From Gemmatimonadota bacterium (GTDB lineage: Bacteria > Gemmatimonadota > Gemmatimonadetes > Gemmatimonadales > GWC2-71-9): a stretch of DNA of 64,000 nt. The first letter of the stretch is position 1; every line of letters begins with the position of its first letter. The notes beneath the pieces are model-generated. The model was not told the DNA's origin and ran no database searches. It saw only the letters and a program-made list of their open reading frames with translations. Location of the stretch: positions 2,064 through 66,063 of the forward strand of contig JBDGZZ010000002.1 of assembly GCA_039588335.1 (NCBI GenBank). The letters run 5' to 3'. Positions 1 through 64,000 of the stretch are shown here, in pieces. The translations under genes and the position numbers were made by a program.

Positions 1-148
1 CTGGGCGCCCGGCACCCGGAAGCTCAGGGATAGGATCTGGTGGCGGAGCCAGTGTTTGAGCTACGAGCTGGACCGGAACTAGTGAGAGCAAGGCCGATAT
101 GCGCACTGAGTGTGATCTCCCGTAGTGTGTTAGTTTGATTCTAGCGTC

Positions 149-1009
149 TTGACGGACCTCCGTCGAGGCCATCAAACTTCAGCATCCGAGAATCATAATG
201 CTTGTTTACCCGAGACCGATATGACCGATCCAGCGACGGCAGAGACTGGCATTGACCAAGAGAAGCTCGAGACACGCATACGAGACCTCGAGCACGAGCG
301 GAAACTACTGCTCGCTGTGGTGGATATCTTGCAGGACATATCCGGCACGCTCCATTTCGTCGATATCCTCCAGGTCATCACACGCAAGCTTGGAGAGACC
401 TTCGGACTGGACCGGTGCTCGATCTTTTTGATCCAGCATGGCACTTCCAAGGCGCGCCTGGTAGCATCTTACGAGGATCCCTCGATCAGGAACTACTTGG
501 TAGATGTCGATCGTTATCCTGAGCTCAAACGCGCTCTGGAGTCAGGAGAAACCGTATACATCCCGGATGCGACCAGCGATCCCAACCTGAAACACATAAA
601 AGGAGTTCTGAAGAGTCGTCGGGTTCAAGCCATTACCGTTGTACCGATAATGTGGCGCGGCTCAGCGATCGGCGCGATGTTCATGCGAACGTTTCGCGAT
701 GGCCCGGCATTCTCCGACGCCGATGTGCACTTCACACAGATTGTGGCCGGTCTGGCTGCCAAGACTCTCCACAACGCATTCCGGTATGAACAGCTCGTCA
801 GGCGTCAGTCGGATGAGTCGGCTCTGACACGACGGACCGATTTTGAGCGGATCGCCCTGGTCGGATTCCTGAGACGCTTGCTGGACGCATGGGTCAACCG
901 TGAAGGAGCATGGGGTGAGGGAGTGCTTTCGAGAACGTCGGGCGAAGAACTCGACCGCCTCGTCGATGTCGCCATGACCGTTGTCGAAGAGGAGGCGAAG
1001 GGACACTGA
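149..1009 (+). CDS. GAF domain-containing protein
   Basis: 286-aa ORF. The central ~150 aa (LAVVDILQDISGTL...LDRCSIFLI...VVPIMWRGSAIGAMFM...) matches the GAF fold pattern. No recognisable output domain. TTG start, so the start is uncertain. Confidence 0.65.
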   Translation: MTDLRRGHQTSASENHNACLPETDMTDPATAETGIDQEKLETRIRDLEHERKLLLAVVDILQDISGTLHFVDILQVITRKLGETFGLDRCSIFLIQHGTSKARLVASYEDPSIRNYLVDVDRYPELKRALESGETVYIPDATSDPNLKHIKGVLKSRRVQAITVVPIMWRGSAIGAMFMRTFRDGPAFSDADVHFTQIVAGLAAKTLHNAFRYEQLVRRQSDESALTRRTDFERIALVGFLRRLLDAWVNREGAWGEGVLSRTSGEELDRLVDVAMTVVEEEAKGH

Positions 1010-1069
1010 GGCTTGCGCGGCGCTCGAGGTTGAGCCTATGTTGCGCCGGACCAAGCTTGGCATGGACAG

Positions 1070-1621
1070 ATGACGACTCAGACTCCTGATATCGAGATGA
1101 TTGCCGTGGGCAGCGGCGCGCTGCACTCGCTGCGGCGCTCGCTCTCACGTGATTTGGGCGAGCAGGCGGCCATCCCGCTGCAGGAAGCCGGCTTCGCAGC
1201 AGGTGGGCAGGTCTACGAGAGCTTCAAGGCGTGGCTGCCGGATTACGCAGGTGTCGACGATCCGGCCAAATTGGACGCCACCGTCTTGGGCGAGGTTCTG
1301 TCAGCGTTCTTTGAGGCGCTTGGCTGGGGCAGACTGACGCTGGAGAGAGCGGGTAAGGAGGCCCTCGCAATAACGTCCACCAACTGGGCTGAAGCCGAGC
1401 CCGGTGGCGAGGCAACCACCCCATCATGCTATGTGGCCTCAGGCCTATTTGCTGATTTCATGGGACGGATGTCTGGAATGCAGGTCGCTGTCATGGAAGT
1501 GGAATGCCGGACTCTGGACCAGCCGCACTGTCGCTTTCTGGTCGGTACTCCCGAGACGATGGAAAAGGTCTGGGAGACGTTAGCTGAAGGCGGTGACTAC
1601 AAAGCGGCGTTGCCGGGTTGA
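1070..1621 (+). CDS. V4R (4-vinyl reductase-like) small-molecule-binding domain protein
   Basis: 183-aa ORF. The C-terminal CYVASGLFADFMGRMSG...VMEVECRTLDQPHCRFLV fits the V4R Cys/Gly pattern. Lies 60 nt downstream of the GAF gene. Confidence 0.5.
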   Translation: MTTQTPDIEMIAVGSGALHSLRRSLSRDLGEQAAIPLQEAGFAAGGQVYESFKAWLPDYAGVDDPAKLDATVLGEVLSAFFEALGWGRLTLERAGKEALAITSTNWAEAEPGGEATTPSCYVASGLFADFMGRMSGMQVAVMEVECRTLDQPHCRFLVGTPETMEKVWETLAEGGDYKAALPG

Positions 1622-2190
1622 GGTGCCCCACCCCACCCATCCTGTAGCTTGTCGGCATAATCGGGCCGCAGGACCAACTCTCCGTTCATTATGATCTCTC
1701 GATCCCACGGGAGAATGATGAAGGCCTCCGTGGCCATCGCACAGTAATCTGGCTCGTATTTTCCGGTCATCAGTGAGACAGCAGTCCGAATTTCCGCGGG
1801 GTTCTTCTTCTTCACGGCGGAGAGTGCAAGCTTGAGGGTATCACCGGAATCACAGGTTTCGTCCACGATGAGCACGCGGCGCCCGGCAACATTGGGCGGG
1901 GGTTCGGTCACCAAAGTCGGGCTCGTGGCCGTTCCGAGCCGTGTCACGGCCATCGAAGCAAAATCGCGCTGGAGGATCGAGGCCACGACAGCCCCGGGAA
2001 TGACCCCGGCCTTGGCGATTCCTAGCACCAGTTCGGGGTCGTAGCTTCCGGCTATGCGAAGGGCCAGGGCGCGACATAACTCTCCGAAGAAGGTCCAGTC
2101 GATCTCCAGGACGTCTTTTTGAGGGTTGCTGGCATTCATTTGAGGCACAGAGGCAACGTAGTACGGAGGGAAGGGTTGGTACAGGGGCAA
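1597..2190 (-). CDS. phosphoribosyltransferase family protein (purine PRTase-like)
   Basis: PRPP-binding motif RRVLIVDETCDSGDTL. TTG start preceded by GAGGAG 4 nt upstream. Its 3' end overlaps the convergent V4R gene by 25 nt. Confidence 0.7.
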   Translation of the reverse strand: MPLYQPFPPYYVASVPQMNASNPQKDVLEIDWTFFGELCRALALRIAGSYDPELVLGIAKAGVIPGAVVASILQRDFASMAVTRLGTATSPTLVTEPPPNVAGRRVLIVDETCDSGDTLKLALSAVKKKNPAEIRTAVSLMTGKYEPDYCAMATEAFIILPWDREIIMNGELVLRPDYADKLQDGWGGAPQPGNAAL

Positions 2191-2239
2191 CCCACTCCTC
2201 GTTGCCTACCACTACACCCTTTAATATCTTGGGCGTGCG

Positions 2240-2674
2240 ATGGCTTTCTGGAAACGCCTCTTCGGACGGACCCGTGGCACAGAGCTGAAGCCACAGCGGC
2301 TCGACTACCTCAATGAGGCGTTGGCCCTGGAGCGGCAAGGCGACTACGACGCTGCACTCACTTCTTACCGGCTCGCACTCCGCGATCACCCGGCCGACCC
2401 GCGTGTGCTGCAAAACATGGCGATTGCATACACCAAGACCCACCGTCACGACGAGGCTATACGCTTCTACAGGCGCGCTCTCGAGATAGACGACACCCTG
2501 GCCGGTGCCCATTACGGACTCGCGTTTCTCCTGCTCCACCGAGGAGAAGGCGAGTATGCCGAGCGACATTTACGCCATTTCCTGGCCCGTCCTCCTAGAG
2601 GACCCGACGCAGAGAAGTGGATCGAACACGCCCGCGAGGCCCTGGCAGAACTGAACACGGAGAGCGACAACTGA
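2240..2674 (+). CDS. TPR repeat protein
   Basis: 144 aa with repeated A..Y..AL...P....A...LA helical-pair patterns (YRLALRDHPADPRVLQNMAIAY, FYRRALEIDDTLAGAHYGLAFLL). Confidence 0.6.
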   Translation: MAFWKRLFGRTRGTELKPQRLDYLNEALALERQGDYDAALTSYRLALRDHPADPRVLQNMAIAYTKTHRHDEAIRFYRRALEIDDTLAGAHYGLAFLLLHRGEGEYAERHLRHFLARPPRGPDAEKWIEHAREALAELNTESDN

Positions 2675-3420
2675 GAATTCTGGCCGCCACCGCGATTCTC
2701 TTGGTTGCCTGCGATCCCCTCGCAAACGACAGCGACAAGGTCATCGCCCTAGAAATCGATGGAACCCCGGAACGGACTGTTGAGGAAGGTGACACTTTGA
2801 CGCTGAAGGCCCGAGCGCTCAACGTGGCCGGCGATACGGTTCCTGGGACAGTCATAACCTGGGAAATGGTTGACGTCGATAGCGGTCAAGTCGGTTTCAC
2901 CATCGACGGCGCCACTGGGCTCATTACCGCCCACGCTCCGGGAAGCGGGAGGGTACGGCCCCGAGTCGAAGAATTGACGACTCTGGCCGTGGTATTTGTG
3001 ACGGTGACGGCTGCTCCGGACTCTGTGGGGCCGAGTGGCGGGCAGACGGTCACAATGGCAGTTACTGACTCCGTCTCGCCACCCCTGACTGTTGTTGTGT
3101 ATCAATTAACGGACGAATCGGCCAGTCCTGTGGCACTTGGAGAGAAGCCGGTGCACTTTTATGTTGTGGAACCATTGCCGGGCTCGAGTGAGGCGGGTGG
3201 GTTCTTTCTCACCGCTCAGGACAGTGTAGAGGCAGGCTCCGATCCGCACAGTGTGACCGTCACGACAGACGCGGGTGGCAGTGCGTCAGTCGTCGTCAGG
3301 CGCATCGCCGATTCCATTGTTCCTGACAGTGCCATGGTAGAAGCCTCGGTCACGGCCGCGACAGGCGGGGCCGTGTCGGGGTCCCCCGTTCGCTTCGTGG
3401 TCATCTTCGATGGCAACTGA
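2617..3420 (+). CDS. lipoprotein with bacterial Ig-like (Big_2-type) domains
   Basis: GTG start, then a positively charged N-region, hydrophobic ILAATAILLV and lipobox LLVAC. The rest is beta-rich with Ig-like repeats. Start is uncertain; as drawn it overlaps the TPR gene by 58 nt. Confidence 0.5.
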   Translation: MDRTRPRGPGRTEHGERQLRILAATAILLVACDPLANDSDKVIALEIDGTPERTVEEGDTLTLKARALNVAGDTVPGTVITWEMVDVDSGQVGFTIDGATGLITAHAPGSGRVRPRVEELTTLAVVFVTVTAAPDSVGPSGGQTVTMAVTDSVSPPLTVVVYQLTDESASPVALGEKPVHFYVVEPLPGSSEAGGFFLTAQDSVEAGSDPHSVTVTTDAGGSASVVVRRIADSIVPDSAMVEASVTAATGGAVSGSPVRFVVIFDGN

Positions 3421-3449
3421 TTGCCGACAGGAAGGGATGGAGGTACACA

Positions 3450-5237
3450 GTGAACTCTCCTGAGACCCTCACACAGCTCTTCTTCAACGCGATTGATCGT
3501 TTTAGTTCAAAACGTGCCGCTCTGCGTTACAAGAAGGACGGCGCCTGGCACGACATCACCCATCACGAACTTGGCCGGAGAGTCCACCATGCTGCCCTCG
3601 GGCTGATGGAACTCGGCATAAGGCCCGGCGATCGCGTTGCCATCATGGCGGAGAACCAGCCAGAGTGGGCACTGGCGGATTTTGCGATTCTCACTGCCCG
3701 CTGTGCCGACGTGCCCATCTACCCAACTCTTCCACCCCCGCAGGCGGCATACATCCTCAACGATTCCGGGGCATGTGCTGTCTTCGTGGCCGACCGTGAA
3801 CAGTACCAGAAAGTTGCCGAATCTCGAGGAGGGCTCCCGCAACTCAAGCACGTCGTTTCGTTCGATGACGCTCTCGATGAGTCCGGCGTCATCGGACTCA
3901 GCGAGCTCATTCAGAGAGGTGCGGCAGTAGAGCCGGACTACCCCGACTATCAACGTGACGCGTGTTCCGTCGACCGCGACAGCCTCGCCACATTGATTTA
4001 CACATCGGGAACTACGGGTGAACCCAAGGGCGTTATGCTTTCCCACTACAACATCGCGTCAAACGTGGAAGCCGCTTTGAAGATCGTCCAGATAGGTCCC
4101 GACGACAGTTGCCTCTCTCTCCTGCCCCTGTCTCACAGCTTCGAACGGATGGCCGGCCATTACACCATGTTCCAGGCCGGTACGACCATCAGTTATGCCG
4201 AGAGTGTCGAGCAGGTACCAGCCAACCTGCTCGAGGTCAAGCCATCTATCGTCCTCTCTGTGCCTCGGCTCTTTGAGAAGATCTACGCCAGAGTTCTGGA
4301 GAACGCCATGTCCGGCGGAGCACTCAAACGGCGGATTTTCTTCTGGGCTCGGCGGACAGCAGAAGCCTGGGCCGATCGAACGCTCTCAGGTCAGCCGATC
4401 CCAGCCGGTCTGGCCTTGAAGAAGAAGGTGGCTGACAAGCTGGTGTTCTCCAAACTTCAGGCTCGCACTGGCGGCCGCATCCGGTTCTTCGTGTCCGGAG
4501 GTGCACCTCTCTCTCCGGAGATCGCACGGTTCTTCTACGCTGCGGGGATTCCCATTTTGGAAGGCTATGGCCTCACCGAAACATCACCCCTGATTGCAGT
4601 CAACCCGCTAGAGGCTCCCCGGATAGGGACTGTAGGCCCGCCCTGTCCAGGAGTGGAAGTGCGCATTGCTTCCGACGGGGAGGTACTCTCACGGGGACCC
4701 AATACCATGTTGGGGTACTACAATAAGCCCGATGCTACCGCGGAGGCTATCGACTCCGATGGGTGGTTCCACACCGGAGATATCGGGGAACTGGACCCAG
4801 AAGGCTACGTTAAGATCACGGACCGCAAGAAGGACATCATCGTCACTGCGGGAGGAAAGAACATCGCTCCACAGCCGATCGAGAACATGGTCAAGACCAA
4901 CAAGTTCGTGCTCAACGCCGTCCTGTTGGGTGACAGACGAAAGTACCCGATAATGATCGTAGTGCCAGATCCAGACGCAGTGAAGAGGTGGGCTGAGGAA
5001 CGACGCATCACCGGTGCCGAAGACATTTTGCAGCACACCGACGTAATTGCCATGGTGGAAAGGGAGGTGATGGGTAGCTTGCGTGACCTGGCCAGCTACG
5101 AAATGCCCAAGAAGGTGCTCTTGGTCAAGGACGACTTTACGATCGAGGCAGGTGAGCTAACGCCGACGCTCAAGGTGAAGAGACGAGTAGTAGAAGAGAA
5201 ATATCAGGATAGTATCGAGGAGTTGTACGCCGGATAG
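3450..5237 (+). CDS. long-chain fatty-acid--CoA ligase (AMP-dependent synthetase/ligase)
   Basis: AMP-binding signature LIYTSGTTGEPKGVMLSH, then GYGLTE and WFHTGDIGELDPEGYVKITDRKKD. 595 aa is the typical length. Confidence 0.9.
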   Translation: MNSPETLTQLFFNAIDRFSSKRAALRYKKDGAWHDITHHELGRRVHHAALGLMELGIRPGDRVAIMAENQPEWALADFAILTARCADVPIYPTLPPPQAAYILNDSGACAVFVADREQYQKVAESRGGLPQLKHVVSFDDALDESGVIGLSELIQRGAAVEPDYPDYQRDACSVDRDSLATLIYTSGTTGEPKGVMLSHYNIASNVEAALKIVQIGPDDSCLSLLPLSHSFERMAGHYTMFQAGTTISYAESVEQVPANLLEVKPSIVLSVPRLFEKIYARVLENAMSGGALKRRIFFWARRTAEAWADRTLSGQPIPAGLALKKKVADKLVFSKLQARTGGRIRFFVSGGAPLSPEIARFFYAAGIPILEGYGLTETSPLIAVNPLEAPRIGTVGPPCPGVEVRIASDGEVLSRGPNTMLGYYNKPDATAEAIDSDGWFHTGDIGELDPEGYVKITDRKKDIIVTAGGKNIAPQPIENMVKTNKFVLNAVLLGDRRKYPIMIVVPDPDAVKRWAEERRITGAEDILQHTDVIAMVEREVMGSLRDLASYEMPKKVLLVKDDFTIEAGELTPTLKVKRRVVEEKYQDSIEELYAG

Positions 5238-5253
5238 GTGACAGACCGGGCCT

Positions 5254-5868
5254 TCAATCGGCCTCTTTTTGCCCCACCCATACTCCCCGTTCGGCGGCTA
5301 GCCGAGTGACACCCTGTACCGCGCTTTTCTCGTCAGCTACTACTATGCGGGATCCTCTGGCGAGGACGCGAACACCCTCTTCGAGCCACGGTTCCTCCGC
5401 ATACTCCTTGCCCACAACCACACCTCTAGCCATCGACGACCTCAGTGGAATCGTTGCCGGTGACCGAAGCAAGCTGAGCACGTCCGATTCGCTCACATCC
5501 GGCGGGGGATTTATCCCGACAAAGCTGATGCCATCGAGATGATCGCACAGATGTGTGGCAAGGCGCGTAACAGAACCCACCAGCACGACGTAACCTCCCG
5601 AGGAGCCTAGCGACAACAACGCCTCCACCAAGTCGGGATCCGGAATCTCCTCCACCGTGAGATCGTCCGATCGACTGTGGCCGCCAAGCAGGGGATCCAT
5701 CCCGAACTCAACGACTCCATCGGCGATCGCGAATTCCGTCTCGCAGGCAGGGCATCCTACCGTTCCCTGAATCACCCTGCGCCCTTCCGTCTTCTCTGAC
5801 GAAAGAACACAGTATGTCTCCTCGTGGACCTCCGGACAGCGCAGCATCTCGGCAAGTTCAATGAACAT
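5254..5868 (-). CDS. hypothetical protein with N-terminal Trm112-like zinc ribbon
   Basis: N-terminus LRCPEVHEE...GCPACETEFAIADGVVEF is a Trm112/zinc-ribbon-like CP...CPxC pattern. The C-terminal part looks like a degenerate Rossmann domain. Last gene of the folE-SDR string. Confidence 0.4.
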   Translation of the reverse strand: MFIELAEMLRCPEVHEETYCVLSSEKTEGRRVIQGTVGCPACETEFAIADGVVEFGMDPLLGGHSRSDDLTVEEIPDPDLVEALLSLGSSGGYVVLVGSVTRLATHLCDHLDGISFVGINPPPDVSESDVLSLLRSPATIPLRSSMARGVVVGKEYAEEPWLEEGVRVLARGSRIVVADEKSAVQGVTRLAAERGVWVGQKEAD

Positions 5869-5881
5869 CCCATTCCCTTCG

Positions 5882-6589
5882 TTACACCGTTGGCATGATA
5901 CGCATCAACTCGACGTTGACTCTCGGAGGTCGTGTGACTGCAAACAAAACACCCTGAGCGACATCTTCGGCGTGCATCATATCGGCCCTGTCGATGAGAT
6001 CCTTCCGTCCCTCAGCATCCAGCTCATCCCATAGCGCTGTATCGGTCGGCCCTGGCGAAATCAGAGTCATCCTAACGTCGGTTCCCGCCAACTCCCGGCA
6101 GAGCACTTCATGCAGTCCACGTAAACCGAACTTGCTAGACGCATAAGCGGCATTGCCTGGAAAGGGTACGTGATCTGCGATGCTCCCAACCGTGACTATG
6201 TGAGAATGCTCTTTGCGAATCAAATGCGGTACCAGCTCACGCAATAGCAGGAACGGACCCATCAGGTTGACTGCAAACTGCTCCTTGAAGTCCTCGGTCG
6301 TCGTCTCTGCCAGGGATTTCAACACGAACGCTCCAGCGTTGTTGACGACGATGTCGGGAATGCCAATCTCAGCCAACACGCCAGACACAGCCTGCCGAAC
6401 CTCAGCCTCATTCGTCACATCACAAGGGATGTCGACCTGCCCGTCCTTCATACCCGCCGACAGCGTGCGCGCCAGTCGTACCACGTAGGCCCCTTCGGCC
6501 AACATTGCTTCGCAAATGGCGAGCCCTATCCCACGGCTCGCCCCGGTCACAAGAGCAATCTTGCCAGCTAGCGTACTCAATCCAGCCAA
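5882..6589 (-). CDS. SDR family oxidoreductase
   Basis: Cofactor motif [13 protein letters not shown], and catalytic YASSKFGL (YxxxK). 235 aa. Confidence 0.85.
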
Positions 6590-7182
6590 CTCCCCCCGTG
6601 AACGAGCCGGAGGAATTCATCTCGCGTCTTTCCGTCGAGGAACGAACCCCGCAGCGCACTCGTGACGGTCTTGGAATGCTGCTTTTCGACTCCACGCATC
6701 ATCATGCACAAATGGTAAGCTTCAATTACAACGCCTACTCCGTGCGGCTCCAGGACCTCCATCAAGGCGTCGGCGACTTGATCGGTGAGCCGCTCCTGCA
6801 CCTGGAGGCGGCGGGCGAACACATCGACGACCCTGGGAATCTTCGAGAGTCCGATGATCTTGCCCTGAGGTAGGTAGGCTACGTGCGCCTTTCCAAAGAA
6901 TGGCAACAAATGGTGCTCGCAGAGCGAGTAGAGCTCCACATCTCGAACAAGAATCATGCTATCGTGCGGTTCCTCAAAAACGGCACCGTTCACGACTTCG
7001 GCCACCGTACTCCTATATCCGCGCGTCATCCATTCGAGTGACGTTGCCACTCGCTCCGGCGTTTTGAGCAGCCCCTCTCTGGTAGGGTCCTCTCCGACAT
7101 GTTCCAAGACCTGCCGAACGAACTCTTCAATGACAACGCCTTCGTCAGACACGTTGTCGAGCTTTCTCAGTCGTTCGCTCAT
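6577..7182 (-). CDS. folE: GTP cyclohydrolase I
   Basis: Signature [21 protein letters not shown] prefer the ATG at 7182 (MSERL...), which has GGAG 8 nt upstream. The track start at 7272 would sit on the predicted transcription start. Confidence 0.9.
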
Positions 7183-7281
7183 AGGCCTGACTCCGCAAGC
7201 TGTATTTGACCGTTTGACACCAGATTCAAGAGTCTTTGTGTCCCGATACCCACGACACGGCATATCTCCCATGGACTGTGA

Positions 7282-7310
7282 AGGCTATTTTCGCTTCCAG
7301 TTGCCGTCAA
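7282..7310 (-). promoter_or_regulatory. putative sigma70-type promoter of folE
   Basis: Minus strand reads TTGACG-N17-TAGCCT, about 90 nt upstream of the folE ATG and immediately downstream of the terminator at 7328..7359. Confidence 0.4.
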
Positions 7311-7327
7311 GCTGGCAACCCCGTTAC

Positions 7328-7359
7328 AAAAAAGGCGCGCCCTTCGGGGCGCACCTTTT
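7328..7359 (-). terminator. rho-independent terminator (bidirectional shape, stronger on minus strand)
   Basis: GGUGCGCCC-CGAA-GGGCGCGCC hairpin (one G:U) followed by UUUUUU on the minus strand. On the plus strand it is followed by only UUUU. Confidence 0.7.
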
Positions 7360-7527
7360 GATGTTTCCAAGTGCGGAACGAAGAGTATTATTGAAGCCCG
7401 AATCAATACGGCCCGTGTCCTAGCTGCAACATCTGCCTTCCCAATCTCAGGGCATGACATTGGCAGCAGCAAGCGGACACGCATTCGAGCTTGTTGGCTC
7501 AATAATGTCTCTCTTCGCCCCGCTTAT
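7328..7527 (-). ncRNA. candidate ~200-nt small RNA (promoter-to-terminator unit without a credible ORF)
   Basis: Bounded by a near-consensus promoter (7534..7562) and the terminator at 7328..7359. The only long frame reads through the terminator hairpin. An extended hairpin is possible at 7415..7480 (GUGUCC..GCUGC-UGCC / GGCA..GCAGC..GGACAC). Confidence 0.3.
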
Positions 7528-7533
7528 ATTGCG

Positions 7534-7562
7534 AATATAGACGTAGTGCAGAATAGCGTCAA
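7534..7562 (-). promoter_or_regulatory. near-consensus sigma70-type promoter (minus strand)
   Basis: Minus strand reads TTGACG-ctattctgcactacgtc(17)-TATATT, inside a locally AT-rich stretch. Confidence 0.5.
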
Positions 7563-7591
7563 GGAAGTCCGAATTCTCTAGGGGGAAAGCA

Positions 7592-7744
7592 ATGAACTTC
7601 AACTACCTGGGTGCCTCATTCAGTATTCTATTGTGGATGTATTTGCTATTCATTGCAGCGGTACCGAGTGGCTGGGTTCATCTACTTCTGGCCGTCGGTG
7701 TGGTCCTTGTGGCTAGAGGTATAGTTAATGAGAAGAAGAAGTGA
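7592..7744 (+). CDS. small two-helix membrane protein (50 aa; resembles the lmo0937/DUF5670-type small membrane protein family)
   Basis: Below the ORF-track length cutoff. ATG preceded by GGGGGAAAGCA. Translation is MNFNYLGASFSILLWMYLLFIAAVPSGWVHLLLAVGVVLVARGIVNEKKK: two hydrophobic helices and a basic tail. Confidence 0.5.
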   Translation: MNFNYLGASFSILLWMYLLFIAAVPSGWVHLLLAVGVVLVARGIVNEKKK

Positions 7745-8719
7745 TCAGATTTCCCAATTCGAGAAGAGCACCTCGCCAGCCTGCGGGATCGGCTCGGGAT
7801 ACCCGATCAAGGTCATGCGGAGATCGGTCCAACGCACTTGGTACCCCAACCTGATCAGGGCTTCGAAGGCATCTCCGAAGGCGGTTTGACACCTGATGGC
7901 CACGTTAGGTATTCGCGCTTTGGCAGCACACTGTTCCAAGGCTACAACGAGCTTCTCAAGAGTAGCAACTGAGTCGCCAAACAGCTTTAGTACGCGGAGC
8001 TCGTCCTTGGAACGGCTCTGTGCCAGCGGCGCAGAATGCCACAGTGCGAACCCAGCGATTTCTCCGTTCTCCTCGATGACCGTTGTGTCACCGATTGCCA
8101 GCTCCGCAGTCAGCTCCAACTCTCGCGTGAAATCGAAGCCGCTTGCTACTCGGTCCAGGCGCTGACGGCAGCGTTCGATGAGTTCAGCCCTGTGCTGATG
8201 TGGAACATCACTCAAACACCGGAATTCAACTGAGGCGCCCTTGCGCTGCGCATCACCGGTCATGGTCATTGTCAGATACTGCGGTGCAAATCCCAGTTGG
8301 CCATAGAAACCAATGTTCTCGACGGTGCGCGGCATGGTCTCCAGGCCCAAGGTGGTCACACCAGCATTCTTCAACCATTCCATGGCCGTGCTGACTATGG
8401 TCTTCCCAACGCCGAGTCCTTGCCGATCCGCTCTGACAGCGAGTGGACCCATCCAGCCCTCGACACCTGAGTGATGAGCGATATTGAATGCCACCAACTC
8501 ATCACGCTGGTCGAACCAGAGCATCGCACCCTTCCCTGCATCGCTAATCGCATATTGCCAAATAGTGGCATTGAGCTGTGGTACGCGTACACCCACAAGG
8601 CCATCACGCCTGTACCGGTCGGTAAAGGAATCCGAGAACAACCGGTTCAGGGCCGGTACATCAGCCGTCTTAGGTCGCCTAGGACCGCTCAGTCCCTGAG
8701 CTAGCCGCCGAGCGTTCAC
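7745..8719 (-). CDS. GNAT family N-acetyltransferase (two GNAT-like halves)
   Basis: Acetyl-CoA motif RQGLGVGKTIVSTAMEWLKNAG...GFYGQLGF. The second half is also GNAT-like. 4-nt overlap with the sbcC stop. Confidence 0.8.
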   Translation of the reverse strand: MNARRLAQGLSGPRRPKTADVPALNRLFSDSFTDRYRRDGLVGVRVPQLNATIWQYAISDAGKGAMLWFDQRDELVAFNIAHHSGVEGWMGPLAVRADRQGLGVGKTIVSTAMEWLKNAGVTTLGLETMPRTVENIGFYGQLGFAPQYLTMTMTGDAQRKGASVEFRCLSDVPHQHRAELIERCRQRLDRVASGFDFTRELELTAELAIGDTTVIEENGEIAGFALWHSAPLAQSRSKDELRVLKLFGDSVATLEKLVVALEQCAAKARIPNVAIRCQTAFGDAFEALIRLGYQVRWTDLRMTLIGYPEPIPQAGEVLFSNWEI

Positions 8720-11130
8720 GGGGTCGGAATTCCTCCGTCCTCCGTTACCAAGGCCATGCTCTGATTCGTATCATACTCGACTCTCATCACGCGATCGACA
8801 CCCTCCTTCACGGTCTCTATATGGGTTATCAAAATCACTTGGGGGAAGCGTCCGGCCAATCCCCGTAAGAGATCGACAACATTGTAACGACGACTCTCAT
8901 CGAGACCGCCGAAAATCTCGTCAAGCACGAGCAGAGACAATGGTTGGCCAGCACGCTCAGCTACCATCTGGCTGATACTCAGACGCAGTACCAAGTTGAC
9001 CAAATCTTCTTCACCCCCCGAGATCACAGGTTTTGGGACGCCGCTCTCCAGTACCAGGGAGTGGTACTGCTCATCCAGTTCGATCTCGTCGTACCGAGCA
9101 TCGGTCAAATCCGACATAAACGTCGAAGCCCGTTCAGCAATCTCAGGGCGCATCGCTGCGTTCAGTTCCATCCTGAGGTCATGCAAGCCACGATCAAGCT
9201 CATCGTGCAACCGGAGATCGGCCTTGATCTGCTGTACACGTTCCTCACTTTCCTTTCGCTCTCGAAGGCGACGTTGGGCTTGGTCGCGACCCGCCTCTGC
9301 TGCCTTTACATCTCCCTGGACTGTGGCCGCTTCCAATTCCGCTTCCCGCAGCACTGCTTCCGCATTCTCATACCGGGCCCGGGCTTCCACGAACTTCTCC
9401 TCGCTGTATCCAAGGCCTTCCATCGACGCCTTGAGTCGTTCAAGCCTCTCTTCCAGACTCGAAAGCTTCTTCTCTGCAGTTTCGGCCTCTCCAACCAATC
9501 GCTCGGCCCGCTCTGCCTTCACATTCAACTCCACCCCTTTCTTACGCACCGGCTCCAAAACGCGAAGCTGTGTACGCACCGCGTCGTGCGTCTCAGCATC
9601 ATACGCATCTGGCAGCTCTGCAATCTCGGCCTGCAAGGCTGACTCCCGCTCCTGCAACCGGCGCAGTTCCTTCTCTCCTTCCTCCTGCTCGCGCGCGCGA
9701 TCCTCACAGCGAGCGACCTCCTGCACTGCGGCCTCTACCCTACCGCCGCTGTCTTCAAGTCGACTCCGGGCGTCTTTGAGTTCCTGAGGCTCCTCACTCA
9801 GTTGGCTCACTCTCTGCTTGAAATACTTCCCGTCGATCTCGATCTCTTCCAGTTGCTGGTCAATGGAGTTGAGCACCGTCTCATACTCCCGGTCCAGTGG
9901 TCGCGTGCACGTAGGGCACGTCCCGTCAGGCCCGGCTTCGACGATCCGCTCACGCTGCTTCTGAAGATCGCGATATTGATCGCGCAGAGATTGCCGTTTG
10001 GTGTCCGCGTCCTGCTTGTCTCTGATCCACGCCGTATGGGCCTTCTTTTCGTCCACCTCCGCCTGTCCCTGCTCCTGCCGCGCGGAATCGAGAGATTCCT
10101 TGACAGCGCTCAGCACTTGTGCCGTGTCTCCGATCTCTTGTACCCGCTGCCTCATTCTGGAAGTCTGCTCCCTGACCTCCCTGACTTGCCCGGTGAGATC
10201 GCGCCGTTTGCCGGCGGCCTGCGCTTCTTTTTCCAGTCGTTCCAGCTCATCTGTCAACGGAGTAACACGGTCCAACTCGGGTGCCATGCTCTCTAGTTGA
10301 CTCCTCGCATCGAGCGCCTCAGCCAACTCCTTGTCCAGTCGTTCGAATTCACGGCGCGCCTCTCCGACGTCACGTTCCGCAACCCGTAGTTCGCTGTCCA
10401 GTGACAAGACCGACTCACGGACCTCGACCATCTTGGTCCACGCCGGCCCTTCCTGCTCCAATAGTCTGGCTGCTTGCCCCTTCGCCCTCGATGCGCTTTT
10501 GGCACGACGAGTGGCTTCGGCCACTCGGGTCACCGCGCTTTCTAACTCCTCGATCAGCTCTTTCTCGTCACCCAAGCCCGTTTCGAGGCCCGTCAGCTCC
10601 GCGCGGCTGCTCGAGCGGTTAGCGCGCAGCTTGTCCTGAGCCAGCTTGATCTTGTCATACCCCAACACCCGCGACAGAAACCGTGCGCGCTCGCTGGGTC
10701 CCAATTGGCCCATCACGGCGAGTTCCTTTTGGCCCGTGAAGTAGGTGTTGAAGAACTCGTCCCGCGTCATGCCAAGAGTTCGAGTGACCTGAGAAGTAAC
10801 CTCCTGCTGGGAATTGGCGATCGGTGCTTCTTGCCCATCCTGAAACAGCTCAGCGTTGTACAGACCGCGCACCACTCGGAACTCGTGCTGACCGATGGCG
10901 AAATCCACCTCTACCCGAACCTGAGAGCGGGCTGGCGCACCGTAACGCCGGATTGTGTCACGACTTCCACGCGCGGCCGGATTGCCGTAGAAGGCCCAGG
11001 CAATGGCCTCCAGCAGAGTCGTTTTGCCAGAGCCGTTTGGCCCTACAATTGCCGTGATCCCGGGGCCCAGGACGAGTTCGGTCTCGGCATGTTGTCTGAA
11101 GTTGACCAGCCTCAAACGGTGAAGCTGCAT
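8716..11130 (-). CDS. sbcC: SbcC/Rad50-family ATPase (exonuclease SbcCD subunit C)
   Basis: N-terminal LRLVNFRQH...IVGPNGSGKTTLLEAI (Walker A). Long coiled coil with a CPTC zinc hook. C-terminal LSGGEE-like signature and LLVLDEIFGGLD Walker B. Confidence 0.85.
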   Translation of the reverse strand: MQLHRLRLVNFRQHAETELVLGPGITAIVGPNGSGKTTLLEAIAWAFYGNPAARGSRDTIRRYGAPARSQVRVEVDFAIGQHEFRVVRGLYNAELFQDGQEAPIANSQQEVTSQVTRTLGMTRDEFFNTYFTGQKELAVMGQLGPSERARFLSRVLGYDKIKLAQDKLRANRSSSRAELTGLETGLGDEKELIEELESAVTRVAEATRRAKSASRAKGQAARLLEQEGPAWTKMVEVRESVLSLDSELRVAERDVGEARREFERLDKELAEALDARSQLESMAPELDRVTPLTDELERLEKEAQAAGKRRDLTGQVREVREQTSRMRQRVQEIGDTAQVLSAVKESLDSARQEQGQAEVDEKKAHTAWIRDKQDADTKRQSLRDQYRDLQKQRERIVEAGPDGTCPTCTRPLDREYETVLNSIDQQLEEIEIDGKYFKQRVSQLSEEPQELKDARSRLEDSGGRVEAAVQEVARCEDRAREQEEGEKELRRLQERESALQAEIAELPDAYDAETHDAVRTQLRVLEPVRKKGVELNVKAERAERLVGEAETAEKKLSSLEERLERLKASMEGLGYSEEKFVEARARYENAEAVLREAELEAATVQGDVKAAEAGRDQAQRRLRERKESEERVQQIKADLRLHDELDRGLHDLRMELNAAMRPEIAERASTFMSDLTDARYDEIELDEQYHSLVLESGVPKPVISGGEEDLVNLVLRLSISQMVAERAGQPLSLLVLDEIFGGLDESRRYNVVDLLRGLAGRFPQVILITHIETVKEGVDRVMRVEYDTNQSMALVTEDGGIPTP

Positions 11131-12321
11131 CTATTCCTCCAGCGCATCCCGCTCGACCTCATCGAGATAACGACTTGCCAGCCCGACCAAATCTTCTCGC
11201 TCCACCTCGGCAGTGAGAGTGCGCCGCGACAGGTAGTCCCGCACCAACTCTGCGAGAGTCTGCCTATGTCCCGGTGCCCCTACCCCGACTACTCGGGTCG
11301 ACGGTGGACGGCGAATATCGAGGTTATAGTGTAGAGCTTCCGCCTTGGTCTCCCTGATCTGTCGATGGTCCATCTCACGAGCGATCGGCCTCGGCACATC
11401 GTGCACCACCTGACGCACGATGTTGTTGGAAATACCACCCGACACCCCACCGAGCCGTTGGGCGATCGCCCGGTCCAAATCGGCCGCACCCAGCCCCTCA
11501 CCTTGAATCGGCTCCAGGTCGATCAGATCGCGCGCCAAGGGTACCGGTCGAAATCCCACTTCGAGTTTATCACCGCCAATCTCTACCAAGAGCCAACCCT
11601 TCTTGCCTCTGCGTCCTTCACGCCCTTCGTCAATGAGTTCCCCCCACGGGTTGGTGCTCACGTAGTCCAATGCTCCCGAGTACCATGCGTTGGCGGCAAT
11701 CGGCCGCGCGACGTGATAGTGACCCATGGCCACATAATCCCAGGTATCCACATGCATGTCCCCGGGTTCAATCACAACACCGCCGTACTCGAGTGCCGAG
11801 GATTCGCGTGACAGGACACCCGCAATCTCTCCGTGCATCACCAGAACCTTGTGCCTGAGAGGCGCCTGCGGTTGCGAGATACATGTTGCTGAAGCAAGCA
11901 ACGCTGCGTGGGGAACACAGACCATAGAGAGATCCAGGTCCTCGAACGTCAGCTCCCGAGCGTCCCCGGCCACCACATACACTCCATTCAATGCCTCGAA
12001 CAGCTTGAGGATCGTCCCGGTCTCCACCGATCTGGGTGTGTCGTGGTTACCGGCCACAATGACCACGGGACTCTTGGGAAGGCCAGTGCGCATGCGTCGC
12101 AACTGGTTGAATGCGTGCAGGATAGCTGCGTTCGTAGGACGAACCGAGTGGAACAGATCTCCGGCAAACACCACCACGTTCGGTTTGGCTTCCACAACAT
12201 CATCTACTGCTCGAGTGAACGCCTGGGCAACGTCCGCTTCACGCTGGTTGATTCCTCTCGGCGTCTGGCGGTAGTACTGCCGGAAGCCAAGATGCAGATC
12301 GGCCAGGTGGGCGAGCTTCAC
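11131..12321 (-). CDS. sbcD: SbcD/Mre11-family nuclease (exonuclease SbcCD subunit D)
   Basis: Calcineurin-like phosphoesterase motifs HLADLHLG, FAGDLFH, GNHD, MHGE. Directly abuts the sbcC start. Confidence 0.9.
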   Translation of the reverse strand: MKLAHLADLHLGFRQYYRQTPRGINQREADVAQAFTRAVDDVVEAKPNVVVFAGDLFHSVRPTNAAILHAFNQLRRMRTGLPKSPVVIVAGNHDTPRSVETGTILKLFEALNGVYVVAGDARELTFEDLDLSMVCVPHAALLASATCISQPQAPLRHKVLVMHGEIAGVLSRESSALEYGGVVIEPGDMHVDTWDYVAMGHYHVARPIAANAWYSGALDYVSTNPWGELIDEGREGRRGKKGWLLVEIGGDKLEVGFRPVPLARDLIDLEPIQGEGLGAADLDRAIAQRLGGVSGGISNNIVRQVVHDVPRPIAREMDHRQIRETKAEALHYNLDIRRPPSTRVVGVGAPGHRQTLAELVRDYLSRRTLTAEVEREDLVGLASRYLDEVERDALEE

Positions 12322-12325
12322 CGGA

Positions 12326-13159
12326 CTATGGCTTCACCTGGTAGCGGGTCGTGGACTCCGATCTGAGTTCGTTCCCCCCTCCTCCAGGTACGCCTTCCTG
12401 TCCCGCCTCTCGTACCATAGTCATGCGGGTCCTGCTCACACCGGACACGAACCCGTTCCACGACGTCGACCAAATGAGGTTTCCAGCCAGATCTCCTGAA
12501 AGAACCACCCTGCCCGGTCCAAGCTCGTCCACAAAGGTGGCCGCTGGGAACCGTCCGGTCACAGTCACATATCCTAGAGTGTCCCTCGATCTGATCACTA
12601 TGCTATCCAGCACTAGTTGCGCCGTGCCATTCACAGTGGGTGGCACGGTTTCGTTGCGCAGTCCAGGCACGGCAGATGTTATCGTGGGGCTCGACCAGCC
12701 ATCGCCTGCTTCGAGGGGATCTCCAGGCAACTCGAGGTCAGGAATCCCGGTCAAGATCCGCTGCAGACTGGTAACACCAGGAAGTCTCTGACCGTAGTTG
12801 GATTGCTGCACGCGCATCTGCTCATCCATGGTGACCTGGACCCAGGCCGAATCTGCACCGGGTACCTCAAATTCGCGCCACCTGCCGTCTGAGCCGCGTG
12901 ATCTGGTTGTGACGGATTCATAGGCAAGGTGGGATATCCGCATTTCGCCCGGGCCCGCCAGGGCAACTGTGCGCACCACCCCACCATCTGCGCTCTCGAA
13001 ACGCTTTCCATCGAACGCCCAGACGGTGGTGGCTGTGGTGAACTCGGCCCTTATCACCGTTCCCGGTCGCGGCCTGTGGCGAAGCAGGAGAGTCTCCTGC
13101 GCCATCGTGGGCGCCGGAACGAAAGCGCCGGCCAGGATTACGAAGATCATCCTCCTCAC
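12326..13159 (-). CDS. secreted protein of unknown function (paralog of 13156..14046)
   Basis: N-terminal signal peptide MRRMIFVILAGAFVPAPTMA-QE. Shares blocks with the upstream gene (LDSIVIRSRDTLGYVTVTGRF; IWSTSWNGFVSGVSRT). Confidence 0.6.
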   Translation of the reverse strand: MRRMIFVILAGAFVPAPTMAQETLLLRHRPRPGTVIRAEFTTATTVWAFDGKRFESADGGVVRTVALAGPGEMRISHLAYESVTTRSRGSDGRWREFEVPGADSAWVQVTMDEQMRVQQSNYGQRLPGVTSLQRILTGIPDLELPGDPLEAGDGWSSPTITSAVPGLRNETVPPTVNGTAQLVLDSIVIRSRDTLGYVTVTGRFPAATFVDELGPGRVVLSGDLAGNLIWSTSWNGFVSGVSRTRMTMVREAGQEGVPGGGGNELRSESTTRYQVKP

Positions 13160-14046
13160 ATTCGCACCTGTGAAAGCGTGGTCACATCGAATCGTACATG
13201 CGTTACCGCATTGCCGTCGGCTGGGTCAGAGCGTATGTCCATCAAGATTACGGCACGCGTGGCGCCTGATACGAAAGCACTCCAGGCGGTCGACCAGACC
13301 ATCATCGCAGCCAGCGACCCGCCAGCCGTCACCGAAGCAGACTCCCCACCAGCGGAGGCCGGTAACACTGTGGACATGAAGTTGCCACGGGCAGTAACAT
13401 AGTACAGCGTATCGGCTGGTCGGGTTACCACGCTATCCAGCGTGGCCGTGGCCTCTGAGCGAAGCTCGCCACCCACCGGAACGCCATCTTCTCGGCCAAT
13501 TGCTGCAAACGCATTGAGTGGATATGAAAGATCCGCTGTCCAGGATGCACCAACGGGAATCGGTGTTTCCGGTAGAGTCAGCAGGTGTCCACCGCCCAAG
13601 CCCCTGGCCATCTGTCCGTTCGTTGCCTGCAAATGAGGCATGTCCACGAACTCCGCTTCAAGCACCTCGAGCCTGTCGGTCAATACTGCTCGGACCAGGC
13701 CGAGTTCTCCAGCCTCGGCCATCACGTCACGCCACGCACCTCCCACCGGTCTCAAACGGGCTCGCAGTGAATCATAGTGCAGTTCCACCAGGTATCGATC
13801 GTCGGCTTGGGCGTCGAAGAACTGGGTCATGCCCTCCAGGCGACTTGCCTCGACGGACAGCGGAGCGCCACCACCCGGCTCCTGCGTAACCGTCATGAGA
13901 ATGTCGCTGCGCGAGATCGTGTGGATCCTGATGGGTGCTCGAGGAGCGTATCGCAAGCTGTAACTCACCTGGGCGCCCGCGCGTTCGCTCGCTGACGTAG
14001 CTAGAACACAGACGGCTGACAGAAGCGTCAACACTCTACGGAGCAT
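13156..14046 (-). CDS. secreted protein of unknown function (paralog of 12326..13159)
   Basis: Signal peptide MLRRVLTLLSAVCVLATSASERAGA-QV. Shared blocks LDSVVTRPADTLYYVTARGNF and VWSTAWSAFVSGATRA. Overlaps both neighbouring genes. Confidence 0.6.
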   Translation of the reverse strand: MLRRVLTLLSAVCVLATSASERAGAQVSYSLRYAPRAPIRIHTISRSDILMTVTQEPGGGAPLSVEASRLEGMTQFFDAQADDRYLVELHYDSLRARLRPVGGAWRDVMAEAGELGLVRAVLTDRLEVLEAEFVDMPHLQATNGQMARGLGGGHLLTLPETPIPVGASWTADLSYPLNAFAAIGREDGVPVGGELRSEATATLDSVVTRPADTLYYVTARGNFMSTVLPASAGGESASVTAGGSLAAMMVWSTAWSAFVSGATRAVILMDIRSDPADGNAVTHVRFDVTTLSQVRM

Positions 14047-15979
14047 AGGGGTCCTCCACCGGCTTCAACCGGGTTGCACCTCCGGTTTCGTGACGCACCG
14101 TTTCACGAGTCACAGCCGAACCGAGAGCCGCCCTGAAGTAGCCGAGCATGTCGTCTGGCTGGGCTCGTCTTGTAGCGAGCAAGGCGCGCCGCACGTCCTG
14201 ATCTCTATGACCTGCGATTATCTCTTTGATTTGGCCAGGCACAACCCGTCGGTCCATTGCCACCAACTGCCGCACCACCGCTTCCTCGAATTCCACGTCC
14301 TTGGCGGGCGGGAATTGCTGGATCCCTGCCGGCCCCGTCAAAGTCGGCGGTCGTGGGAACCGCACGAAGACCGGCTGCGTGAAATGCGGGTGTCGCACCA
14401 TCAGCTCGCCTTTTGGCAGCGTCGCTAGTTTGATCTTCGTAGCAGGCGAGAGTACCTGGTAGCCAGGCGTTGCCAGTTCGTCCATGTCCATGCGTCCAAA
14501 CAGGGTAGTGCCCGCGTTGCCCACCACACGCCGGTGCACTTGGGATCGAAACTGTTGCGCGCCGAAGAGTACGAGTCCCAGGTACCGACCGCGCTCAGAG
14601 ATGTCCAGCAGCATCTTGCGTACATAGGTCTCGGGACCGTCGCCCGGCGCATACTTGTTGAGTTCGTCCACGAATACGACCACATGATCAACTCCCAGGT
14701 CCCGCCGCTCCAGGTGCTCACGAAGTTTCGACACTACACGTGTGAAAACCAGGTCCTGGGCGAGTTGATCCATACCCGCTACGTCAAGGACGTAGACCGA
14801 GCGATTCTCGAACATGCCGAATGGCAAGTCACTAACTGAGCCATCGTCTGTTACCAACCCCTTACATCTTGTGGAGATGTTGAGCAACCGATTGCGAACT
14901 TTCCGTATGGTAGCGATGTGATGGGTGCGCCACATATCACTACGGCCGGTCGATTCCAGACCTTCGAAGATGGCACGGAAAAGCCGTTCCAAGTCCGAGA
15001 AAGTCCGTACCCGATGTGTTCCACCCCATTCGTCGCTGAATTCCTTCTCCACCACACGGTCGGTCAGAAAATCGATGAACGCGTCGGACTTGGCATCGAT
15101 GTCGTCGCGGTTGAGTAGGACCTCATGATAGTCCAACACCTCCCTTAGCCCCCACACGAGCGGCTGGACCGATCCCATCAGGTCGTGGTGCGTCCTCAAC
15201 GTGTTGAGGTTCACGCCATCGGCCTTGAACGGGGCGTAATAGTGCACACTCTCGAACGGCCGTGGGTCGATGCCCAGCAGGTCGTACATCTCGCGGTCCA
15301 CATCCGTCAGTTCGCCAGGCTGATCCAGGAAACACAGGTCCGGACCCTTAACATTGACACAGACTGCGGCGACGCTTCCCTTGTGTTCCGGAAACTTCTG
15401 AAAGATGCTAGTGAGAAAGAACTCTACGGCGCTGGTCTTCGTGGCCAACCCCGACACTCCCGAGATGTTCAGGTGTGCCGACTCCGGACCGAGCAAGAAA
15501 TCGGCATCGAGGAACACTGGCGCGCTCATCCCTCCACCTGTGTAGAGACCAACCGGCACTCCACACGGCCGATCTCCCCGGACATAGGTGTCCATTCGCA
15601 GGGCGATCTCCACATCTTCTCGAGTCGCCAACCTCACTTCTGCCAATGGAACTGGCTGGAGTGGTTCCTCCGGTTGCTGACGCAACACAGCGGCAGTCCA
15701 CAGTCGAATCTCTGTTCGCCTTGTCGGCGCGCGGGCCCCGGATGGGTCACCCTCGGCTGCGACAACGTCGTCCAACGGAGTGGCCAGATCCGAATAGGAG
15801 CGTCCGTCCACGACTACCGCGTAAACCCGCCGACCGCCTTCATCTAACACGCGGACAATCGCGCCGATGCCCAGAGTCGTGTCGGTAGCGGTCCAGAAGT
15901 GGAACTGGTGTGGTCCCGCGGGCAACGACTCCGTCGCGACGACCCGACCAACCGCAGAACCATCATCGAACCGAATCAC
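14036..15979 (-). CDS. herA: HerA/FtsK-like hexameric ATPase (HAS-barrel + P-loop domain)
   Basis: The N-terminal barrel-like region (GRVVATE...FHFW...IGAIVRV) resembles a HAS barrel. Walker B is HVVVFVDELNKYAP, with a GLVLFGAQQF sensor-like block. The P-loop is atypical (ISGVSGLATKTS). I prefer the GTG at 15979 (GTGA overlap with the nurA stop, GGAGG upstream) over the track start at 15985. Confidence 0.7.
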   Translation of the reverse strand: MIRFDDGSAVGRVVATESLPAGPHQFHFWTATDTTLGIGAIVRVLDEGGRRVYAVVVDGRSYSDLATPLDDVVAAEGDPSGARAPTRRTEIRLWTAAVLRQQPEEPLQPVPLAEVRLATREDVEIALRMDTYVRGDRPCGVPVGLYTGGGMSAPVFLDADFLLGPESAHLNISGVSGLATKTSAVEFFLTSIFQKFPEHKGSVAAVCVNVKGPDLCFLDQPGELTDVDREMYDLLGIDPRPFESVHYYAPFKADGVNLNTLRTHHDLMGSVQPLVWGLREVLDYHEVLLNRDDIDAKSDAFIDFLTDRVVEKEFSDEWGGTHRVRTFSDLERLFRAIFEGLESTGRSDMWRTHHIATIRKVRNRLLNISTRCKGLVTDDGSVSDLPFGMFENRSVYVLDVAGMDQLAQDLVFTRVVSKLREHLERRDLGVDHVVVFVDELNKYAPGDGPETYVRKMLLDISERGRYLGLVLFGAQQFRSQVHRRVVGNAGTTLFGRMDMDELATPGYQVLSPATKIKLATLPKGELMVRHPHFTQPVFVRFPRPPTLTGPAGIQQFPPAKDVEFEEAVVRQLVAMDRRVVPGQIKEIIAGHRDQDVRRALLATRRAQPDDMLGYFRAALGSAVTRETVRHETGGATRLKPVEDPYAP

Positions 15980-16869
15980 AACCACCCTCCAACCTGAGTT
16001 CGCAGATAAGCCTCCACCTGGCGAATTGGATAGATGAGCCGATCCCAGCGGCCGTCGGGAGCCGAGAGTGGTGCGCGCTCTGACAACATCCAGCCACTGA
16101 TCTCCGTTGCCTCAGTCCCCACCTGGTCCACCGGGCAACGCTCCAACCGAATGAGCCCGTGCAGCAGATCGTATTCCTCCCAGGGCCACAACCGAAGATA
16201 CCATGTGTGGACATCCTCATGCACACGACTGCCACGGGCGAAGACGCTGGTGCGGAAACCAACGGGCAGCGTCAGGGCAGTCGTCATCTCACTCCCTTGG
16301 AGAAACTGCGTTTCATGACTCTTCACGATTCCTAACAGGCGCTTCGCGTGTTGGTCTCCTGCCAACTCAGCAATGGAGCCGTCCACCACCAACCACCCGT
16401 CTCTGCTGGACGCGAGGTATTCCCGAGCGACCCTCGCTTCAATCTCCTCCCGACATCGCTCCACCACACCCGCTGCGAGATGCACGTCGAGGATCGGATG
16501 CTCGCGGTCACTCTCACCACTGTCGAAGAGCTGAATGTCAGTCTGCTGCAAACGGCTAATCTGACCATCTGTGAGTCGGTTCAACGGAACTGCAATGAGT
16601 TCTTGAGATCGGTGCAGTTCAACCACCAGCGTCTCATCGCGGCGGCTCATGACGGCAGCGGAAACATAGCCGCGGACGACGGGCACGAGACCGAACCGCC
16701 CTATAACTGAATAGCGCTGGATCCCATCCATGAAGCCTGTGCCGAAGGGGGGAACCCGGATGCCACCAACGTCGATAGCCCGGACTACCTCATGTTCAAC
16801 GGGTGCCGCCGTGCCAAAGGGGGTCCGTAACGGCTGGGGCACGTGCGTGAGCACTCCTGTGCTGCCCAC
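15976..16869 (-). CDS. nurA: NurA-like nuclease
   Basis: WLVVDGSIAEL...LLGIVKSHETQFL resembles the NurA DGS...G(V/I)xKS blocks. GTG start with GGAGG 5 nt upstream. Sits immediately upstream of, and overlapping, herA. Confidence 0.5.
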   Translation of the reverse strand: MGSTGVLTHVPQPLRTPFGTAAPVEHEVVRAIDVGGIRVPPFGTGFMDGIQRYSVIGRFGLVPVVRGYVSAAVMSRRDETLVVELHRSQELIAVPLNRLTDGQISRLQQTDIQLFDSGESDREHPILDVHLAAGVVERCREEIEARVAREYLASSRDGWLVVDGSIAELAGDQHAKRLLGIVKSHETQFLQGSEMTTALTLPVGFRTSVFARGSRVHEDVHTWYLRLWPWEEYDLLHGLIRLERCPVDQVGTEATEISGWMLSERAPLSAPDGRWDRLIYPIRQVEAYLRTQVGGWL

Positions 16870-16965
16870 GGTCCCTCCGGCACTCAGGATGGCGTCTTTG
16901 AGAAGGAAGCTGGGCGATCGGGTGGTTGAGGGATGCGACGTCAGGGTTTCAAGCCCCGGTCGAGT

Positions 16966-17484
16966 TCACTTGGCACGCCCCGAATCGGGGAACGGCGGAA
17001 CATCCATCAGCCAGAATCCGGCAAGTTGGCCGTCGCCGTCCAGGTCAACGATCAGGTTCTCGGCCAGCGCGACGCTGTCCACTCGACGTGAATTGCTCAA
17101 GATGAGATGGATCGTAGACTTGTCGCCAGTCCTCTCGCACGCGAGAGGCACCTTGAGTTCAGCCACGCCACCCCTGTGTTCGTCGGCATCTGCAGTGACC
17201 ACCAGACAGCCATTCCTCGCGGTCTCCGGAGGCTTCAACTCGGCGACGGTATTGCCTTTGGGCCAAACCACGACTTCGATGCCGTTCAAGACCTGGCCCG
17301 CCAAGCCCAACGAGACGAAGCATCCACCGGCACCGCCGAGTTCGATCGTGCCGTCCGGCTCGGAACTTCCGGCCGGCCCCGGCATCGCAGCGGCCAGAAT
17401 CTCAGTGTCGAAGTTCCACTGAAACTCCACTCGCGGTAACCCGCCTTGGATCGGCGTAACTTGCGCAACGAGTGTCATGACCAA
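16966..17484 (-). CDS. hypothetical protein (two DUF2283-like modules?)
   Basis: 172 aa. ENLIVDLDGDGQLAGFWL and GQVLNGIEVVVWP resemble the D.d.dG.lvGiEi signature of DUF2283. This assignment is weak. Confidence 0.35.
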   Translation of the reverse strand: MVMTLVAQVTPIQGGLPRVEFQWNFDTEILAAAMPGPAGSSEPDGTIELGGAGGCFVSLGLAGQVLNGIEVVVWPKGNTVAELKPPETARNGCLVVTADADEHRGGVAELKVPLACERTGDKSTIHLILSNSRRVDSVALAENLIVDLDGDGQLAGFWLMDVPPFPDSGRAK

Positions 17485-17549
17485 CGTCTCTCAGCGAATT
17501 GGTTAGTGTGTTGACCGCTGGCCTCTATGCTCGCAACTGTCCTCCCCTA

Positions 17550-18779
17550 CTACACGGCCCGGGCGGCGAGCGTGCCCAGGAAATCCGCTACCCTGGCGAG
17601 CGCGGTCGTCAGTTCCTTCTCCGAAGCTGAGTACGAGAGCCGCACCCAGCGATCGTCCCCAAACGCCTCTCCCGGCACGAGGGCAACGCCCTGATCGGCC
17701 AGCAGCCGCTCGCAGAATCGGAGGGCATTGTCGATCTCGCCACCAAAGTAGTTGTCCACCCGGAAAAAGAAGTAGAAGGCGCCCATCGGGTCAACAAACT
17801 CTACACCCGGCATCTTATCACGGAAATACCCAACGACTAGATCACGCCGGTCCCTGAACTCGGCCAACATGTGTTCCACATCGTCATCGATCCGCTCGTC
17901 CGAGTACGCCGTAGCTGCTGCCCATTGGGCGGGCTGGGATGCCCCGTGTGTCATGTGCGACTGCAGAGCAGCCATTGCCTTCACCACGGGTCCAGGCGCC
18001 AAAGCGAGCCCAATACGCCAGCCGGTCATTGCGTATGTCTTGCTCACTCCGCTGATCAGGACGACCCTCTCCAGCAGGTCATCTGACAGATCCAAGACCG
18101 ATGGCGCCGGTCCTGACCCGAAGTGAATTCGCCGGTAGATCTCGTCGGAGATGACCCAAACATCGCGCTCTTTCGCCCAACTCAGGATCGCCTTCAGCTC
18201 CGCACGGGTATAGACCGCACCGGTCGGATTCACCGGCGTGCACAGAATCAGCCCCTTGGTTTGCATATTGGCTGCTGCGTCGAGCTGGTCAACACCAACT
18301 TTTAGACTCCACTGCGGATCCCCCGCCACGAACACCGGTTTGGCGCGCGACAGGTACACAATCTGAGGATATGAGACCCAGAACGGTGCCGGTATCAAGA
18401 CTTCATCGCCAGTGCTGAAGAGGGTGAAGCAGGCATTGAACACCGATTGCTTCGCACCACTCGATACGATGATGTTGTCGGCATTGACAGGTCTACCCCC
18501 CGAAAGGAGCGACAAGTGGCGGGCTGCTGCAGCTCTGAGGTCGAGAATGCCCTGATTGGGTGGATAGTGTGTCTTACCCTGTTGAATCGCCTTGATACCT
18601 GCTTCCGAAGCGATACGCGGCGTATCGAAGTCCGGTTCGCCAGCAGACAGGTTTACGATATCTTCGCCTGCCGCCCTCCGCCTGGTGGCTTCCTGGCTGA
18701 TAGAAACCGTCGCGGAAGGTTCCAGGTGGTCGAGATTCCTGGAGGGCTTGAACTGTATCGGGATCGACCGATCGGTCAC
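17550..18779 (-). CDS. pyridoxal-phosphate-dependent aminotransferase (class I, aspartate aminotransferase-like)
   Basis: PLP-lysine motif SGVSKTYAMTGWRIG. 409 aa. 4-nt overlap with the upstream peptidase gene. Confidence 0.9.
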   Translation of the reverse strand: MTDRSIPIQFKPSRNLDHLEPSATVSISQEATRRRAAGEDIVNLSAGEPDFDTPRIASEAGIKAIQQGKTHYPPNQGILDLRAAAARHLSLLSGGRPVNADNIIVSSGAKQSVFNACFTLFSTGDEVLIPAPFWVSYPQIVYLSRAKPVFVAGDPQWSLKVGVDQLDAAANMQTKGLILCTPVNPTGAVYTRAELKAILSWAKERDVWVISDEIYRRIHFGSGPAPSVLDLSDDLLERVVLISGVSKTYAMTGWRIGLALAPGPVVKAMAALQSHMTHGASQPAQWAAATAYSDERIDDDVEHMLAEFRDRRDLVVGYFRDKMPGVEFVDPMGAFYFFFRVDNYFGGEIDNALRFCERLLADQGVALVPGEAFGDDRWVRLSYSASEKELTTALARVADFLGTLAARAV

Positions 18780-19927
18780 GGCGTCACCACTCCATAGCGC
18801 TTGAGTATGGCCAATGTAGAGCCTAAAGGTAGTGCCTCCACGGCCCCCCGGTATCCCACTACCGGGGTCGCCAGGAACAATGAATTGTATATCGCCTCTT
18901 CGGTTGCCTCGATCACTGCCTCGAACAGTGGGCTCATATGGCCGTTTGGAAGCGGCCCGGCACCGGCAAGTTGGGCAACCGGAACAGTGCTGAACGCGAT
19001 GACGAAGTCACCCGAGCCGTTCGTCATAGAACTCCCCGTGCGGGCGAGGCCAGCTAGCGCTCGTCGGCCCAGGCGAGTGAGATTGCGGTGGTCGACGGGG
19101 GCATCGGTAGCCACCACGATCATGATGGAGCCATCCGCCAGATCCACTCCTTTTCCTTCACCTCCTTCGCCTACAGATCCCTGCAAGTAATACCTCCCCA
19201 ACTCCTGCCCAACGGGCGCACCCGCTATTGACAGCACGCCCCCGAAGTTGGTCTGCACCAACACACCCACCGTCCAACCACCCAGTCCTTCGGGAAGCCG
19301 CCGGCTCGAGGTACCGATCCCACCTTTCCAGCCAAACGCCACCGTACCCCGACCCGCGCCGACACTTCCCTGCTCTACGGGACCGCCCTCAGCACCGTTG
19401 ATCGCTCCCAGCACGTCGGCTTCGGATATCGGACGAAGCCTGATGTGGTTCAGGTAACCATCGTTGGTCTCCCCGACCACAGGATTCGCTGACCGCACGT
19501 TTTCGTTGCCGGGCAGCGAAAGGAGGTAAGTGAGTACCGCGTCGGCGGCCCGCGGCACACACAGGGTACAGGTCAACACTACCGGTGACTCCAGCTCACC
19601 CAGTTCTTGCACCTGGGTGGAGCCAGCCAACTTCCCGAACGCGTTTCCAATCACGACCGCCGCAGGGACCTTCACTTGGAAGACATTGGCTTCGTGCGGG
19701 AGAATGGCGGTGACACCGGTATTTATGGAATCACCTCGAGCAATTGTCACGTGTCCGACCCTGACCCCAGCGACATCGGTGATGGTATTCAGCGGACCTG
19801 GCTGGAGCACGCCTACGACTATGCCGAGGTCTCTAGCGCTCTGCCTCTCCTGCGCCGAGAGATCCGGATTGAAGAAGACGACCGTCATGGCAAGCAACGT
19901 TGCCGTTCTCTGGAACGGGATCATTGG
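18776..19927 (-). CDS. P1 family peptidase (DmpA/S58 L-aminopeptidase-like), secreted
   Basis: GVTAILP, GETNDGYLNHI, and the self-processing-type block WKGGIGTSS. The likely start is MIPFQRTATLLAMTVVFF (signal peptide) at 19927, not the track start at 20098. Confidence 0.8.
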   Translation of the reverse strand, partial: PMIPFQRTATLLAMTVVFFNPDLSAQERQSARDLGIVVGVLQPGPLNTITDVAGVRVGHVTIARGDSINTGVTAILPHEANVFQVKVPAAVVIGNAFGKLAGSTQVQELGELESPVVLTCTLCVPRAADAVLTYLLSLPGNENVRSANPVVGETNDGYLNHIRLRPISEADVLGAINGAEGGPVEQGSVGAGRGTVAFGWKGGIGTSSRRLPEGLGGWTVGVLVQTNFGGVLSIAGAPVGQELGRYYLQGSVGEGGEGKGVDLADGSIMIVVATDAPVDHRNLTRLGRRALAGLARTGSSMTNGSGDFVIAFSTVPVAQLAGAGPLPNGHMSPLFEAVIEATEEAIYNSLFLATPVVGYRGAVEALPLGSTLAILKRYGVVTP

Positions 19928-19964
19928 CACCGCCCTTGTGTGAGAAACTCCACTCTTGGTCGCT

Positions 19965-20810
19965 TCAGCCCGAGGCGTAGTGGTGCCGCTTCCAACGATA
20001 CGGCAGTTCGACCCGGCCCCCACTCTCCCCGATTGACCCGAAAGCGCTGAGCGCATCTCGCAAGATAGTCTTCTGCTGATCGATCTGTCCTGGCTCACCG
20101 AATACCTGACCCAGACGAAACCGGACGATGACGTTGCGCGGCGCAGGAAAGGCCTCTGTCGCCGTCGGTAGTACGCTCACTGTCACGGTCGGTATGCCGG
20201 CGGCCTCCACCGCTCGAGCGACCAGTCCCACGGACTGGTGGCAGGTCGTTCAACCAGGTGCCGTGAGAACTGCATCTGCTCGGCAGGAACGAAAGACGTC
20301 GACGATCTCCGGGATCATCTCACTGACGAATCTGCCTTTCTCCCTCCCAAGGATGTGTCCCATAAACGACACGTTTTGGGTCACGACTCCTCTGATTTCC
20401 TTCGACTCAACCAGCTCCCGCAGTCGCTCAATTGGAAAAACACAATTGACGTCACGATCCGCCGCCGCGTGGTCGTAGTAGTCGTGTGTGATCGTTAGTT
20501 CAGAGGCTGCGACATCACCGGGGATCAGCCGGAAGCTCGCATCACCGTCGTGGTTTTCCATGTCGAAAGGAGCCTGGTGGGTGAGATGGACACCGGCCGA
20601 CGTGAGCAACGCGATCTTGGCTCGAGTGAGAGACCCATCGATGGACGCTAGCGGAGGAAGCGGAATGAGATCCTCCCAACTTCGCACCGCGGTCCATGCG
20701 TATACGCGGTCTAGCCATGGTAGCCTCGAGTTGAGCACCGCTTGGACTCGGTTCCAGCGTCTCCCCAGCGTAAGCCCCCTTTCTGCAGAACCCGCCACGC
20801 TTGGCCGCAA
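19965..20810 (-). CDS. glycine/sarcosine/betaine/D-proline reductase B-subunit family protein (GrdB/PrdB-like), putative selenoprotein with in-frame UGA at 20250..20252
   Basis: Track ORFs 20250..20810 and 19965..20231 share one frame, interrupted only by TGA. Read-through gives ...AVLTAPG-U-TTCHQSVGLVARAVEAAGIPTVTV.... Both halves carry family-like blocks (IALLTSAGVH, DVNCVFPIERLRELV). Start codon is uncertain (TTG). Confidence 0.65.
20221..20252 (-). promoter_or_regulatory. UGA codon plus SECIS-like hairpin
   Basis: mRNA reads UGA-acgaccugcc-ACCAGUCC-GUG-GGACUGGU. The perfect 8-bp stem starts 10 nt after the UGA and has a G/U-containing apical loop. Confidence 0.5.
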
Positions 20811-20875
20811 CAGAGGTTGCGAGATGCTTCCGTGTAAGCTAGCATCTCACCCACCTACATGGCATTGCCGTTTCT

Positions 20876-22219
20876 TTGACAATCGAGGGTCTCGTGTCCT
20901 GGGAATTCGCGCCGGACTTCGATGCTGGCCATCGCGCCGCGCTCGCTGCGGGGAAGAACTTTTTGTACGTGTCACCACCAGCCTGGTGGGCGACCCTTCC
21001 CTTGTTTGCCCAAGTCCCCCCGGCCGAGCCCCCGGGCCTGAACACTGTCGTAGTCGTTCCCGAGGTACTGGGCGTGGCCACCGGGGCCGCTTCACTCAGT
21101 TCGGTCGAGTCCCTGGGAAGCGTCCGCGGAGTATCCGGACTGTCGCGGGCGGCACGCCTATTGGAGCAGAACCTCGCCACCACCCTCGTAGCTACCCCTG
21201 CCGATCTGATGCAGCTAATGACTCGCTCGGCCATCGACCGCGAACGAGTCCGACGAGCGGTTATCGGCTGGCCCGAGATGCTGATGGGTTCCGGACTTGG
21301 TGACACAACCGACTCCATCCTGGCAGAGTTCGGCGGCTTGCAACGGATTGTCGTGACGGCAGACGAGCCAGCGATCAAGGACTTTCTGGAACGACATGCT
21401 CGCCGCTCGCCGATGGTGCTGGCAGCACCACCGATCAAACAGCCTACACCAGCGGTGCGATACGCGGTGACGAGCGCGGCCCACCTGACAGAGTCGGTAA
21501 GGGCAGCCCTCGACATCATCAACCCAGCCAGCACCTTGCTTTGGGATCCAACCCCTTTCGTCGACGAGCGTTGGCGGGAGTACAAAGCCGACTCCGCCAT
21601 TCGGATCGGATCCGATACCGGGGGTGAGCCAGTTGAGCTCGGGGTGGCCGTGGACCTGCCCACAGGTGATGCTCTGGTGGAGCTGGCTGCCACCTCGGAC
21701 GAAGTGTTGGTGTTGATACAGGGACATCAGGTTCAGTATTTGGACTCGATCTCCGAGCGGACGCGGGCTTTTCGACTTCCTTCAGACGCCGACCGAGCCC
21801 GTGACAAAGCGGCCCGGCTCAGGGAGGAGGTAAGGAATCTCATTGCGGAGGGTCGCGGCTCCGGCGAGCTACTAGCACTCGGACCGCTGTTCGATGAGTT
21901 CGACCCGGCAACCGTCGCTGCCGCCTTGGCAGCCAGGACTCCACCCCAAGATCAGCGATCGGACCGCGAGGCGGCTCTGCCGGCTTGGGTAAGGATCCGG
22001 GTCTCTGCCGGCAACAAGGATCGAATCCGGACCGGCGATGTAGTCGGAGCGCTGCTCAATGCCGTCGGCATCACCAAGGACCAGATCGGCCGGGTGGAGC
22101 TGCGGGATGCCCACTCCATAGTAGATGTACGAGCCGATGTTGCGGAGCGAGTTCTACGGGAGCTTGAAGGGGTTACGCTGCGGGGCAAAAAAGTGACGGC
22201 CCGAATCGATCGCCGATAG
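20876..22219 (+). CDS. DEAD-box helicase-like protein with degenerate catalytic motifs and C-terminal DbpA-type RNA-binding domain
   Basis: The C-terminus WVRIRVSAGNKDRIRTGDVVGALLNAVGITKDQIGRVELRDAHSIVDV fits the DbpA/YxiN RNA-binding domain. The N-terminal region is collinear with DEAD-box domain 1 (VATPADLMQLM resembles TPGRL), but Walker A, DEAD and SAT are replaced. Confidence 0.6.
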   Translation: MTIEGLVSWEFAPDFDAGHRAALAAGKNFLYVSPPAWWATLPLFAQVPPAEPPGLNTVVVVPEVLGVATGAASLSSVESLGSVRGVSGLSRAARLLEQNLATTLVATPADLMQLMTRSAIDRERVRRAVIGWPEMLMGSGLGDTTDSILAEFGGLQRIVVTADEPAIKDFLERHARRSPMVLAAPPIKQPTPAVRYAVTSAAHLTESVRAALDIINPASTLLWDPTPFVDERWREYKADSAIRIGSDTGGEPVELGVAVDLPTGDALVELAATSDEVLVLIQGHQVQYLDSISERTRAFRLPSDADRARDKAARLREEVRNLIAEGRGSGELLALGPLFDEFDPATVAAALAARTPPQDQRSDREAALPAWVRIRVSAGNKDRIRTGDVVGALLNAVGITKDQIGRVELRDAHSIVDVRADVAERVLRELEGVTLRGKKVTARIDRR

Positions 22220-22270
22220 GCAAACGTCGAGCCGTCACGCTCCGGGCCACTGAGGACCCATACCCACGAA

Positions 22271-22552
22271 CTAGTTGACTGCGTCTTTCAACGCCTGACC
22301 GGGCTTGAAAGCCGGAACTGTGGCAGCCGCTATCTGGAGCGCGTTGCCGGTGCGCGGATCGCGGCCCGTTCTGGCGGCACGCTGACGGACGACGAAGCTG
22401 CCAAAACCAGTGATCTGGACCTTCCCACCCTTCTTGAGCTCGCCTGCGATTACTCCGTCGGTGCCGAATAGCGCCTCGACGGCCCGGGCAGCATCTGCCT
22501 TGGACAGGTTCGCTGCCGACGCCAGTGCTTCCTGCAACTCTGTCTTGTTCAC
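22271..22552 (-). CDS. hup: HU family DNA-binding protein
   Basis: NKTELQEALA...ITGFGSFVVRQRAARTGRDPRTG..IQIAA..VPAFKPGQALKDAV is a classic HU sequence. The likely GTG start at 22552 gives 93 aa. Confidence 0.9.
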   Translation of the reverse strand: MNKTELQEALASAANLSKADAARAVEALFGTDGVIAGELKKGGKVQITGFGSFVVRQRAARTGRDPRTGNALQIAAATVPAFKPGQALKDAVN

Positions 22553-22726
22553 CGTACCCCCAGTCTCAGTGAGATATTCGTTATGGATGGTCGGGCGCTC
22601 CGGCCGCACCCGGGCTGATCTCATCACAAACAAGTAGTAGAGCGGGCGCTCCACCGCAAGCGTCTTGACTTCTCGGATGGGCGAGCGATAAGCTCATCTC
22701 CCCTTCACACAAGAGGTAATGGCGAC

Positions 22727-23332
22727 GTGGTCCTACCCGCACACACGGGCCAGATAGAGGTGATCACCGGGGTGATGTTCAGCGGCAAGAGCGAGGAGTT
22801 GATTCGCCGAGTCCGCCGCGCCGTGATCGCGGGCAGGAGGGTCCAGGTTTTCAAGTCCCACCTCGACGACCGGTATGTGGCTCTTCATTCAGTAACCACT
22901 CACGATGGCGGCACCGTAGAAGCTGAGCCGATCGACTCAGCCGTCGAGATCGCACGGCGGATAAGACCGGATACCCAGGTAGTAGCGATCGATGAAGTCC
23001 AGTTCCTCGACGAGGGGATCGTGTCAATCACCTCTGCCCTCGCCGGGAAGGGTCTCCGGGTCATACTGGCGGGTACCGATACCGATTTTCGTGGCGAGCC
23101 GTTCGGGATCATACCAGAACTGATGGCAGTCGCCGAGTTCGTCGACAAGCTGCACGCGATTTGCGTGATTTGCGGTGGAGACGCCTGCCGTAACCAGCGA
23201 CTGATCGACGACAAGCCGGCCCTCTACGACTCCCCCACTATCATGGTGGGCGGGAGTGAAACCTATGAAGCACGTTGTCGCCAGTGCCATGAGGTACCCC
23301 GAATCGATGAGGACCAGACGGAACTACTGTAA
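22727..23332 (+). CDS. tdk: thymidine kinase
   Basis: P-loop [14 protein letters not shown], a VIAIDEVQF Walker B-like block, and a C-terminal zinc motif C..CG...C...R. Confidence 0.9.
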
Positions 23333-23401
23333 GACCGGCGTGCTGGGGGGCAGATGGGCTACCGGCAACCCGGGCCCGCTGGGTCGCGACGGGACTGGGC
23401 G

Positions 23402-24004
23402 ATGCTGAACGTCGTGGTCACCGGGAACGTCGGAGCCGGGAAGTCCACTGTCGTCCGTTGGTTCGCCCGGTGGGGAGCCACCGTAATAGATGCAGACGCC
23501 TTGGTGCGTGAGGTCCAAGGGCCGGGGACCGAGACGCTGAAAGCAATCTCCCTCCGGTTCGGAACCGATGTGCTGCGTCCCGATGGATCCCTCGACCGAC
23601 CGGCGCTGCGGGGCAAGGTCCTGGGAAACGACCAAGCCCTGGCCTCGCTAAACGAGATCGTGCACCCTGCGGTCCAGGGGCGACGGTCAGAACTGGCGGC
23701 GGAGGCCATGGAGCGGGGAGACGAGATTCTGGTTAATGACATCCCCCTGCTGTTCGAGGTCCTGGACCCAGCCGACTTCGACGTCGTGATTCTGGTTGAT
23801 GCACCGGTACACGTCAGGCACCAGCGCCTGCTCCGGCGCGGGTTGACACCGGAGGACGCGGACCAGCTCATCGCAGCCCAGCTTCCGTCTGACCAGAAGC
23901 GCGGCAGGAGCGACATCGTGATCGAGAACGACGGATCGTTCGATGACCTGGAGCGAGCGAGTCGGGCAGCTTGGACCGAGGTGCGAAAGCGAATGAATGA
24001 CTGA
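23402..24004 (+). CDS. coaE: dephospho-CoA kinase
   Basis: MLNVVVTGNVGAGKSTV P-loop at the N-terminus; ~200 aa. An alternative upstream ATG exists at 23354. Confidence 0.85.
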   Translation: MLNVVVTGNVGAGKSTVVRWFARWGATVIDADALVREVQGPGTETLKAISLRFGTDVLRPDGSLDRPALRGKVLGNDQALASLNEIVHPAVQGRRSELAAEAMERGDEILVNDIPLLFEVLDPADFDVVILVDAPVHVRHQRLLRRGLTPEDADQLIAAQLPSDQKRGRSDIVIENDGSFDDLERASRAAWTEVRKRMND

Positions 24005-24118
24005 CCGATCGCGCCGCACCAACCGCCACTGTCCGTACCGGATCGCCAGAGTTGACAGCCACAGGCCGGTCCGATAACCTACGCCTCGCAAACCCAAGAC
24101 GAGAAAAACGGGACTCCC

Positions 24119-24508
24119 ATGTCAAATATCCCCGATAATCTGCATTACACCGAGGAGCATGAGTACGTCAAACCGACCAGCGAGCCCGGCGTAGTGCTGG
24201 TCGGCATTACGGATTACGCACAGGGCGAGCTGGGTGACGTCGTGTATGTGGAACTTCCCGACGCCGGGTCCACCCTCAACGAAATGGATGTCTTCGGCAC
24301 CATCGAAGCCGTAAAGGCGGTGTCTGAACTGTTTTCGCCAGTGGCGGGTGAAGTTATCGAAATCAACAGCGGACTAGATGGCAATCCCAACCTCGTGAAC
24401 GAGGACCCATACGGAGACGGCTGGATGATCAAGCTCCGCATGCGGAACCCCGAGGACGCCCAACAGCTACTCGGCGCTTCGGACTACGCACAACATATCG
24501 GCGAGTAG
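24119..24508 (+). CDS. gcvH: glycine cleavage system protein H
   Basis: HEYV...VGITDYAQGELGDVVYVELP...IEAVKAVSELFSPVAGEV (lipoyl-lysine motif). 129 aa. Confidence 0.95.
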   Translation: MSNIPDNLHYTEEHEYVKPTSEPGVVLVGITDYAQGELGDVVYVELPDAGSTLNEMDVFGTIEAVKAVSELFSPVAGEVIEINSGLDGNPNLVNEDPYGDGWMIKLRMRNPEDAQQLLGASDYAQHIGE

Positions 24509-24550
24509 CCAGCCGGGAGCGGGCGGGCCCGCATGAACAAGTGACTGACA

Positions 24551-24580
24551 CGCCCCGGGATCCTTTTCCGGGGCGTTTTT
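24551..24580 (+). terminator. intrinsic terminator-like hairpin between gcvH and gcvP
   Basis: CGCCCCGG-gauccuuuu-CCGGGGCG followed by UUUUU, located 43 nt after the gcvH stop and 16 nt before the gcvP ATG. Confidence 0.55.
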
Positions 24581-24595
24581 GCCAAGGACTGAAAT

Positions 24596-27499
24596 ATGCA
24601 GAACCCACTACCTCACACTGATACCGAGCGATTCATAAGCAGACATCTTGGGCCACGCCCAAAGGACATCGACGTAATGCTCGACGCCCTCGGGTTCGAC
24701 TCTCTCGATGCGCTGATGGACGCCGTTGTGCCACAGGAAATCCGTGTTGAAGGCCCACTGGACCTGCCCCCCGCCCGGACGGAGCGAGAGGTGCTCGAGG
24801 AACTGGAACAGCTGGCCGCCCGCAATCAGGTACTTAGGACATATATCGGGATGGGATACTACGATTGCGTCACACCTCCGGTAATCCAACGCAACCTCCT
24901 GGAAAACCCAGGCTGGTACACAGCGTACACACCGTACCAGGCCGAGATCGCGCAGGGCCGGCTCGAAGCTTTGCTCAACTACCAGACCATGATATCGGAC
25001 CTGACTGGCCTGGACGTGGCCAACGCGTCTCTGCTCGATGAGGGAACCGCAGCGGCCGAGGCTATGACGATGACGCTCGGGATAGTGAAGCACTCCGGCA
25101 GGCCCGTCTACCTGGTGGACATCAACTGCCACCCCCAGACGATTGCTGTCGTAAAGACACGCGCGGAGGTACGGGGCGTCGACGTTGTGGTAGGTGACGC
25201 CCACGATTTCGAATTCAAGCCCGGAGTTATCGGGGCGTTGCTACAGTATCCAAACACTTACGGTCACATAGACGACTATCGCTCAGTTTGTGCTAGAGCA
25301 AGAGAGGCCGGTGCCTTGCTAACAGTGGCCACCGATCTCTTGGCACTCACGATGATCACGCCCCCAGGAGCTCTGGGAGCGGACATCGCCGTGGGCAACT
25401 CCCAGCGTTTCGGAGTCCCCATGGGATACGGTGGACCGCACGCGGGGTTCTTCGCGACAAAAGAGGAGTTCAAAAGGAAGATCCCCGGGCGTGTGATCGG
25501 AGTGTCGAGGGACAGTAACGGAAACCCCGCGCTCAGAATGGCGCTACAGACCAGGGAACAACACATTCGCAGGGACAAGGCCACGAGCAACATATGCACT
25601 GCCCAGGTGCTGCTCGCTGTCATCGCCGGCATGTACGCGGTGTACCACGGACCGGTCGGGCTGCGGCGCATAGCGCGGCGAGTGCATGCCCTGGCGGTTA
25701 CACTAGCGCAGGCACTGGAGCGTCTGGGTTACACCATCGTACACGACGCTTTCTTTGACACCCTGTGCGTGGAAGGCGGACCCAACAGCGTCCTGCAAAT
25801 CACCGAAGCCGCCCTCCAACGACAAATGAATTTGCGCCATGTGTCCGATACTCGGTTGGGCATAGCGTTGGACGAAACGACCACGCTGTCGGACATCGAA
25901 GACATCGCGTCGGCGTTTGCGCCGGACGGCACGCTTCCCTTTGACATGCCGCAGCTGGCCAGCGAATCCGCGGACTCGCTGGCTGTTCCGGAGGACTTCC
26001 AACGCACGAGCGAGTTTCTGACCCACACGGCGTTCCATCGGTATCACTGCGAGATGGAGATGATGCGGTACTTGAAGAAGCTCGAGTCAAGAGACCTGTC
26101 GCTCACATCAGCGATGATTCCGCTCGGTTCATGCACCATGAAGCTCAACGCCGCGGTGGAAATGATGCCTGTTACCTGGCAGCGTTTTGGCCGTCTCCAT
26201 CCATTCGCACCGCGCGAGCAGGCCGAGGGTTACAGCCAGATGTTCGTGGAGCTCGAGCAGCAACTGGCTGAGATCACTGGGCTGCCCCACGTGTCGCTGC
26301 AGCCCAATGCGGGAGCTCAAGGCGAGTTTGCGGGCCTTTTGGTCATGCGCGCATACCACCGCTCTCGCGGTGACGCCAAACGAACGATCTGCCTGATTCC
26401 CAAATCAGCCCACGGAACAAATCCCGCAAGCGCAGTAATGGCCGGGCTGAAGGTTGTTGCAGTGAATACCGACGAGCACGGCAACGTGGATACAGACGAT
26501 CTGCAAGCCAAGGCCGAGCAACATAAGGACGAGCTAGTCGGACTGATGATCACCTACCCGTCCACACACGGTGTGTTCGAAGCCAAGATAAGGAATATTT
26601 GTGAGATCGTGCATGACAACGGCGGCCAGGTATACATGGACGGGGCCAACATGAACGCTCAGGTGGGCATGTGCCGACCAGGCGACTATGGTGCCGACGT
26701 GTGCCACCTCAATCTGCACAAGACGTTTGCCATTCCGCATGGGGGAGGCGGGCCGGGAATGGGTCCGATCTGCGTGGCAGGCCATTTGGCCTCGTTTCTT
26801 CCGGACCACCCCGTGGTGCCACTCGGGCATGCGAACTCGTGTGGAACGGTGTCAGCCGCTCCCTGGGGTAGTCCCTCGGTCCTACCTATATCGTGGGCCT
26901 ACTTGGCGCTCACGGGACCGAACGGGCAGGCTGATGCAACGAAGGTCGCGATCCTAAACGCGAACTATATCGTCAAGCGACTCGAAGGCGAGTACTCGCT
27001 GCTTTATTCGGGTGAGAACGGGTTGATCGGTCATGAGTGCATCATCGACACGCGACCGTTCAAGGCCAGCTCCGGTGTCGAAGTCGAGGACATTGCAAAG
27101 CGTCTGATGGACTATGGCTTCCACGCCCCGACCGTTTCGTTCCCGGTACCGGGGACACTGATGGTCGAACCCACTGAGAGCGAGTCAAAGGAAGAGCTGG
27201 ACCGCTTCTGCGATGCCATGCTGGCGATCCGAGAAGAGATGCGCGAGATCGAGGACGGGCGAGTAGATTCGGAGAACAATCTGCTCAAACATGCGCCCCA
27301 CACGATGGGGGTGATCGCCTCTGACAATTGGGACAGGCCCTACTCGAGAGAGAGGGCGGCATTCCCCACAGCCGGAACGCGAGATCACAAGAGCTGGCCG
27401 ACTGTCGGCCGGGTGGATGGCACATTGGGTGACCGGCATCTCATCTGCCGCATTCCAATGGACACGATGAGCGAGGTTCCCGAGCCGGTCGGAGCTTAG
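24596..27499 (+). CDS. gcvP: glycine dehydrogenase (decarboxylating), single-chain P protein
   Basis: 967 aa with the typical N-terminal FISRHLGP and the PLP region [18 protein letters not shown]. Confidence 0.95.
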
Positions 27500-27504
27500 C
27501 CGCC

Positions 27505-28257
27505 ATGGAGTGGACCCTGATCGTCGAGTCGAGAGGGCGACCAGGCAGCGAGAACATGAGCATCGACCACTCCCTTCTGCGCGCCGCGCAGGAGGGAGTG
27601 GCTTTCTTACGGCTGTATTGCTGGGCGCCACCATGCCTGTCATTCGGCCGTAACGAACCGGCAACACGGCGGTACGATCTAGCGGAAGTCGAACGGCTGG
27701 GACTAGACACTGTCAGGCGCCCCACCGGCGGTAGAGCGGTCTGGCACGACGCCGAGGTGACTTACGCTGTGGCCGCTCCCGCCTCGACGTTTGGAGCGTT
27801 GCGAGAATCGTACAATATTGTCCACGCCACGATCGCGGCTGCGCTCGGGCGGCTGGGAGTTCCAACCGAGCTGGCCGGCCGACCCACGAACGGCGCGAGC
27901 CTATCTGGAGGAGCGTGTTTCGCCTCGCCAGTTGGTGGCGAGGTCGTGGCGGCAGGTCGAAAGCTGGTGGGCAGCGCCCAGGTCCGGGAAGGCGACGCAT
28001 TCTTGCAGCACGGATCGGTGCTGCTGGAAGACGGCCAGGACGTAGTAGCAAGGGTGACACTGGGGGGGGCGTCACAACCGGTCGCGACTTCAATCTCGGT
28101 CCTTCTCGACCGACATGTATCGTTTGACGAAGTCGCCCATGTGATTGGAGACGAGGCCATGAGGTCATGGCCCGGGACCTGGAAGAGAGGCAATGCGTTA
28201 CGCGCGGGGCTGGACTTGGAACGATTTGCCGATCCGGCGTGGACTTGGCGCCGGTAA
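27505..28257 (+). CDS. lipoate--protein ligase family protein (catalytic domain only, LipM/LipL-like)
   Basis: BPL/LPL catalytic motifs RRPTGGRAVWHD and GRKLVGSAQ. 250 aa with no LplA C-terminal accessory domain. Starts 6 nt after gcvP. Confidence 0.75.
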   Translation: MEWTLIVESRGRPGSENMSIDHSLLRAAQEGVAFLRLYCWAPPCLSFGRNEPATRRYDLAEVERLGLDTVRRPTGGRAVWHDAEVTYAVAAPASTFGALRESYNIVHATIAAALGRLGVPTELAGRPTNGASLSGGACFASPVGGEVVAAGRKLVGSAQVREGDAFLQHGSVLLEDGQDVVARVTLGGASQPVATSISVLLDRHVSFDEVAHVIGDEAMRSWPGTWKRGNALRAGLDLERFADPAWTWRR

Positions 28258-28285
28258 TACACTCCAACTGACGGGCCGGACACTC

Positions 28286-29953
28286 ATGAAACCAGCATCG
28301 CCGTTTCTCACAGCCGCGGCACTGCTCTCGCTCACCGGGGCACTTGGCTGTCAACCTGACCTGAGGTGCGAAGGGGACTGGTGCGGTACCGGCGTGATCG
28401 TCTCCGCTGCCGAACCCGAGGTCTTATTTCCAGCGCTAGCCACTTTTGACGTGCACATAGCCATTAGCGACCTGTTGTTCTGGAAGCTTGCCGATGTCGG
28501 CCTGGAGGCCAACACGTTCGGTGACGATGGCTTCGTGCCGATGCTGGCTGAAAGTTGGGAATTCGAAGGCCCGACCACCATCAGCTTTCGCATCAATCCA
28601 AACGCCCGCTGGCACGATGGAGTCCCGGTGACGGCAGCGGACGTGGCGTACACGTTCGCGGTTTTCACCGATCCGGAAGTCAACTTCATCAATCGTTCTC
28701 GGCTGGCGAACATAACTTCAGTCTCCGTAAGGGACTCTCTGACGGCCGTATTCGAGTTCAGCAGGCGTCATCCCGAACAGTTCTACGACGCCGTCTTTCA
28801 CATGCGGGTGGTTCCGCACCATCTGCTCGATTCCATCCCAATGGCGGAGCTTGTGTCACACCCCGTGATGCGGAACCCGGTCGGCAGCGGTCCGTATCGT
28901 TTTGTCCGGTGGGATGCCGGAGAGATGATAGAGCTTGCCGGAGACTCGGCCTTCTTTGCAGGAAGGCCGGGCTTCCGCACCATAGTGTGGCGGTTTGCGT
29001 CCGACCAAGTTGCCATGGTTTCACAGCTGATCGCCGGGGAGGCCGACTTCCTAAATTTCGTGCCCGGTCCGGAGAACATTGAGCGGGTTGCAGAGCAGCC
29101 GCATCTCAGAGCAGAGCCCCACAAGGTAGGGGTCTATACGTTCATCGGCTTCAACATGCGAAACCCCGAGGACGTGTCGAGTCCTCACCCTCTACTGGGT
29201 GATCGCCAACTACGCCGCGCGCTGTCGATGGCGATCGACCGAGAGGCAGTGACGCGTACGGTGGTGGGCGAGTACGGTGAGGTATTGGGACTCCCGCTAA
29301 CTCCGACAATATGGATTTGGACTGATGAGGTCGAGACGTTTGAGTTCGACTCGGCTGCAGCCCGATCGGCCCTCGAGGAACTGGGATGGATGGATCGAGA
29401 CGGTGACGGAGTTTTGGACCGAGACGGCACGCCACTCGCTTTCGATTTGATGGTACCGACCTCCAGCACGCCGCGCAGGCGAGCCGCCGTGATCGTGCAG
29501 GACCAGTTCAAGCGCTTGGGCGTGGACATGAGCATTAGCGAACTCGAACCCACAACCTGGGATAGCAGAGCACTTGACGGCAACTTCGACGCGTACTTCC
29601 AGTCGCTCGGTCATGACGCTAGCACTGCCTCAATCGCCGAGACATGGGTGACCACTGAGGGAATGGGAGGGCTCAACCGCATTCGGTACTCAAATGCCAA
29701 CGTGGATCGACTCGTGAGCGAAGCGTTGAACACATTCGATCGAGATGAAGCCCGCGCCAAGTGGCGGGATGCACTGGAGATTATCAATTCCGATGCACCC
29801 GGAATCTGGCTATTCACACCTATCATGGTCGCCGGTGTGCACCAGCGATTCGAGAACGTGTCGATTCCCGCAGACGAGTGGTGGCGAACCATCTGGACCT
29901 GGCGCGTGTCACCCACCGAATACATCGATCGAGATCTGATCGTCCCCAACTAG
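28286..29953 (+). CDS. ABC transporter substrate-binding lipoprotein (peptide/nickel family 5)
   Basis: MKPASPFLTAAALLSLTGALGC lipobox. The body matches the SBP_bac_5 pattern (RWHDGVPVTAADVAYTF). Followed by Dpp/Opp-type permease and ATPase genes. Confidence 0.85.
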   Translation: MKPASPFLTAAALLSLTGALGCQPDLRCEGDWCGTGVIVSAAEPEVLFPALATFDVHIAISDLLFWKLADVGLEANTFGDDGFVPMLAESWEFEGPTTISFRINPNARWHDGVPVTAADVAYTFAVFTDPEVNFINRSRLANITSVSVRDSLTAVFEFSRRHPEQFYDAVFHMRVVPHHLLDSIPMAELVSHPVMRNPVGSGPYRFVRWDAGEMIELAGDSAFFAGRPGFRTIVWRFASDQVAMVSQLIAGEADFLNFVPGPENIERVAEQPHLRAEPHKVGVYTFIGFNMRNPEDVSSPHPLLGDRQLRRALSMAIDREAVTRTVVGEYGEVLGLPLTPTIWIWTDEVETFEFDSAAARSALEELGWMDRDGDGVLDRDGTPLAFDLMVPTSSTPRRRAAVIVQDQFKRLGVDMSISELEPTTWDSRALDGNFDAYFQSLGHDASTASIAETWVTTEGMGGLNRIRYSNANVDRLVSEALNTFDRDEARAKWRDALEIINSDAPGIWLFTPIMVAGVHQRFENVSIPADEWWRTIWTWRVSPTEYIDRDLIVPN

Positions 29954-29954
29954 C

Positions 29955-30929
29955 GTGGCTCGGGTACTCGCCGGCCGACTCCTACAGGGAGTCGCGATAA
30001 TATTCCTGGTCGCTACCCTGACTTTTGTCCTGGTCCGACTAGCACCCGGCGACCCGTTCACCAGGGGATTCGAAGCCTCACCTGCCTCACCTCAATACAT
30101 AGCCCAAGCACGCATCAATGCGGGCCTCGACCGACCCATACACGAACAGTACGTCCGATACCTCGCTCACCTCTCTAAGGGCGACCTGGGGGATTCTTTC
30201 TCGGAGCGACGCCCTGTCTGGGACGCCATAACCGATAGGATTCCAGCAACTCTAGTCCTCGCACTCACAGCACTGGTAATTGACTTCAGCCTCGGGATCC
30301 TCCTCGGTGCCATTCAGGGTGCGCGCCCCGGGTCGAAGGTCGACGACTCATTCTCAGCCGTTACTCTGACGCTCTATTCAGTTCCGGTGTTCTGGCTGGG
30401 GCTCGTACTAATGTTGGTGTTTGCGCAGAACCTTGGCTGGTTTCCTCTCTCGGGAGCCAAGTCACCGGTCGGCTACGACCAACTGCCACTTCTCGGCAAG
30501 CTCTGGGATCGCATCCACCATTTGATGTTGCCGGCGCTGACACTTGGTCTGGTTGGTGCAGCCGGAACCGCCCGGTACCAGCGCGCCGCGATGATGGATG
30601 TCATCGGGAGAGACTTCATTCGAACAGCCCGCGCCAAGGGAATTCCCGAGAAGCTCGTGGTATTCCGTCACGCTCTGCGGAACTCACTTCTTCCGATCAT
30701 AACACTCTTCGGGTTGTCGTTTCCAATTCTGCTTTCGGGAGCAGTGCTAGTAGAGTCCGTCTTTGGCTGGCCGGGATTGGGCAGGTTCGTCGTGGATGCG
30801 ATCAGCAACCGTGACTACCCGGTCGTCACGGGTGCCGCGATCGTGGCAGCAAGCATGGTAATGGTGGGCAACCTGCTGGCCGACCTCTTGTATCTCATAG
30901 TGGATCCGCGCACGCGGCCGCAATCATGA
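29955..30929 (+). CDS. ABC transporter permease (DppB/OppB-like)
   Basis: Six predicted TM helices and an EAA-like loop (FIRTARAKGIPEKLVVFRHALRN). Confidence 0.9.
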   Translation: MARVLAGRLLQGVAIIFLVATLTFVLVRLAPGDPFTRGFEASPASPQYIAQARINAGLDRPIHEQYVRYLAHLSKGDLGDSFSERRPVWDAITDRIPATLVLALTALVIDFSLGILLGAIQGARPGSKVDDSFSAVTLTLYSVPVFWLGLVLMLVFAQNLGWFPLSGAKSPVGYDQLPLLGKLWDRIHHLMLPALTLGLVGAAGTARYQRAAMMDVIGRDFIRTARAKGIPEKLVVFRHALRNSLLPIITLFGLSFPILLSGAVLVESVFGWPGLGRFVVDAISNRDYPVVTGAAIVAASMVMVGNLLADLLYLIVDPRTRPQS

Positions 30930-31765
30930 CCGTCATTTGGTCTCGCAAGCTGCTCTACAGCAGGCGTGCGCGCCTTGGCCTGTTGTTGATCGGATTCCTG
31001 ACGGCCGCCGCCGTATTCTCTCCGATCATCGCACCGTACGATCCGACCGAGCACCTCGACATCCTGAACAAACGACTCTTGTCGCCTAGTTTCGAACATC
31101 TGATGGGTACCGACTTCTACAGTCGCGACCTGTTGAGTCGGGTGCTCTATGGCGCCAGGATCTCGTTGGCCATCGCATTTCTTTCGATTCTGGTCTCTGT
31201 AACCATCGGGACGGCAGTGGGGATGATTGCAGGCTACGTTGGCGGAATCGTGGATAGCGTCCTCATGCGGCTGGTCGATGCTGCCCTGGCGATACCCCGC
31301 ATCTTCCTGCTACTAGTAATATTGGCCCTGTGGGACCGCGTGGGTGTGACGGGATTGGTGACGGTTCTGGGTCTCTCCAGCTGGTTTGGAACCAGCCGCA
31401 TGGTGCGGGCTGAAGTATTGAGCCTACGGCACCGCGATTTCGTTGTTGCAGCCAGATCACTTGGACTCGGAAGGGTTCGCATACTGCTGCGCCACTTGTT
31501 GCCCAATGCGATAGCGCCCGTGACAGTGACCGCCACGCTCGGTATCGGACAGATCATCCTGATCGAGGCCGGGCTGTCCTACCTCGGTGTCGGAGTGCAG
31601 GAACCGATACCTTCTCTCGGCCGAATGATACGAGATGGCTACGAGCAGATTGCAAACGCACCCTGGATCTCAATCTTTCCGGGCTTGGTGATAGTGCTCA
31701 CGGTCGTCGGCTTCAGTCTCGTCGGCGACGGTCTCAGAAAAACCCTTGACCCGCGAGCCCGATGA
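30926..31765 (+). CDS. ABC transporter permease (DppC/OppC-like)
   Basis: N-terminal OppC-type helix and the motif VVAARSLGLGRVRILLRHLLPN. 4-nt overlaps on both sides. Confidence 0.9.
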   Translation: MTVIWSRKLLYSRRARLGLLLIGFLTAAAVFSPIIAPYDPTEHLDILNKRLLSPSFEHLMGTDFYSRDLLSRVLYGARISLAIAFLSILVSVTIGTAVGMIAGYVGGIVDSVLMRLVDAALAIPRIFLLLVILALWDRVGVTGLVTVLGLSSWFGTSRMVRAEVLSLRHRDFVVAARSLGLGRVRILLRHLLPNAIAPVTVTATLGIGQIILIEAGLSYLGVGVQEPIPSLGRMIRDGYEQIANAPWISIFPGLVIVLTVVGFSLVGDGLRKTLDPRAR

Positions 31766-32748
31766 GTGTCGTCCTCAGCGTACGTCATCTGACGACGAGT
31801 TTTTCTATCGACTCCGAAACCGCCCGGGCGGTGGATGATGTTTCGTTCGACCTGCTGGAAGGGGAGACGCTAGGCATCGTTGGTGAGTCTGGATCGGGTA
31901 AAACCGTGACGGCTCTGTCGATCTTGAGGCTGGTTGACAGCCCCGGGAAGGTATCCGACGACAGCGTGGTAGAGTACGATGGTAGGAACTTACTCCAGTT
32001 GAGCCCGAGCGAGCTTCGGAAAGTACGGGGAGCTGAAATAGCGATGGTATTTCAGGAACCAACTACCAGCCTCAATCCGGTGCTTACCGTTGGGACTCAG
32101 ATATCCGAAACGCTGAGGGCGCATCGAAAAGTTTCTCGCCGGGAGGCACGCGCCCGTGCGATTGAGCTGCTGGAACTTGTACGCATACCCGATGCTACAA
32201 AGCGGGTGGACGAGTATCCTCACGAGTTGAGCGGGGGGATGCAACAGCGGGTGATGATAGCGATCGCGCTCTCGTGTAACCCCAACGTATTGATAGCCGA
32301 TGAACCCACTACTGCACTCGACGTCACTATTCAGGCACAGATTCTCGAACTCCTGATCGATCTCAAGCAGCAGTTTGGGATGGCCATGATCCTCATCACA
32401 CACGACCTCGGAATCGTGGCTGGAGTAGCTGACCGTGTTGTTGTCATGTACGGTGGTCAAGTCGTCGAACAGGCATCGACTCATACGTTGTTCGAACGGC
32501 CGACGCACCCGTACACCATGGCCTTGCTGCGAGCAGTCCCACGTCTCGACCGCACCGTCGAGCGCCTAGAAACCATACCAGGCTCGGTGCCGTCCGCCAG
32601 CGCGTGGCCCGCAGGATGCCGCTTCCACCCGCGTTGTCCCGACGCTTGGGCTCGCTGCAGCTTAGACATGCCGCCATTGCTCGACGCCGAGCCGGAACAC
32701 GTGGCCCGTTGCTGGCTAGTTGGTCAACCGAACGAGGACAGCCGGTGA
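31762..32748 (+). CDS. ABC transporter ATP-binding protein (DppD/OppD-like)
   Basis: Walker A GESGSGKT, signature LSGGMQQR, Walker [12 protein letters not shown], and the C-terminal oligopeptide-type Cys motif. Confidence 0.9.
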
Positions 32749-33770
32749 CCCGCGGGACATCTCCGCTCGTCGCCGTAAACGACCTGGTAAAGGAATACCG
32801 GGCAGCTGGTGGTCTATTCGGGAAATCCGCTCCTCTCCGAGCTGTCGACAAAGTGTCGCTCAGCATTGCGCGGGGTGAGTCTCTCGGGCTAGTAGGCGAG
32901 AGCGGCAGCGGCAAAACGACGTTGGGCCGGTTGATACTGCGACTCATTGAGCCAACCGCCGGTAGGATCTCATTTGACGGCATTGACGTCCTGGGCCTCG
33001 ATCCACGGCCACTTCGTGCTCTGCGCCGCCGAATGCAGATCGTGTTTCAGGACCCGTTCGGTTCGCTCAACCCGCGCATGACCGTGGGGGCCACCGTGCG
33101 CGAACCGATGGAGGTTCATGACATCGCCAGCGGGGCAGAATCGGGAAACGCAGTCAGAGAATTGTTCGATGAGGTTGGGCTCGACCCCTCCTACTTCGAC
33201 CGGTATCCACACGAGCTGTCAGGCGGGCAGCGGCAAAGGGTGGGTATCGCACGAGCATTGTCGCTGAAGCCCGAGTTCATGATCCTCGACGAGCCGGTTT
33301 CAGCACTCGACGTCTCGGTCCAAGCGCAGGTGCTGAACCTGTTGGCGGACCTGCGCGATAGTCGCGGCTTGACCTATCTGTTCATCGCTCACGACCTCGC
33401 GGTGGTCCGTCACATAGCCCACCGAGTGGTAGTGATGTACCTAGGCAGGCTGGTGGAAGCGGCGCCAGCAGACACAGCCTACACGGAACCGCTGCACCCG
33501 TACACTGTTTCTCTACTCTCTGCCGTACCCGCACCGGATCCACGGGAACAGCGCCAGCGTATAGTGCTCGCCGGGGACATGCCCAATCCGCGACAACCCC
33601 CCTCGGGCTGCGTGTTCCACCCCCGCTGCCCTCACCCGGCCAAGGATGATCATTGCCGCCTCGAGTCGCCTGTCCTGAGGGAAGTGAGGACTAGCCGGTG
33701 GGCTGCTTGTCACTTTGCAGATGATCCACTGCGGATACCTGGACACGAGATCGACGGGGTGCACAACTAG
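32745..33770 (+). CDS. ABC transporter ATP-binding protein (DppF/OppF-like)
   Basis: Walker [29 protein letters not shown]. The likely GTG start at 32745 forms a GTGA overlap with the upstream stop. Confidence 0.9.
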
Positions 33771-33858
33771 CCATGGGTCTGGGGACGCAGTATTAATGTC
33801 CCTGGCGAAGCCTCGTAGCGGGGTCCCCGTGTAATCTGGTTCACGCTGGAGGAGATAC

Positions 33859-35355
33859 ATGAGCTTACTGGTTGTCGTCGTCTTCATATATCCCGCCATC
33901 CTGATTGCGGTCAGCCTATGGCGCTCACGCGGCGTGCGGAGCCATGAGGACTTCGCCGTGGCAGGTCGTTCAGTACCGGTGGCGTTGCTGGTGGGTACAT
34001 TGGTCTGCACGTGGATCGGCTCCGGCTCCCTATTCGGTGGAGCCGGTTTAGCGTACAGGTCCGGCATAGCCGAACTCTGGTTCTCGTTCGGCGGTTGGGT
34101 CGGTCTCATTGCCGTGTATTTTCTCGCCGGTCGGGTTCGGCAGATCGCTCAATACACGGTCCCGGACCTGTTGGAGCAGCGGTACAACGCCGCTGCTCGA
34201 CTGCTGGGAACGTTGGCGATAATATTGGCTTACGTTACCATCGCTGCGTATCAGTTTCGTGGAGGTGGATGGATACTCAGTATCGTAACGGATGGAGCGA
34301 TCTCGCCAACGATGGGTATCCTGATAACCGCGGCGGCAATCGTGACTTTTACGGCTCTAGCCGGCATGGTTTCCATCGTTACCGTGGATGTGTTCAACGG
34401 CATCATCATCACTCTGGCCGTGTTACTTGCGCTGCCTTACATGGTCTTCGAAATGGGTGGAGTCGGACAGGTAATCGAGCGCCTTCCCGACCGCCACACT
34501 ACCATCCTGGGCGGCCACAACGCTCTCTGGGTAATCGGCGTGTCTCTGCCGACCTTCCTGTTGATTCTGGGAGAGAGCGGAATGTACCAGAAGTTCTTTT
34601 CAGCCAAGAACGCCAGGGCGGCACGGCAGGCCGTGTTGGGTATGGTAGCAGGAATCATAATCATAGAGACTGCACTGGCGTTGCTGGCCATAGTCGGAAG
34701 AGCTGCTTTCCCGGACTTGATGGAGCAGACTTCCGTGGTCGGCAGAGCCGCATCCGAGACCGTAATCCTGTACATAGCACGACACGGTCTCCCCGTGATC
34801 GGCGGGGCGGTGCTTCTCGCGGCCGCCATCGCCATTGTACTCTCCACGGGAAACACCTTTCTATTGGTACCCTCAACCAACGTCAGCCGCGATATCTACC
34901 AGCGTTTCATCAATCCAAATGCCACCGAGAAACAGAAGGTGAACATACAGCGTCTATTCATCGTTGTGTTCGGGGCGGTGGGACTGGTGCTGCTCACTCA
35001 ATTCCAGACCGTGCTCTCCATGGCTCTTTACGCGTACTCGCTCGTGGGTGCCAGCCTAACCCCGGCTCTACTCGCCTGTTTCCTGTGGAAACGGGTGACG
35101 CCACAGGGCGGCGTTGCATGCATTGCCGGTGGGTTGGGAAGCATCGTTGGTGTGAAGCTGCTCAACAGACTTGGTGTGGACTTCACCATGATGTTGGGGA
35201 ATACAGAGTTCGACTTCGCGAGCAGCGACTACATCGTGATACCGGGAGTCCTCGTCTCGATCAGCTTGCTCGTCGTCATCAGTCTACTCACCAAGCCATC
35301 ACCGCCCGAGAAATGGCAGCCTTTCTTCGCAGAGGAGGGGAAGCAGACGGCCTAG
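33859..35355 (+). CDS. sodium:solute symporter family transporter
   Basis: 498 aa, ~13 hydrophobic helices, and an N-terminal SSF pattern (FAVAGRSVP...GTLVCTWIGSGSLFG). Confidence 0.85.
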   Translation: MSLLVVVVFIYPAILIAVSLWRSRGVRSHEDFAVAGRSVPVALLVGTLVCTWIGSGSLFGGAGLAYRSGIAELWFSFGGWVGLIAVYFLAGRVRQIAQYTVPDLLEQRYNAAARLLGTLAIILAYVTIAAYQFRGGGWILSIVTDGAISPTMGILITAAAIVTFTALAGMVSIVTVDVFNGIIITLAVLLALPYMVFEMGGVGQVIERLPDRHTTILGGHNALWVIGVSLPTFLLILGESGMYQKFFSAKNARAARQAVLGMVAGIIIIETALALLAIVGRAAFPDLMEQTSVVGRAASETVILYIARHGLPVIGGAVLLAAAIAIVLSTGNTFLLVPSTNVSRDIYQRFINPNATEKQKVNIQRLFIVVFGAVGLVLLTQFQTVLSMALYAYSLVGASLTPALLACFLWKRVTPQGGVACIAGGLGSIVGVKLLNRLGVDFTMMLGNTEFDFASSDYIVIPGVLVSISLLVVISLLTKPSPPEKWQPFFAEEGKQTA

Positions 35356-35750
35356 TCGAACAGATCGTTCTGCTCGATGCTGCTTTCGGCCAAGTCCGTT
35401 TTGAGGAACGTCTGCAGCCTACGGTGCCAGTCGGTGACGTCGAATCGTGCCTCCGCACTCAGCATGCGTGCTAGTACGTCGGGTACGTCGTCCAGCGCAT
35501 CGAGCAGATCAGCCAGTATTTCTCTCGCCTCTTGAATTCGGAAGTGCTCGTCACTCGCTATCGCCATGTCGTGCAGGATAGCTAGCTCACTGCGCGAGGC
35601 GACTATGGGTTCGTCCACGGTGGCAGTGTAAACCTCGGTGCGGCGTCCCGGTCCACGATCTTCCTCGATCGGCGTGAGCCCAACGATCGCGTCAGAACGC
35701 CAGTACTTGCCGTATCCCAAAGACACCATGCGGTCGGGTTTTATCTCCAT
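35352..35750 (-). CDS. DUF370/RemA-like domain protein with acidic C-terminal extension
   Basis: MVSLGYGKYWRSDAIVGLTPIE....GRRTEVYTA parallels RemA (INIGFGN..SANRIISIVSPE...YGRRTRAV). The stop shares the tetranucleotide CTAG with the convergent symporter stop. Confidence 0.45.
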   Translation of the reverse strand: MEIKPDRMVSLGYGKYWRSDAIVGLTPIEEDRGPGRRTEVYTATVDEPIVASRSELAILHDMAIASDEHFRIQEAREILADLLDALDDVPDVLARMLSAEARFDVTDWHRRLQTFLKTDLAESSIEQNDLFD

Positions 35751-35761
35751 GCTGACCTTGC

Positions 35762-36307
35762 CTATCTCCCCATCTTTTTCTTGAGTGCGTCGAGCCGCGC
35801 CTCGGCTTCTGCCTCTTTCGCAGCCCTGTCGAGCTGGGACCGCAGCAATTCGTCCTTGACGTCTGTTTCTGGCCGGACGCCACCGGCTGCTTCTATTTCA
35901 CGCCACGCCGAATCTACGCCGCTCGAGTCCGCAGATTTCTTGAGCTGCGCCTTCATCTCATCCAACTCCCGCTCCGCCAGTGCCAGCTCCGCACGCTGCG
36001 CCTCGAGCTTGTCCTCCAGGATAGCAACCCTCTCCCTGTGTTTGGCCGTGAACTGTTCGGCCACATCAGCCGTCTCCTGGTCACCAATCTGGGCAGCCAT
36101 GCGCCCTCTTCGCTCAGCGTCCGCGAGATGCTGGCGTTCCTTCTTGAGCTGGATTTCAGTTTTGGCTGCCCCCTGGCGCATTCCCTCCAGCGCCGCACGA
36201 GCCTCGATCACCGCATCTCTCATTCGAGAGACTTTCTCACGACTGTCCGGGGGACCGGTGGCAGCATCCAAGGCCGCGTTTATCGCTTCCTTGAGGCGCT
36301 CGAACAT
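35762..36307 (-). CDS. PspA/IM30-like coiled-coil protein
   Basis: 181 aa, fully helical with heptad-rich sequence. The N-terminus MFERLKEAINAALDAA resembles the PspA/IM30 start. Family assignment is tentative. Confidence 0.45.
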   Translation of the reverse strand: MFERLKEAINAALDAATGPPDSREKVSRMRDAVIEARAALEGMRQGAAKTEIQLKKERQHLADAERRGRMAAQIGDQETADVAEQFTAKHRERVAILEDKLEAQRAELALAERELDEMKAQLKKSADSSGVDSAWREIEAAGGVRPETDVKDELLRSQLDRAAKEAEAEARLDALKKKMGR

Positions 36308-36309
36308 TT

Positions 36310-36474
36310 TTAGCTCTTCTTAACCGTCTTTGCGTAGAAGGGAGCGAACACCTGAATCACCTTCTTGGACTTGCACTTAGGACACACCGGTCGTTTGCGA
36401 TCGTGATCGGCAATCGAGATCAGCAGTGTAAAATGCTCGTGACAATCCTTGCACTCGTACTCGTAGCTAGGCAT
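36310..36474 (-). CDS. FmdB family zinc-ribbon protein
   Basis: MPSYEYECKDCHEHF...CPKCKS is the typical FmdB CxxC...CPxC pattern. 54 aa from the ATG at 36474. Confidence 0.75.
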   Translation of the reverse strand: MPSYEYECKDCHEHFTLLISIADHDRKRPVCPKCKSKKVIQVFAPFYAKTVKKS

Positions 36475-36655
36475 GCTGCACACCCCTGCAGAACGTTCAT
36501 CCCAAAGCGTGGCCATCAAAACGATACGCCCCCCTACCAGACGGGTCAAGCAGGACCGGCGGCGTCACGAAACGTACGGCACCGCTGGTAGCGACACGCC
36601 GGAAACGACCTGGTCGGGGTGGTCGCAGTCTCGGCCAAGCGGTAGTATTAGGATC

Positions 36656-37159
36656 ATGAGAAAATGCACAATGCTCCTTCCTCTCGCGTTGCTTGGCTGC
36701 GCCGAGGGAGACCCGGAAAACAATCCGGTATGCGGCATCGCGGCCATGGCCGGTGCGGCAATGGTACTCGAACAGTTCGGAGTGCCTGGGAAGATCTTGG
36801 AAGAGATTCCCCAGGAAGTAGAAGGAGTGGTGCCGGCACGGGTAGTAGGATGGGGTACAGCCCGAGCACTGGCTGCCACCGGGCCGGACGGTGCCGTCCT
36901 CGGATACGAGGGCGAAGGGTTCCCCAGTATCCCGGGCTTCGGATTGGTTCTGGTTGAGGACTCGCTTGAGGTCTTTCAGGGTGTGTTGATCTTCGAGACC
37001 GAGGCACCGCGAGGGATTCCACAGCTCGGGACCATATCGAGTGCTACAAACACCCTGCCACTCTACGGATTACGCGTGACGTGGGGCGCCGTGAGTAGCC
37101 CTCGGTGTCCGCTCTTCAGGAACATCGACACGGCGGGAGTCACTTCGGAAGGCACCTGA
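36656..37159 (+). CDS. lipoprotein of unknown function
   Basis: MRKCTMLLPLALLGC lipobox. 167 aa from the ATG at 36656. The longer track ORF N-terminus is Arg/Thr-rich and looks non-coding. Confidence 0.5.
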   Translation: MRKCTMLLPLALLGCAEGDPENNPVCGIAAMAGAAMVLEQFGVPGKILEEIPQEVEGVVPARVVGWGTARALAATGPDGAVLGYEGEGFPSIPGFGLVLVEDSLEVFQGVLIFETEAPRGIPQLGTISSATNTLPLYGLRVTWGAVSSPRCPLFRNIDTAGVTSEGT

Positions 37160-37191
37160 TCGGTCATTCGACACGGATGCCTGCCGGTCGA

Positions 37192-37917
37192 TCACAGGTT
37201 GTTGAAGAACTCGTCCTTCACTTGCCTCATGAGCCGATCTGCGCTCGAGACATTTGGGAAAAACAGGTTATCAGACAGTCGGTTCAGGGCGACTCGTAGT
37301 ATCGTGAACGAGTCTGCTGCGCGGGCATAGATATCCGCCACGTCGAGGTCTTGTGCCAAGCGGTTGCCGGCAGCTTGCCGGAACCCGCGCGCTCCCATCT
37401 CCTCATAGTATTCGAAGTCCGGTCCGCCCTTGCGATGCCTACGGGCAGTGATGTGGTCGGGGAATACTCCCGAGAGCCACAGAGTGAAGTTGCCCAAGTG
37501 TGCCTGCAGCAGGAAGCGCCGTCTGCCTGATTCATTGTCGATGTCGGACACGATGTCGGCCACATACCGATAGGCCTGGTCGTCGTTCATGGCAATCCGG
37601 TACGCGCGGTCTCTAGCTCCAAACTCGTACAACAGGGCACCAACATAGTTACCCAAACGGTTGTCCTCGATCCCTACCCTGCGGAGGGTCTCCCTGACCG
37701 CGACACAGATGAACAGCTGGGGAGACGGTGAACCAAGATCCGGAACACTTCGTAACAGATCGAACAACTCCGGCCGATCGAGCAGCACGTCGAGCCCGTC
37801 TTCCAGCGCAATGCTCTGGAGCTCGCGACGACGGTCTTCATTGCCCCGCGACAGAACTCGCAGAACGAACTCGACGTCGGTGGCCGTAAGACGCTCCTGC
37901 AAGTTGGCGAGGATCAT
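37192..37917 (-). CDS. hypothetical protein
   Basis: Coding-like composition. The ATG at 37917 (MILANLQ...) is preceded by GGAGGA at 6-nt spacing. No motif recognised. Confidence 0.5.
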   Translation of the reverse strand: MILANLQERLTATDVEFVLRVLSRGNEDRRRELQSIALEDGLDVLLDRPELFDLLRSVPDLGSPSPQLFICVAVRETLRRVGIEDNRLGNYVGALLYEFGARDRAYRIAMNDDQAYRYVADIVSDIDNESGRRRFLLQAHLGNFTLWLSGVFPDHITARRHRKGGPDFEYYEEMGARGFRQAAGNRLAQDLDVADIYARAADSFTILRVALNRLSDNLFFPNVSSADRLMRQVKDEFFNNL

Positions 37918-38156
37918 GTCTCGTCCTCCATTGCGTCTCAAACGCAGTTCCATTCCGGCCCTCACCACCACTATATGAGACGGCGGTCTCACATCCTCAT
38001 TATCAGCAACAGAATTCGAGTGCTGACGGATCCCCCCATTCCGTACCCCGAACGCCCCTATCTTCCCCTAAAACCGTCTATATTGGTTACTTCGCGCCAC
38101 CTCCGGTGTACTACTATATCCGAGGTGCGCGGAACATACTGTAGCGAAGGTCACCG

Positions 38157-38909
38157 ATGATCTACGTCTGTTTGCACGTGAACGACGATGCTCCAACCGT
38201 TGGACTGGTGTTGTGGAAGATCCGCCAGGTCATGGAGGTATTCCGCCGGGAATACCACATTCTGGTAGCGGACGACGCTTCCAGTGACGGAACCTCTGAG
38301 ATTCTGGAGCCCTACGAGCGGGCTCTTCCGATGACGATTCGCCGTTCGCCGTATAGCGCGGGATATGCGGCCAGCATCGATGTGCTGATCAGAGAGGCGC
38401 TAGACCGGACCGACCGTCCGCGCAGAGATTGTGTGGTGATCCTGCCTTCAGATTTCAGCGTTTCTCCTGCAGTCTTGCCGGACCTCATCAAGCGGGTGGA
38501 GTCGGGAGCGGACGTAGTAGTCGCGGAAACAAACTTCGAGCGAGCGGGTAGCGGCATGCGCTTGGTCCGCAGACTGGCCCCATGGCTGTTGAAGCCAGGA
38601 GTGCAGCTCAAGGGCTTTCGTGATGTTACGTCCGGAGTTTGCGCCTTTCGCCTGATCACTCTGAGGAGCTGCCTCAAGGAGAGCAAGGGATCCTTGCTCA
38701 ACACCGAGGGCCGTTGCGCCAACGCAGAGCTGTTAGCACGGGCTGCGACCGTGGCTCGACAAATCGCGGTAGTGCCGGTGGAGGCGCAATCTCCAGAAGG
38801 CGCCCACGCCCCGTCGGAGAAGTCACTGTCGCTGGCCCTCAACCTCCACCGGGCCGGGCGAAGACTCAACATTCCACCACCTCGAACAACGGTTCAAAGA
38901 GCCTCATGA
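38157..38909 (+). CDS. glycosyltransferase family 2 protein
   Basis: The GT-A N-terminal pattern ILVADDASSDGTSEIL fits, along with the overall length (250 aa). Confidence 0.7.
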   Translation: MIYVCLHVNDDAPTVGLVLWKIRQVMEVFRREYHILVADDASSDGTSEILEPYERALPMTIRRSPYSAGYAASIDVLIREALDRTDRPRRDCVVILPSDFSVSPAVLPDLIKRVESGADVVVAETNFERAGSGMRLVRRLAPWLLKPGVQLKGFRDVTSGVCAFRLITLRSCLKESKGSLLNTEGRCANAELLARAATVARQIAVVPVEAQSPEGAHAPSEKSLSLALNLHRAGRRLNIPPPRTTVQRAS

Positions 38910-39694
38910 TGCGTATAGCGCTTGCCCTGTTGGCCCTGTCACTCGGGAGTCTCAGCCTGAGAGCCCAGACCGATTCGTCCACTGTGGCCGCCTGGGCCAG
39001 GACATTTCAGGACGAAACTCTCATATACGAAGCCAAGTTCGGTTTCATCACCTTGGGCAGCGGCATGATGCACACCGCTGGCATCGACACCATCCGCGGA
39101 ACGCCGGCGTTGCACGTCGTCTTCGTGCTAAAAGGGGGTGGGTTCATCTACAGTCTGCACGATCGCATGGACTCGTGGATTGGAGTGGAGGACTTTGCTT
39201 CGAGACGTTTCGTGCAGGACTTCCACGAGCAAGGAGACACTCGCCTCACGGTGTGGGACATCTACCCGGATTCGGGATTCTTCGTCCAGGAAGGAGTCGA
39301 CTCGATATTCCCGACCTCGCCCAATCCGCTCGACGATTATGCCTTCTTCTACTTCGCTAGGACCTTGGACCTGCAACCGGGCGACACATTGGAATTCAAC
39401 AATTACTTCCGTCCCGACCGGAACCCGGTGGTCCTCGAGGTTCTCGAGAGAGACACGCTCGATCTGCCCTCAGGAACTTTCCCCAGCATAGTAATCCACC
39501 CAGTCATCCAGGGCAGAGGCATTCTGGCCGAAGGCAAGGAAGCCCGAATGTGGATCAGCGACGACGATCGCCGCCTGATGGTGCAGCTCAAGGTGAAGTT
39601 CTCATTCGCCACAATCACGCTGCGACTCAAGAGCATCGAGGATGCTCCACCACCCGAGATGCTGCTGAAGCCGGGCAAAGAGTCAAACCCCTGA
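38906..39694 (+). CDS. DUF3108-like secreted protein
   Basis: MMRIALALLALSLGSLSLRAQ signal peptide; beta-rich body (YEAKFGFITLGSGMMH...). ATGA overlap with the GT2 stop. Confidence 0.5.
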   Translation: MMRIALALLALSLGSLSLRAQTDSSTVAAWARTFQDETLIYEAKFGFITLGSGMMHTAGIDTIRGTPALHVVFVLKGGGFIYSLHDRMDSWIGVEDFASRRFVQDFHEQGDTRLTVWDIYPDSGFFVQEGVDSIFPTSPNPLDDYAFFYFARTLDLQPGDTLEFNNYFRPDRNPVVLEVLERDTLDLPSGTFPSIVIHPVIQGRGILAEGKEARMWISDDDRRLMVQLKVKFSFATITLRLKSIEDAPPPEMLLKPGKESNP

Positions 39695-39703
39695 CCTAGA
39701 CAT

Positions 39704-39734
39704 AAAAAAAAGGAGCCAGCACGGCAGGCTCCTT
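39704..39734 (-). terminator. rho-independent terminator of the small membrane protein gene (bidirectional shape)
   Basis: Minus strand reads GGAGCC-ugccgugcu-GGCUCC followed by UUUUUUUU, 20 nt after the stop of 39754..39975. Confidence 0.75.
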
Positions 39735-39753
39735 ACCGGCACCCACTCCGAGA

Positions 39754-39975
39754 CTACTCGCTCGCCTCGGCGTTACCGTTTATCGTCTCTTTCACCTTGC
39801 TTGCAGTCTTCGGGCTGATGACTTTAAGTACCAGGTAGACTACGAACCCGATCGCCGCAAGCCATAGTAGCGACGTGAGCAGCGAGAAGGCGAAACCCAG
39901 TACGCCAACGAGCAACTTGAACGCCACCATGCCGATGACAGCGAGTATGGAATACCCAACCAAAGTCCGAGCCAT
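39754..39975 (-). CDS. small membrane protein (two TM helices)
   Basis: 73 aa: ILAVIGMVAFKLLVGVLGFAFSLLTSLLWLAAIGFVVYLVL plus a charged tail. Has its own strong terminator. Confidence 0.6.
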   Translation of the reverse strand: MARTLVGYSILAVIGMVAFKLLVGVLGFAFSLLTSLLWLAAIGFVVYLVLKVISPKTASKVKETINGNAEASE

Positions 39976-40051
39976 GGAATCTCCGTCGCTTGCTTTCTGG
40001 AAGTCTCTACGAAGGTATGTTTAGATAGGTTTCACTGTAAGGTGATCCGAA

Positions 40052-41161
40052 ATGACCCATCCTGACGTCCTGGTTGTTGGAGGCGGAGTCATCGGCGCGG
40101 CGTGCGCCCGCGCGCTTTCGCATCAAGGCACCAAGGTCCTACTCGTCGACTCCGGATCCCAGCGCGGTGCAGCATCTCTAATTGCGGCCGGAATGCTCGC
40201 GCCTCTTGCGGAGGCTGCCGCGCAAGATCCCCTGCTCGGACTGGCTGTCCGTGCTCGAGACCTGTACGTGGAGCTGGCCCCCACCCTGCTAGAGGAAACG
40301 GGCGTAGACATCGGGATATGGAACGAAGGCATCCTGCAGGTAGCCTTCACGGAGGAAGAAGTCGCCAAGACCAAGAGTGAGGTGGCCTGGCAGCGTCAGA
40401 GCGGATTCACCTCAGAGTGGCTGTCACCAGACGAAGTGCGCGAGCAAGCGCCCGGTATATCGGAGGAGGTCCTCGGGGCTGCGTATGCCCCGGAGGACGG
40501 ATCGGTAGATGCAGTTGCACTGCTCGACGCCATGATCAAGAGCGCCGAGGCAAAGGGCACCGAAGTGGTGCGAGACAAGACCGTACAGGACGTCCTCATC
40601 GCGGACGGCCATGTGGAGGGCGTGAAGACGTCGACCGGTACGCTGCACGCCGGCGCGGTGGTCATTGCCGCAGGAGCGTGGGCCGGCACCATCGGAGGAA
40701 TGCCACGTCCGCTGACCGTTGAGCCGATTCGGGGGCAGATAGCGGCACTGGATTGGCCCGTCGAGGAACCGCGTGCCATCGTGTACGGCGCTGGCGGATA
40801 CGTCCTGGCTCACGGTCCCGTGCTACTGGCCGGCTCGACAATGGAGCATGCTGGCTTTGACGCGTCGGTGACGGAAGAAGGTCTGGCACGTATTCAACGG
40901 GCCGCTACCCGCATCTATCCCTCTTTGGAGGGAGGAGAAGTCAAACACAGTTGGGCCGGGCTACGTCCGATGACCCCGGACGGAATGCCCATCGTCGGGC
41001 CCGACCCCCGCGTCGAAGGACTGTGGTACGCAACGGGACATGGCCGTAACGGCATTCTCCTAGCCGGATGCACGGGCGAACTGCTGGCACAACTCCATGC
41101 CGGCCAGACTGTGGATTACGACCTGAGTCCGATCACACCCGCCCGCTTCTGGAACTGGTAG
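40052..41161 (+). CDS. thiO: FAD-dependent glycine oxidase-like oxidoreductase
   Basis: Dinucleotide fold DVLVVGGGVIGAACA, and the C-terminal GHGRNGILLA typical of ThiO/DAO family proteins. Confidence 0.65.
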   Translation: MTHPDVLVVGGGVIGAACARALSHQGTKVLLVDSGSQRGAASLIAAGMLAPLAEAAAQDPLLGLAVRARDLYVELAPTLLEETGVDIGIWNEGILQVAFTEEEVAKTKSEVAWQRQSGFTSEWLSPDEVREQAPGISEEVLGAAYAPEDGSVDAVALLDAMIKSAEAKGTEVVRDKTVQDVLIADGHVEGVKTSTGTLHAGAVVIAAGAWAGTIGGMPRPLTVEPIRGQIAALDWPVEEPRAIVYGAGGYVLAHGPVLLAGSTMEHAGFDASVTEEGLARIQRAATRIYPSLEGGEVKHSWAGLRPMTPDGMPIVGPDPRVEGLWYATGHGRNGILLAGCTGELLAQLHAGQTVDYDLSPITPARFWNW

Positions 41162-41186
41162 ATAACGAGCCCTCAGGCTGCTGTTT

Positions 41187-41218
41187 GTCCATTTTCAACC
41201 AAATGGTTGAAAATGGAC
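41187..41218. repeat. perfect 14-bp inverted repeat (GTCCATTTTCAACC-aaat-GGTTGAAAATGGAC)
   Basis: Read directly from the sequence. AT-rich in a GC-rich genome. Overlaps a possible lipA promoter (TTGTCC-N17-GAAAAT) and the first candidate lipA start codons. Confidence 0.8.
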
Positions 41219-42181
41219 GATTCGCGCTGGTATAGGTACTCGCCGGTGGGTATGTTTACGACCGCCATGGATCCTGTCCAACTAACTACCGCCCACGCCA
41301 AGGCCCCGGCCGCGATCCCTGAACGCAAGCCGCCGTGGCTCAAGGTGAAGGCTCCCGGAGGGCAGAACTACGCCGAGGTACGGCGGCTGATGCGCGAGCT
41401 GAGGCTCCACACAGTGTGCGAGGAGGCTCATTGCCCCAACGTGGGTGAATGTTGGAACCATCGCGCAGCAACTTTCATGATCCTGGGAGATGTTTGCACG
41501 CGCAACTGCGCCTACTGCGCGGTGGCTCATGGCACGCCGCCGCAATACGACCCTGATGAGCCTGTACGGCTAGCCGAAGCCGTCACAGCGATGAAGTTGG
41601 AGCACGTCGTCATTACCAGTGTAGACAGGGATGACTTGCCAGATGGCGGTGCCGAGATCTTCGCAGGCTGCGTGCAGGAGATAAGGAATCGGCTCCCGAA
41701 CACTTCAGTCGAGGTTCTCATCCCCGACTTCAAGGGTTCAGACCGCGCGCTTGGAGTCGTGCTCGACGCCGAGCCCCATATTCTCAACCACAACTTGGAA
41801 ACTGTGGAGAGGCTGTACCCTCTGGTGCGGCCAGGGGGCCGCTACCTCCGGGCGCTTCGCCTGCTGCGCCGGGCCAAAGAGATCAAGCCCGGGCAGCTCA
41901 CCAAGTCAGGTATCATCTGTGGCATGGGGGAGGAATGGGATGAACTGTTGGGAGCGATGAGTGCCCTGCGTTCCGTGGATGTGGACATCATTACCTTGGG
42001 TCAGTACCTGCGCCCTTCTGGGAGTCATCTGGCGGTGTCGCGGTTTTACACGCCCGAAGAGTTCGACCAACTCAGGAGCAAGGGTCTGGAGATCGGATTC
42101 AAGCACGTTGAGGCCGGTCCACTAGTACGGTCGTCATACCACGCCTGGGATCAAGCCAAACAAGCGACAGCAGCAGTCTGA
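41207..42181 (+). CDS. lipA: lipoyl synthase
   Basis: KPPWLKVKAP...LHTVCEEAHCPNVGECW and the radical-SAM motif CTRNCAYC. The true start is probably the ATG at 41252 or 41267 rather than the TTG at 41207. Confidence 0.9.
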   Translation: MKMDDSRWYRYSPVGMFTTAMDPVQLTTAHAKAPAAIPERKPPWLKVKAPGGQNYAEVRRLMRELRLHTVCEEAHCPNVGECWNHRAATFMILGDVCTRNCAYCAVAHGTPPQYDPDEPVRLAEAVTAMKLEHVVITSVDRDDLPDGGAEIFAGCVQEIRNRLPNTSVEVLIPDFKGSDRALGVVLDAEPHILNHNLETVERLYPLVRPGGRYLRALRLLRRAKEIKPGQLTKSGIICGMGEEWDELLGAMSALRSVDVDIITLGQYLRPSGSHLAVSRFYTPEEFDQLRSKGLEIGFKHVEAGPLVRSSYHAWDQAKQATAAV

Positions 42182-42202
42182 GACACTTCTGGAGACATAT
42201 AG

Positions 42203-43201
42203 ATGGCGCAGTCAGCTAAGGTATCAAAGCTCGACACAGATCGGGTGGAATTCTACACGGAACTCCTGCGGCAGATGTGTCTCATCCGGCGCTTCGAGGA
42301 ACGTGCAGGTGAGTCATATGCCTTGGGCAAGATCGGAGGGTTCTGCCACCTTTACATCGGCCAAGAGGCGGTGGCGGTGGGTGCGATTGCCGCACTCCAT
42401 AGAGACGATTACGTGATGGGGAGCTATCGCGACCACGGTCACGCCCTGGCTCTGGGCATGACTTCCCGCAGCGTGATGGCAGAGCTATACGGCAAGGTCA
42501 CCGGCTGTTCACGTGGCAAGGGCGGCTCCATGCACCTATTCAGCGTGGAACGCCAGTATCTAGGTGGGCATGCTATCGTGGGTGGCCATATCCCATTGGT
42601 CACAGGGGCTGCCTTCGCAATCAAGTATCGCGGAGAGCACAGGGTCGCACTTGGTTTCTTTGGAGAAGCCGCCGTCAACAACGGTGCGTTTCATGAGGCA
42701 CTCAACATGGCTGCCGTCTGGAAGCTCCCTGCGATTTTCGTTGCCGAGAACAACCGTTACGGCATGGGCACGGCAACGGAACGTGCTTCGGCAGTGTACG
42801 ACGTGGCCACCCGCGCCTGCTCCTACGACATGGACCAAGAGATGGTCGATGGCATGGATGTTCTGGCTGTACATGGGGCAGTGTCACGTGCGATCGATCG
42901 TGCCCGAGAGGAAAAACTTCCGACTCTCGTCGAAGCCCGAACATATCGCTTCATGGGGCACTCGATGTCCGACCCCATCCACGGTCACTATCGAACCAAG
43001 GAAGAAATCGAGGAGCAGAGAAAAAAGGATCCTCTCCATTGGTTCCAGCACCGTCTCATGGAGGATGGTCTGCTCTCTGTCGAGCAATACGACGAGATGG
43101 AGCAACAGATAGCCGCAGAACTGGACGACGCCGTTGCCTTCGCCGATGAGAGCGCCGACCCCGACCCGTACGAACTCTACACCGACGTGTACCGGGACTG
43201 A
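42203..43201 (+). CDS. pdhA: pyruvate dehydrogenase E1 component alpha subunit
   Basis: TPP-binding region GGHIPLVTGAAFA...FFGEAAVNNGAFHEALNMAAVWKLPAIFVAENNRYGMGT. Confidence 0.9.
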   Translation: MAQSAKVSKLDTDRVEFYTELLRQMCLIRRFEERAGESYALGKIGGFCHLYIGQEAVAVGAIAALHRDDYVMGSYRDHGHALALGMTSRSVMAELYGKVTGCSRGKGGSMHLFSVERQYLGGHAIVGGHIPLVTGAAFAIKYRGEHRVALGFFGEAAVNNGAFHEALNMAAVWKLPAIFVAENNRYGMGTATERASAVYDVATRACSYDMDQEMVDGMDVLAVHGAVSRAIDRAREEKLPTLVEARTYRFMGHSMSDPIHGHYRTKEEIEEQRKKDPLHWFQHRLMEDGLLSVEQYDEMEQQIAAELDDAVAFADESADPDPYELYTDVYRD

Positions 43202-43202
43202 T

Positions 43203-44186
43203 ATGCCGACCATCACTTACCGCGATGCATTGAACCAAGCGCTCCAAGAGGAGATGGAGCGCGACCCTGACGTTTTTCTAATGGGTGAGGAAGTGGGTGT
43301 CTACCAGGGCGCGTACAAGGTGAGCCGGGGGCTGCTGGACAAGTTCGGCGAGCAGAGAGTCGTGGACACCCCTATTACAGAGCTGGGCTTCGCGGGTGTG
43401 GGCGTGGGGGCAGCGATGGTTGGCCTCCGGCCGGTCATCGAATTCATGACGTGGAACTTCGCCTTGCTCGCGGTAGACCAGATCGTGAATTCGGCGGCCA
43501 AGATGCTCTATATGTCGGGCGGCCAGATCGGGGTGCCCATCGTCTTTCGAGGACCGGGCGGTGCGGCCTTGCAGTTGGCCGCCCAACATTCACAGGCGTT
43601 CGACAGCTGGTATGCCCACGTTCCGGGGCTCAAAGTCGTCGCTCCGTCGACACCGTACGATGCGAAGGGACTGCTCAAATCGGCGATCAGAGATGACAAC
43701 CCCGTCATCTTCCTCGAGGGCGAGATGATGTACAACGCCAAGGGCGACGTTCCGGAAGGCGAATACACTCTCCCAATAGGACTGGCCGAAGTGAAGCTGG
43801 AGGGATCGGACGTGACCCTGGTGTGCCATGCCAAAACTGTTTCAGTGGCGCAGAAGGCGGCCCATCAGCTAACGGACGAATATGGGATCTCCGCTGAAAT
43901 CGTGGACCTACGCACTATACGGCCGCTGGATGTGGATACCATCATCGACAGCGTTACGAAGACCAATAGGTGCGTGGTCGTCGAAGAAGGCTGGCCTTTT
44001 TGCGGCATTGGAGCGCAGGTGGTCGACTACATACAGCTTCATGCTTTCGACCATCTGGATGCGCCCGTGCAACGAGTGACACAGGCTGACGTGCCGATTC
44101 CGTATAACAAACGGTTGGAGAAGGCTGCCAAACCCAGCCCGGAGCGGGTGGTCGAGGCGGTTAAGCAGATCACTTACCTGGACTGA
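43203..44186 (+). CDS. pdhB: pyruvate dehydrogenase E1 component beta subunit
   Basis: MPTITYRDALNQAL...VFLMGEEVG.YQGAYKVS.GL...DTPITE is a typical E1-beta N-terminus. The ATG lies 2 nt after the pdhA stop. Confidence 0.9.
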   Translation: MPTITYRDALNQALQEEMERDPDVFLMGEEVGVYQGAYKVSRGLLDKFGEQRVVDTPITELGFAGVGVGAAMVGLRPVIEFMTWNFALLAVDQIVNSAAKMLYMSGGQIGVPIVFRGPGGAALQLAAQHSQAFDSWYAHVPGLKVVAPSTPYDAKGLLKSAIRDDNPVIFLEGEMMYNAKGDVPEGEYTLPIGLAEVKLEGSDVTLVCHAKTVSVAQKAAHQLTDEYGISAEIVDLRTIRPLDVDTIIDSVTKTNRCVVVEEGWPFCGIGAQVVDYIQLHAFDHLDAPVQRVTQADVPIPYNKRLEKAAKPSPERVVEAVKQITYLD

Positions 44187-44205
44187 CCAGCAACACGGAT
44201 CCGAG

Positions 44206-45432
44206 ATGGCGACCAAAGTCTACATGGAAGCGCTCTCTCCGACGATGGAGGAGGGACGCATCGTAAACTGGCTCAAGAAAGAAGGAGACCCGGTCACGGA
44301 TGGGGATATCCTGGCTGAAGTTGAGACCGACAAGGCCATCATGGAACTGCAGGCCCGTGGCGAGGGCACGCTGCGCAAAGTGCTCGCCGAGGACGGATCG
44401 ACCGTTGAAGTCGGCACACTAATCGGAGTGATAGCAGCGGCCGATGAGGACATCACCTCTATTCTGGAGAAAACAGGAGCTGTGGCAGGCGCTGCAGAGC
44501 CGGCGACGGGGGACGGTGTCACTTCGGGCAGTGTGGCGCCCGTTGCAGCGGTAGCGATGCCGGCAACCGCCCAACAGACGTTGGCCCCTGAAGATCGCGT
44601 CAAGTCATCACCGTTAGCTCGCCGCCTCGCTAGGGAGAGACAGATCGATCTCCGTGTCGTTCAAGGCACGGGGCCCGGCGGTCGGATCACCAAGCGAGAT
44701 GTGGAGGCGTCTGTACCAGGTGCACGCCACGTCGTTTCCACGACAGGACCCGCGTACGAGGACAAGCCACTTACGCAGATCCGCAAGACGATAGCGACGC
44801 GTCTGGCAGCATCAATCGGCCCGGTTCCACACTTCTTTCTGACCGCAGAAATTGACATGGAGCGTACGGCTGAAGCGCGGGAAGCACTGAATGCCATTAA
44901 GGATGCACCACGAGTCTCATTCAACGACATCATCATAAAAGTCGTGGCCGAGGCGCTGCGTCAGCATCCGGAGTGCAACGCATGGTGGCAGGACGACTAC
45001 ATCCGCTATTTCAATGAGGTGCACATTTCGATGGCCGTGAGCGTAGAAGAAGGTCTGATCACGCCGGTCATACGAAATGCGCACGTCAAGTCTCTGCGCG
45101 AGATCGCATCAGAGGGACGCGAGCTTGCACAGCGGGCACGGGAGCGAAGACTCAGGCCCGAGGAATACTACGGAGGTACGTTCTCGATCTCGAATCTGGG
45201 AATGTTCGACATCGACCAGTTCACAGCGGTGATCAACCCACCCGAGGCCGGCATCCTAGCGGTCGGGTCCGTCGCCGATCGCCCCGTGATCGTAAACGGG
45301 GAAGTAACCGTACGCAAACGAATGCGGGTCACTATGAGCTGCGATCATCGGGTCATCGATGGTGCAACAGGTGCGCGTTTCCTACAGACAGTGAGACGCA
45401 TGTTGGAGAACCCACTAGCGCTTGTGTGGTAG
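44206..45432 (+). CDS. pdhC: dihydrolipoamide acetyltransferase (E2)
   Basis: Lipoyl domain EVETDKAIMEL, E3-binding domain SSPLARRLARE, and the catalytic SCDHRVIDGA. Confidence 0.9.
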   Translation: MATKVYMEALSPTMEEGRIVNWLKKEGDPVTDGDILAEVETDKAIMELQARGEGTLRKVLAEDGSTVEVGTLIGVIAAADEDITSILEKTGAVAGAAEPATGDGVTSGSVAPVAAVAMPATAQQTLAPEDRVKSSPLARRLARERQIDLRVVQGTGPGGRITKRDVEASVPGARHVVSTTGPAYEDKPLTQIRKTIATRLAASIGPVPHFFLTAEIDMERTAEAREALNAIKDAPRVSFNDIIIKVVAEALRQHPECNAWWQDDYIRYFNEVHISMAVSVEEGLITPVIRNAHVKSLREIASEGRELAQRARERRLRPEEYYGGTFSISNLGMFDIDQFTAVINPPEAGILAVGSVADRPVIVNGEVTVRKRMRVTMSCDHRVIDGATGARFLQTVRRMLENPLALVW

Positions 45433-45484
45433 TCGCTGGCGGTTCCACATTCACAGCTAACGATCACAGACCGGACACTGAGCC

Positions 45485-46879
45485 GTGCCAGACAACTTTG
45501 ACGTAATCATCCTAGGCGGTGGTCCCGCTGGATACGTTTGCGCGATTCGAGCTAGCCAACTAGGGCTCAACACAGCCGTGGTCGAACGCGACAAATTGGG
45601 CGGCGTATGTGTGAATGTCGGGTGCATCCCCAGCAAAGCGCTGCTACATAGTGCGTATGTTGCCAACCTCATCAGCCATGATGCCGAGACTCTGGGCATC
45701 GAAGTCGGCAGCGTGAAGCTCAATTTCGGAGCAGCGATCAAGCATTCACGCCAAGTGAGCGAACAGAACTCGAAGGGCGTAGGGTTCCTGTTGAAGAAGA
45801 ACAAGGTCACGGTCCTCTCAGGAGAGGGCCACCTCCAGCCTGGCAAGAAGGTACGGGTGGGAGACAAGACCTATACCGCCAATAAGGGTGTCGTCATAGC
45901 AACGGGCAGCAGAGTGAAGGGCCTGCCGCAAGTAGGGCTCGAGATTGACAGAACCCTCGTGATCTCGACCGATGAGGCGCTATTCCTCAAGGACGCACCC
46001 GAGTCGATCGCGATCGTTGGTGCGGGGGCCGTGGGCATGGAGTTCGCTGATATCTTCAACGCGTTTGGCTCCAAGGTTTCAATAATTGAGGTACTGCCCC
46101 GCATCCTCCCGCTCGAGGACGCCGACTCGTCGGCAGCTCTCAGTCGCGCCTACAAGAAACGAAGGATAGAGGTTTTGGCAGGAGCGGGAGTGAAGGGCGC
46201 AAAGGTGGCGAAGACGAGCGTCACGCTCGAGATCGAGAAGGATGGCAAAGCGAAGAGTATCGAAGTCGAGAAGGTACTCATAGCGGCCGGGCGGGGCCTC
46301 AACGTCGAGAGAATCGGCCTGGAAGAAGTCGGTGTGAAGTTGGGTGGTGATGGGTTCGTCAAAGTCGATGGAAATCTCCAGACCACGGCAAAGGGATACT
46401 ATTGCATAGGAGACATCGCGGGACCACCTATGCTGGCCCATAAGGGCAGTCGCGAAGGCGTGTTCGTTGCCGAGCTGATGGCCGGCAAGAAACCGCACCC
46501 GATCAAGTATGACAACATACCGAGCGTCACATACTGCCATCCCGAAGTTGCCAGTATTGGGCTCACTGAAGACCAGTGCAACGAGAAGAAGCTGGATTAT
46601 GTCGTAGGCAAGTTCCCGCTCACGGCAAACGGAAGAGCGCGGGCCGCCATGGAGACAGACGGATTCGTCAAGATCATCCGTGAAAAGAAGTACAGTGAGA
46701 TACTCGGTGCGCACATCGTCGCATCACACGCAAGCGAGCTGATTCACGAACTCGTCGTGGCCCGAGAGAACGAGTACACCGTGGAGGAAGTGGACCTCGC
46801 GATTCATGCCCACCCCACGTTGTCAGAGGCCGTGGCCGAAGCCGCGCTCGATTCGCTGGGTCGCGTGATCCACACCTGA
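45485..46879 (+). CDS. lpdA: dihydrolipoyl dehydrogenase (E3)
   Basis: GGGPAGYVCA, the redox disulfide GGVCVNVGCIPSK, and the C-terminal HAHPTLSEA. Confidence 0.95.
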   Translation: MPDNFDVIILGGGPAGYVCAIRASQLGLNTAVVERDKLGGVCVNVGCIPSKALLHSAYVANLISHDAETLGIEVGSVKLNFGAAIKHSRQVSEQNSKGVGFLLKKNKVTVLSGEGHLQPGKKVRVGDKTYTANKGVVIATGSRVKGLPQVGLEIDRTLVISTDEALFLKDAPESIAIVGAGAVGMEFADIFNAFGSKVSIIEVLPRILPLEDADSSAALSRAYKKRRIEVLAGAGVKGAKVAKTSVTLEIEKDGKAKSIEVEKVLIAAGRGLNVERIGLEEVGVKLGGDGFVKVDGNLQTTAKGYYCIGDIAGPPMLAHKGSREGVFVAELMAGKKPHPIKYDNIPSVTYCHPEVASIGLTEDQCNEKKLDYVVGKFPLTANGRARAAMETDGFVKIIREKKYSEILGAHIVASHASELIHELVVARENEYTVEEVDLAIHAHPTLSEAVAEAALDSLGRVIHT

Positions 46880-46882
46880 CAA

Positions 46883-47290
46883 TTGCCCGGCACGAAGGAT
46901 CCCGTCGGCCTCACCCTAGCCAGCCTCGCTGCGGGCTCCACTACAGGAGCCGCAACAATTACTGCAGGTATGATCGGGCTCCGAACCCTGCAGTCCTCGC
47001 GCGGCGCGGAGCAATCGGTCGATATCGGCTTCGCCGTGATCTGGGGCTCTCTCATTCTCGGCATAACCGCCGCGGTGATCACGGGCTGGACACTCACAAG
47101 GACGCTCGATGATACCTGGCGCCGTGGTGTTGTGGGAGCGCTCTCCGTGTTCGGTACGGCATTGCTCTCAGCGCTAGGGATGCCGGCTGACATGCTGGGC
47201 GGCCGGGCTGGACTCATAGTCTACCTTTTCGCAATGCTCACCGCCGCGATATATACGCACTCCGTAGCACGCCGCGCCGCATCAACATGA
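46883..47290 (+). CDS. membrane protein of unknown function
   Basis: 135 aa with 3-4 hydrophobic segments. Starts 3 nt after lpd and has an ATGA overlap with lipB. Confidence 0.45.
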   Translation: MPGTKDPVGLTLASLAAGSTTGAATITAGMIGLRTLQSSRGAEQSVDIGFAVIWGSLILGITAAVITGWTLTRTLDDTWRRGVVGALSVFGTALLSALGMPADMLGGRAGLIVYLFAMLTAAIYTHSVARRAAST

Positions 47291-47979
47291 GCACTGAACT
47301 CGCGGTTGTGGGCCTCGATCGCATGGCCTACGGCACTGCGCTTCAGCTGCAGCGCGATCTTGCCCACAAACGGATTGTGGGAGAGATCGAACGTGACATG
47401 CTGCTGCTGGTGGAACATCCTCCGGTTGTCACGCTGGGCCGCACCTTCCAGGATCAACATCTCCCCACCTCACGCGAAGTCCTGGAAGCTCGCGGCATCG
47501 AACTGTTCGACATTGAGCGGGGTGGCGACGTCACTTTCCACGGCCCCGGCCAACTGGTGGGATACCCGATATTCGACCTCAAAGAGCACCGCGAGGACCT
47601 GCACTGGTTCTTGCGACAGATAGAGGAAAGCCTCATCCGCTCGCTTGCAGGCTTCGGCATCGGTGGGGAGCGAAAGGAGGGATATACCGGGGTCTGGACA
47701 GCCGATCGCAAGATCGCGAGTATCGGCATTCACGTTAAGCAATGGGTCACGTGGCACGGATTCGCTCTCAATGTCACGACCGATCTGTCCTACTTCGACA
47801 TCATCGTCCCCTGCGGCATATCCGATGTCGTAATGACCAGCATTCACCAAGAGTTGGCCGAACGTTCGCCGCGAGAACTGTGGGGGATGACGCTCAATCA
47901 AGTGGTGCTGGGGTTTGCCGAGGTATTTGAGATGGAACCGCAAATGACGGAATTGGGCACATTGGCAAAGGCTGACTAG
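47287..47979 (+). CDS. lipB: lipoyl(octanoyl) transferase
   Basis: RGGDVTFHGPGQLVGYPI and DRKIASIGIHV (catalytic Lys). Confidence 0.9.
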   Translation: MSTELAVVGLDRMAYGTALQLQRDLAHKRIVGEIERDMLLLVEHPPVVTLGRTFQDQHLPTSREVLEARGIELFDIERGGDVTFHGPGQLVGYPIFDLKEHREDLHWFLRQIEESLIRSLAGFGIGGERKEGYTGVWTADRKIASIGIHVKQWVTWHGFALNVTTDLSYFDIIVPCGISDVVMTSIHQELAERSPRELWGMTLNQVVLGFAEVFEMEPQMTELGTLAKAD

Positions 47980-48035
47980 TGGGGGAGAGAGGGGAGGAGA
48001 TCACCATTCTCCTTCCCCTGCTTTCCCTACTTGCT

Positions 48036-49397
48036 CTACTTCTTCGCCAACTCTAGAAACCTCCCAAACACCTTCACTCCTTTGTAGAACTGCTCAACAC
48101 CGATCTTCTCGTTGGGGGCGTGAAGGCCGTCGTCGGGAAGGCCGACGCCGCTCAGAATGACTGGTGCACCACTCTTGCCCAACGCCGGCACGATCGGAAT
48201 GGATCCGCCGGAGCGGATTGGCACAATGCCCCGCCCCTCAACCTCACGAAAGGCCTGATCCACGAGTTGGATGTATGGACCGGTCACATCCACCAGGACT
48301 GGGTCGGCACCGTGGATGAAGTCGATCGACACTTCCGCATGCTTTGGCGCCACTGCCTTGACCGCCCGGGTCAGCTGTCGCTGCACGGCCTTCTCGCGTT
48401 GATTGGGCACCAGCCGCAGGCTGACCTTTGCACTGGCCACGGCTGGTATGACCGTCTTGGCTCCCTCGCCCGTGAAACCTCCGCATATGCCATGGATATC
48501 CAGGGTGGGCAATGCCCAGAGCCGTTCGAACACGGAGTAGCGAGTGAGTCCGGTCAACGCACGCGAGCCAACCTCGTCGCGCATGAAGTTGCGTGGCTTA
48601 AACGGAAGCTTGGCCCAAGCGTCTCGTTCCTGCTTGGACGGGCGGTCAACCGCCTCATACAGCCCCGGGATCCTTATCCGCCCGTTAGGCGTCTTGAGTT
48701 GCGCAAGCATGTGTACGAGCGTCTCATGTGCGTTGGGGGCGGCGCCACCGTAAAGGCCAGAATGCAGATCACTGTTGAGCGTTTGCACAGTGATTTCCGC
48801 GTAGCATAACCCGCGTAGGCCCGCTTCGATCGCAGGCCACCCGGGGGCGAAATAAGGCGTATCAGCGACCAACACCGCGTCCACATCCACGAGATCCGGC
48901 TCCCGCTCCAGGAGATCGAACAGAATTCTGCTGCCCGATTCCTCCTGCCCTTCTATCATGAATCGAACGTTGACCGGCGGAGACCCGCTCGCGCTGACTC
49001 CCTCGAACGCCTTGATGATCGAGAAGACCTGTCCTTTGTTATCCGTCGCACCACGCGCGTACAGATTCCTGTCGCGCACTGTGGGCTCAAATGGGGGTGA
49101 CTCCCAGAGATCCAGCGGGTCTGGAGGCTGCACGTCGTAGTGCCCGTACACCAACAGAGTCGGTTGGCCCGGCCGCTTCGGTCCATCCGCAACGATCACC
49201 GGATGGGTGTCGCTCGCCTTCATCTCCACCTTTGGACAGCCGAGTGCTTTCAGGTGATCAGCCAGCCACCCCCCGGCACGCCGACAGTCCTGGTTGTGCG
49301 CCGGGTCAGTGGACACGCTGGGGATTCTGAGGAGATCCTTCAGTTCATCTAGCATGCGCGATTCATTGTCGCGCACGAAAGTGTCTATATCAAGCAT
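48036..49397 (-). CDS. M20 family dipeptidase
   Basis: LLVYGHYDVQP, RGATDNKGQ and IEGQEESGS metal-binding blocks. 453 aa. Confidence 0.85.
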   Translation of the reverse strand: MLDIDTFVRDNESRMLDELKDLLRIPSVSTDPAHNQDCRRAGGWLADHLKALGCPKVEMKASDTHPVIVADGPKRPGQPTLLVYGHYDVQPPDPLDLWESPPFEPTVRDRNLYARGATDNKGQVFSIIKAFEGVSASGSPPVNVRFMIEGQEESGSRILFDLLEREPDLVDVDAVLVADTPYFAPGWPAIEAGLRGLCYAEITVQTLNSDLHSGLYGGAAPNAHETLVHMLAQLKTPNGRIRIPGLYEAVDRPSKQERDAWAKLPFKPRNFMRDEVGSRALTGLTRYSVFERLWALPTLDIHGICGGFTGEGAKTVIPAVASAKVSLRLVPNQREKAVQRQLTRAVKAVAPKHAEVSIDFIHGADPVLVDVTGPYIQLVDQAFREVEGRGIVPIRSGGSIPIVPALGKSGAPVILSGVGLPDDGLHAPNEKIGVEQFYKGVKVFGRFLELAKK

Positions 49398-49524
49398 GGA
49401 AGTTCGTTTGGAAAGGGTGTGAGAGAATGTGGAGAGTGCTCATGGACGGAAGATAAACACCGACTTGCCATGACGGTACAGATGTGGCCATTCTATCTGG
49501 TCCTCGAATGGAGACGGCCACCAC

Positions 49525-50817
49525 ATGACGTCCACAGTACTCAAACGAACCACGATGACCACACGGGCCATCGTTCGCAGCCAGTTCGATTTTGCATCAG
49601 ACCTGATAGGTCTCGAAGACTTCATGCGACAGATTCTGGTGCGTCCCTTCCGATCGGTCAGCGTGGAAGTGCCTGTCCGAATGGACGACGGATCGTTTCA
49701 GGTATTCGAAGGCTTTCGAGTCCAACACAACGGCGCCCGCGGGCCCTGCAAGGGAGGAGTCCGTTACCACCCTGAGGCCGACGAGTTGGAGGTGCTCGGC
49801 CTGGCAACGACCATGACCTGGAAAACAGCCCTGCTCGACGTTCCGTTCGGGGGAGCAAAGGGAGGCGTTCAGGTGGACCCCCGCAAGCTCTCGCCCCGTG
49901 AACTGGAGGCGGTGACGCGAGTGTTCACCAGCCGTATTTCGATTGTGCTGGGCCCGTACCGTGACGTACCCGCTCCGGATATGGGCACAAATGCGCAGGT
50001 TATGGCGTGGATGTTCGACGAGTACTCCAAGCGGGGAGGGTACTCACCGGCCTGTGTGACGGGAAAACCCCTATCTCTGGGTGGATCCTTGGGCCGTGAA
50101 GAGGCCACCGGCCGCGGTGTCATGTATGTCATGCAGGATTACGCCCGTGACTTCGGGGTCCTGCTGGAAGGTGGCTCAGTGGTAATACAGGGGTTTGGCA
50201 ACGTGGGCGCACACCTGGCCCGCTTGCTTCACGAACAGGGAGCCAAGATCACGGCGGTATCGGACGTCGACGGCGGGCTGCACAACGACCAGGGACTGGA
50301 CGTGCCTGGCCTTTTCCAGCACGCCTATGTCGAGCGCAGACCAGTGTCGGAGTTCAAGGGAAACGCGGACTCCATCACCAATGAAGAAATCTGGAGCGTA
50401 CCTTGCGACTGGCTGGTGCCAGCCGCACTTGGCGGTGTGATCACGCGAGAGAAGAATGCAGCTACCATCGACTGCCGCGTTGTAGTAGAAGCGGCCAACA
50501 GTCCTGTTACTCCGATCTCCGACAAGATCCTGGAAGACCGCGGGATAACAGTCCTGCCCGATTTTCTAGTCAATGCCGGCGGTGTTGTAGTTAGCTACTA
50601 CGAATGGGTACAGAATCTCCAGCAACACCCATGGTCATTGGAGCAAGTCAACACAGAATTGAAACGAAAGATGCACACGGCATACCGCAGTGTCTCAAAG
50701 ATCGTGGAGGACAAAGGTGTCCCCTGGCGCACGGCGGCGTATACCATCAGCCTCGACCGCGTATCTGAGGCCGAGCGCATTCGGGGTCACTTCGACGCCA
50801 ACTCCACCAAGACCTGA
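49525..50817 (+). CDS. gdh: Glu/Leu/Phe/Val dehydrogenase (glutamate dehydrogenase)
   Basis: Active-site block KGGVRYH...PFGGAKGGV and the NAD(P) fold GFGNVG. Confidence 0.9.
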   Translation: MTSTVLKRTTMTTRAIVRSQFDFASDLIGLEDFMRQILVRPFRSVSVEVPVRMDDGSFQVFEGFRVQHNGARGPCKGGVRYHPEADELEVLGLATTMTWKTALLDVPFGGAKGGVQVDPRKLSPRELEAVTRVFTSRISIVLGPYRDVPAPDMGTNAQVMAWMFDEYSKRGGYSPACVTGKPLSLGGSLGREEATGRGVMYVMQDYARDFGVLLEGGSVVIQGFGNVGAHLARLLHEQGAKITAVSDVDGGLHNDQGLDVPGLFQHAYVERRPVSEFKGNADSITNEEIWSVPCDWLVPAALGGVITREKNAATIDCRVVVEAANSPVTPISDKILEDRGITVLPDFLVNAGGVVVSYYEWVQNLQQHPWSLEQVNTELKRKMHTAYRSVSKIVEDKGVPWRTAAYTISLDRVSEAERIRGHFDANSTKT

Positions 50818-51881
50818 TAAGGGTCCACTCCCGGATTCTTTGTCACCGCGGCGGTGATGGCGGCTACGCTGACCGCGATGTCGCCTCCATGGCGTACGAA
50901 GATCTCGTCGAACACTGTCAGCCGGGTCCGGTAGATGCGTGCTGCAATAATGCTCGCATTGTTTAGCGGTCGCCGCGCCAAGTATTCTGCATTGTAGCTT
51001 TCGAGGTGCGGACCGACACTCTCCACTAGACTCGTTCGAGCGGCCGCAAAGATCTCCCCCCGCTGGCTCAGAACATCGCCTTCAGGAAGTCCGCTTGCGT
51101 ATAGAGACTCCAGATCCGTAGCAAGAGTTTCGTAGAACAACGCGAGTTGAAGCTCGTCGTTCCACATTGACCGAGCGCGATGCTCGTTAGTTGAGTCCCC
51201 GCGGCTGAGAAAGAACGCGGCCGCAGCACGATACCCAACGAAAGAGGCCCAGCTCTCGTTGAAGTGTGATGCGCTAGGCACGTAGAGAGTGTTGTGGGCA
51301 ATTTCATGTAACACAGTAGCCACTAGATTAACTGAGTCGCGGTACAGTGCGGTCGAGAGCAGAGGATCATTGAACCAACCAAGGGTAGAAAAGGCCCCGG
51401 CCGGTCTCACGTAAGTGTCGAGGTCCTCAGCTTCTAGACGAGCAGCCGCCTCTCGTGCCGCCGTAGCCTTGAAGAACCCCTTGTAGGGCACCGCTCCGAC
51501 AATCGGGTAACGCCACAGGTAAGGAGCCAATTCGTTCCGGGGACTCGCAGAGATCACCAATAGAAGCGTATCGCGGCCGACGTCTGAGAATGATGTGTAC
51601 GTTTCACCTGCTTCCAACCCCAGTGACTCAGCAGCAAACGCTCGCGCCTCCAACACGATCCGGAACAGGTCGCGGCGTTGCGGAGAAGTCTCGGGATGGG
51701 CAATGAGCGATTCGAGCGAGCGACGCTTGGTGAGAATGCGAGCCTCCTCGTAGCCCGCTCGCAGGAGATATCGGATCTCGGAACTGACCAGTGGGGCTGC
51801 TATCACAATTGCCAGGATTACCGCTGCAGACGCCGCCAGTACACGTCGCACCCGGCGGCGGGAGCGGGTTGTGCGCGTCAC
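50787..51881 (-). CDS. putative zinc aminopeptidase (DUF2265/COG4324-like)
   Basis: HExxH in VLHEIAHNTLYV, followed by FNESWASFVG. N-terminal TM/signal anchor. Its 3' end overlaps the convergent gdh by 31 nt. Confidence 0.65.
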   Translation of the reverse strand: MTRTTRSRRRVRRVLAASAAVILAIVIAAPLVSSEIRYLLRAGYEEARILTKRRSLESLIAHPETSPQRRDLFRIVLEARAFAAESLGLEAGETYTSFSDVGRDTLLLVISASPRNELAPYLWRYPIVGAVPYKGFFKATAAREAAARLEAEDLDTYVRPAGAFSTLGWFNDPLLSTALYRDSVNLVATVLHEIAHNTLYVPSASHFNESWASFVGYRAAAAFFLSRGDSTNEHRARSMWNDELQLALFYETLATDLESLYASGLPEGDVLSQRGEIFAAARTSLVESVGPHLESYNAEYLARRPLNNASIIAARIYRTRLTVFDEIFVRHGGDIAVSVAAITAAVTKNPGVDPYQVLVELASK

Positions 51882-52825
51882 AATGTCAGGCGTACGCCAA
51901 AGCGGTGGGCGCGCCGGCCCCAGGGATCACTCGGTTGATACGCATAGTCGAGCGACAATTTCGCTATGGCCATGCTGCCACCAACAGTGAACTCCGACAA
52001 ATCCGAACCTTCGGGCTGTGAGCCATAAGCTCCTCTGCCAATTACACCGACGCCACTCACTACGATACCGGCTTCTATCCCAGCAATGAAGCGGGAACTG
52101 AAACCTTCCGGCCATTGCCATTCGAGCGTCGACAACAGCCTGAACGACTCTTGTGGATCCACGTAATTCATCGTGAATCCGAACCGTGTAAGGCGCGGCA
52201 TGGCGAGGTTCGACTGGCCTTTCCAATTACCGCCTATGTTCTGAATGCTGAATCCGAAGGCCATGAGGTCGAAGATCGCTATCGCTATCCCACCGTCACC
52301 ACTGACGGCCCTTTGCTGAGCCGTGTCGGCGTCGATCCGTACGTACTTTACCGTGCCTCCGAAAGCGATCATTCCGAATCTGTAGACGAGCGACCCCATC
52401 CCCATGCGCTCCCTCGCGTCCGCATTGGCGGGGGATCCCAACGCGGGAAAATTCCCCGGGTCGGTACCATGATTGAGGTACGCGCCACCGAAGCCCAAAT
52501 GAAACTGACGGATTCGCCACGCGAGGGCTCCGTTGAATGACCCGCCCTGCGATGGAAGACTGCGGTACGCTCCCTCCAAACCGATGTGTCTCAGGGTGGC
52601 CAGGCCGGCGGGGTTGGAGAACACGGCGGCCGCGTCTCCCACCAACGCGGCGCCGGCTCCATTCAATCCGGCGGTTCTAACCGAAACCGGGATGGAGAGA
52701 ACCGAGGGTACTGCACCTTCAGCTTGCGCTCTGCACTCGGCCGCACCGACCCAAACCAGCCACGCACCAAGGATCAAACCTCGTACGCCGCTCGGGCGGA
52801 TCGTAAGGCGCGCCGTTAGATCCAT
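51878..52825 (-). CDS. outer-membrane beta-barrel protein (PorV/PorQ- or FadL-like N-terminal motif)
   Basis: Signal peptide, then VRTAGLNGAGAALVGDAAAVFSNPAGLA and alternating beta-strand pattern, with an aromatic-rich C-terminus. Family assignment is tentative. Confidence 0.4.
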   Translation of the reverse strand: MDLTARLTIRPSGVRGLILGAWLVWVGAAECRAQAEGAVPSVLSIPVSVRTAGLNGAGAALVGDAAAVFSNPAGLATLRHIGLEGAYRSLPSQGGSFNGALAWRIRQFHLGFGGAYLNHGTDPGNFPALGSPANADARERMGMGSLVYRFGMIAFGGTVKYVRIDADTAQQRAVSGDGGIAIAIFDLMAFGFSIQNIGGNWKGQSNLAMPRLTRFGFTMNYVDPQESFRLLSTLEWQWPEGFSSRFIAGIEAGIVVSGVGVIGRGAYGSQPEGSDLSEFTVGGSMAIAKLSLDYAYQPSDPWGRRAHRFGVRLTL

Positions 52826-52826
52826 G

Positions 52827-55016
52827 CTATCTGATACGTATCACGTTTAGTCTCGGCATTGCCGGCCCCGACAGCGGGTCACCTACGTCATCGACCAACT
52901 CCACTGTGAAGCCGCGCTGGCCTGCCACTTGAATCACCCGATAGTAAGCTCCCGAGCCTGATCCCAACAGCCCGGTTACGTCGAAGCTGCCACCACTGAA
53001 CACGATGGGATCCACTGGAAACGGGCGGTCAAACTGGGACGGGTCCTGCTCATGAAGGTCGGCGTACGTTGTTCGGAAATCCCAAGTCGAGTATCGCAGT
53101 CGGTCCGGCACCGACATGAGATTCGGGTGATCAGACACGTAATTGGCAAGGAACCAGTCAGCCAACAATCCATCTAAGGACTCTCCCGTCGCCGCTGCGA
53201 GATTCTCCGCTCCCACCAGTGACGTCTCGGACAATCGCCTCAGCACTCCCTCTCCCAGCTGATCGGATACCCAGCGCAAAAGCAACCAACTCGCACCCCG
53301 TTCCTCCAGGGTGCCCGTTCCGCTCGTGTAAAGCGGGTAATGCGCTTCGGTGTCGGAGAGATAAAGAAAAGCATTGAGCAAATCGCCCAGCGCAAACGCA
53401 GTGAATCGCTCACTTTCTCCCAAGGCTTCGAAGTGGAGCGCTGCCAGCTCCTCCGCCATGTGCGACATCGCCTCGTTGAGCCAGGTCTGCTCCGAGTTTC
53501 CTGCTCGTATAATCACGTGCTGGTGGAAATTGATCATGTGCTGCAGCTCGTGAGCGAACGTAACCGGCACCACACGCTTGACTCGATCAACCGAGTGATC
53601 GCACGTAACGGTCCCCTGCGGGTCCGGCACGATCGAGTAGAATATCTCGGCTTGGTTGGATCGGCTGTCCTTCTGAAACTGCGGATCGATGTCGAGCGGG
53701 AAGAAGAAGCCCGTAATGAAGCTGTCCGAGCAGTCCGATTCCTCGGTCAGGCCGTTCACCACTGGCGTCATCAGTATCAGCACTCGCCCGTTCCGGTCAA
53801 TGTCAGACTCCGACCCGAATGCGCGAGTCGCTACATCGTACAGATCCAAGTCAAATAGTGCTCCCAACTGATCAAAATCGTGCTGTGATAGGCCGTCGGC
53901 CGGAGTGTCGACATCTTCGTAGATCACTGCACGAGTGCCGGCATACCTGACTTCCCCGGTTACGTTCGCGAAATCCTCGATCGTGCGGCACTTGATCTTG
54001 TCACACACTCTGAAGCTCCGTCGATCACCGACAGCGATGTCCGCCTGAATCCCCGCCAGGGGTGGGCCGACATCTTCCAACGGCTCTCTGGGGCGCGCAG
54101 CCAAATCAGCCTCCTGCTGGCGTAGGAAGTCTTCGAACCGCTGTCTCAAGGGACGATCCAACGGCCTGGACTCCAGTCGAGGGATGGGTGCAGCCCCCGA
54201 GTCACCCCTCAGGCGATACGCCAGAGTGAGGCCGATCTGACTCGTCACCGACTGTGGCGCCAGCAGGTACTCGGTTGAATCGGCCGTAGCGTCCTCGAAC
54301 GTGGCGCACCCGTCCATGAGCTCCGGATCGAGCGACACCCACTCCCCTGGCTGCAACCGCAGCGGCTCTGTTGAAGCTGTGAACGTTCCGGAGATGGTGT
54401 CAGACTGGGCTATACCCACCCCCACCGTTACGTCTATCGCGCCGGGTAGGAGGCAGCGCGGTACTATCACCTGCATCCCCTGCCCCGTCGGAGACACCGC
54501 GTACAAGGGCGCCACCTTACCGCCAATTCTCACGACAGTGGAGTCGAACAGGCCGAATCCACCCAGCGTTAGCGTATCGCCGCCGGTGAAGGTGGTGGGG
54601 TTCAGTGAGTTCACCTGAGGGGGCCTCACAGCCGTTGCGGTGAATGTGATGACGCCCTTGAGGCTGCGGGCAAGCGCTGCTTCCACGATGTATTCCCCCG
54701 CCTCCGGACCGAGGGTCAGAAATACCTGCGCGATCCCCTTTCCGTCCGTGACCGTTGCCGAATCAGACAGGACGGCTCCAGCCCCAGCGGTCACCGCCCA
54801 GACCACCTTCTCGCGCGGTACGCTGCTGCCATCTGCCGCGGTCACCCGAACGGACAGTGGCGTCGCGAGCCGGTTGCCTGCAGTTGCACGCTGCCCATCA
54901 CCTTCAGGCAGTTTTTCGAACCGGGCCGGTACCGGCAGGTCAGGTTCGTCGTCGCCACACCCACCTAAGACGAACACCGCCGCCACGAGGGCGGCGCTCA
55001 CTTTGCGAAAAGTCAA
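52827..55016 (-). CDS. lipoprotein with Ig-like/IPT domains and a HExxH metalloprotease-like domain
   Basis: Lipobox VFVLGGC. Two Ig-like modules in the first ~200 aa. FAHELQHMINF is a zincin motif, with a downstream EAMSHMAEE. Confidence 0.5.
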   Translation of the reverse strand: MTFRKVSAALVAAVFVLGGCGDDEPDLPVPARFEKLPEGDGQRATAGNRLATPLSVRVTAADGSSVPREKVVWAVTAGAGAVLSDSATVTDGKGIAQVFLTLGPEAGEYIVEAALARSLKGVITFTATAVRPPQVNSLNPTTFTGGDTLTLGGFGLFDSTVVRIGGKVAPLYAVSPTGQGMQVIVPRCLLPGAIDVTVGVGIAQSDTISGTFTASTEPLRLQPGEWVSLDPELMDGCATFEDATADSTEYLLAPQSVTSQIGLTLAYRLRGDSGAAPIPRLESRPLDRPLRQRFEDFLRQQEADLAARPREPLEDVGPPLAGIQADIAVGDRRSFRVCDKIKCRTIEDFANVTGEVRYAGTRAVIYEDVDTPADGLSQHDFDQLGALFDLDLYDVATRAFGSESDIDRNGRVLILMTPVVNGLTEESDCSDSFITGFFFPLDIDPQFQKDSRSNQAEIFYSIVPDPQGTVTCDHSVDRVKRVVPVTFAHELQHMINFHQHVIIRAGNSEQTWLNEAMSHMAEELAALHFEALGESERFTAFALGDLLNAFLYLSDTEAHYPLYTSGTGTLEERGASWLLLRWVSDQLGEGVLRRLSETSLVGAENLAAATGESLDGLLADWFLANYVSDHPNLMSVPDRLRYSTWDFRTTYADLHEQDPSQFDRPFPVDPIVFSGGSFDVTGLLGSGSGAYYRVIQVAGQRGFTVELVDDVGDPLSGPAMPRLNVIRIR

Positions 55017-55123
55017 TGTCGACTCCTATTACGGAAACAAATGCCTGTCATGGGGTCGCGCCACACTTCTTGCCCTGCCCGTAACCCTCTAGAGTATCAG
55101 AACATACGGGGTTTTCACACATT

Positions 55124-55152
55124 TTGACAATGCTCCACGCCGAAGGTAGCTT
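55124..55152 (+). promoter_or_regulatory. putative sigma70-type promoter upstream of dnaE
   Basis: TTGACA-N17-TAGCTT, about 125 nt upstream of the dnaE ATG. Confidence 0.4.
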
Positions 55153-55279
55153 ACCTCAGTGACCGGGCAAGCCGCTAGGGACGGCTGGCACGGAAAAGTG
55201 AGGGCGGAAACGACCCGCCCGGAGAGCCAACTACAGTCGGCCCAGCGGCCCTCACCCGGACGCTGGGCTGTTCGCGAGA

Positions 55280-58200
55280 ATGAGCTTCGTACACCTACAC
55301 ACTCACTCAGAGTACTCGCTCCTCGACGGAGCCAACCGAATCCCCGATCTGATCGAGCGGATCAAGGGTCTCGGCATGGACAGCCTCGCGATCACCGACC
55401 ACGGGAACCTCCATGCCGCATGGTCTTTCTACGAAAAGGCTCGAGCCGCGGATATCAGACCCATTCTGGGATTCGAGGCGTACGTCGCTTTCGGATCGAG
55501 GCACATACGCGAGAAGCCGGTGGAGGCTCCGGCGCAGTACTCCCACCTGGTTCTGCTGGCCCGAGATCGTACAGGGTATAAGAACCTGATCAAGCTGTCA
55601 TCGATCGGGTATCTGGAGGGTTACTATCGTCGCCCCCGCATAGACAGGGAGGTCCTGGAACAGCACAACGAGGGAATCATCGGGCTGGCCGCGTGCCTGT
55701 CAGGTGAGATCGCCCTCTGGTTGCGCCGCAACAACTACGAGGAGGCCAGGCGGTCCGCCCAATGGCTGGCATCGACCCTAGGCCCGGGAAGATTCTGGCT
55801 CGAGGTGCAAGACCACGGGATTCCGGACGAGCATATAGTGCGAGACGGAATGTTCCGGCTCGCGGACGACCTGGGTTTGCCTCTGGTGGCAACCAACGAC
55901 GCGCATTATCTCGAGCGGGAGGACCACGAGGCGCACGACTGCCTGTTGGCGATCGGCACGGGTAAGGATCTGGATGATCCCAACCGATTTCGGTTCTACG
56001 GGCAGGAAAGCTACATCAAGTCAGAACAGGAGATGGCACAGCTATTCCCTGACCGACCTGATGTGCTGGAGAATACGCAGCGAGTGGCAGATACATGCGA
56101 GTTCGATTTTGAAAAGCGCTATTTCGTACCCGAGTTTCCTCGCAAAGATGAGTCGAAATCGGAGAACGACCTTCTCGTCTCCCTAGCAATAGAGGGAGCG
56201 GCACAGCGTTTCGGCAGTCCGCTCACGGATAAGGTGCAGGAACGGCTCGACTACGAGTTAGACGTGATAACGCGCCTGGGGTATGCAGGCTATTTCCTCA
56301 TCGTACAGGACTTCATCAAGGCTGCCGAGGAGCGCGGCATTCCCGTCGGGCCGGGTAGGGGCTCGGCTGCAGGTTCACTCGTGGCCTTCGCACTCGGCAT
56401 CACCAACGTCGACCCACTGCGCTTCGATCTGCTGTTCGAGCGGTTCTTGAATCCAGAGCGCGTTTCCATGCCTGACATAGACGTGGACTTCTGCTTCGAG
56501 CGCAGGGGTGAAGTGATCGAGTACGTGCGTGAACGCTACGGGCGGCGCAGCGTGGGTCAGATCATCACTTTCGGAACCCTCAAAGCGCGCGCCGCCGTGC
56601 GCGACATCGCGCGGGTGTTGCGGGTCAGTCCGTCCGAGACGGACAAGCTAGCGAAGCTCATTCCGACCGGGCCAGCTTACTCCCTTTCGGTTGCCGAGGC
56701 GGCGGCAAAGGTCCCTGAGCTGGCACAGCTCAAGAGAGAGAACGAAACCATAGGACGCCTGGTGGATCTGGCGCAACGGGTGGAAGGGCTGTCACGACAC
56801 GCCTCGGTGCATGCAGCAGGAGTGGTTATCGCTCCCGGGCCTCTGGAAGACTACGTACCGGTGTGCACTCCCCCCCAACGCGGCAACACGGCTGGAGGAA
56901 ACGGAGAGGAATCCGTCATCACACAATTCGACATGATCGCGCTCGAGAAGATCGGCATGTTGAAGATGGATTTCCTGGGCCTTAAGACGCTCACCGTGAT
57001 TCACGACGCCACTGAGATGATCCGCGAGCGACACGGTGTAGAGATCGATTTCGACTCGATCGACCTGGACGATCCCGAGGTCTACAAACTCCTGAGAAGC
57101 GGCCGTGTCGCCGGGGTGTTCCAGTTCGAGTCACCGCTTGGAACTGACATGCTGCACCAACTCAGGGCCGACCGATTCAACGACCTCGTGGCCACTAATG
57201 CACTGGTTCGGCCCGGACCGTTGGACTCCGGAATGCATCAGGTCTACATCCGCCGTAAGCGTGGCTTGGAGGAAGTACGATACGCTCTCCCCGACCTGCA
57301 GGAAGTGCTCGAGCCCACCTACGGAGTAATCCTGTATCAGGAGCAGGTGATGAGGATTGCGAACGTGCTGGCGGGCTTTTCGCTGGCCGAAGCGGATGTG
57401 CTGCGAAAGGCGGTGGGCAAGAAGGACGCCGAGTTGATCGGAACTGAACTAAAGCGGTTTGTGGACCGCTGCGTGGAGCGCGGACACGACCCCAGAATCG
57501 TCGAGGACATTGCGGCTCAGATCCAGACGTTCGGCCGTTACGGCTTCAATAAATCACATTCCGTTGCCTATAGCATCATCTCCTTTCAGACGGCCTGGCT
57601 GAAGGCACACTACCCGTCGGAATTCATGGCAGCGTTGCTCTCCTCTGAAATCGGTGATACCGACAAGGTAGTGACCTACATCAACGAGGCGCGCGAGCTC
57701 GGGATCGAAGTGCTACCGCCGTCCGTCAATGAATCGGGCTTGAAGTTCACGGTGACCGGGAAGCAGCAGATGCGATTCGGATTGGGCGCCATTCGACACG
57801 TGGGGCGTTCCGCTATCGAGTCGATCATCGCTGCTCGTGAGCGAGAGGGCGCATACGAGACTCTGACCGATTTTTGTGAGCGGGTCGACCTGAGGTTGTG
57901 CAACAAACGTGTAATCGAGTCGCTAATTGCAGCGGGAGCGCTCGATCAGATGGGCGGACATCGTGCACAGTTGACTAGCGCACTAGACTTTTCGTTGTCG
58001 GAAGCACAACTGAGACAGGCCGAACGCGATGCCGGCCAAGTCAGCCTGTTCGGTGAAGCTTCTGACACGCAACCGGCGAGCACGAGTGACACGCTCCCCG
58101 ACGTTGCGACCTGGCCCGAGGCGGAACGTCTCGCCAAGGAAAAGGAGGTCATCGGTTTCTTCATATCCGGCCACCCCCTCGAGCGGTTCCGAGAAGAAGT

Positions 58201-58768
58201 GATGCTGTTCAGCTCACGGACGACTGCTACGTTGGGCACTTGGAGCGAACACCAGGTGAGCACTGCGGTCGTGGTGACGGCAGTAAAGCGGAGAATCAGC
58301 AGGAAGACGGGGTCGGAGTATGCCCGTCTCACCTTGGAAGACTTTCACGGGACGGCCGAGGCGTTAGTTTTTCCCGACACCTGGAGCAAGCTGTCAGACG
58401 TCATCGTACCCGACGCGGCACTTCTAATGTCGGGTACGTACAGCACAAGAGATAGGGGAGAGGATCGTGCCCCGTTCATAGTGGAGGGGGCGCAACCGCT
58501 GGCCGAGTTGAGAGAGACGGGAGAGGTGGCGGTTGAGCTTGTATGGGTCCGAGAGCCAGAACCTACCCGTGACATCGCCAGGGGAGTCGCAGCATTATGT
58601 GCCGCACATCCAGGACCTGCACCCATATACGTGGAGTGGAGCGACGGCAACGGTACCACTGCCCGTTTGCGTTCCCGCAACGTCAGGGTGCAACTTGACG
58701 ACGAGCTATTGAGCGCCCTACGAGAACTCGTCGGGGTAGACAGCGTCCGGCTGGTGAAAGCGAGATAG
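55280..58768 (+). CDS. dnaE: DNA polymerase III subunit alpha
   Basis: PHP domain FVHLHTHSEYSLLDG, a polymerase core with PDIDVDF, and an OB fold. 1162 aa. Confidence 0.95.
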   Translation: MSFVHLHTHSEYSLLDGANRIPDLIERIKGLGMDSLAITDHGNLHAAWSFYEKARAADIRPILGFEAYVAFGSRHIREKPVEAPAQYSHLVLLARDRTGYKNLIKLSSIGYLEGYYRRPRIDREVLEQHNEGIIGLAACLSGEIALWLRRNNYEEARRSAQWLASTLGPGRFWLEVQDHGIPDEHIVRDGMFRLADDLGLPLVATNDAHYLEREDHEAHDCLLAIGTGKDLDDPNRFRFYGQESYIKSEQEMAQLFPDRPDVLENTQRVADTCEFDFEKRYFVPEFPRKDESKSENDLLVSLAIEGAAQRFGSPLTDKVQERLDYELDVITRLGYAGYFLIVQDFIKAAEERGIPVGPGRGSAAGSLVAFALGITNVDPLRFDLLFERFLNPERVSMPDIDVDFCFERRGEVIEYVRERYGRRSVGQIITFGTLKARAAVRDIARVLRVSPSETDKLAKLIPTGPAYSLSVAEAAAKVPELAQLKRENETIGRLVDLAQRVEGLSRHASVHAAGVVIAPGPLEDYVPVCTPPQRGNTAGGNGEESVITQFDMIALEKIGMLKMDFLGLKTLTVIHDATEMIRERHGVEIDFDSIDLDDPEVYKLLRSGRVAGVFQFESPLGTDMLHQLRADRFNDLVATNALVRPGPLDSGMHQVYIRRKRGLEEVRYALPDLQEVLEPTYGVILYQEQVMRIANVLAGFSLAEADVLRKAVGKKDAELIGTELKRFVDRCVERGHDPRIVEDIAAQIQTFGRYGFNKSHSVAYSIISFQTAWLKAHYPSEFMAALLSSEIGDTDKVVTYINEARELGIEVLPPSVNESGLKFTVTGKQQMRFGLGAIRHVGRSAIESIIAAREREGAYETLTDFCERVDLRLCNKRVIESLIAAGALDQMGGHRAQLTSALDFSLSEAQLRQAERDAGQVSLFGEASDTQPASTSDTLPDVATWPEAERLAKEKEVIGFFISGHPLERFREEVMLFSSRTTATLGTWSEHQVSTAVVVTAVKRRISRKTGSEYARLTLEDFHGTAEALVFPDTWSKLSDVIVPDAALLMSGTYSTRDRGEDRAPFIVEGAQPLAELRETGEVAVELVWVREPEPTRDIARGVAALCAAHPGPAPIYVEWSDGNGTTARLRSRNVRVQLDDELLSALRELVGVDSVRLVKAR

Positions 58769-58777
58769 GCAACCACA

Positions 58778-59743
58778 GTGGCATCAACCGCATTCAACGC
58801 CGAGTTCGAGAAGCCGATCGCTGAGTTGGAGCGTCAGATCGCGCACCTGAAACGCCTCGCCGTAGACCGTCAGCTAGACGTACAGGAGGAGATCGAACCG
58901 CTCGAAGCGAAGCTCGCCGAACTCCGGCGCGACATATACAAGCGCCTAACGCCGATGGAGCGCGTACAGGTAGCACGGCACCCAGGACGCCCTTATACGA
59001 TGGACTACATCGATTCGGTCTTCACCAATTTCGTAGAACTCAAAGGTGACAGGCTGTATCGAGACGATCCGGCAATCGTTGGAGGCTGGGCGCGGCTACG
59101 CGACCGACCCGTGATGGTCATCGGGCAGCAGAAGGGTCGTGACACGAAGGACAACTTGAAGCGGAATTTCGGAATGCCGCATCCCGAAGGATATCGCAAG
59201 GCCCTGCGGCTGATGCTAATGGCCGAGCGATTCGGAGCACCGATCATAACACTGATCGACACACCCGGTGCGTACCCCGGGCTGGGCGCGGAGGAACGGG
59301 GACAGGCGGAAGCGATTGCGCGGAATCTCGAAGAAATGGCTGCGCTCAGAACACCCCTCGTCGCGGTCGTCATCGGGGAGGGCGGTTCGGGTGGCGCGCT
59401 GGCCCTGGGCCTGGCCGACAGGGTCCTGATGTTGGAGCACGCCATTTACTCGGTAATCTCACCGGAGGGGTGCGCGGCAATCCTGTGGAAGGACGCGGCT
59501 CAGAAGGAGCGGGCCGCAGAGTCCCTCAAGCTCACCAGTAAAGACCTATTTCGTCTCGGTCTCATCGACGAAATCGTTCCCGAGCCGGCAGGCGGTGCTC
59601 ACGCGGACCCCGACCAGGCAATCGCCACTCTCGAGAAGGTCCTCGCAAAGAACGTGGCCGACTTGGCAAAGGTAGACCCGGACCAGCTGCGGGACCTCCG
59701 CATCGAAAAATACGTCAAGATGGGCAACTTCGAAGAGGGTTGA
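58778..59743 (+). CDS. accA: acetyl-CoA carboxylase carboxyltransferase subunit alpha
   Basis: ITLIDTPGAYPG..AEERGQAEAIARNL and VIGEGGSGGALA. Confidence 0.95.
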   Translation: MASTAFNAEFEKPIAELERQIAHLKRLAVDRQLDVQEEIEPLEAKLAELRRDIYKRLTPMERVQVARHPGRPYTMDYIDSVFTNFVELKGDRLYRDDPAIVGGWARLRDRPVMVIGQQKGRDTKDNLKRNFGMPHPEGYRKALRLMLMAERFGAPIITLIDTPGAYPGLGAEERGQAEAIARNLEEMAALRTPLVAVVIGEGGSGGALALGLADRVLMLEHAIYSVISPEGCAAILWKDAAQKERAAESLKLTSKDLFRLGLIDEIVPEPAGGAHADPDQAIATLEKVLAKNVADLAKVDPDQLRDLRIEKYVKMGNFEEG

Positions 59744-59744
59744 C

Positions 59745-60809
59745 TTGGCCGACCTGATCGAAGTCCGGTTCAAAGGCAACCGTAAGGACTTCTTCTGCTG
59801 GGAAAGTCAGTCGGACCTGGCAGTTGGAAACGCGGTTGTTGTAGAGGTCGACCGGGGACGCGACCTCGGACACGTGTCCGCGATTGGTGACGTGGCCGAA
59901 CGCAAGTGCGGCGTCGGCTGCGAGGGGTGTGATCTAGCGAAGCCGAAGGATCCTCATGGTAAGGTCTTGCGCAAGGCCAGCCCCGAAGACACACACCTGA
60001 TCGACGAGTTGCGCAAAGCGGAAGAAGACGTACGCCGCACCGTGATCGAGCGTGTGCAAGCACACAGTCTGGTCATGAAAGTGTCAGATGCCGAGTGGCA
60101 GTGGGATCGCAAGAAACTCACCGTCTACTTCACTGCAGAAAAGCGGGTGGATTTCCGTGCGCTGGTACGCGACCTGGCGAGCCTGTTTCGCACGCGGATC
60201 GAGCTGAGACAGATCGGCACGCGGGATGAAGCGAAACGACTCGACGGAATCGGCCGCTGCGGGAGACAATATTGCTGTTCTGCATGGCTGCCCGAGTTGA
60301 AGCCTGTCAGCCTCTCGCTCGCGAAGGACCAACGGTTGTCCCTCAACCCTTCGCAGATCTCGGGTGGTTGCGGCCGGCTCCTATGCTGCCTGCGGTATGA
60401 GCACGATTTCTACGTGAGCAGCCGCAAGCGGTTTCCCAAGGAAGGAAGAACGATCCACACGTTGGTGGGAGCGGAGACGGTGCTGGCGGTGGACATATTC
60501 CGCGAGCGGGTCCTGTTACGGTCCGGTGACGGAACGGTGCGCGCGGTCGTCCTTGCCGAATTGAAGGAAGACGTGGAGAGGGCGGAGGTGACGCCCGAGA
60601 AGCCGGAGCCGAAACCGCCCTCAGCGCTCGTTACCTTCGACGAGGGGGAGACTACAACGATCACCGCTGAGGATGCGGCGGATGCAGTCACCCCACGCAA
60701 ACGGCGCAGGAGAAAGCGTCGCGGGCGAAGGCGTGGTCGGGGGACGGGGCCAGACGAGCCCAACAGAAACGACGGGGCGGAAGGAAAGACAGATAACAAG
60801 GGTGGCTGA
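59745..60809 (+). CDS. PSP1 domain protein (YaaT/RicT-like) with Arg-rich C-terminal tail
   Basis: PSP1 C-terminal domain with Cys clusters (GRCGRQYCCSAWL, GGCGRLLCCLRYE). The tail is RKRRRRKRRGRRRGRG. Confidence 0.8.
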   Translation: MADLIEVRFKGNRKDFFCWESQSDLAVGNAVVVEVDRGRDLGHVSAIGDVAERKCGVGCEGCDLAKPKDPHGKVLRKASPEDTHLIDELRKAEEDVRRTVIERVQAHSLVMKVSDAEWQWDRKKLTVYFTAEKRVDFRALVRDLASLFRTRIELRQIGTRDEAKRLDGIGRCGRQYCCSAWLPELKPVSLSLAKDQRLSLNPSQISGGCGRLLCCLRYEHDFYVSSRKRFPKEGRTIHTLVGAETVLAVDIFRERVLLRSGDGTVRAVVLAELKEDVERAEVTPEKPEPKPPSALVTFDEGETTTITAEDAADAVTPRKRRRRKRRGRRRGRGTGPDEPNRNDGAEGKTDNKGG

Positions 60810-62325
60810 CAAGTTCTACATCACCACCGCGATCGATTACTCGAACGGCGAACCGCATCTAGGGCACGCATTCGAGAAGATCGGGGCAGATTGCATAGCG
60901 CGCTACCGCCGGCTCCGTGGGCAGAAGGTCTTCTTCGTAATCGGCATGGACGAGCATGGCCAGAAGGTGGCCCAGACTGCCGAGGAGCAGGGCGTCGACC
61001 CGCAGGACTGGGTGGACGGTCTCGCCGCGAAGTTTGAAGCCGCCTGGCGGGAACTGGACATCAGCAATACCGATTTCATCCGCACTACCGAGGAACGGCA
61101 CAAGCGAACCGTCAACGAGCTGTGGCAGCGAATTCAAGCTGCCGGGTACGTGGACAAGGGCACCTATAGCGGCTTCTACTGCGTAGGGTGTGAGGCTTTC
61201 AAGCTCGAGAAGGACCTGGAAGACGGGAAGTGCCCCCAGCACCCGACGCGTGAAGTCAAATGGGTGGAGGAGCCCAATCTGTTCTTCAAAGCGGGTGCGT
61301 TCCGCGATTATCTGCTGCAGCTGTATGAATCGCGCCCCGAAGCGTCGGACTTCGTCCGCCCCAAGGCGAAGCTCAACGAAGTGCGCAACGTGGTAGCTGA
61401 ATGGGACCACGAGTACGCCATGTCAGCTAGCAGGGCCAGCGTGCGCTGGGGCATCCCCTGGCCCGGAGACGCCTCGCACACAGTCTACGTCTGGTTCGAG
61501 GCACTCATCAACTACCTGTCGGCAACGGGTTTCCCCGACGACGGCTTCGAGGAGATCTGGCCCGCCGACCTGCACGTAATCGGGCCGGATATTTTGCGGT
61601 TCCATGCGGCTTTCTGGCCTGCCATGCTCAAGGCGGCCGGTTTGGCCGTTCCCGGCGGGGTGTGGTGCCATGGGTGGGTAAAGACATCAGATTCTCGCTT
61701 CTCCAAGAGCGCTGGCGTCACGATCACCCTGCGCGAGGCAATCGATCGACACGGTTCCGATGCGCTGCGCTACTTCCTGCTCCGAGAGGTGCCGTGGGAT
61801 GCCGATGGTAACTTCACTTGGGCCCGCTTTGACGCGAGGTACACGTCCGAACTGGCCGACGGTTACGGCAATCTCGCTAGCCGCATCCTCGCAATGATCA
61901 CACGTTATCTGGAAGGTGTGGTACCGGAAGGCAAGGCGGAGACCGAACTCGACCGGGCGGGTGTGGACGCATTGGCCGAATACCAGTCTGCCATGGACGC
62001 TCACTTGCTTCACGAAGGCGGCAACGCTGCATGGCGCTTGGTAGCGCGGGCCAACCAGTTCGTGGAAGAGAGTGCACCCTGGACCCTGGCAAAGGCACAG
62101 AAGACCGAACAGCTTCGGACCGTCATGGCCGCGTTGGCCCGCGCGCTCAATCGCATCACGGTAATGGCCTCTCCCTTTGTACCTGGGAAGGCCCAGGCGG
62201 TCTGGCAAGCCCTCGGAAACACCGATGACGTGTCGCTGCAATCGTGGCAGGACCTCGAATCACCAAAGGTTGCCGGTCGTTCGGTGACCAAGCTTGCCCC
62301 GCTGTTTCCCAAACCCCAGGTCTGA
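60802..62325 (+). CDS. metG: methionine--tRNA ligase
   Basis: FYITTAIDYSNGEPHLGHAFE (HIGH), the CVGC...CPQH zinc knuckle, and FSKSAG (KMSKS). The GTG at 60802 overlaps the upstream stop by 8 nt. Confidence 0.95.
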   Translation: MADKFYITTAIDYSNGEPHLGHAFEKIGADCIARYRRLRGQKVFFVIGMDEHGQKVAQTAEEQGVDPQDWVDGLAAKFEAAWRELDISNTDFIRTTEERHKRTVNELWQRIQAAGYVDKGTYSGFYCVGCEAFKLEKDLEDGKCPQHPTREVKWVEEPNLFFKAGAFRDYLLQLYESRPEASDFVRPKAKLNEVRNVVAEWDHEYAMSASRASVRWGIPWPGDASHTVYVWFEALINYLSATGFPDDGFEEIWPADLHVIGPDILRFHAAFWPAMLKAAGLAVPGGVWCHGWVKTSDSRFSKSAGVTITLREAIDRHGSDALRYFLLREVPWDADGNFTWARFDARYTSELADGYGNLASRILAMITRYLEGVVPEGKAETELDRAGVDALAEYQSAMDAHLLHEGGNAAWRLVARANQFVEESAPWTLAKAQKTEQLRTVMAALARALNRITVMASPFVPGKAQAVWQALGNTDDVSLQSWQDLESPKVAGRSVTKLAPLFPKPQV

Positions 62326-62384
62326 TCACGTAAGTAAGTACCACACAGCAGCTTACAGCCCCTAGAACAGGTTTCACCACCACC

Positions 62385-62414
62385 TTGACACGGTTCGAAC
62401 ACGGGGTCTAATTT
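62385..62414 (+). promoter_or_regulatory. putative sigma70-type promoter upstream of the M23 peptidase gene
   Basis: TTGACA-N18-TAATTT, about 170 nt upstream of the ATG at 62589. Confidence 0.5.
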
Positions 62415-62588
62415 CCACCCGTTCTTTACCCCGGCTTGAGTCGTCGGGGGCCCTGAGGGTGCCGTCCCGTGCGGCCATAGTCTTTGTGAGGAACGTCACT
62501 GAGTCGACCCTCGATTTGGATATAGGTTCGCATGGCTTTGTGAATACCGCTGCTGCATGACCACAGCGCGGGAAAGGGATCCCTTTCG

Positions 62589-63518
62589 ATGACACGTCGG
62601 CGTTGGACAATTGTGATCGTACCGCCCGGAGCACGGGAGTCCAGGAACATGGGCATCTCCCCGCTCGGGATTCGAATTATGATCGGTGCGGCGGTCCTGA
62701 TAGTTCTGACTGTCCTGGGGGTCGGATACGCGGCGGTAACCAAGGCCGTCGCTCTATCCAAGCTCGACCGGCTGGAGCGCCGCAACGACGTGCTCGCCGA
62801 AGAGCTTGCCAAGTCACGAGACATAGTAGCCTCCATTAGCACCTCCATCGACTCCATCACTAGACAAGATTCCATGGTACGGGTTCTGGCCGGCCTCGAG
62901 CCGGTAGACCCCGGGGTACAGCAGGCAGGTATCGGTGGTCCGGCCGGTGCGTGGACTGAGCGGGAGCAGATCCTCTCGGAGGGTCCGGAAGGCCAGGAAG
63001 CACTTCAAATGATGGAGAATCTGGACGCCCTCATGAGGCGCGCCAGCATGCTGGAGACATCATTCAACACTGCTAAGGACAGCCTGGATGCAAACATCAA
63101 GGCTTTGACCCACTATCCATCGATTCTCCCGGCAAAGGGTTGGAGGACGAGCGACTGGTCAGTGCAGCGGATGCACCCGATCTTCCACCAAGAACTGCCC
63201 CATCCCGGAATCGACGTAGCCGCGCCGACGGGCACGCCCATATTCGCGGCTGCCAACGGTACGGTCACCGCGGTCTACAACAACGGTGGCTACGGTCTCA
63301 TGGTCATCGTCAACCACGGCAGAGGATTGGTGACCCGGTATGCTCACTGCTCCAAGGCCACCGTGAAAAAGGGACAGGCGGTCACGCGCGGCGAGAAGAT
63401 CGCAGAAGTCGGAAGGAGCGGCATCGCGACGGCTCCACACCTCCACTACGAGGTACTGGAGTACGGCAAGGCGGTAGATCCAAAAAAGTACATTTTGCCA
63501 AAAGCGATCATAGACTAG
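62589..63518 (+). CDS. M23 family peptidoglycan metalloendopeptidase
   Basis: N-terminal TM anchor, a coiled-coil, then HPGIDVAAPTGTPIFAAANGTV and GRSGIATAPHLHYEV. Confidence 0.9.
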   Translation: MTRRRWTIVIVPPGARESRNMGISPLGIRIMIGAAVLIVLTVLGVGYAAVTKAVALSKLDRLERRNDVLAEELAKSRDIVASISTSIDSITRQDSMVRVLAGLEPVDPGVQQAGIGGPAGAWTEREQILSEGPEGQEALQMMENLDALMRRASMLETSFNTAKDSLDANIKALTHYPSILPAKGWRTSDWSVQRMHPIFHQELPHPGIDVAAPTGTPIFAAANGTVTAVYNNGGYGLMVIVNHGRGLVTRYAHCSKATVKKGQAVTRGEKIAEVGRSGIATAPHLHYEVLEYGKAVDPKKYILPKAIID

Positions 63519-63543
63519 TCCTGACAATCACATCAGTGAACGT

Positions 63544-63577
63544 AACCCCGGAACCGCAGATTTCCGGGGTTTTTTTA
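63544..63577 (+). terminator. rho-independent terminator
   Basis: AACCCCGGAA-ccgcagau-UUCCGGGGUU followed by a U run, 26 nt after the M23 stop. Confidence 0.85.
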
Positions 63578-63678
63578 TTGGGTTGGATAGGCAGAGGGGC
63601 GGTCTCGTGCGGCCGAACAGGGGCGAGAATCCCAGTATGCGGCTACCTTTCGAGGCGTTTGGCACTTCATTAACAACC

Positions 63679-64000
63679 ATGCTCAGCAATGCAATGAATC
63701 GCTCACACTGCACCGCCCTGGCGGCAGCCATGGCCTTGGCCGCATGTTCGGCTCCGGAACCCCATCTGGAGTTCCACGCTTCTATCCATGAGGGAGAGGT
63801 GTTAGCCGGTTTGGAGATATGGGCATTGCCGTTCGATCCCGACCGGCTGCTCGATTCACTGGCTCGCGCGAGCGGTTCTCCCAGACCCGAGTTTCCCGAA
63901 CTCGAGGAGGAGATGTCCTCTTACCTGCGTCCGGACCAGGATGCTCTACTCGATATCGGCACGAGTTGGCGTGCGACTCAGGACAGCGTCCGGCGCCTGG
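63679..64000 (+). CDS. lipoprotein of unknown function (5' partial view; runs off the window)
   Basis: ATG at 63679; MLSNAMNRSHCTALAAAMALAAC lipobox. The frame stays open to the window end. Confidence 0.4.
   Translation, partial: MLSNAMNRSHCTALAAAMALAACSAPEPHLEFHASIHEGEVLAGLEIWALPFDPDRLLDSLARASGSPRPEFPELEEEMSSYLRPDQDALLDIGTSWRATQDSVRRL

Follow-up and report, generated by a model that had tools for sequence, protein, structure and literature searches.

Within the window analyzed here, the whole 64,000-nucleotide stretch of a Gemmatimonadota genome, seven minus-strand genes occupy positions 7,745 to 16,869 (Table 1). A reading made from the sequence alone had described these genes as overlapping or at most 4 nt apart, and all seven open reading frames are present as it described them. 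The nurA/herA, X1/X2 and rad50/GNAT pairs each overlap at GTGA, herA and X1 share 11 nt (ATGCTCCGTAG), a 4-nt gap separates X2 from mre11, and the TAG of mre11 abuts the ATG of rad50. Reading of the sequence places a GGAGG ribosome-binding motif before most starts in the run, including 5 nt ahead of the nurA GTG, 6 nt upstream of the nurA/herA overlap and upstream of X1. For herA, a start at GTGA is a better fit than that of the longest open reading frame, which would give a 10-nt overlap, and agrees with 647-aa calls in relatives.

Table 1. Genes of the coupled run, in order of transcription, with positions in the window.
Gene	Position	Strand	Length	Product and remarks
nurA	15976-16869	-	297 aa	NurA-family nuclease; first gene of the tightly coupled run
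herA	14036-15985	-	649 aa from first GTG, 647 aa from GTGA start	Bacterial-type HerA/HepA hexameric ATPase-translocase
X1	13156-14046	-	296 aa	Exported, Sec-type signal peptide; divergent DUF6263-like family
X2	12326-13159	-	277 aa	Exported paralog of X1
mre11/sbcD	11131-12321	-	396 aa	Mre11-type nuclease
rad50/sbcC	8716-11130	-	804 aa	Rad50-type SMC-like ABC ATPase, central zinc hook
GNAT acetyltransferase	7745-8719	-	324 aa	RimI/Naa-like N-domain and conserved C-terminal domain of unknown fold; closes the coupled run

Tight packing is common in this genome, since 9 of 30 further junctions between same-strand genes in the window (about 30%, from crude ORF calls) likewise measure 4 nt or less, and unrelated genes are packed as tightly beside nurA in relatives and in Thermus. 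These observations would suit a view of the seven genes as mere neighbors in a compact genome with no operon, which we regard as almost certainly wrong: the six consecutive coupled junctions form the longest tight run in the window (roughly 0.3^6 if junctions were independent), they are conserved phylum-wide, and the four core proteins make up a known functional set. Relatives keep this coupling: a nurA/herA spacing of -4 nt recurs in 34 of 36 loci, and 57 of 63 have mre11 and rad50 at -4, -1 or 0 nt. The sequence-only reading had named internal promoters or terminators splitting X1 and X2 from their flanks as grounds for giving up the operon, and a consensus scan found neither in excess, with 4 terminator-like sites (7.1 +/- 3.0 expected) and 6 promoter-like sites (3.0 +/- 1.9 expected, using a sigma-70 consensus that may not fit Gemmatimonadota promoters). 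We infer that the seven genes are read from a single transcript.

The 297-aa product has no match in Pfam, NCBIfam or PADLOC. A profile of 32 homologs matched D. radiodurans NurA (7f6d_H, E=5e-4) and TM1739 (1zup, E=0.011) and no other PDB entries. Foldseek searches with an AF2 model (pLDDT 86.4) returned NurA proteins as the best three hits (7f6d_G, 1.1e-11; 1zup, 4.9e-10; 2ygk, 9.5e-6; TM 0.5-0.6), and the conserved residues include D163-G-S and H185, with D48 and E90 near-invariant. The 649-aa product matches D. radiodurans HerA (7f6d_B, phmmer E=3.4e-41) across the N-terminal and ATPase regions and carries a Walker A-like GLATKTS at residues 179-185 that is the same in the D. radiodurans protein, a Walker B VFVDE at 437-441 and GAQQ at 475-478. 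No archaeal HerA appeared among its PDB matches at E=1 or better. The earlier reading had staked its NurA and HerA assignments on searches of this kind, and both are upheld, NurA by profile and fold and HerA by profile.

The Mre11 and Rad50 assignments made from sequence are borne out by domains, intact motifs and nearest structures, and by sequence both proteins are closest to archaeal ones. Mre11 matches Pfam Metallophos (45 bits) and, as its top NCBIfam model, Mre11_Sulfo, below the equivalog cut-off; its top PDB matches are the M. jannaschii and P. furiosus proteins (E about 4e-14), with T. maritima next. Its motifs comprise DLH (8-10), GDLFH (54-58), GNHD (91-94), MHG (162-164) and GHYH (200-203). 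Rad50 matches Pfam SMC_N (67 bits), AAA_23 and SbcC_Walker_B, and within NCBIfam archaeal Rad50 (PRK03918) scores 193 bits compared with 100 bits for sbcc. M. jannaschii and P. furiosus Rad50 are again the top PDB matches, and Walker A (30-37), a mid-protein CPTC hook (405-408), SGGE (704-707), Walker B (733-738) and ITH (768-770) are all present.

The last gene had been taken to encode a double-GNAT acetyltransferase. The GNAT assignment holds, with Pfam Acetyltransf_1 (46.6 bits) at residues 58-144 and an acetyl-CoA motif, QGLGVG, at 100-105, whereas the doubling is not supported: matches to RimI (5isv, 1.2e-7) and Naa30 are limited to residues 14-153, no second GNAT domain was detected in the 324-aa protein, and a comparison of N-half and C-half profiles gave E=0.11. 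The gene follows rad50, mostly overlapping its stop codon, in all but one of the loci that reach that far, the exception being L029, in which it is displaced.

We surveyed homolog neighborhoods in a sample of 80 species-level Gemmatimonadota genomes. A HerA scan found 214 relatives, of which the best 80 are all from Gemmatimonadota, and HerA identity is 70-91% across at least 80 species of the phylum. With a single exception, every locus that extends far enough has the order nurA-herA-[slot]-mre11-rad50-GNAT by tblastn mapping; the arrangement is conserved in relatives rather than a chance adjacency in this genome. In at least 80 species the operon sits at one syntenic chromosomal position, sharing an S58 peptidase, an aminotransferase and a 172-aa ORF on one flank and folE and an SDR gene on the other. 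The gene string has other variable slots filled by unrelated genes, as between the 172-aa ORF and nurA, where relatives have an amidohydrolase or an O-methyltransferase. Just downstream of the operon is a conserved, covariation-supported non-coding RNA that is absent from Rfam.

Several defense systems involve HerA-family ATPases, and the sequence-only reading had offered, as one option, a stress or defense module with HerA and an SMC-like nuclease at its core; an anti-phage version of this idea would be akin to HerA-associated defense systems or Lamassu, and X1 and X2 would be surface sensors or receptor-masking lipoproteins. In PADLOC, Rad50 matches LmuB (E=5e-35) and mad3, and HerA weakly matches mad8 (E=6e-5), recalling the Rad50-like SMC/ABC ATPases of Lamassu and MADS. 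However, these are generic Rad50/SMC cross-matches: genuine Rad50 models score the protein higher (193 bits), it retains the zinc hook and every ATPase motif, its partner is a genuine Mre11, and no defense effector partner was matched in PADLOC. X1 and X2 resemble neither viral nor exclusion proteins. The single syntenic site in at least 80 species, HerA identity of 70-91% and a HerA dN/dS of 0.04 are the opposite of what patchy, mobile defense islands show and disfavor this reading, which we consider very unlikely. The operon looks like vertically inherited housekeeping machinery.

X1 and X2 are paralogs, as the earlier reading proposed (30% identity, E=8e-18), and the N-terminal signal peptides it saw are present in both (MLRRVLTLLSAVCVLATSASERAGA in X1 and MRRMIFVILAGAFVPAPTMA in X2, each followed by Q) and conserved in orthologs. 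Typing by a heuristic and by reading of the sequences assigns X signal peptides to the SPI type (AxA, cleaved before Q) in one clade and to the lipobox type (L-x-G/A-C) in the other. That basis, and a helix that AF2 places at the X1 N-terminus, would leave room for uncleaved hydrophobic N-termini, whether mis-called starts or cytoplasm-facing anchors, with the proteins acting in the cytoplasm alongside HerA and Mre11. We judge this highly improbable. Both paralogs keep the n-h-c architecture with AxA before Q throughout the clade, and conserved overlaps with upstream stops and GGAGG motifs fix the start codons. The sister clade swaps in a canonical lipobox, in which Cys precedes a Gly/Ser-rich linker, a replacement that is sensible only if X is exported.

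The X1 model (pLDDT 86.4) continues beyond its N-terminal helix as a long antiparallel beta sheet, and neither PDB nor BFVD offers a close match to its fold (TM 0.39 or less). Both proteins of the window fall below every Pfam threshold, while 6 of 31 X-family members match DUF6263 (PF19777; best E=1.5e-6), two of them at 28.8 bits over the C-terminal half, above the 26.7-bit cut-off. To our knowledge DUF6263 has no known function, and we found no mention of it in the literature searched. Unlike DUF6263, X proteins make up a small family, with 339 clusters at 50% identity in 1.84 billion, that is tied to one operon slot. The X genes are real and under purifying selection, with dN/dS of 0.18 for X1 and 0.10 for X2.

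The slot between herA and mre11 holds two, one or no X copies in 28, 29 and 22 loci, respectively, so the machine has no fixed exported component. Where single, X is often a lipoprotein; where absent, herA and mre11 lie -1 to +4 nt apart, and X fragments persist in four such loci. On a HerA and Rad50 tree, duplication of X is confined to one clade, that of the window, in which both copies are always kept, and many sister pairs elsewhere differ by one versus zero copies. X losses are repeated and independent.

X1 and X2 could instead be true partners that tie resection to an envelope process, such as DNA uptake or export for recombinational repair, by analogy with UV-induced DNA exchange in Sulfolobus. 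In all nine independent contexts that could be read, covering members down to profile E=1e-13, the family lies in the herA-mre11 slot, with none outside it in 1.55 Mb of Gemmatimonadota sequence; its coupling to herA is conserved, with the 11-nt overlap in many loci, and the purifying selection and retention of both copies noted above fit the same idea. In T. thermophilus, transjugation is impaired in mutants of hepA and in those of a second NurA homolog, TTC_1878 (PMC5448004). However, the other five genes remained intact and coupled as X was repeatedly and independently lost, mature X proteins (median pI 6.7) show neither a consistent positive charge suggesting DNA binding nor a recognizable DNA-binding or channel fold, and neither a membrane channel nor a pilus or competence gene is seen in the conserved neighborhood. 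We therefore view a partnership as unlikely.

The archaeal herA-mre11-rad50-nurA operon of Sulfolobus and Pyrococcus serves DNA double-strand-break end resection. The Gemmatimonadota locus resembles it in bringing the same four protein families into one tightly coupled operon, in Mre11 and Rad50 whose nearest NCBIfam and PDB relatives are archaeal, and in a Rad50 of similar size with a central CxxC hook. It differs in its order (nurA-herA first, then mre11-rad50), in HerA and NurA of the bacterial Deinococcus-Thermus type (NurA being nearer D. radiodurans NurA and TM1739 than Sulfolobus NurA), in the added GNAT gene and exported-protein slot, and in a host from a mesophilic bacterial phylum. 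The bacterial nurA-herA (hepA) operons of D. radiodurans and Thermus, as here, place nurA before herA with overlapping stop and start codons (PMC9960219, PMC5448004), and D. radiodurans supplies both a HerA match (E=3e-41) and the best fold match of NurA. In Deinococcus and Thermus the pair does not adjoin sbcCD, and in Thermus nurA-hepA shares a tight cluster with unrelated metabolic genes (PMC5448004). The sequence-only reading was right that linkage of all four genes is unusual in a bacterium, but the linkage is not novel, as a nurA-hepA-sbcD-sbcC arrangement, with sbcD-sbcC after hepA as here, was earlier described for Oceanithermus profundus (PMC5448004). Neither a GNAT nor an exported protein is reported in these three operons, and the present arrangement, in contrast to theirs, is conserved through a whole phylum.

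Our preferred reading, to which we assign a probability of about 60%, is a phylum-wide, vertically inherited Gemmatimonadota operon that processes the ends of DNA double-strand breaks and in which X1 and X2 are long-resident passengers rather than resection subunits. Such an operon would join a bacterial-type NurA-HerA pair to an archaeal-like Mre11-Rad50 pair, with the RimI-like GNAT as a fixed fifth member. If the locus works like its archaeal and D. radiodurans counterparts, Mre11-Rad50 would recognize and open a DNA end, after which a HerA hexamer would feed duplex DNA into a NurA dimer that resects it. The probable role of the GNAT is to acetylate a protein, which may be a component of the machine or one of its partners. 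As members of a small Gemmatimonadota-specific, DUF6263-like family, X1 and X2 would be Sec-exported beta-sheet proteins (lipid-anchored in other clades), translated from the same mRNA as the core genes and sharing the operon's expression; they probably act in the cell envelope, and the core machine could do without them. Confinement of X to one slot for the depth of the phylum is also expected of a true functional partner and, like the constant retention of both copies in the window's clade, counts against passengers. In vivo evidence on bacterial NurA-HerA also counts against this reading: a D. radiodurans double knockout gained roughly 10-fold in resistance to high doses of UV (PMC9960219). 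What the Gemmatimonadota locus adds to the known bacterial operons is conservation throughout a phylum, a fixed GNAT gene and a slot for exported proteins.

Seven minus-strand ORFs lie exactly where a sequence-only reading of the window had placed a coupled operon of DNA end-processing genes. That reading had called the first two products NurA-like and HerA-like, and both identities held up in profile and structure searches. As a single sequence, the 297-aa protein had no Pfam, NCBIfam or PADLOC match at E<=0.01 and no PDB match. Homologs numbered 452, and a 32-sequence profile searched against the PDB had DrNurA (E=5e-4) and TM1739 (E=0.011) as its sole matches. In Foldseek searches of the PDB with an AF2 model (pLDDT 86.4), the top three matches were all NurA structures (7f6d_G, 1.1e-11; 1zup_A, 4.9e-10; 2ygk_A, 9.5e-6; each with probability 1.0, TM 0.51-0.60), followed by Argonaute PIWI domains at E >0.01; the predicted model has the RNase H-like/PIWI-like fold of NurA. 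Judged by conservation among homologs, D163-G-S and H185 are invariant and D48 and E90 nearly so, and the DGS segment aligned with 'QDGPV' of DrNurA in the profile match.

Features of the operon and its surroundings (positions in the window unless a relative's locus is named)
Feature	Position	Strand	Size	Remark
Seven-gene operon	7745-16869	minus		nurA to GNAT
nurA		minus	297 aa	
herA, longest ORF	start GTG 15985	minus	649 aa	start region 15977-15985
herA, alternative start	start GTG 15979	minus	647 aa	start region 15977-15985
X1		minus	296 aa	exported paralog
X2		minus	277 aa	exported paralog
mre11 (sbcD)		minus	396 aa	
rad50 (sbcC)		minus	804 aa	
GNAT	stop 7745	minus	324 aa	
172-aa ORF	16966-17484	minus	172 aa	upstream of nurA
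172-aa ORF/second slot, relative's locus L011	7381-9048			
172-aa ORF/second slot, relative's locus L070	8383-9021			
172-aa ORF/second slot, relatives' loci L087-L089				
Small hydrophobic ORF	7592-7744	plus	50 aa	convergent with GNAT
Structured RNA element	7325-7562	minus		between GNAT and folE

The protein encoded by the second gene, to which nurA is directly upstream and coupled, matched the HerA chain in the solved D. radiodurans HerA-NurA complex (7f6d_B) at E=3.4e-41 in two stretches, residues 10-286 and 320-550, spanning the N-terminal and ATPase parts. Its Walker A motif (GLATKTS, residues 179-185) is the same variant as GVATKTS of DrHerA, Walker B is VFVDE (437-441), and the GAQQ region reads ERGRYLGLVLFGAQQ, with the arginine-finger region also present. 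Searched as a single sequence it had no match at E<=0.01 among Pfam and NCBIfam families and was not recognized by PADLOC; the HerA models of Pfam and NCBIfam evidently do not cover the bacterial HerA clade.

The identities of Mre11 and Rad50 were likewise borne out by Pfam domains, catalytic motifs and the zinc hook. Mre11 scored 45 bits for Metallophos (cut-off 21.5) and carries all five motifs (DLH, GDLFH, GNHD, MHG and GHYH), while falling below the cut-offs of Mre11_Sulfo (82.6 bits vs 500) and TIGR00619 sbcd (59.3 vs 77.65). It is a divergent family member, and its PDB relatives align over the N-terminal ~95-123 residues only. Rad50 matched SMC_N over residues 3-790 (67.4 bits, cut-off 40), and AAA_23 and SbcC_Walker_B above their cut-offs. 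Its split ABC head (Walker A, signature, Walker B and H-loop) flanks a long coiled coil with the zinc hook CPTC at residues 405-408, the exact middle of the protein. Scores for PRK03918 (193.5 bits vs 700) and TIGR00618 (99.8 vs 478.5) were below the equivalog cut-offs. Among NCBIfam models, the archaeal Rad50 and Mre11 models scored above the bacterial SbcC and SbcD models, all below equivalog cut-offs, and the nearest solved relatives of both proteins are those of M. jannaschii and P. furiosus, then T. maritima.

The core genes are the bacterial counterpart of the end-resection set of archaea, and we infer their resection mechanism from the characterized archaeal and Deinococcus systems. Linkage of all four genes had been put forward as much less usual in bacteria. 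The linkage is present here and syntenic among relatives, although it is not the first in a bacterium, as sbcD-sbcC follow nurA-hepA (hepA being the name used there for bacterial herA) in Oceanithermus profundus (PMC5448004). What is new is the phylum-wide conservation, the fixed GNAT gene and a variable slot for exported proteins between herA and mre11.

Junctions within the operon are tight. On the coding strand nurA/herA, X1/X2 and rad50/GNAT each share a GTGA, herA and X1 overlap by 11 nt, X2 is spaced 4 nt from mre11, and mre11 abuts rad50 (TAG then ATG); GGAGG-type ribosome-binding motifs precede most starts. The true start of herA is probably the GTG giving 647 aa, because it overlaps the nurA stop as GTGA, has a GGAGG 6 nt upstream and agrees with the gene calls in relatives. 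In 34 of 36 relatives nurA and herA are spaced by -4 nt, and the junction overlaps are conserved among relatives' loci. Tight packing is a habit of the host genome: when ORFs are called crudely, 9 of the 30 other junctions between same-strand genes of the window also measure <=4 nt. The six consecutive tight junctions of the operon are the longest run in the window, and in a consensus scan sites resembling promoters or terminators were not overrepresented inside it.

Scanning genomes with HerA yielded 214 relatives. We mapped the best 80 of 214, all from Gemmatimonadota species and 70-91% identical. By tblastn the order nurA-herA-[slot]-mre11-rad50-GNAT is kept in all but one sufficiently long locus (L029, where GNAT is displaced), together with the upstream flank (S58 peptidase, aminotransferase and the 172-aa ORF) and the downstream flank (folE and an SDR gene). 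Gene order and flanks are syntenic among these best 80 of 214, as expected if the seven genes are not neighbors by chance. The locus is stable, chromosomal and vertically inherited, and no mobile island. This bears on a proposal of the sequence-only reading, that the genes form a stress or defense module based on HerA and an SMC nuclease. We disfavor an anti-phage system of the Lamassu, MADS or HerA-based kind: PADLOC returned generic ATPase cross-hits only and no effector match, and the distribution is not patchy or island-like, with synteny conserved at the locus in at least 80 species. Our literature searches found no paper linking Gemmatimonadota with HerA or Rad50.

In nearly all loci nurA is preceded by the 172-aa ORF, for which DUF2283 was a weak match (E=1e-3). 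A second variable slot separates the two, empty (96 nt) in the window and occupied in some relatives by an exported amidohydrolase; in others it holds an O-methyltransferase gene, coupled to nurA through codon overlap. The transcription unit may therefore start upstream of nurA. In Thermus, nurA-hepA are tightly packed with unrelated metabolic genes (PMC5448004), and in this respect the Gemmatimonadota second slot is similar, with unrelated genes packed near nurA in both.

X1 and X2, the two proteins encoded in the herA-mre11 slot, had been described as exported paralogs, and this proved correct. They are 30% identical (E=8e-18), and both carry n-h-c signal peptides ending AxA|Q that are kept in orthologs, as called by a heuristic and by reading the sequences of X1, X2 and orthologs. 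The heuristic found signal-peptide-like N-termini in 74 of 79 genes of the X family (X1, X2 and their orthologs). A single-copy clade, which also shows losses, has a canonical lipobox essentially throughout, with the lipoprotein-type signal L-x-G/A-C followed by a Gly/Ser linker. The swap of signals between the signal-peptidase I and II types is strong sequence-level evidence that what the family conserves is export itself. Both genes are real and under purifying selection: in comparison with a contig that is 94.7% identical, X1 has a dN/dS of 0.18 and X2 one of 0.10 (HerA, 0.04).

As single sequences, X1 and X2 matched nothing in Pfam (DUF6263 included), NCBIfam or PADLOC. Two family members, P0202 and P0203, match DUF6263 (PF19777) at 28.8 bits (cut-off 26.7), and at E<=1 the count of matching members is 6 of 31; literature searches found no paper mentioning DUF6263. 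The X1 AF2 model (pLDDT 86.4) consists of an N-terminal helix and then a large antiparallel beta sheet, and searches of PDB and BFVD gave generic beta-sheet or barrel matches only (TM <=0.39). An open, lipid-carrier-like barrel was hinted at by weak LmcA, MTP and ApoB matches only, and we do not take it as a result; an RsiG-like Pfam match on one X1 ortholog was short and below cut-off. DNA binding was also set aside, as the mature proteins lack a consistent basic charge (median pI 6.7). Mature X proteins have no cysteines.

The X family is small and confined to one place. Homologs of X1 numbered 13, all in Gemmatimonadota and on contigs with the same seven genes and flanks, and a profile search found only 339 clusters among 1.84 billion representatives. 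Every member with retrievable context, including the most distant (profile E=6e-18 and 1e-13), sits between herA and mre11, and 1.55 Mb of the window and relatives' loci contained no X copy outside the slot. By an HMM built from X genes, 28 loci have two full copies, 29 have one and 22 have none; in X-less loci herA directly abuts mre11. In a HerA+Rad50 tree the two-copy state marks one clade, including the window, with single-copy sister groups. The second major clade, the one with lipoprotein-type signals, is a patchwork, and because close sister genomes there differ by one versus zero copies, X has been lost many times independently. Four of the zero-copy loci (L056, L063, L074 and L081) have herA-mre11 gaps of 150-300 nt that hold X fragments (HMM E=1e-7 to 1e-10), and the X gene of L072 is split over two frames; at these loci gene loss seems to have been caught in progress.

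Unrelated genes fill the second slot, X has been lost repeatedly and its products carry export signals; on these grounds we favor a reading in which X would be a long-resident passenger that shares the expression of the operon and acts in the envelope. It is unlikely that X is instead a lineage-specific extension of break repair, a periplasmic or outer-membrane-anchored protein linking cytoplasmic resection to an envelope event. Candidate events, which taken jointly with that reading are equally doubtful, would be DNA uptake or hand-over for recombinational repair, or the sensing of envelope damage. We keep a functional link in view because X is exclusive to one slot and because Thermus mutants of hepA and of a NurA homolog are reported to have a transjugation defect (PMC5448004). 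If true, the link to repair would explain why the family is confined to the herA-mre11 slot. The slot offers a clean natural experiment, with zero, one or two copies among close relatives, on whether long residency in an operon implies function.

The last gene had been read as a double GNAT, a tandem of the MshD/Eis type, which our searches did not bear out. Acetyltransf_1 scored 46.6 bits (cut-off 20.7), with the acetyl-CoA motif QGLGVG at residues 100-105, and profile searches of the PDB placed the N-terminal domain nearest RimI and Naa30-type protein N-acetyltransferases. Pfam and PDB profile matches cover residues 14-153 only, and hhalign of the two halves gave E=0.11 over 23 columns; the C-terminal 160 residues are strongly conserved and lack a GNAT signal. 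Projected to the start used in the window, the GNAT frame has a 20-nt overlap with the rad50 stop in 54 of 66 relatives, and the 4-nt overlap of the window occurs in 6 loci only; clades may use different GNAT starts. L029 (Baikal-deep-G155) alone has an insertion that separates the two genes, with a GNAT homolog ~4.8 kb downstream of rad50.

Two further features lie downstream. A small hydrophobic ORF (MNFNYLGASFSILLWMYLLFIAAVPSGWVHLLLAVGVVLVARGIVNEKKK) is convergent on GNAT, their stop codons abutting, and a gene of 50-59 aa is called at the same place in three relatives' loci (L001, L002 and L004). Beyond it is a structured RNA element with a promoter-like site (TTGACG-17-TATATT), ~160 nt of highly structured sequence (-94 kcal/mol, z = -6.9) and a strong terminator. 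Across >50 Gemmatimonadota loci its sequence identity is 70-87%, and in each it sits in the interval from GNAT to folE. Folded as a consensus, it is a long irregular hairpin of 39 pairs in which 97% of cells are paired and 18 pairs show compensatory changes; none of 500 shuffles reached the observed values. Rfam gave no match even at E<=5. The rod-with-bubbles shape recalls 6S RNA, a putative resemblance only, and a conserved RNA without an Rfam family may be of independent interest.

The constant presence of a RimI-like GNAT suggests that the resection machinery is linked to an acetylation step that has yet to be studied. After Oceanithermus, Gemmatimonadota are a second and much larger bacterial lineage with a complete NurA-HerA-Mre11-Rad50 operon, stable across the phylum. 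Knock-out phenotypes in Deinococcus are puzzling, the D. radiodurans NurA-HerA double knock-out being more UV-resistant (PMC9960219), and this phylum is a natural place to test whether NurA-HerA cooperates with Mre11-Rad50 in bacteria.
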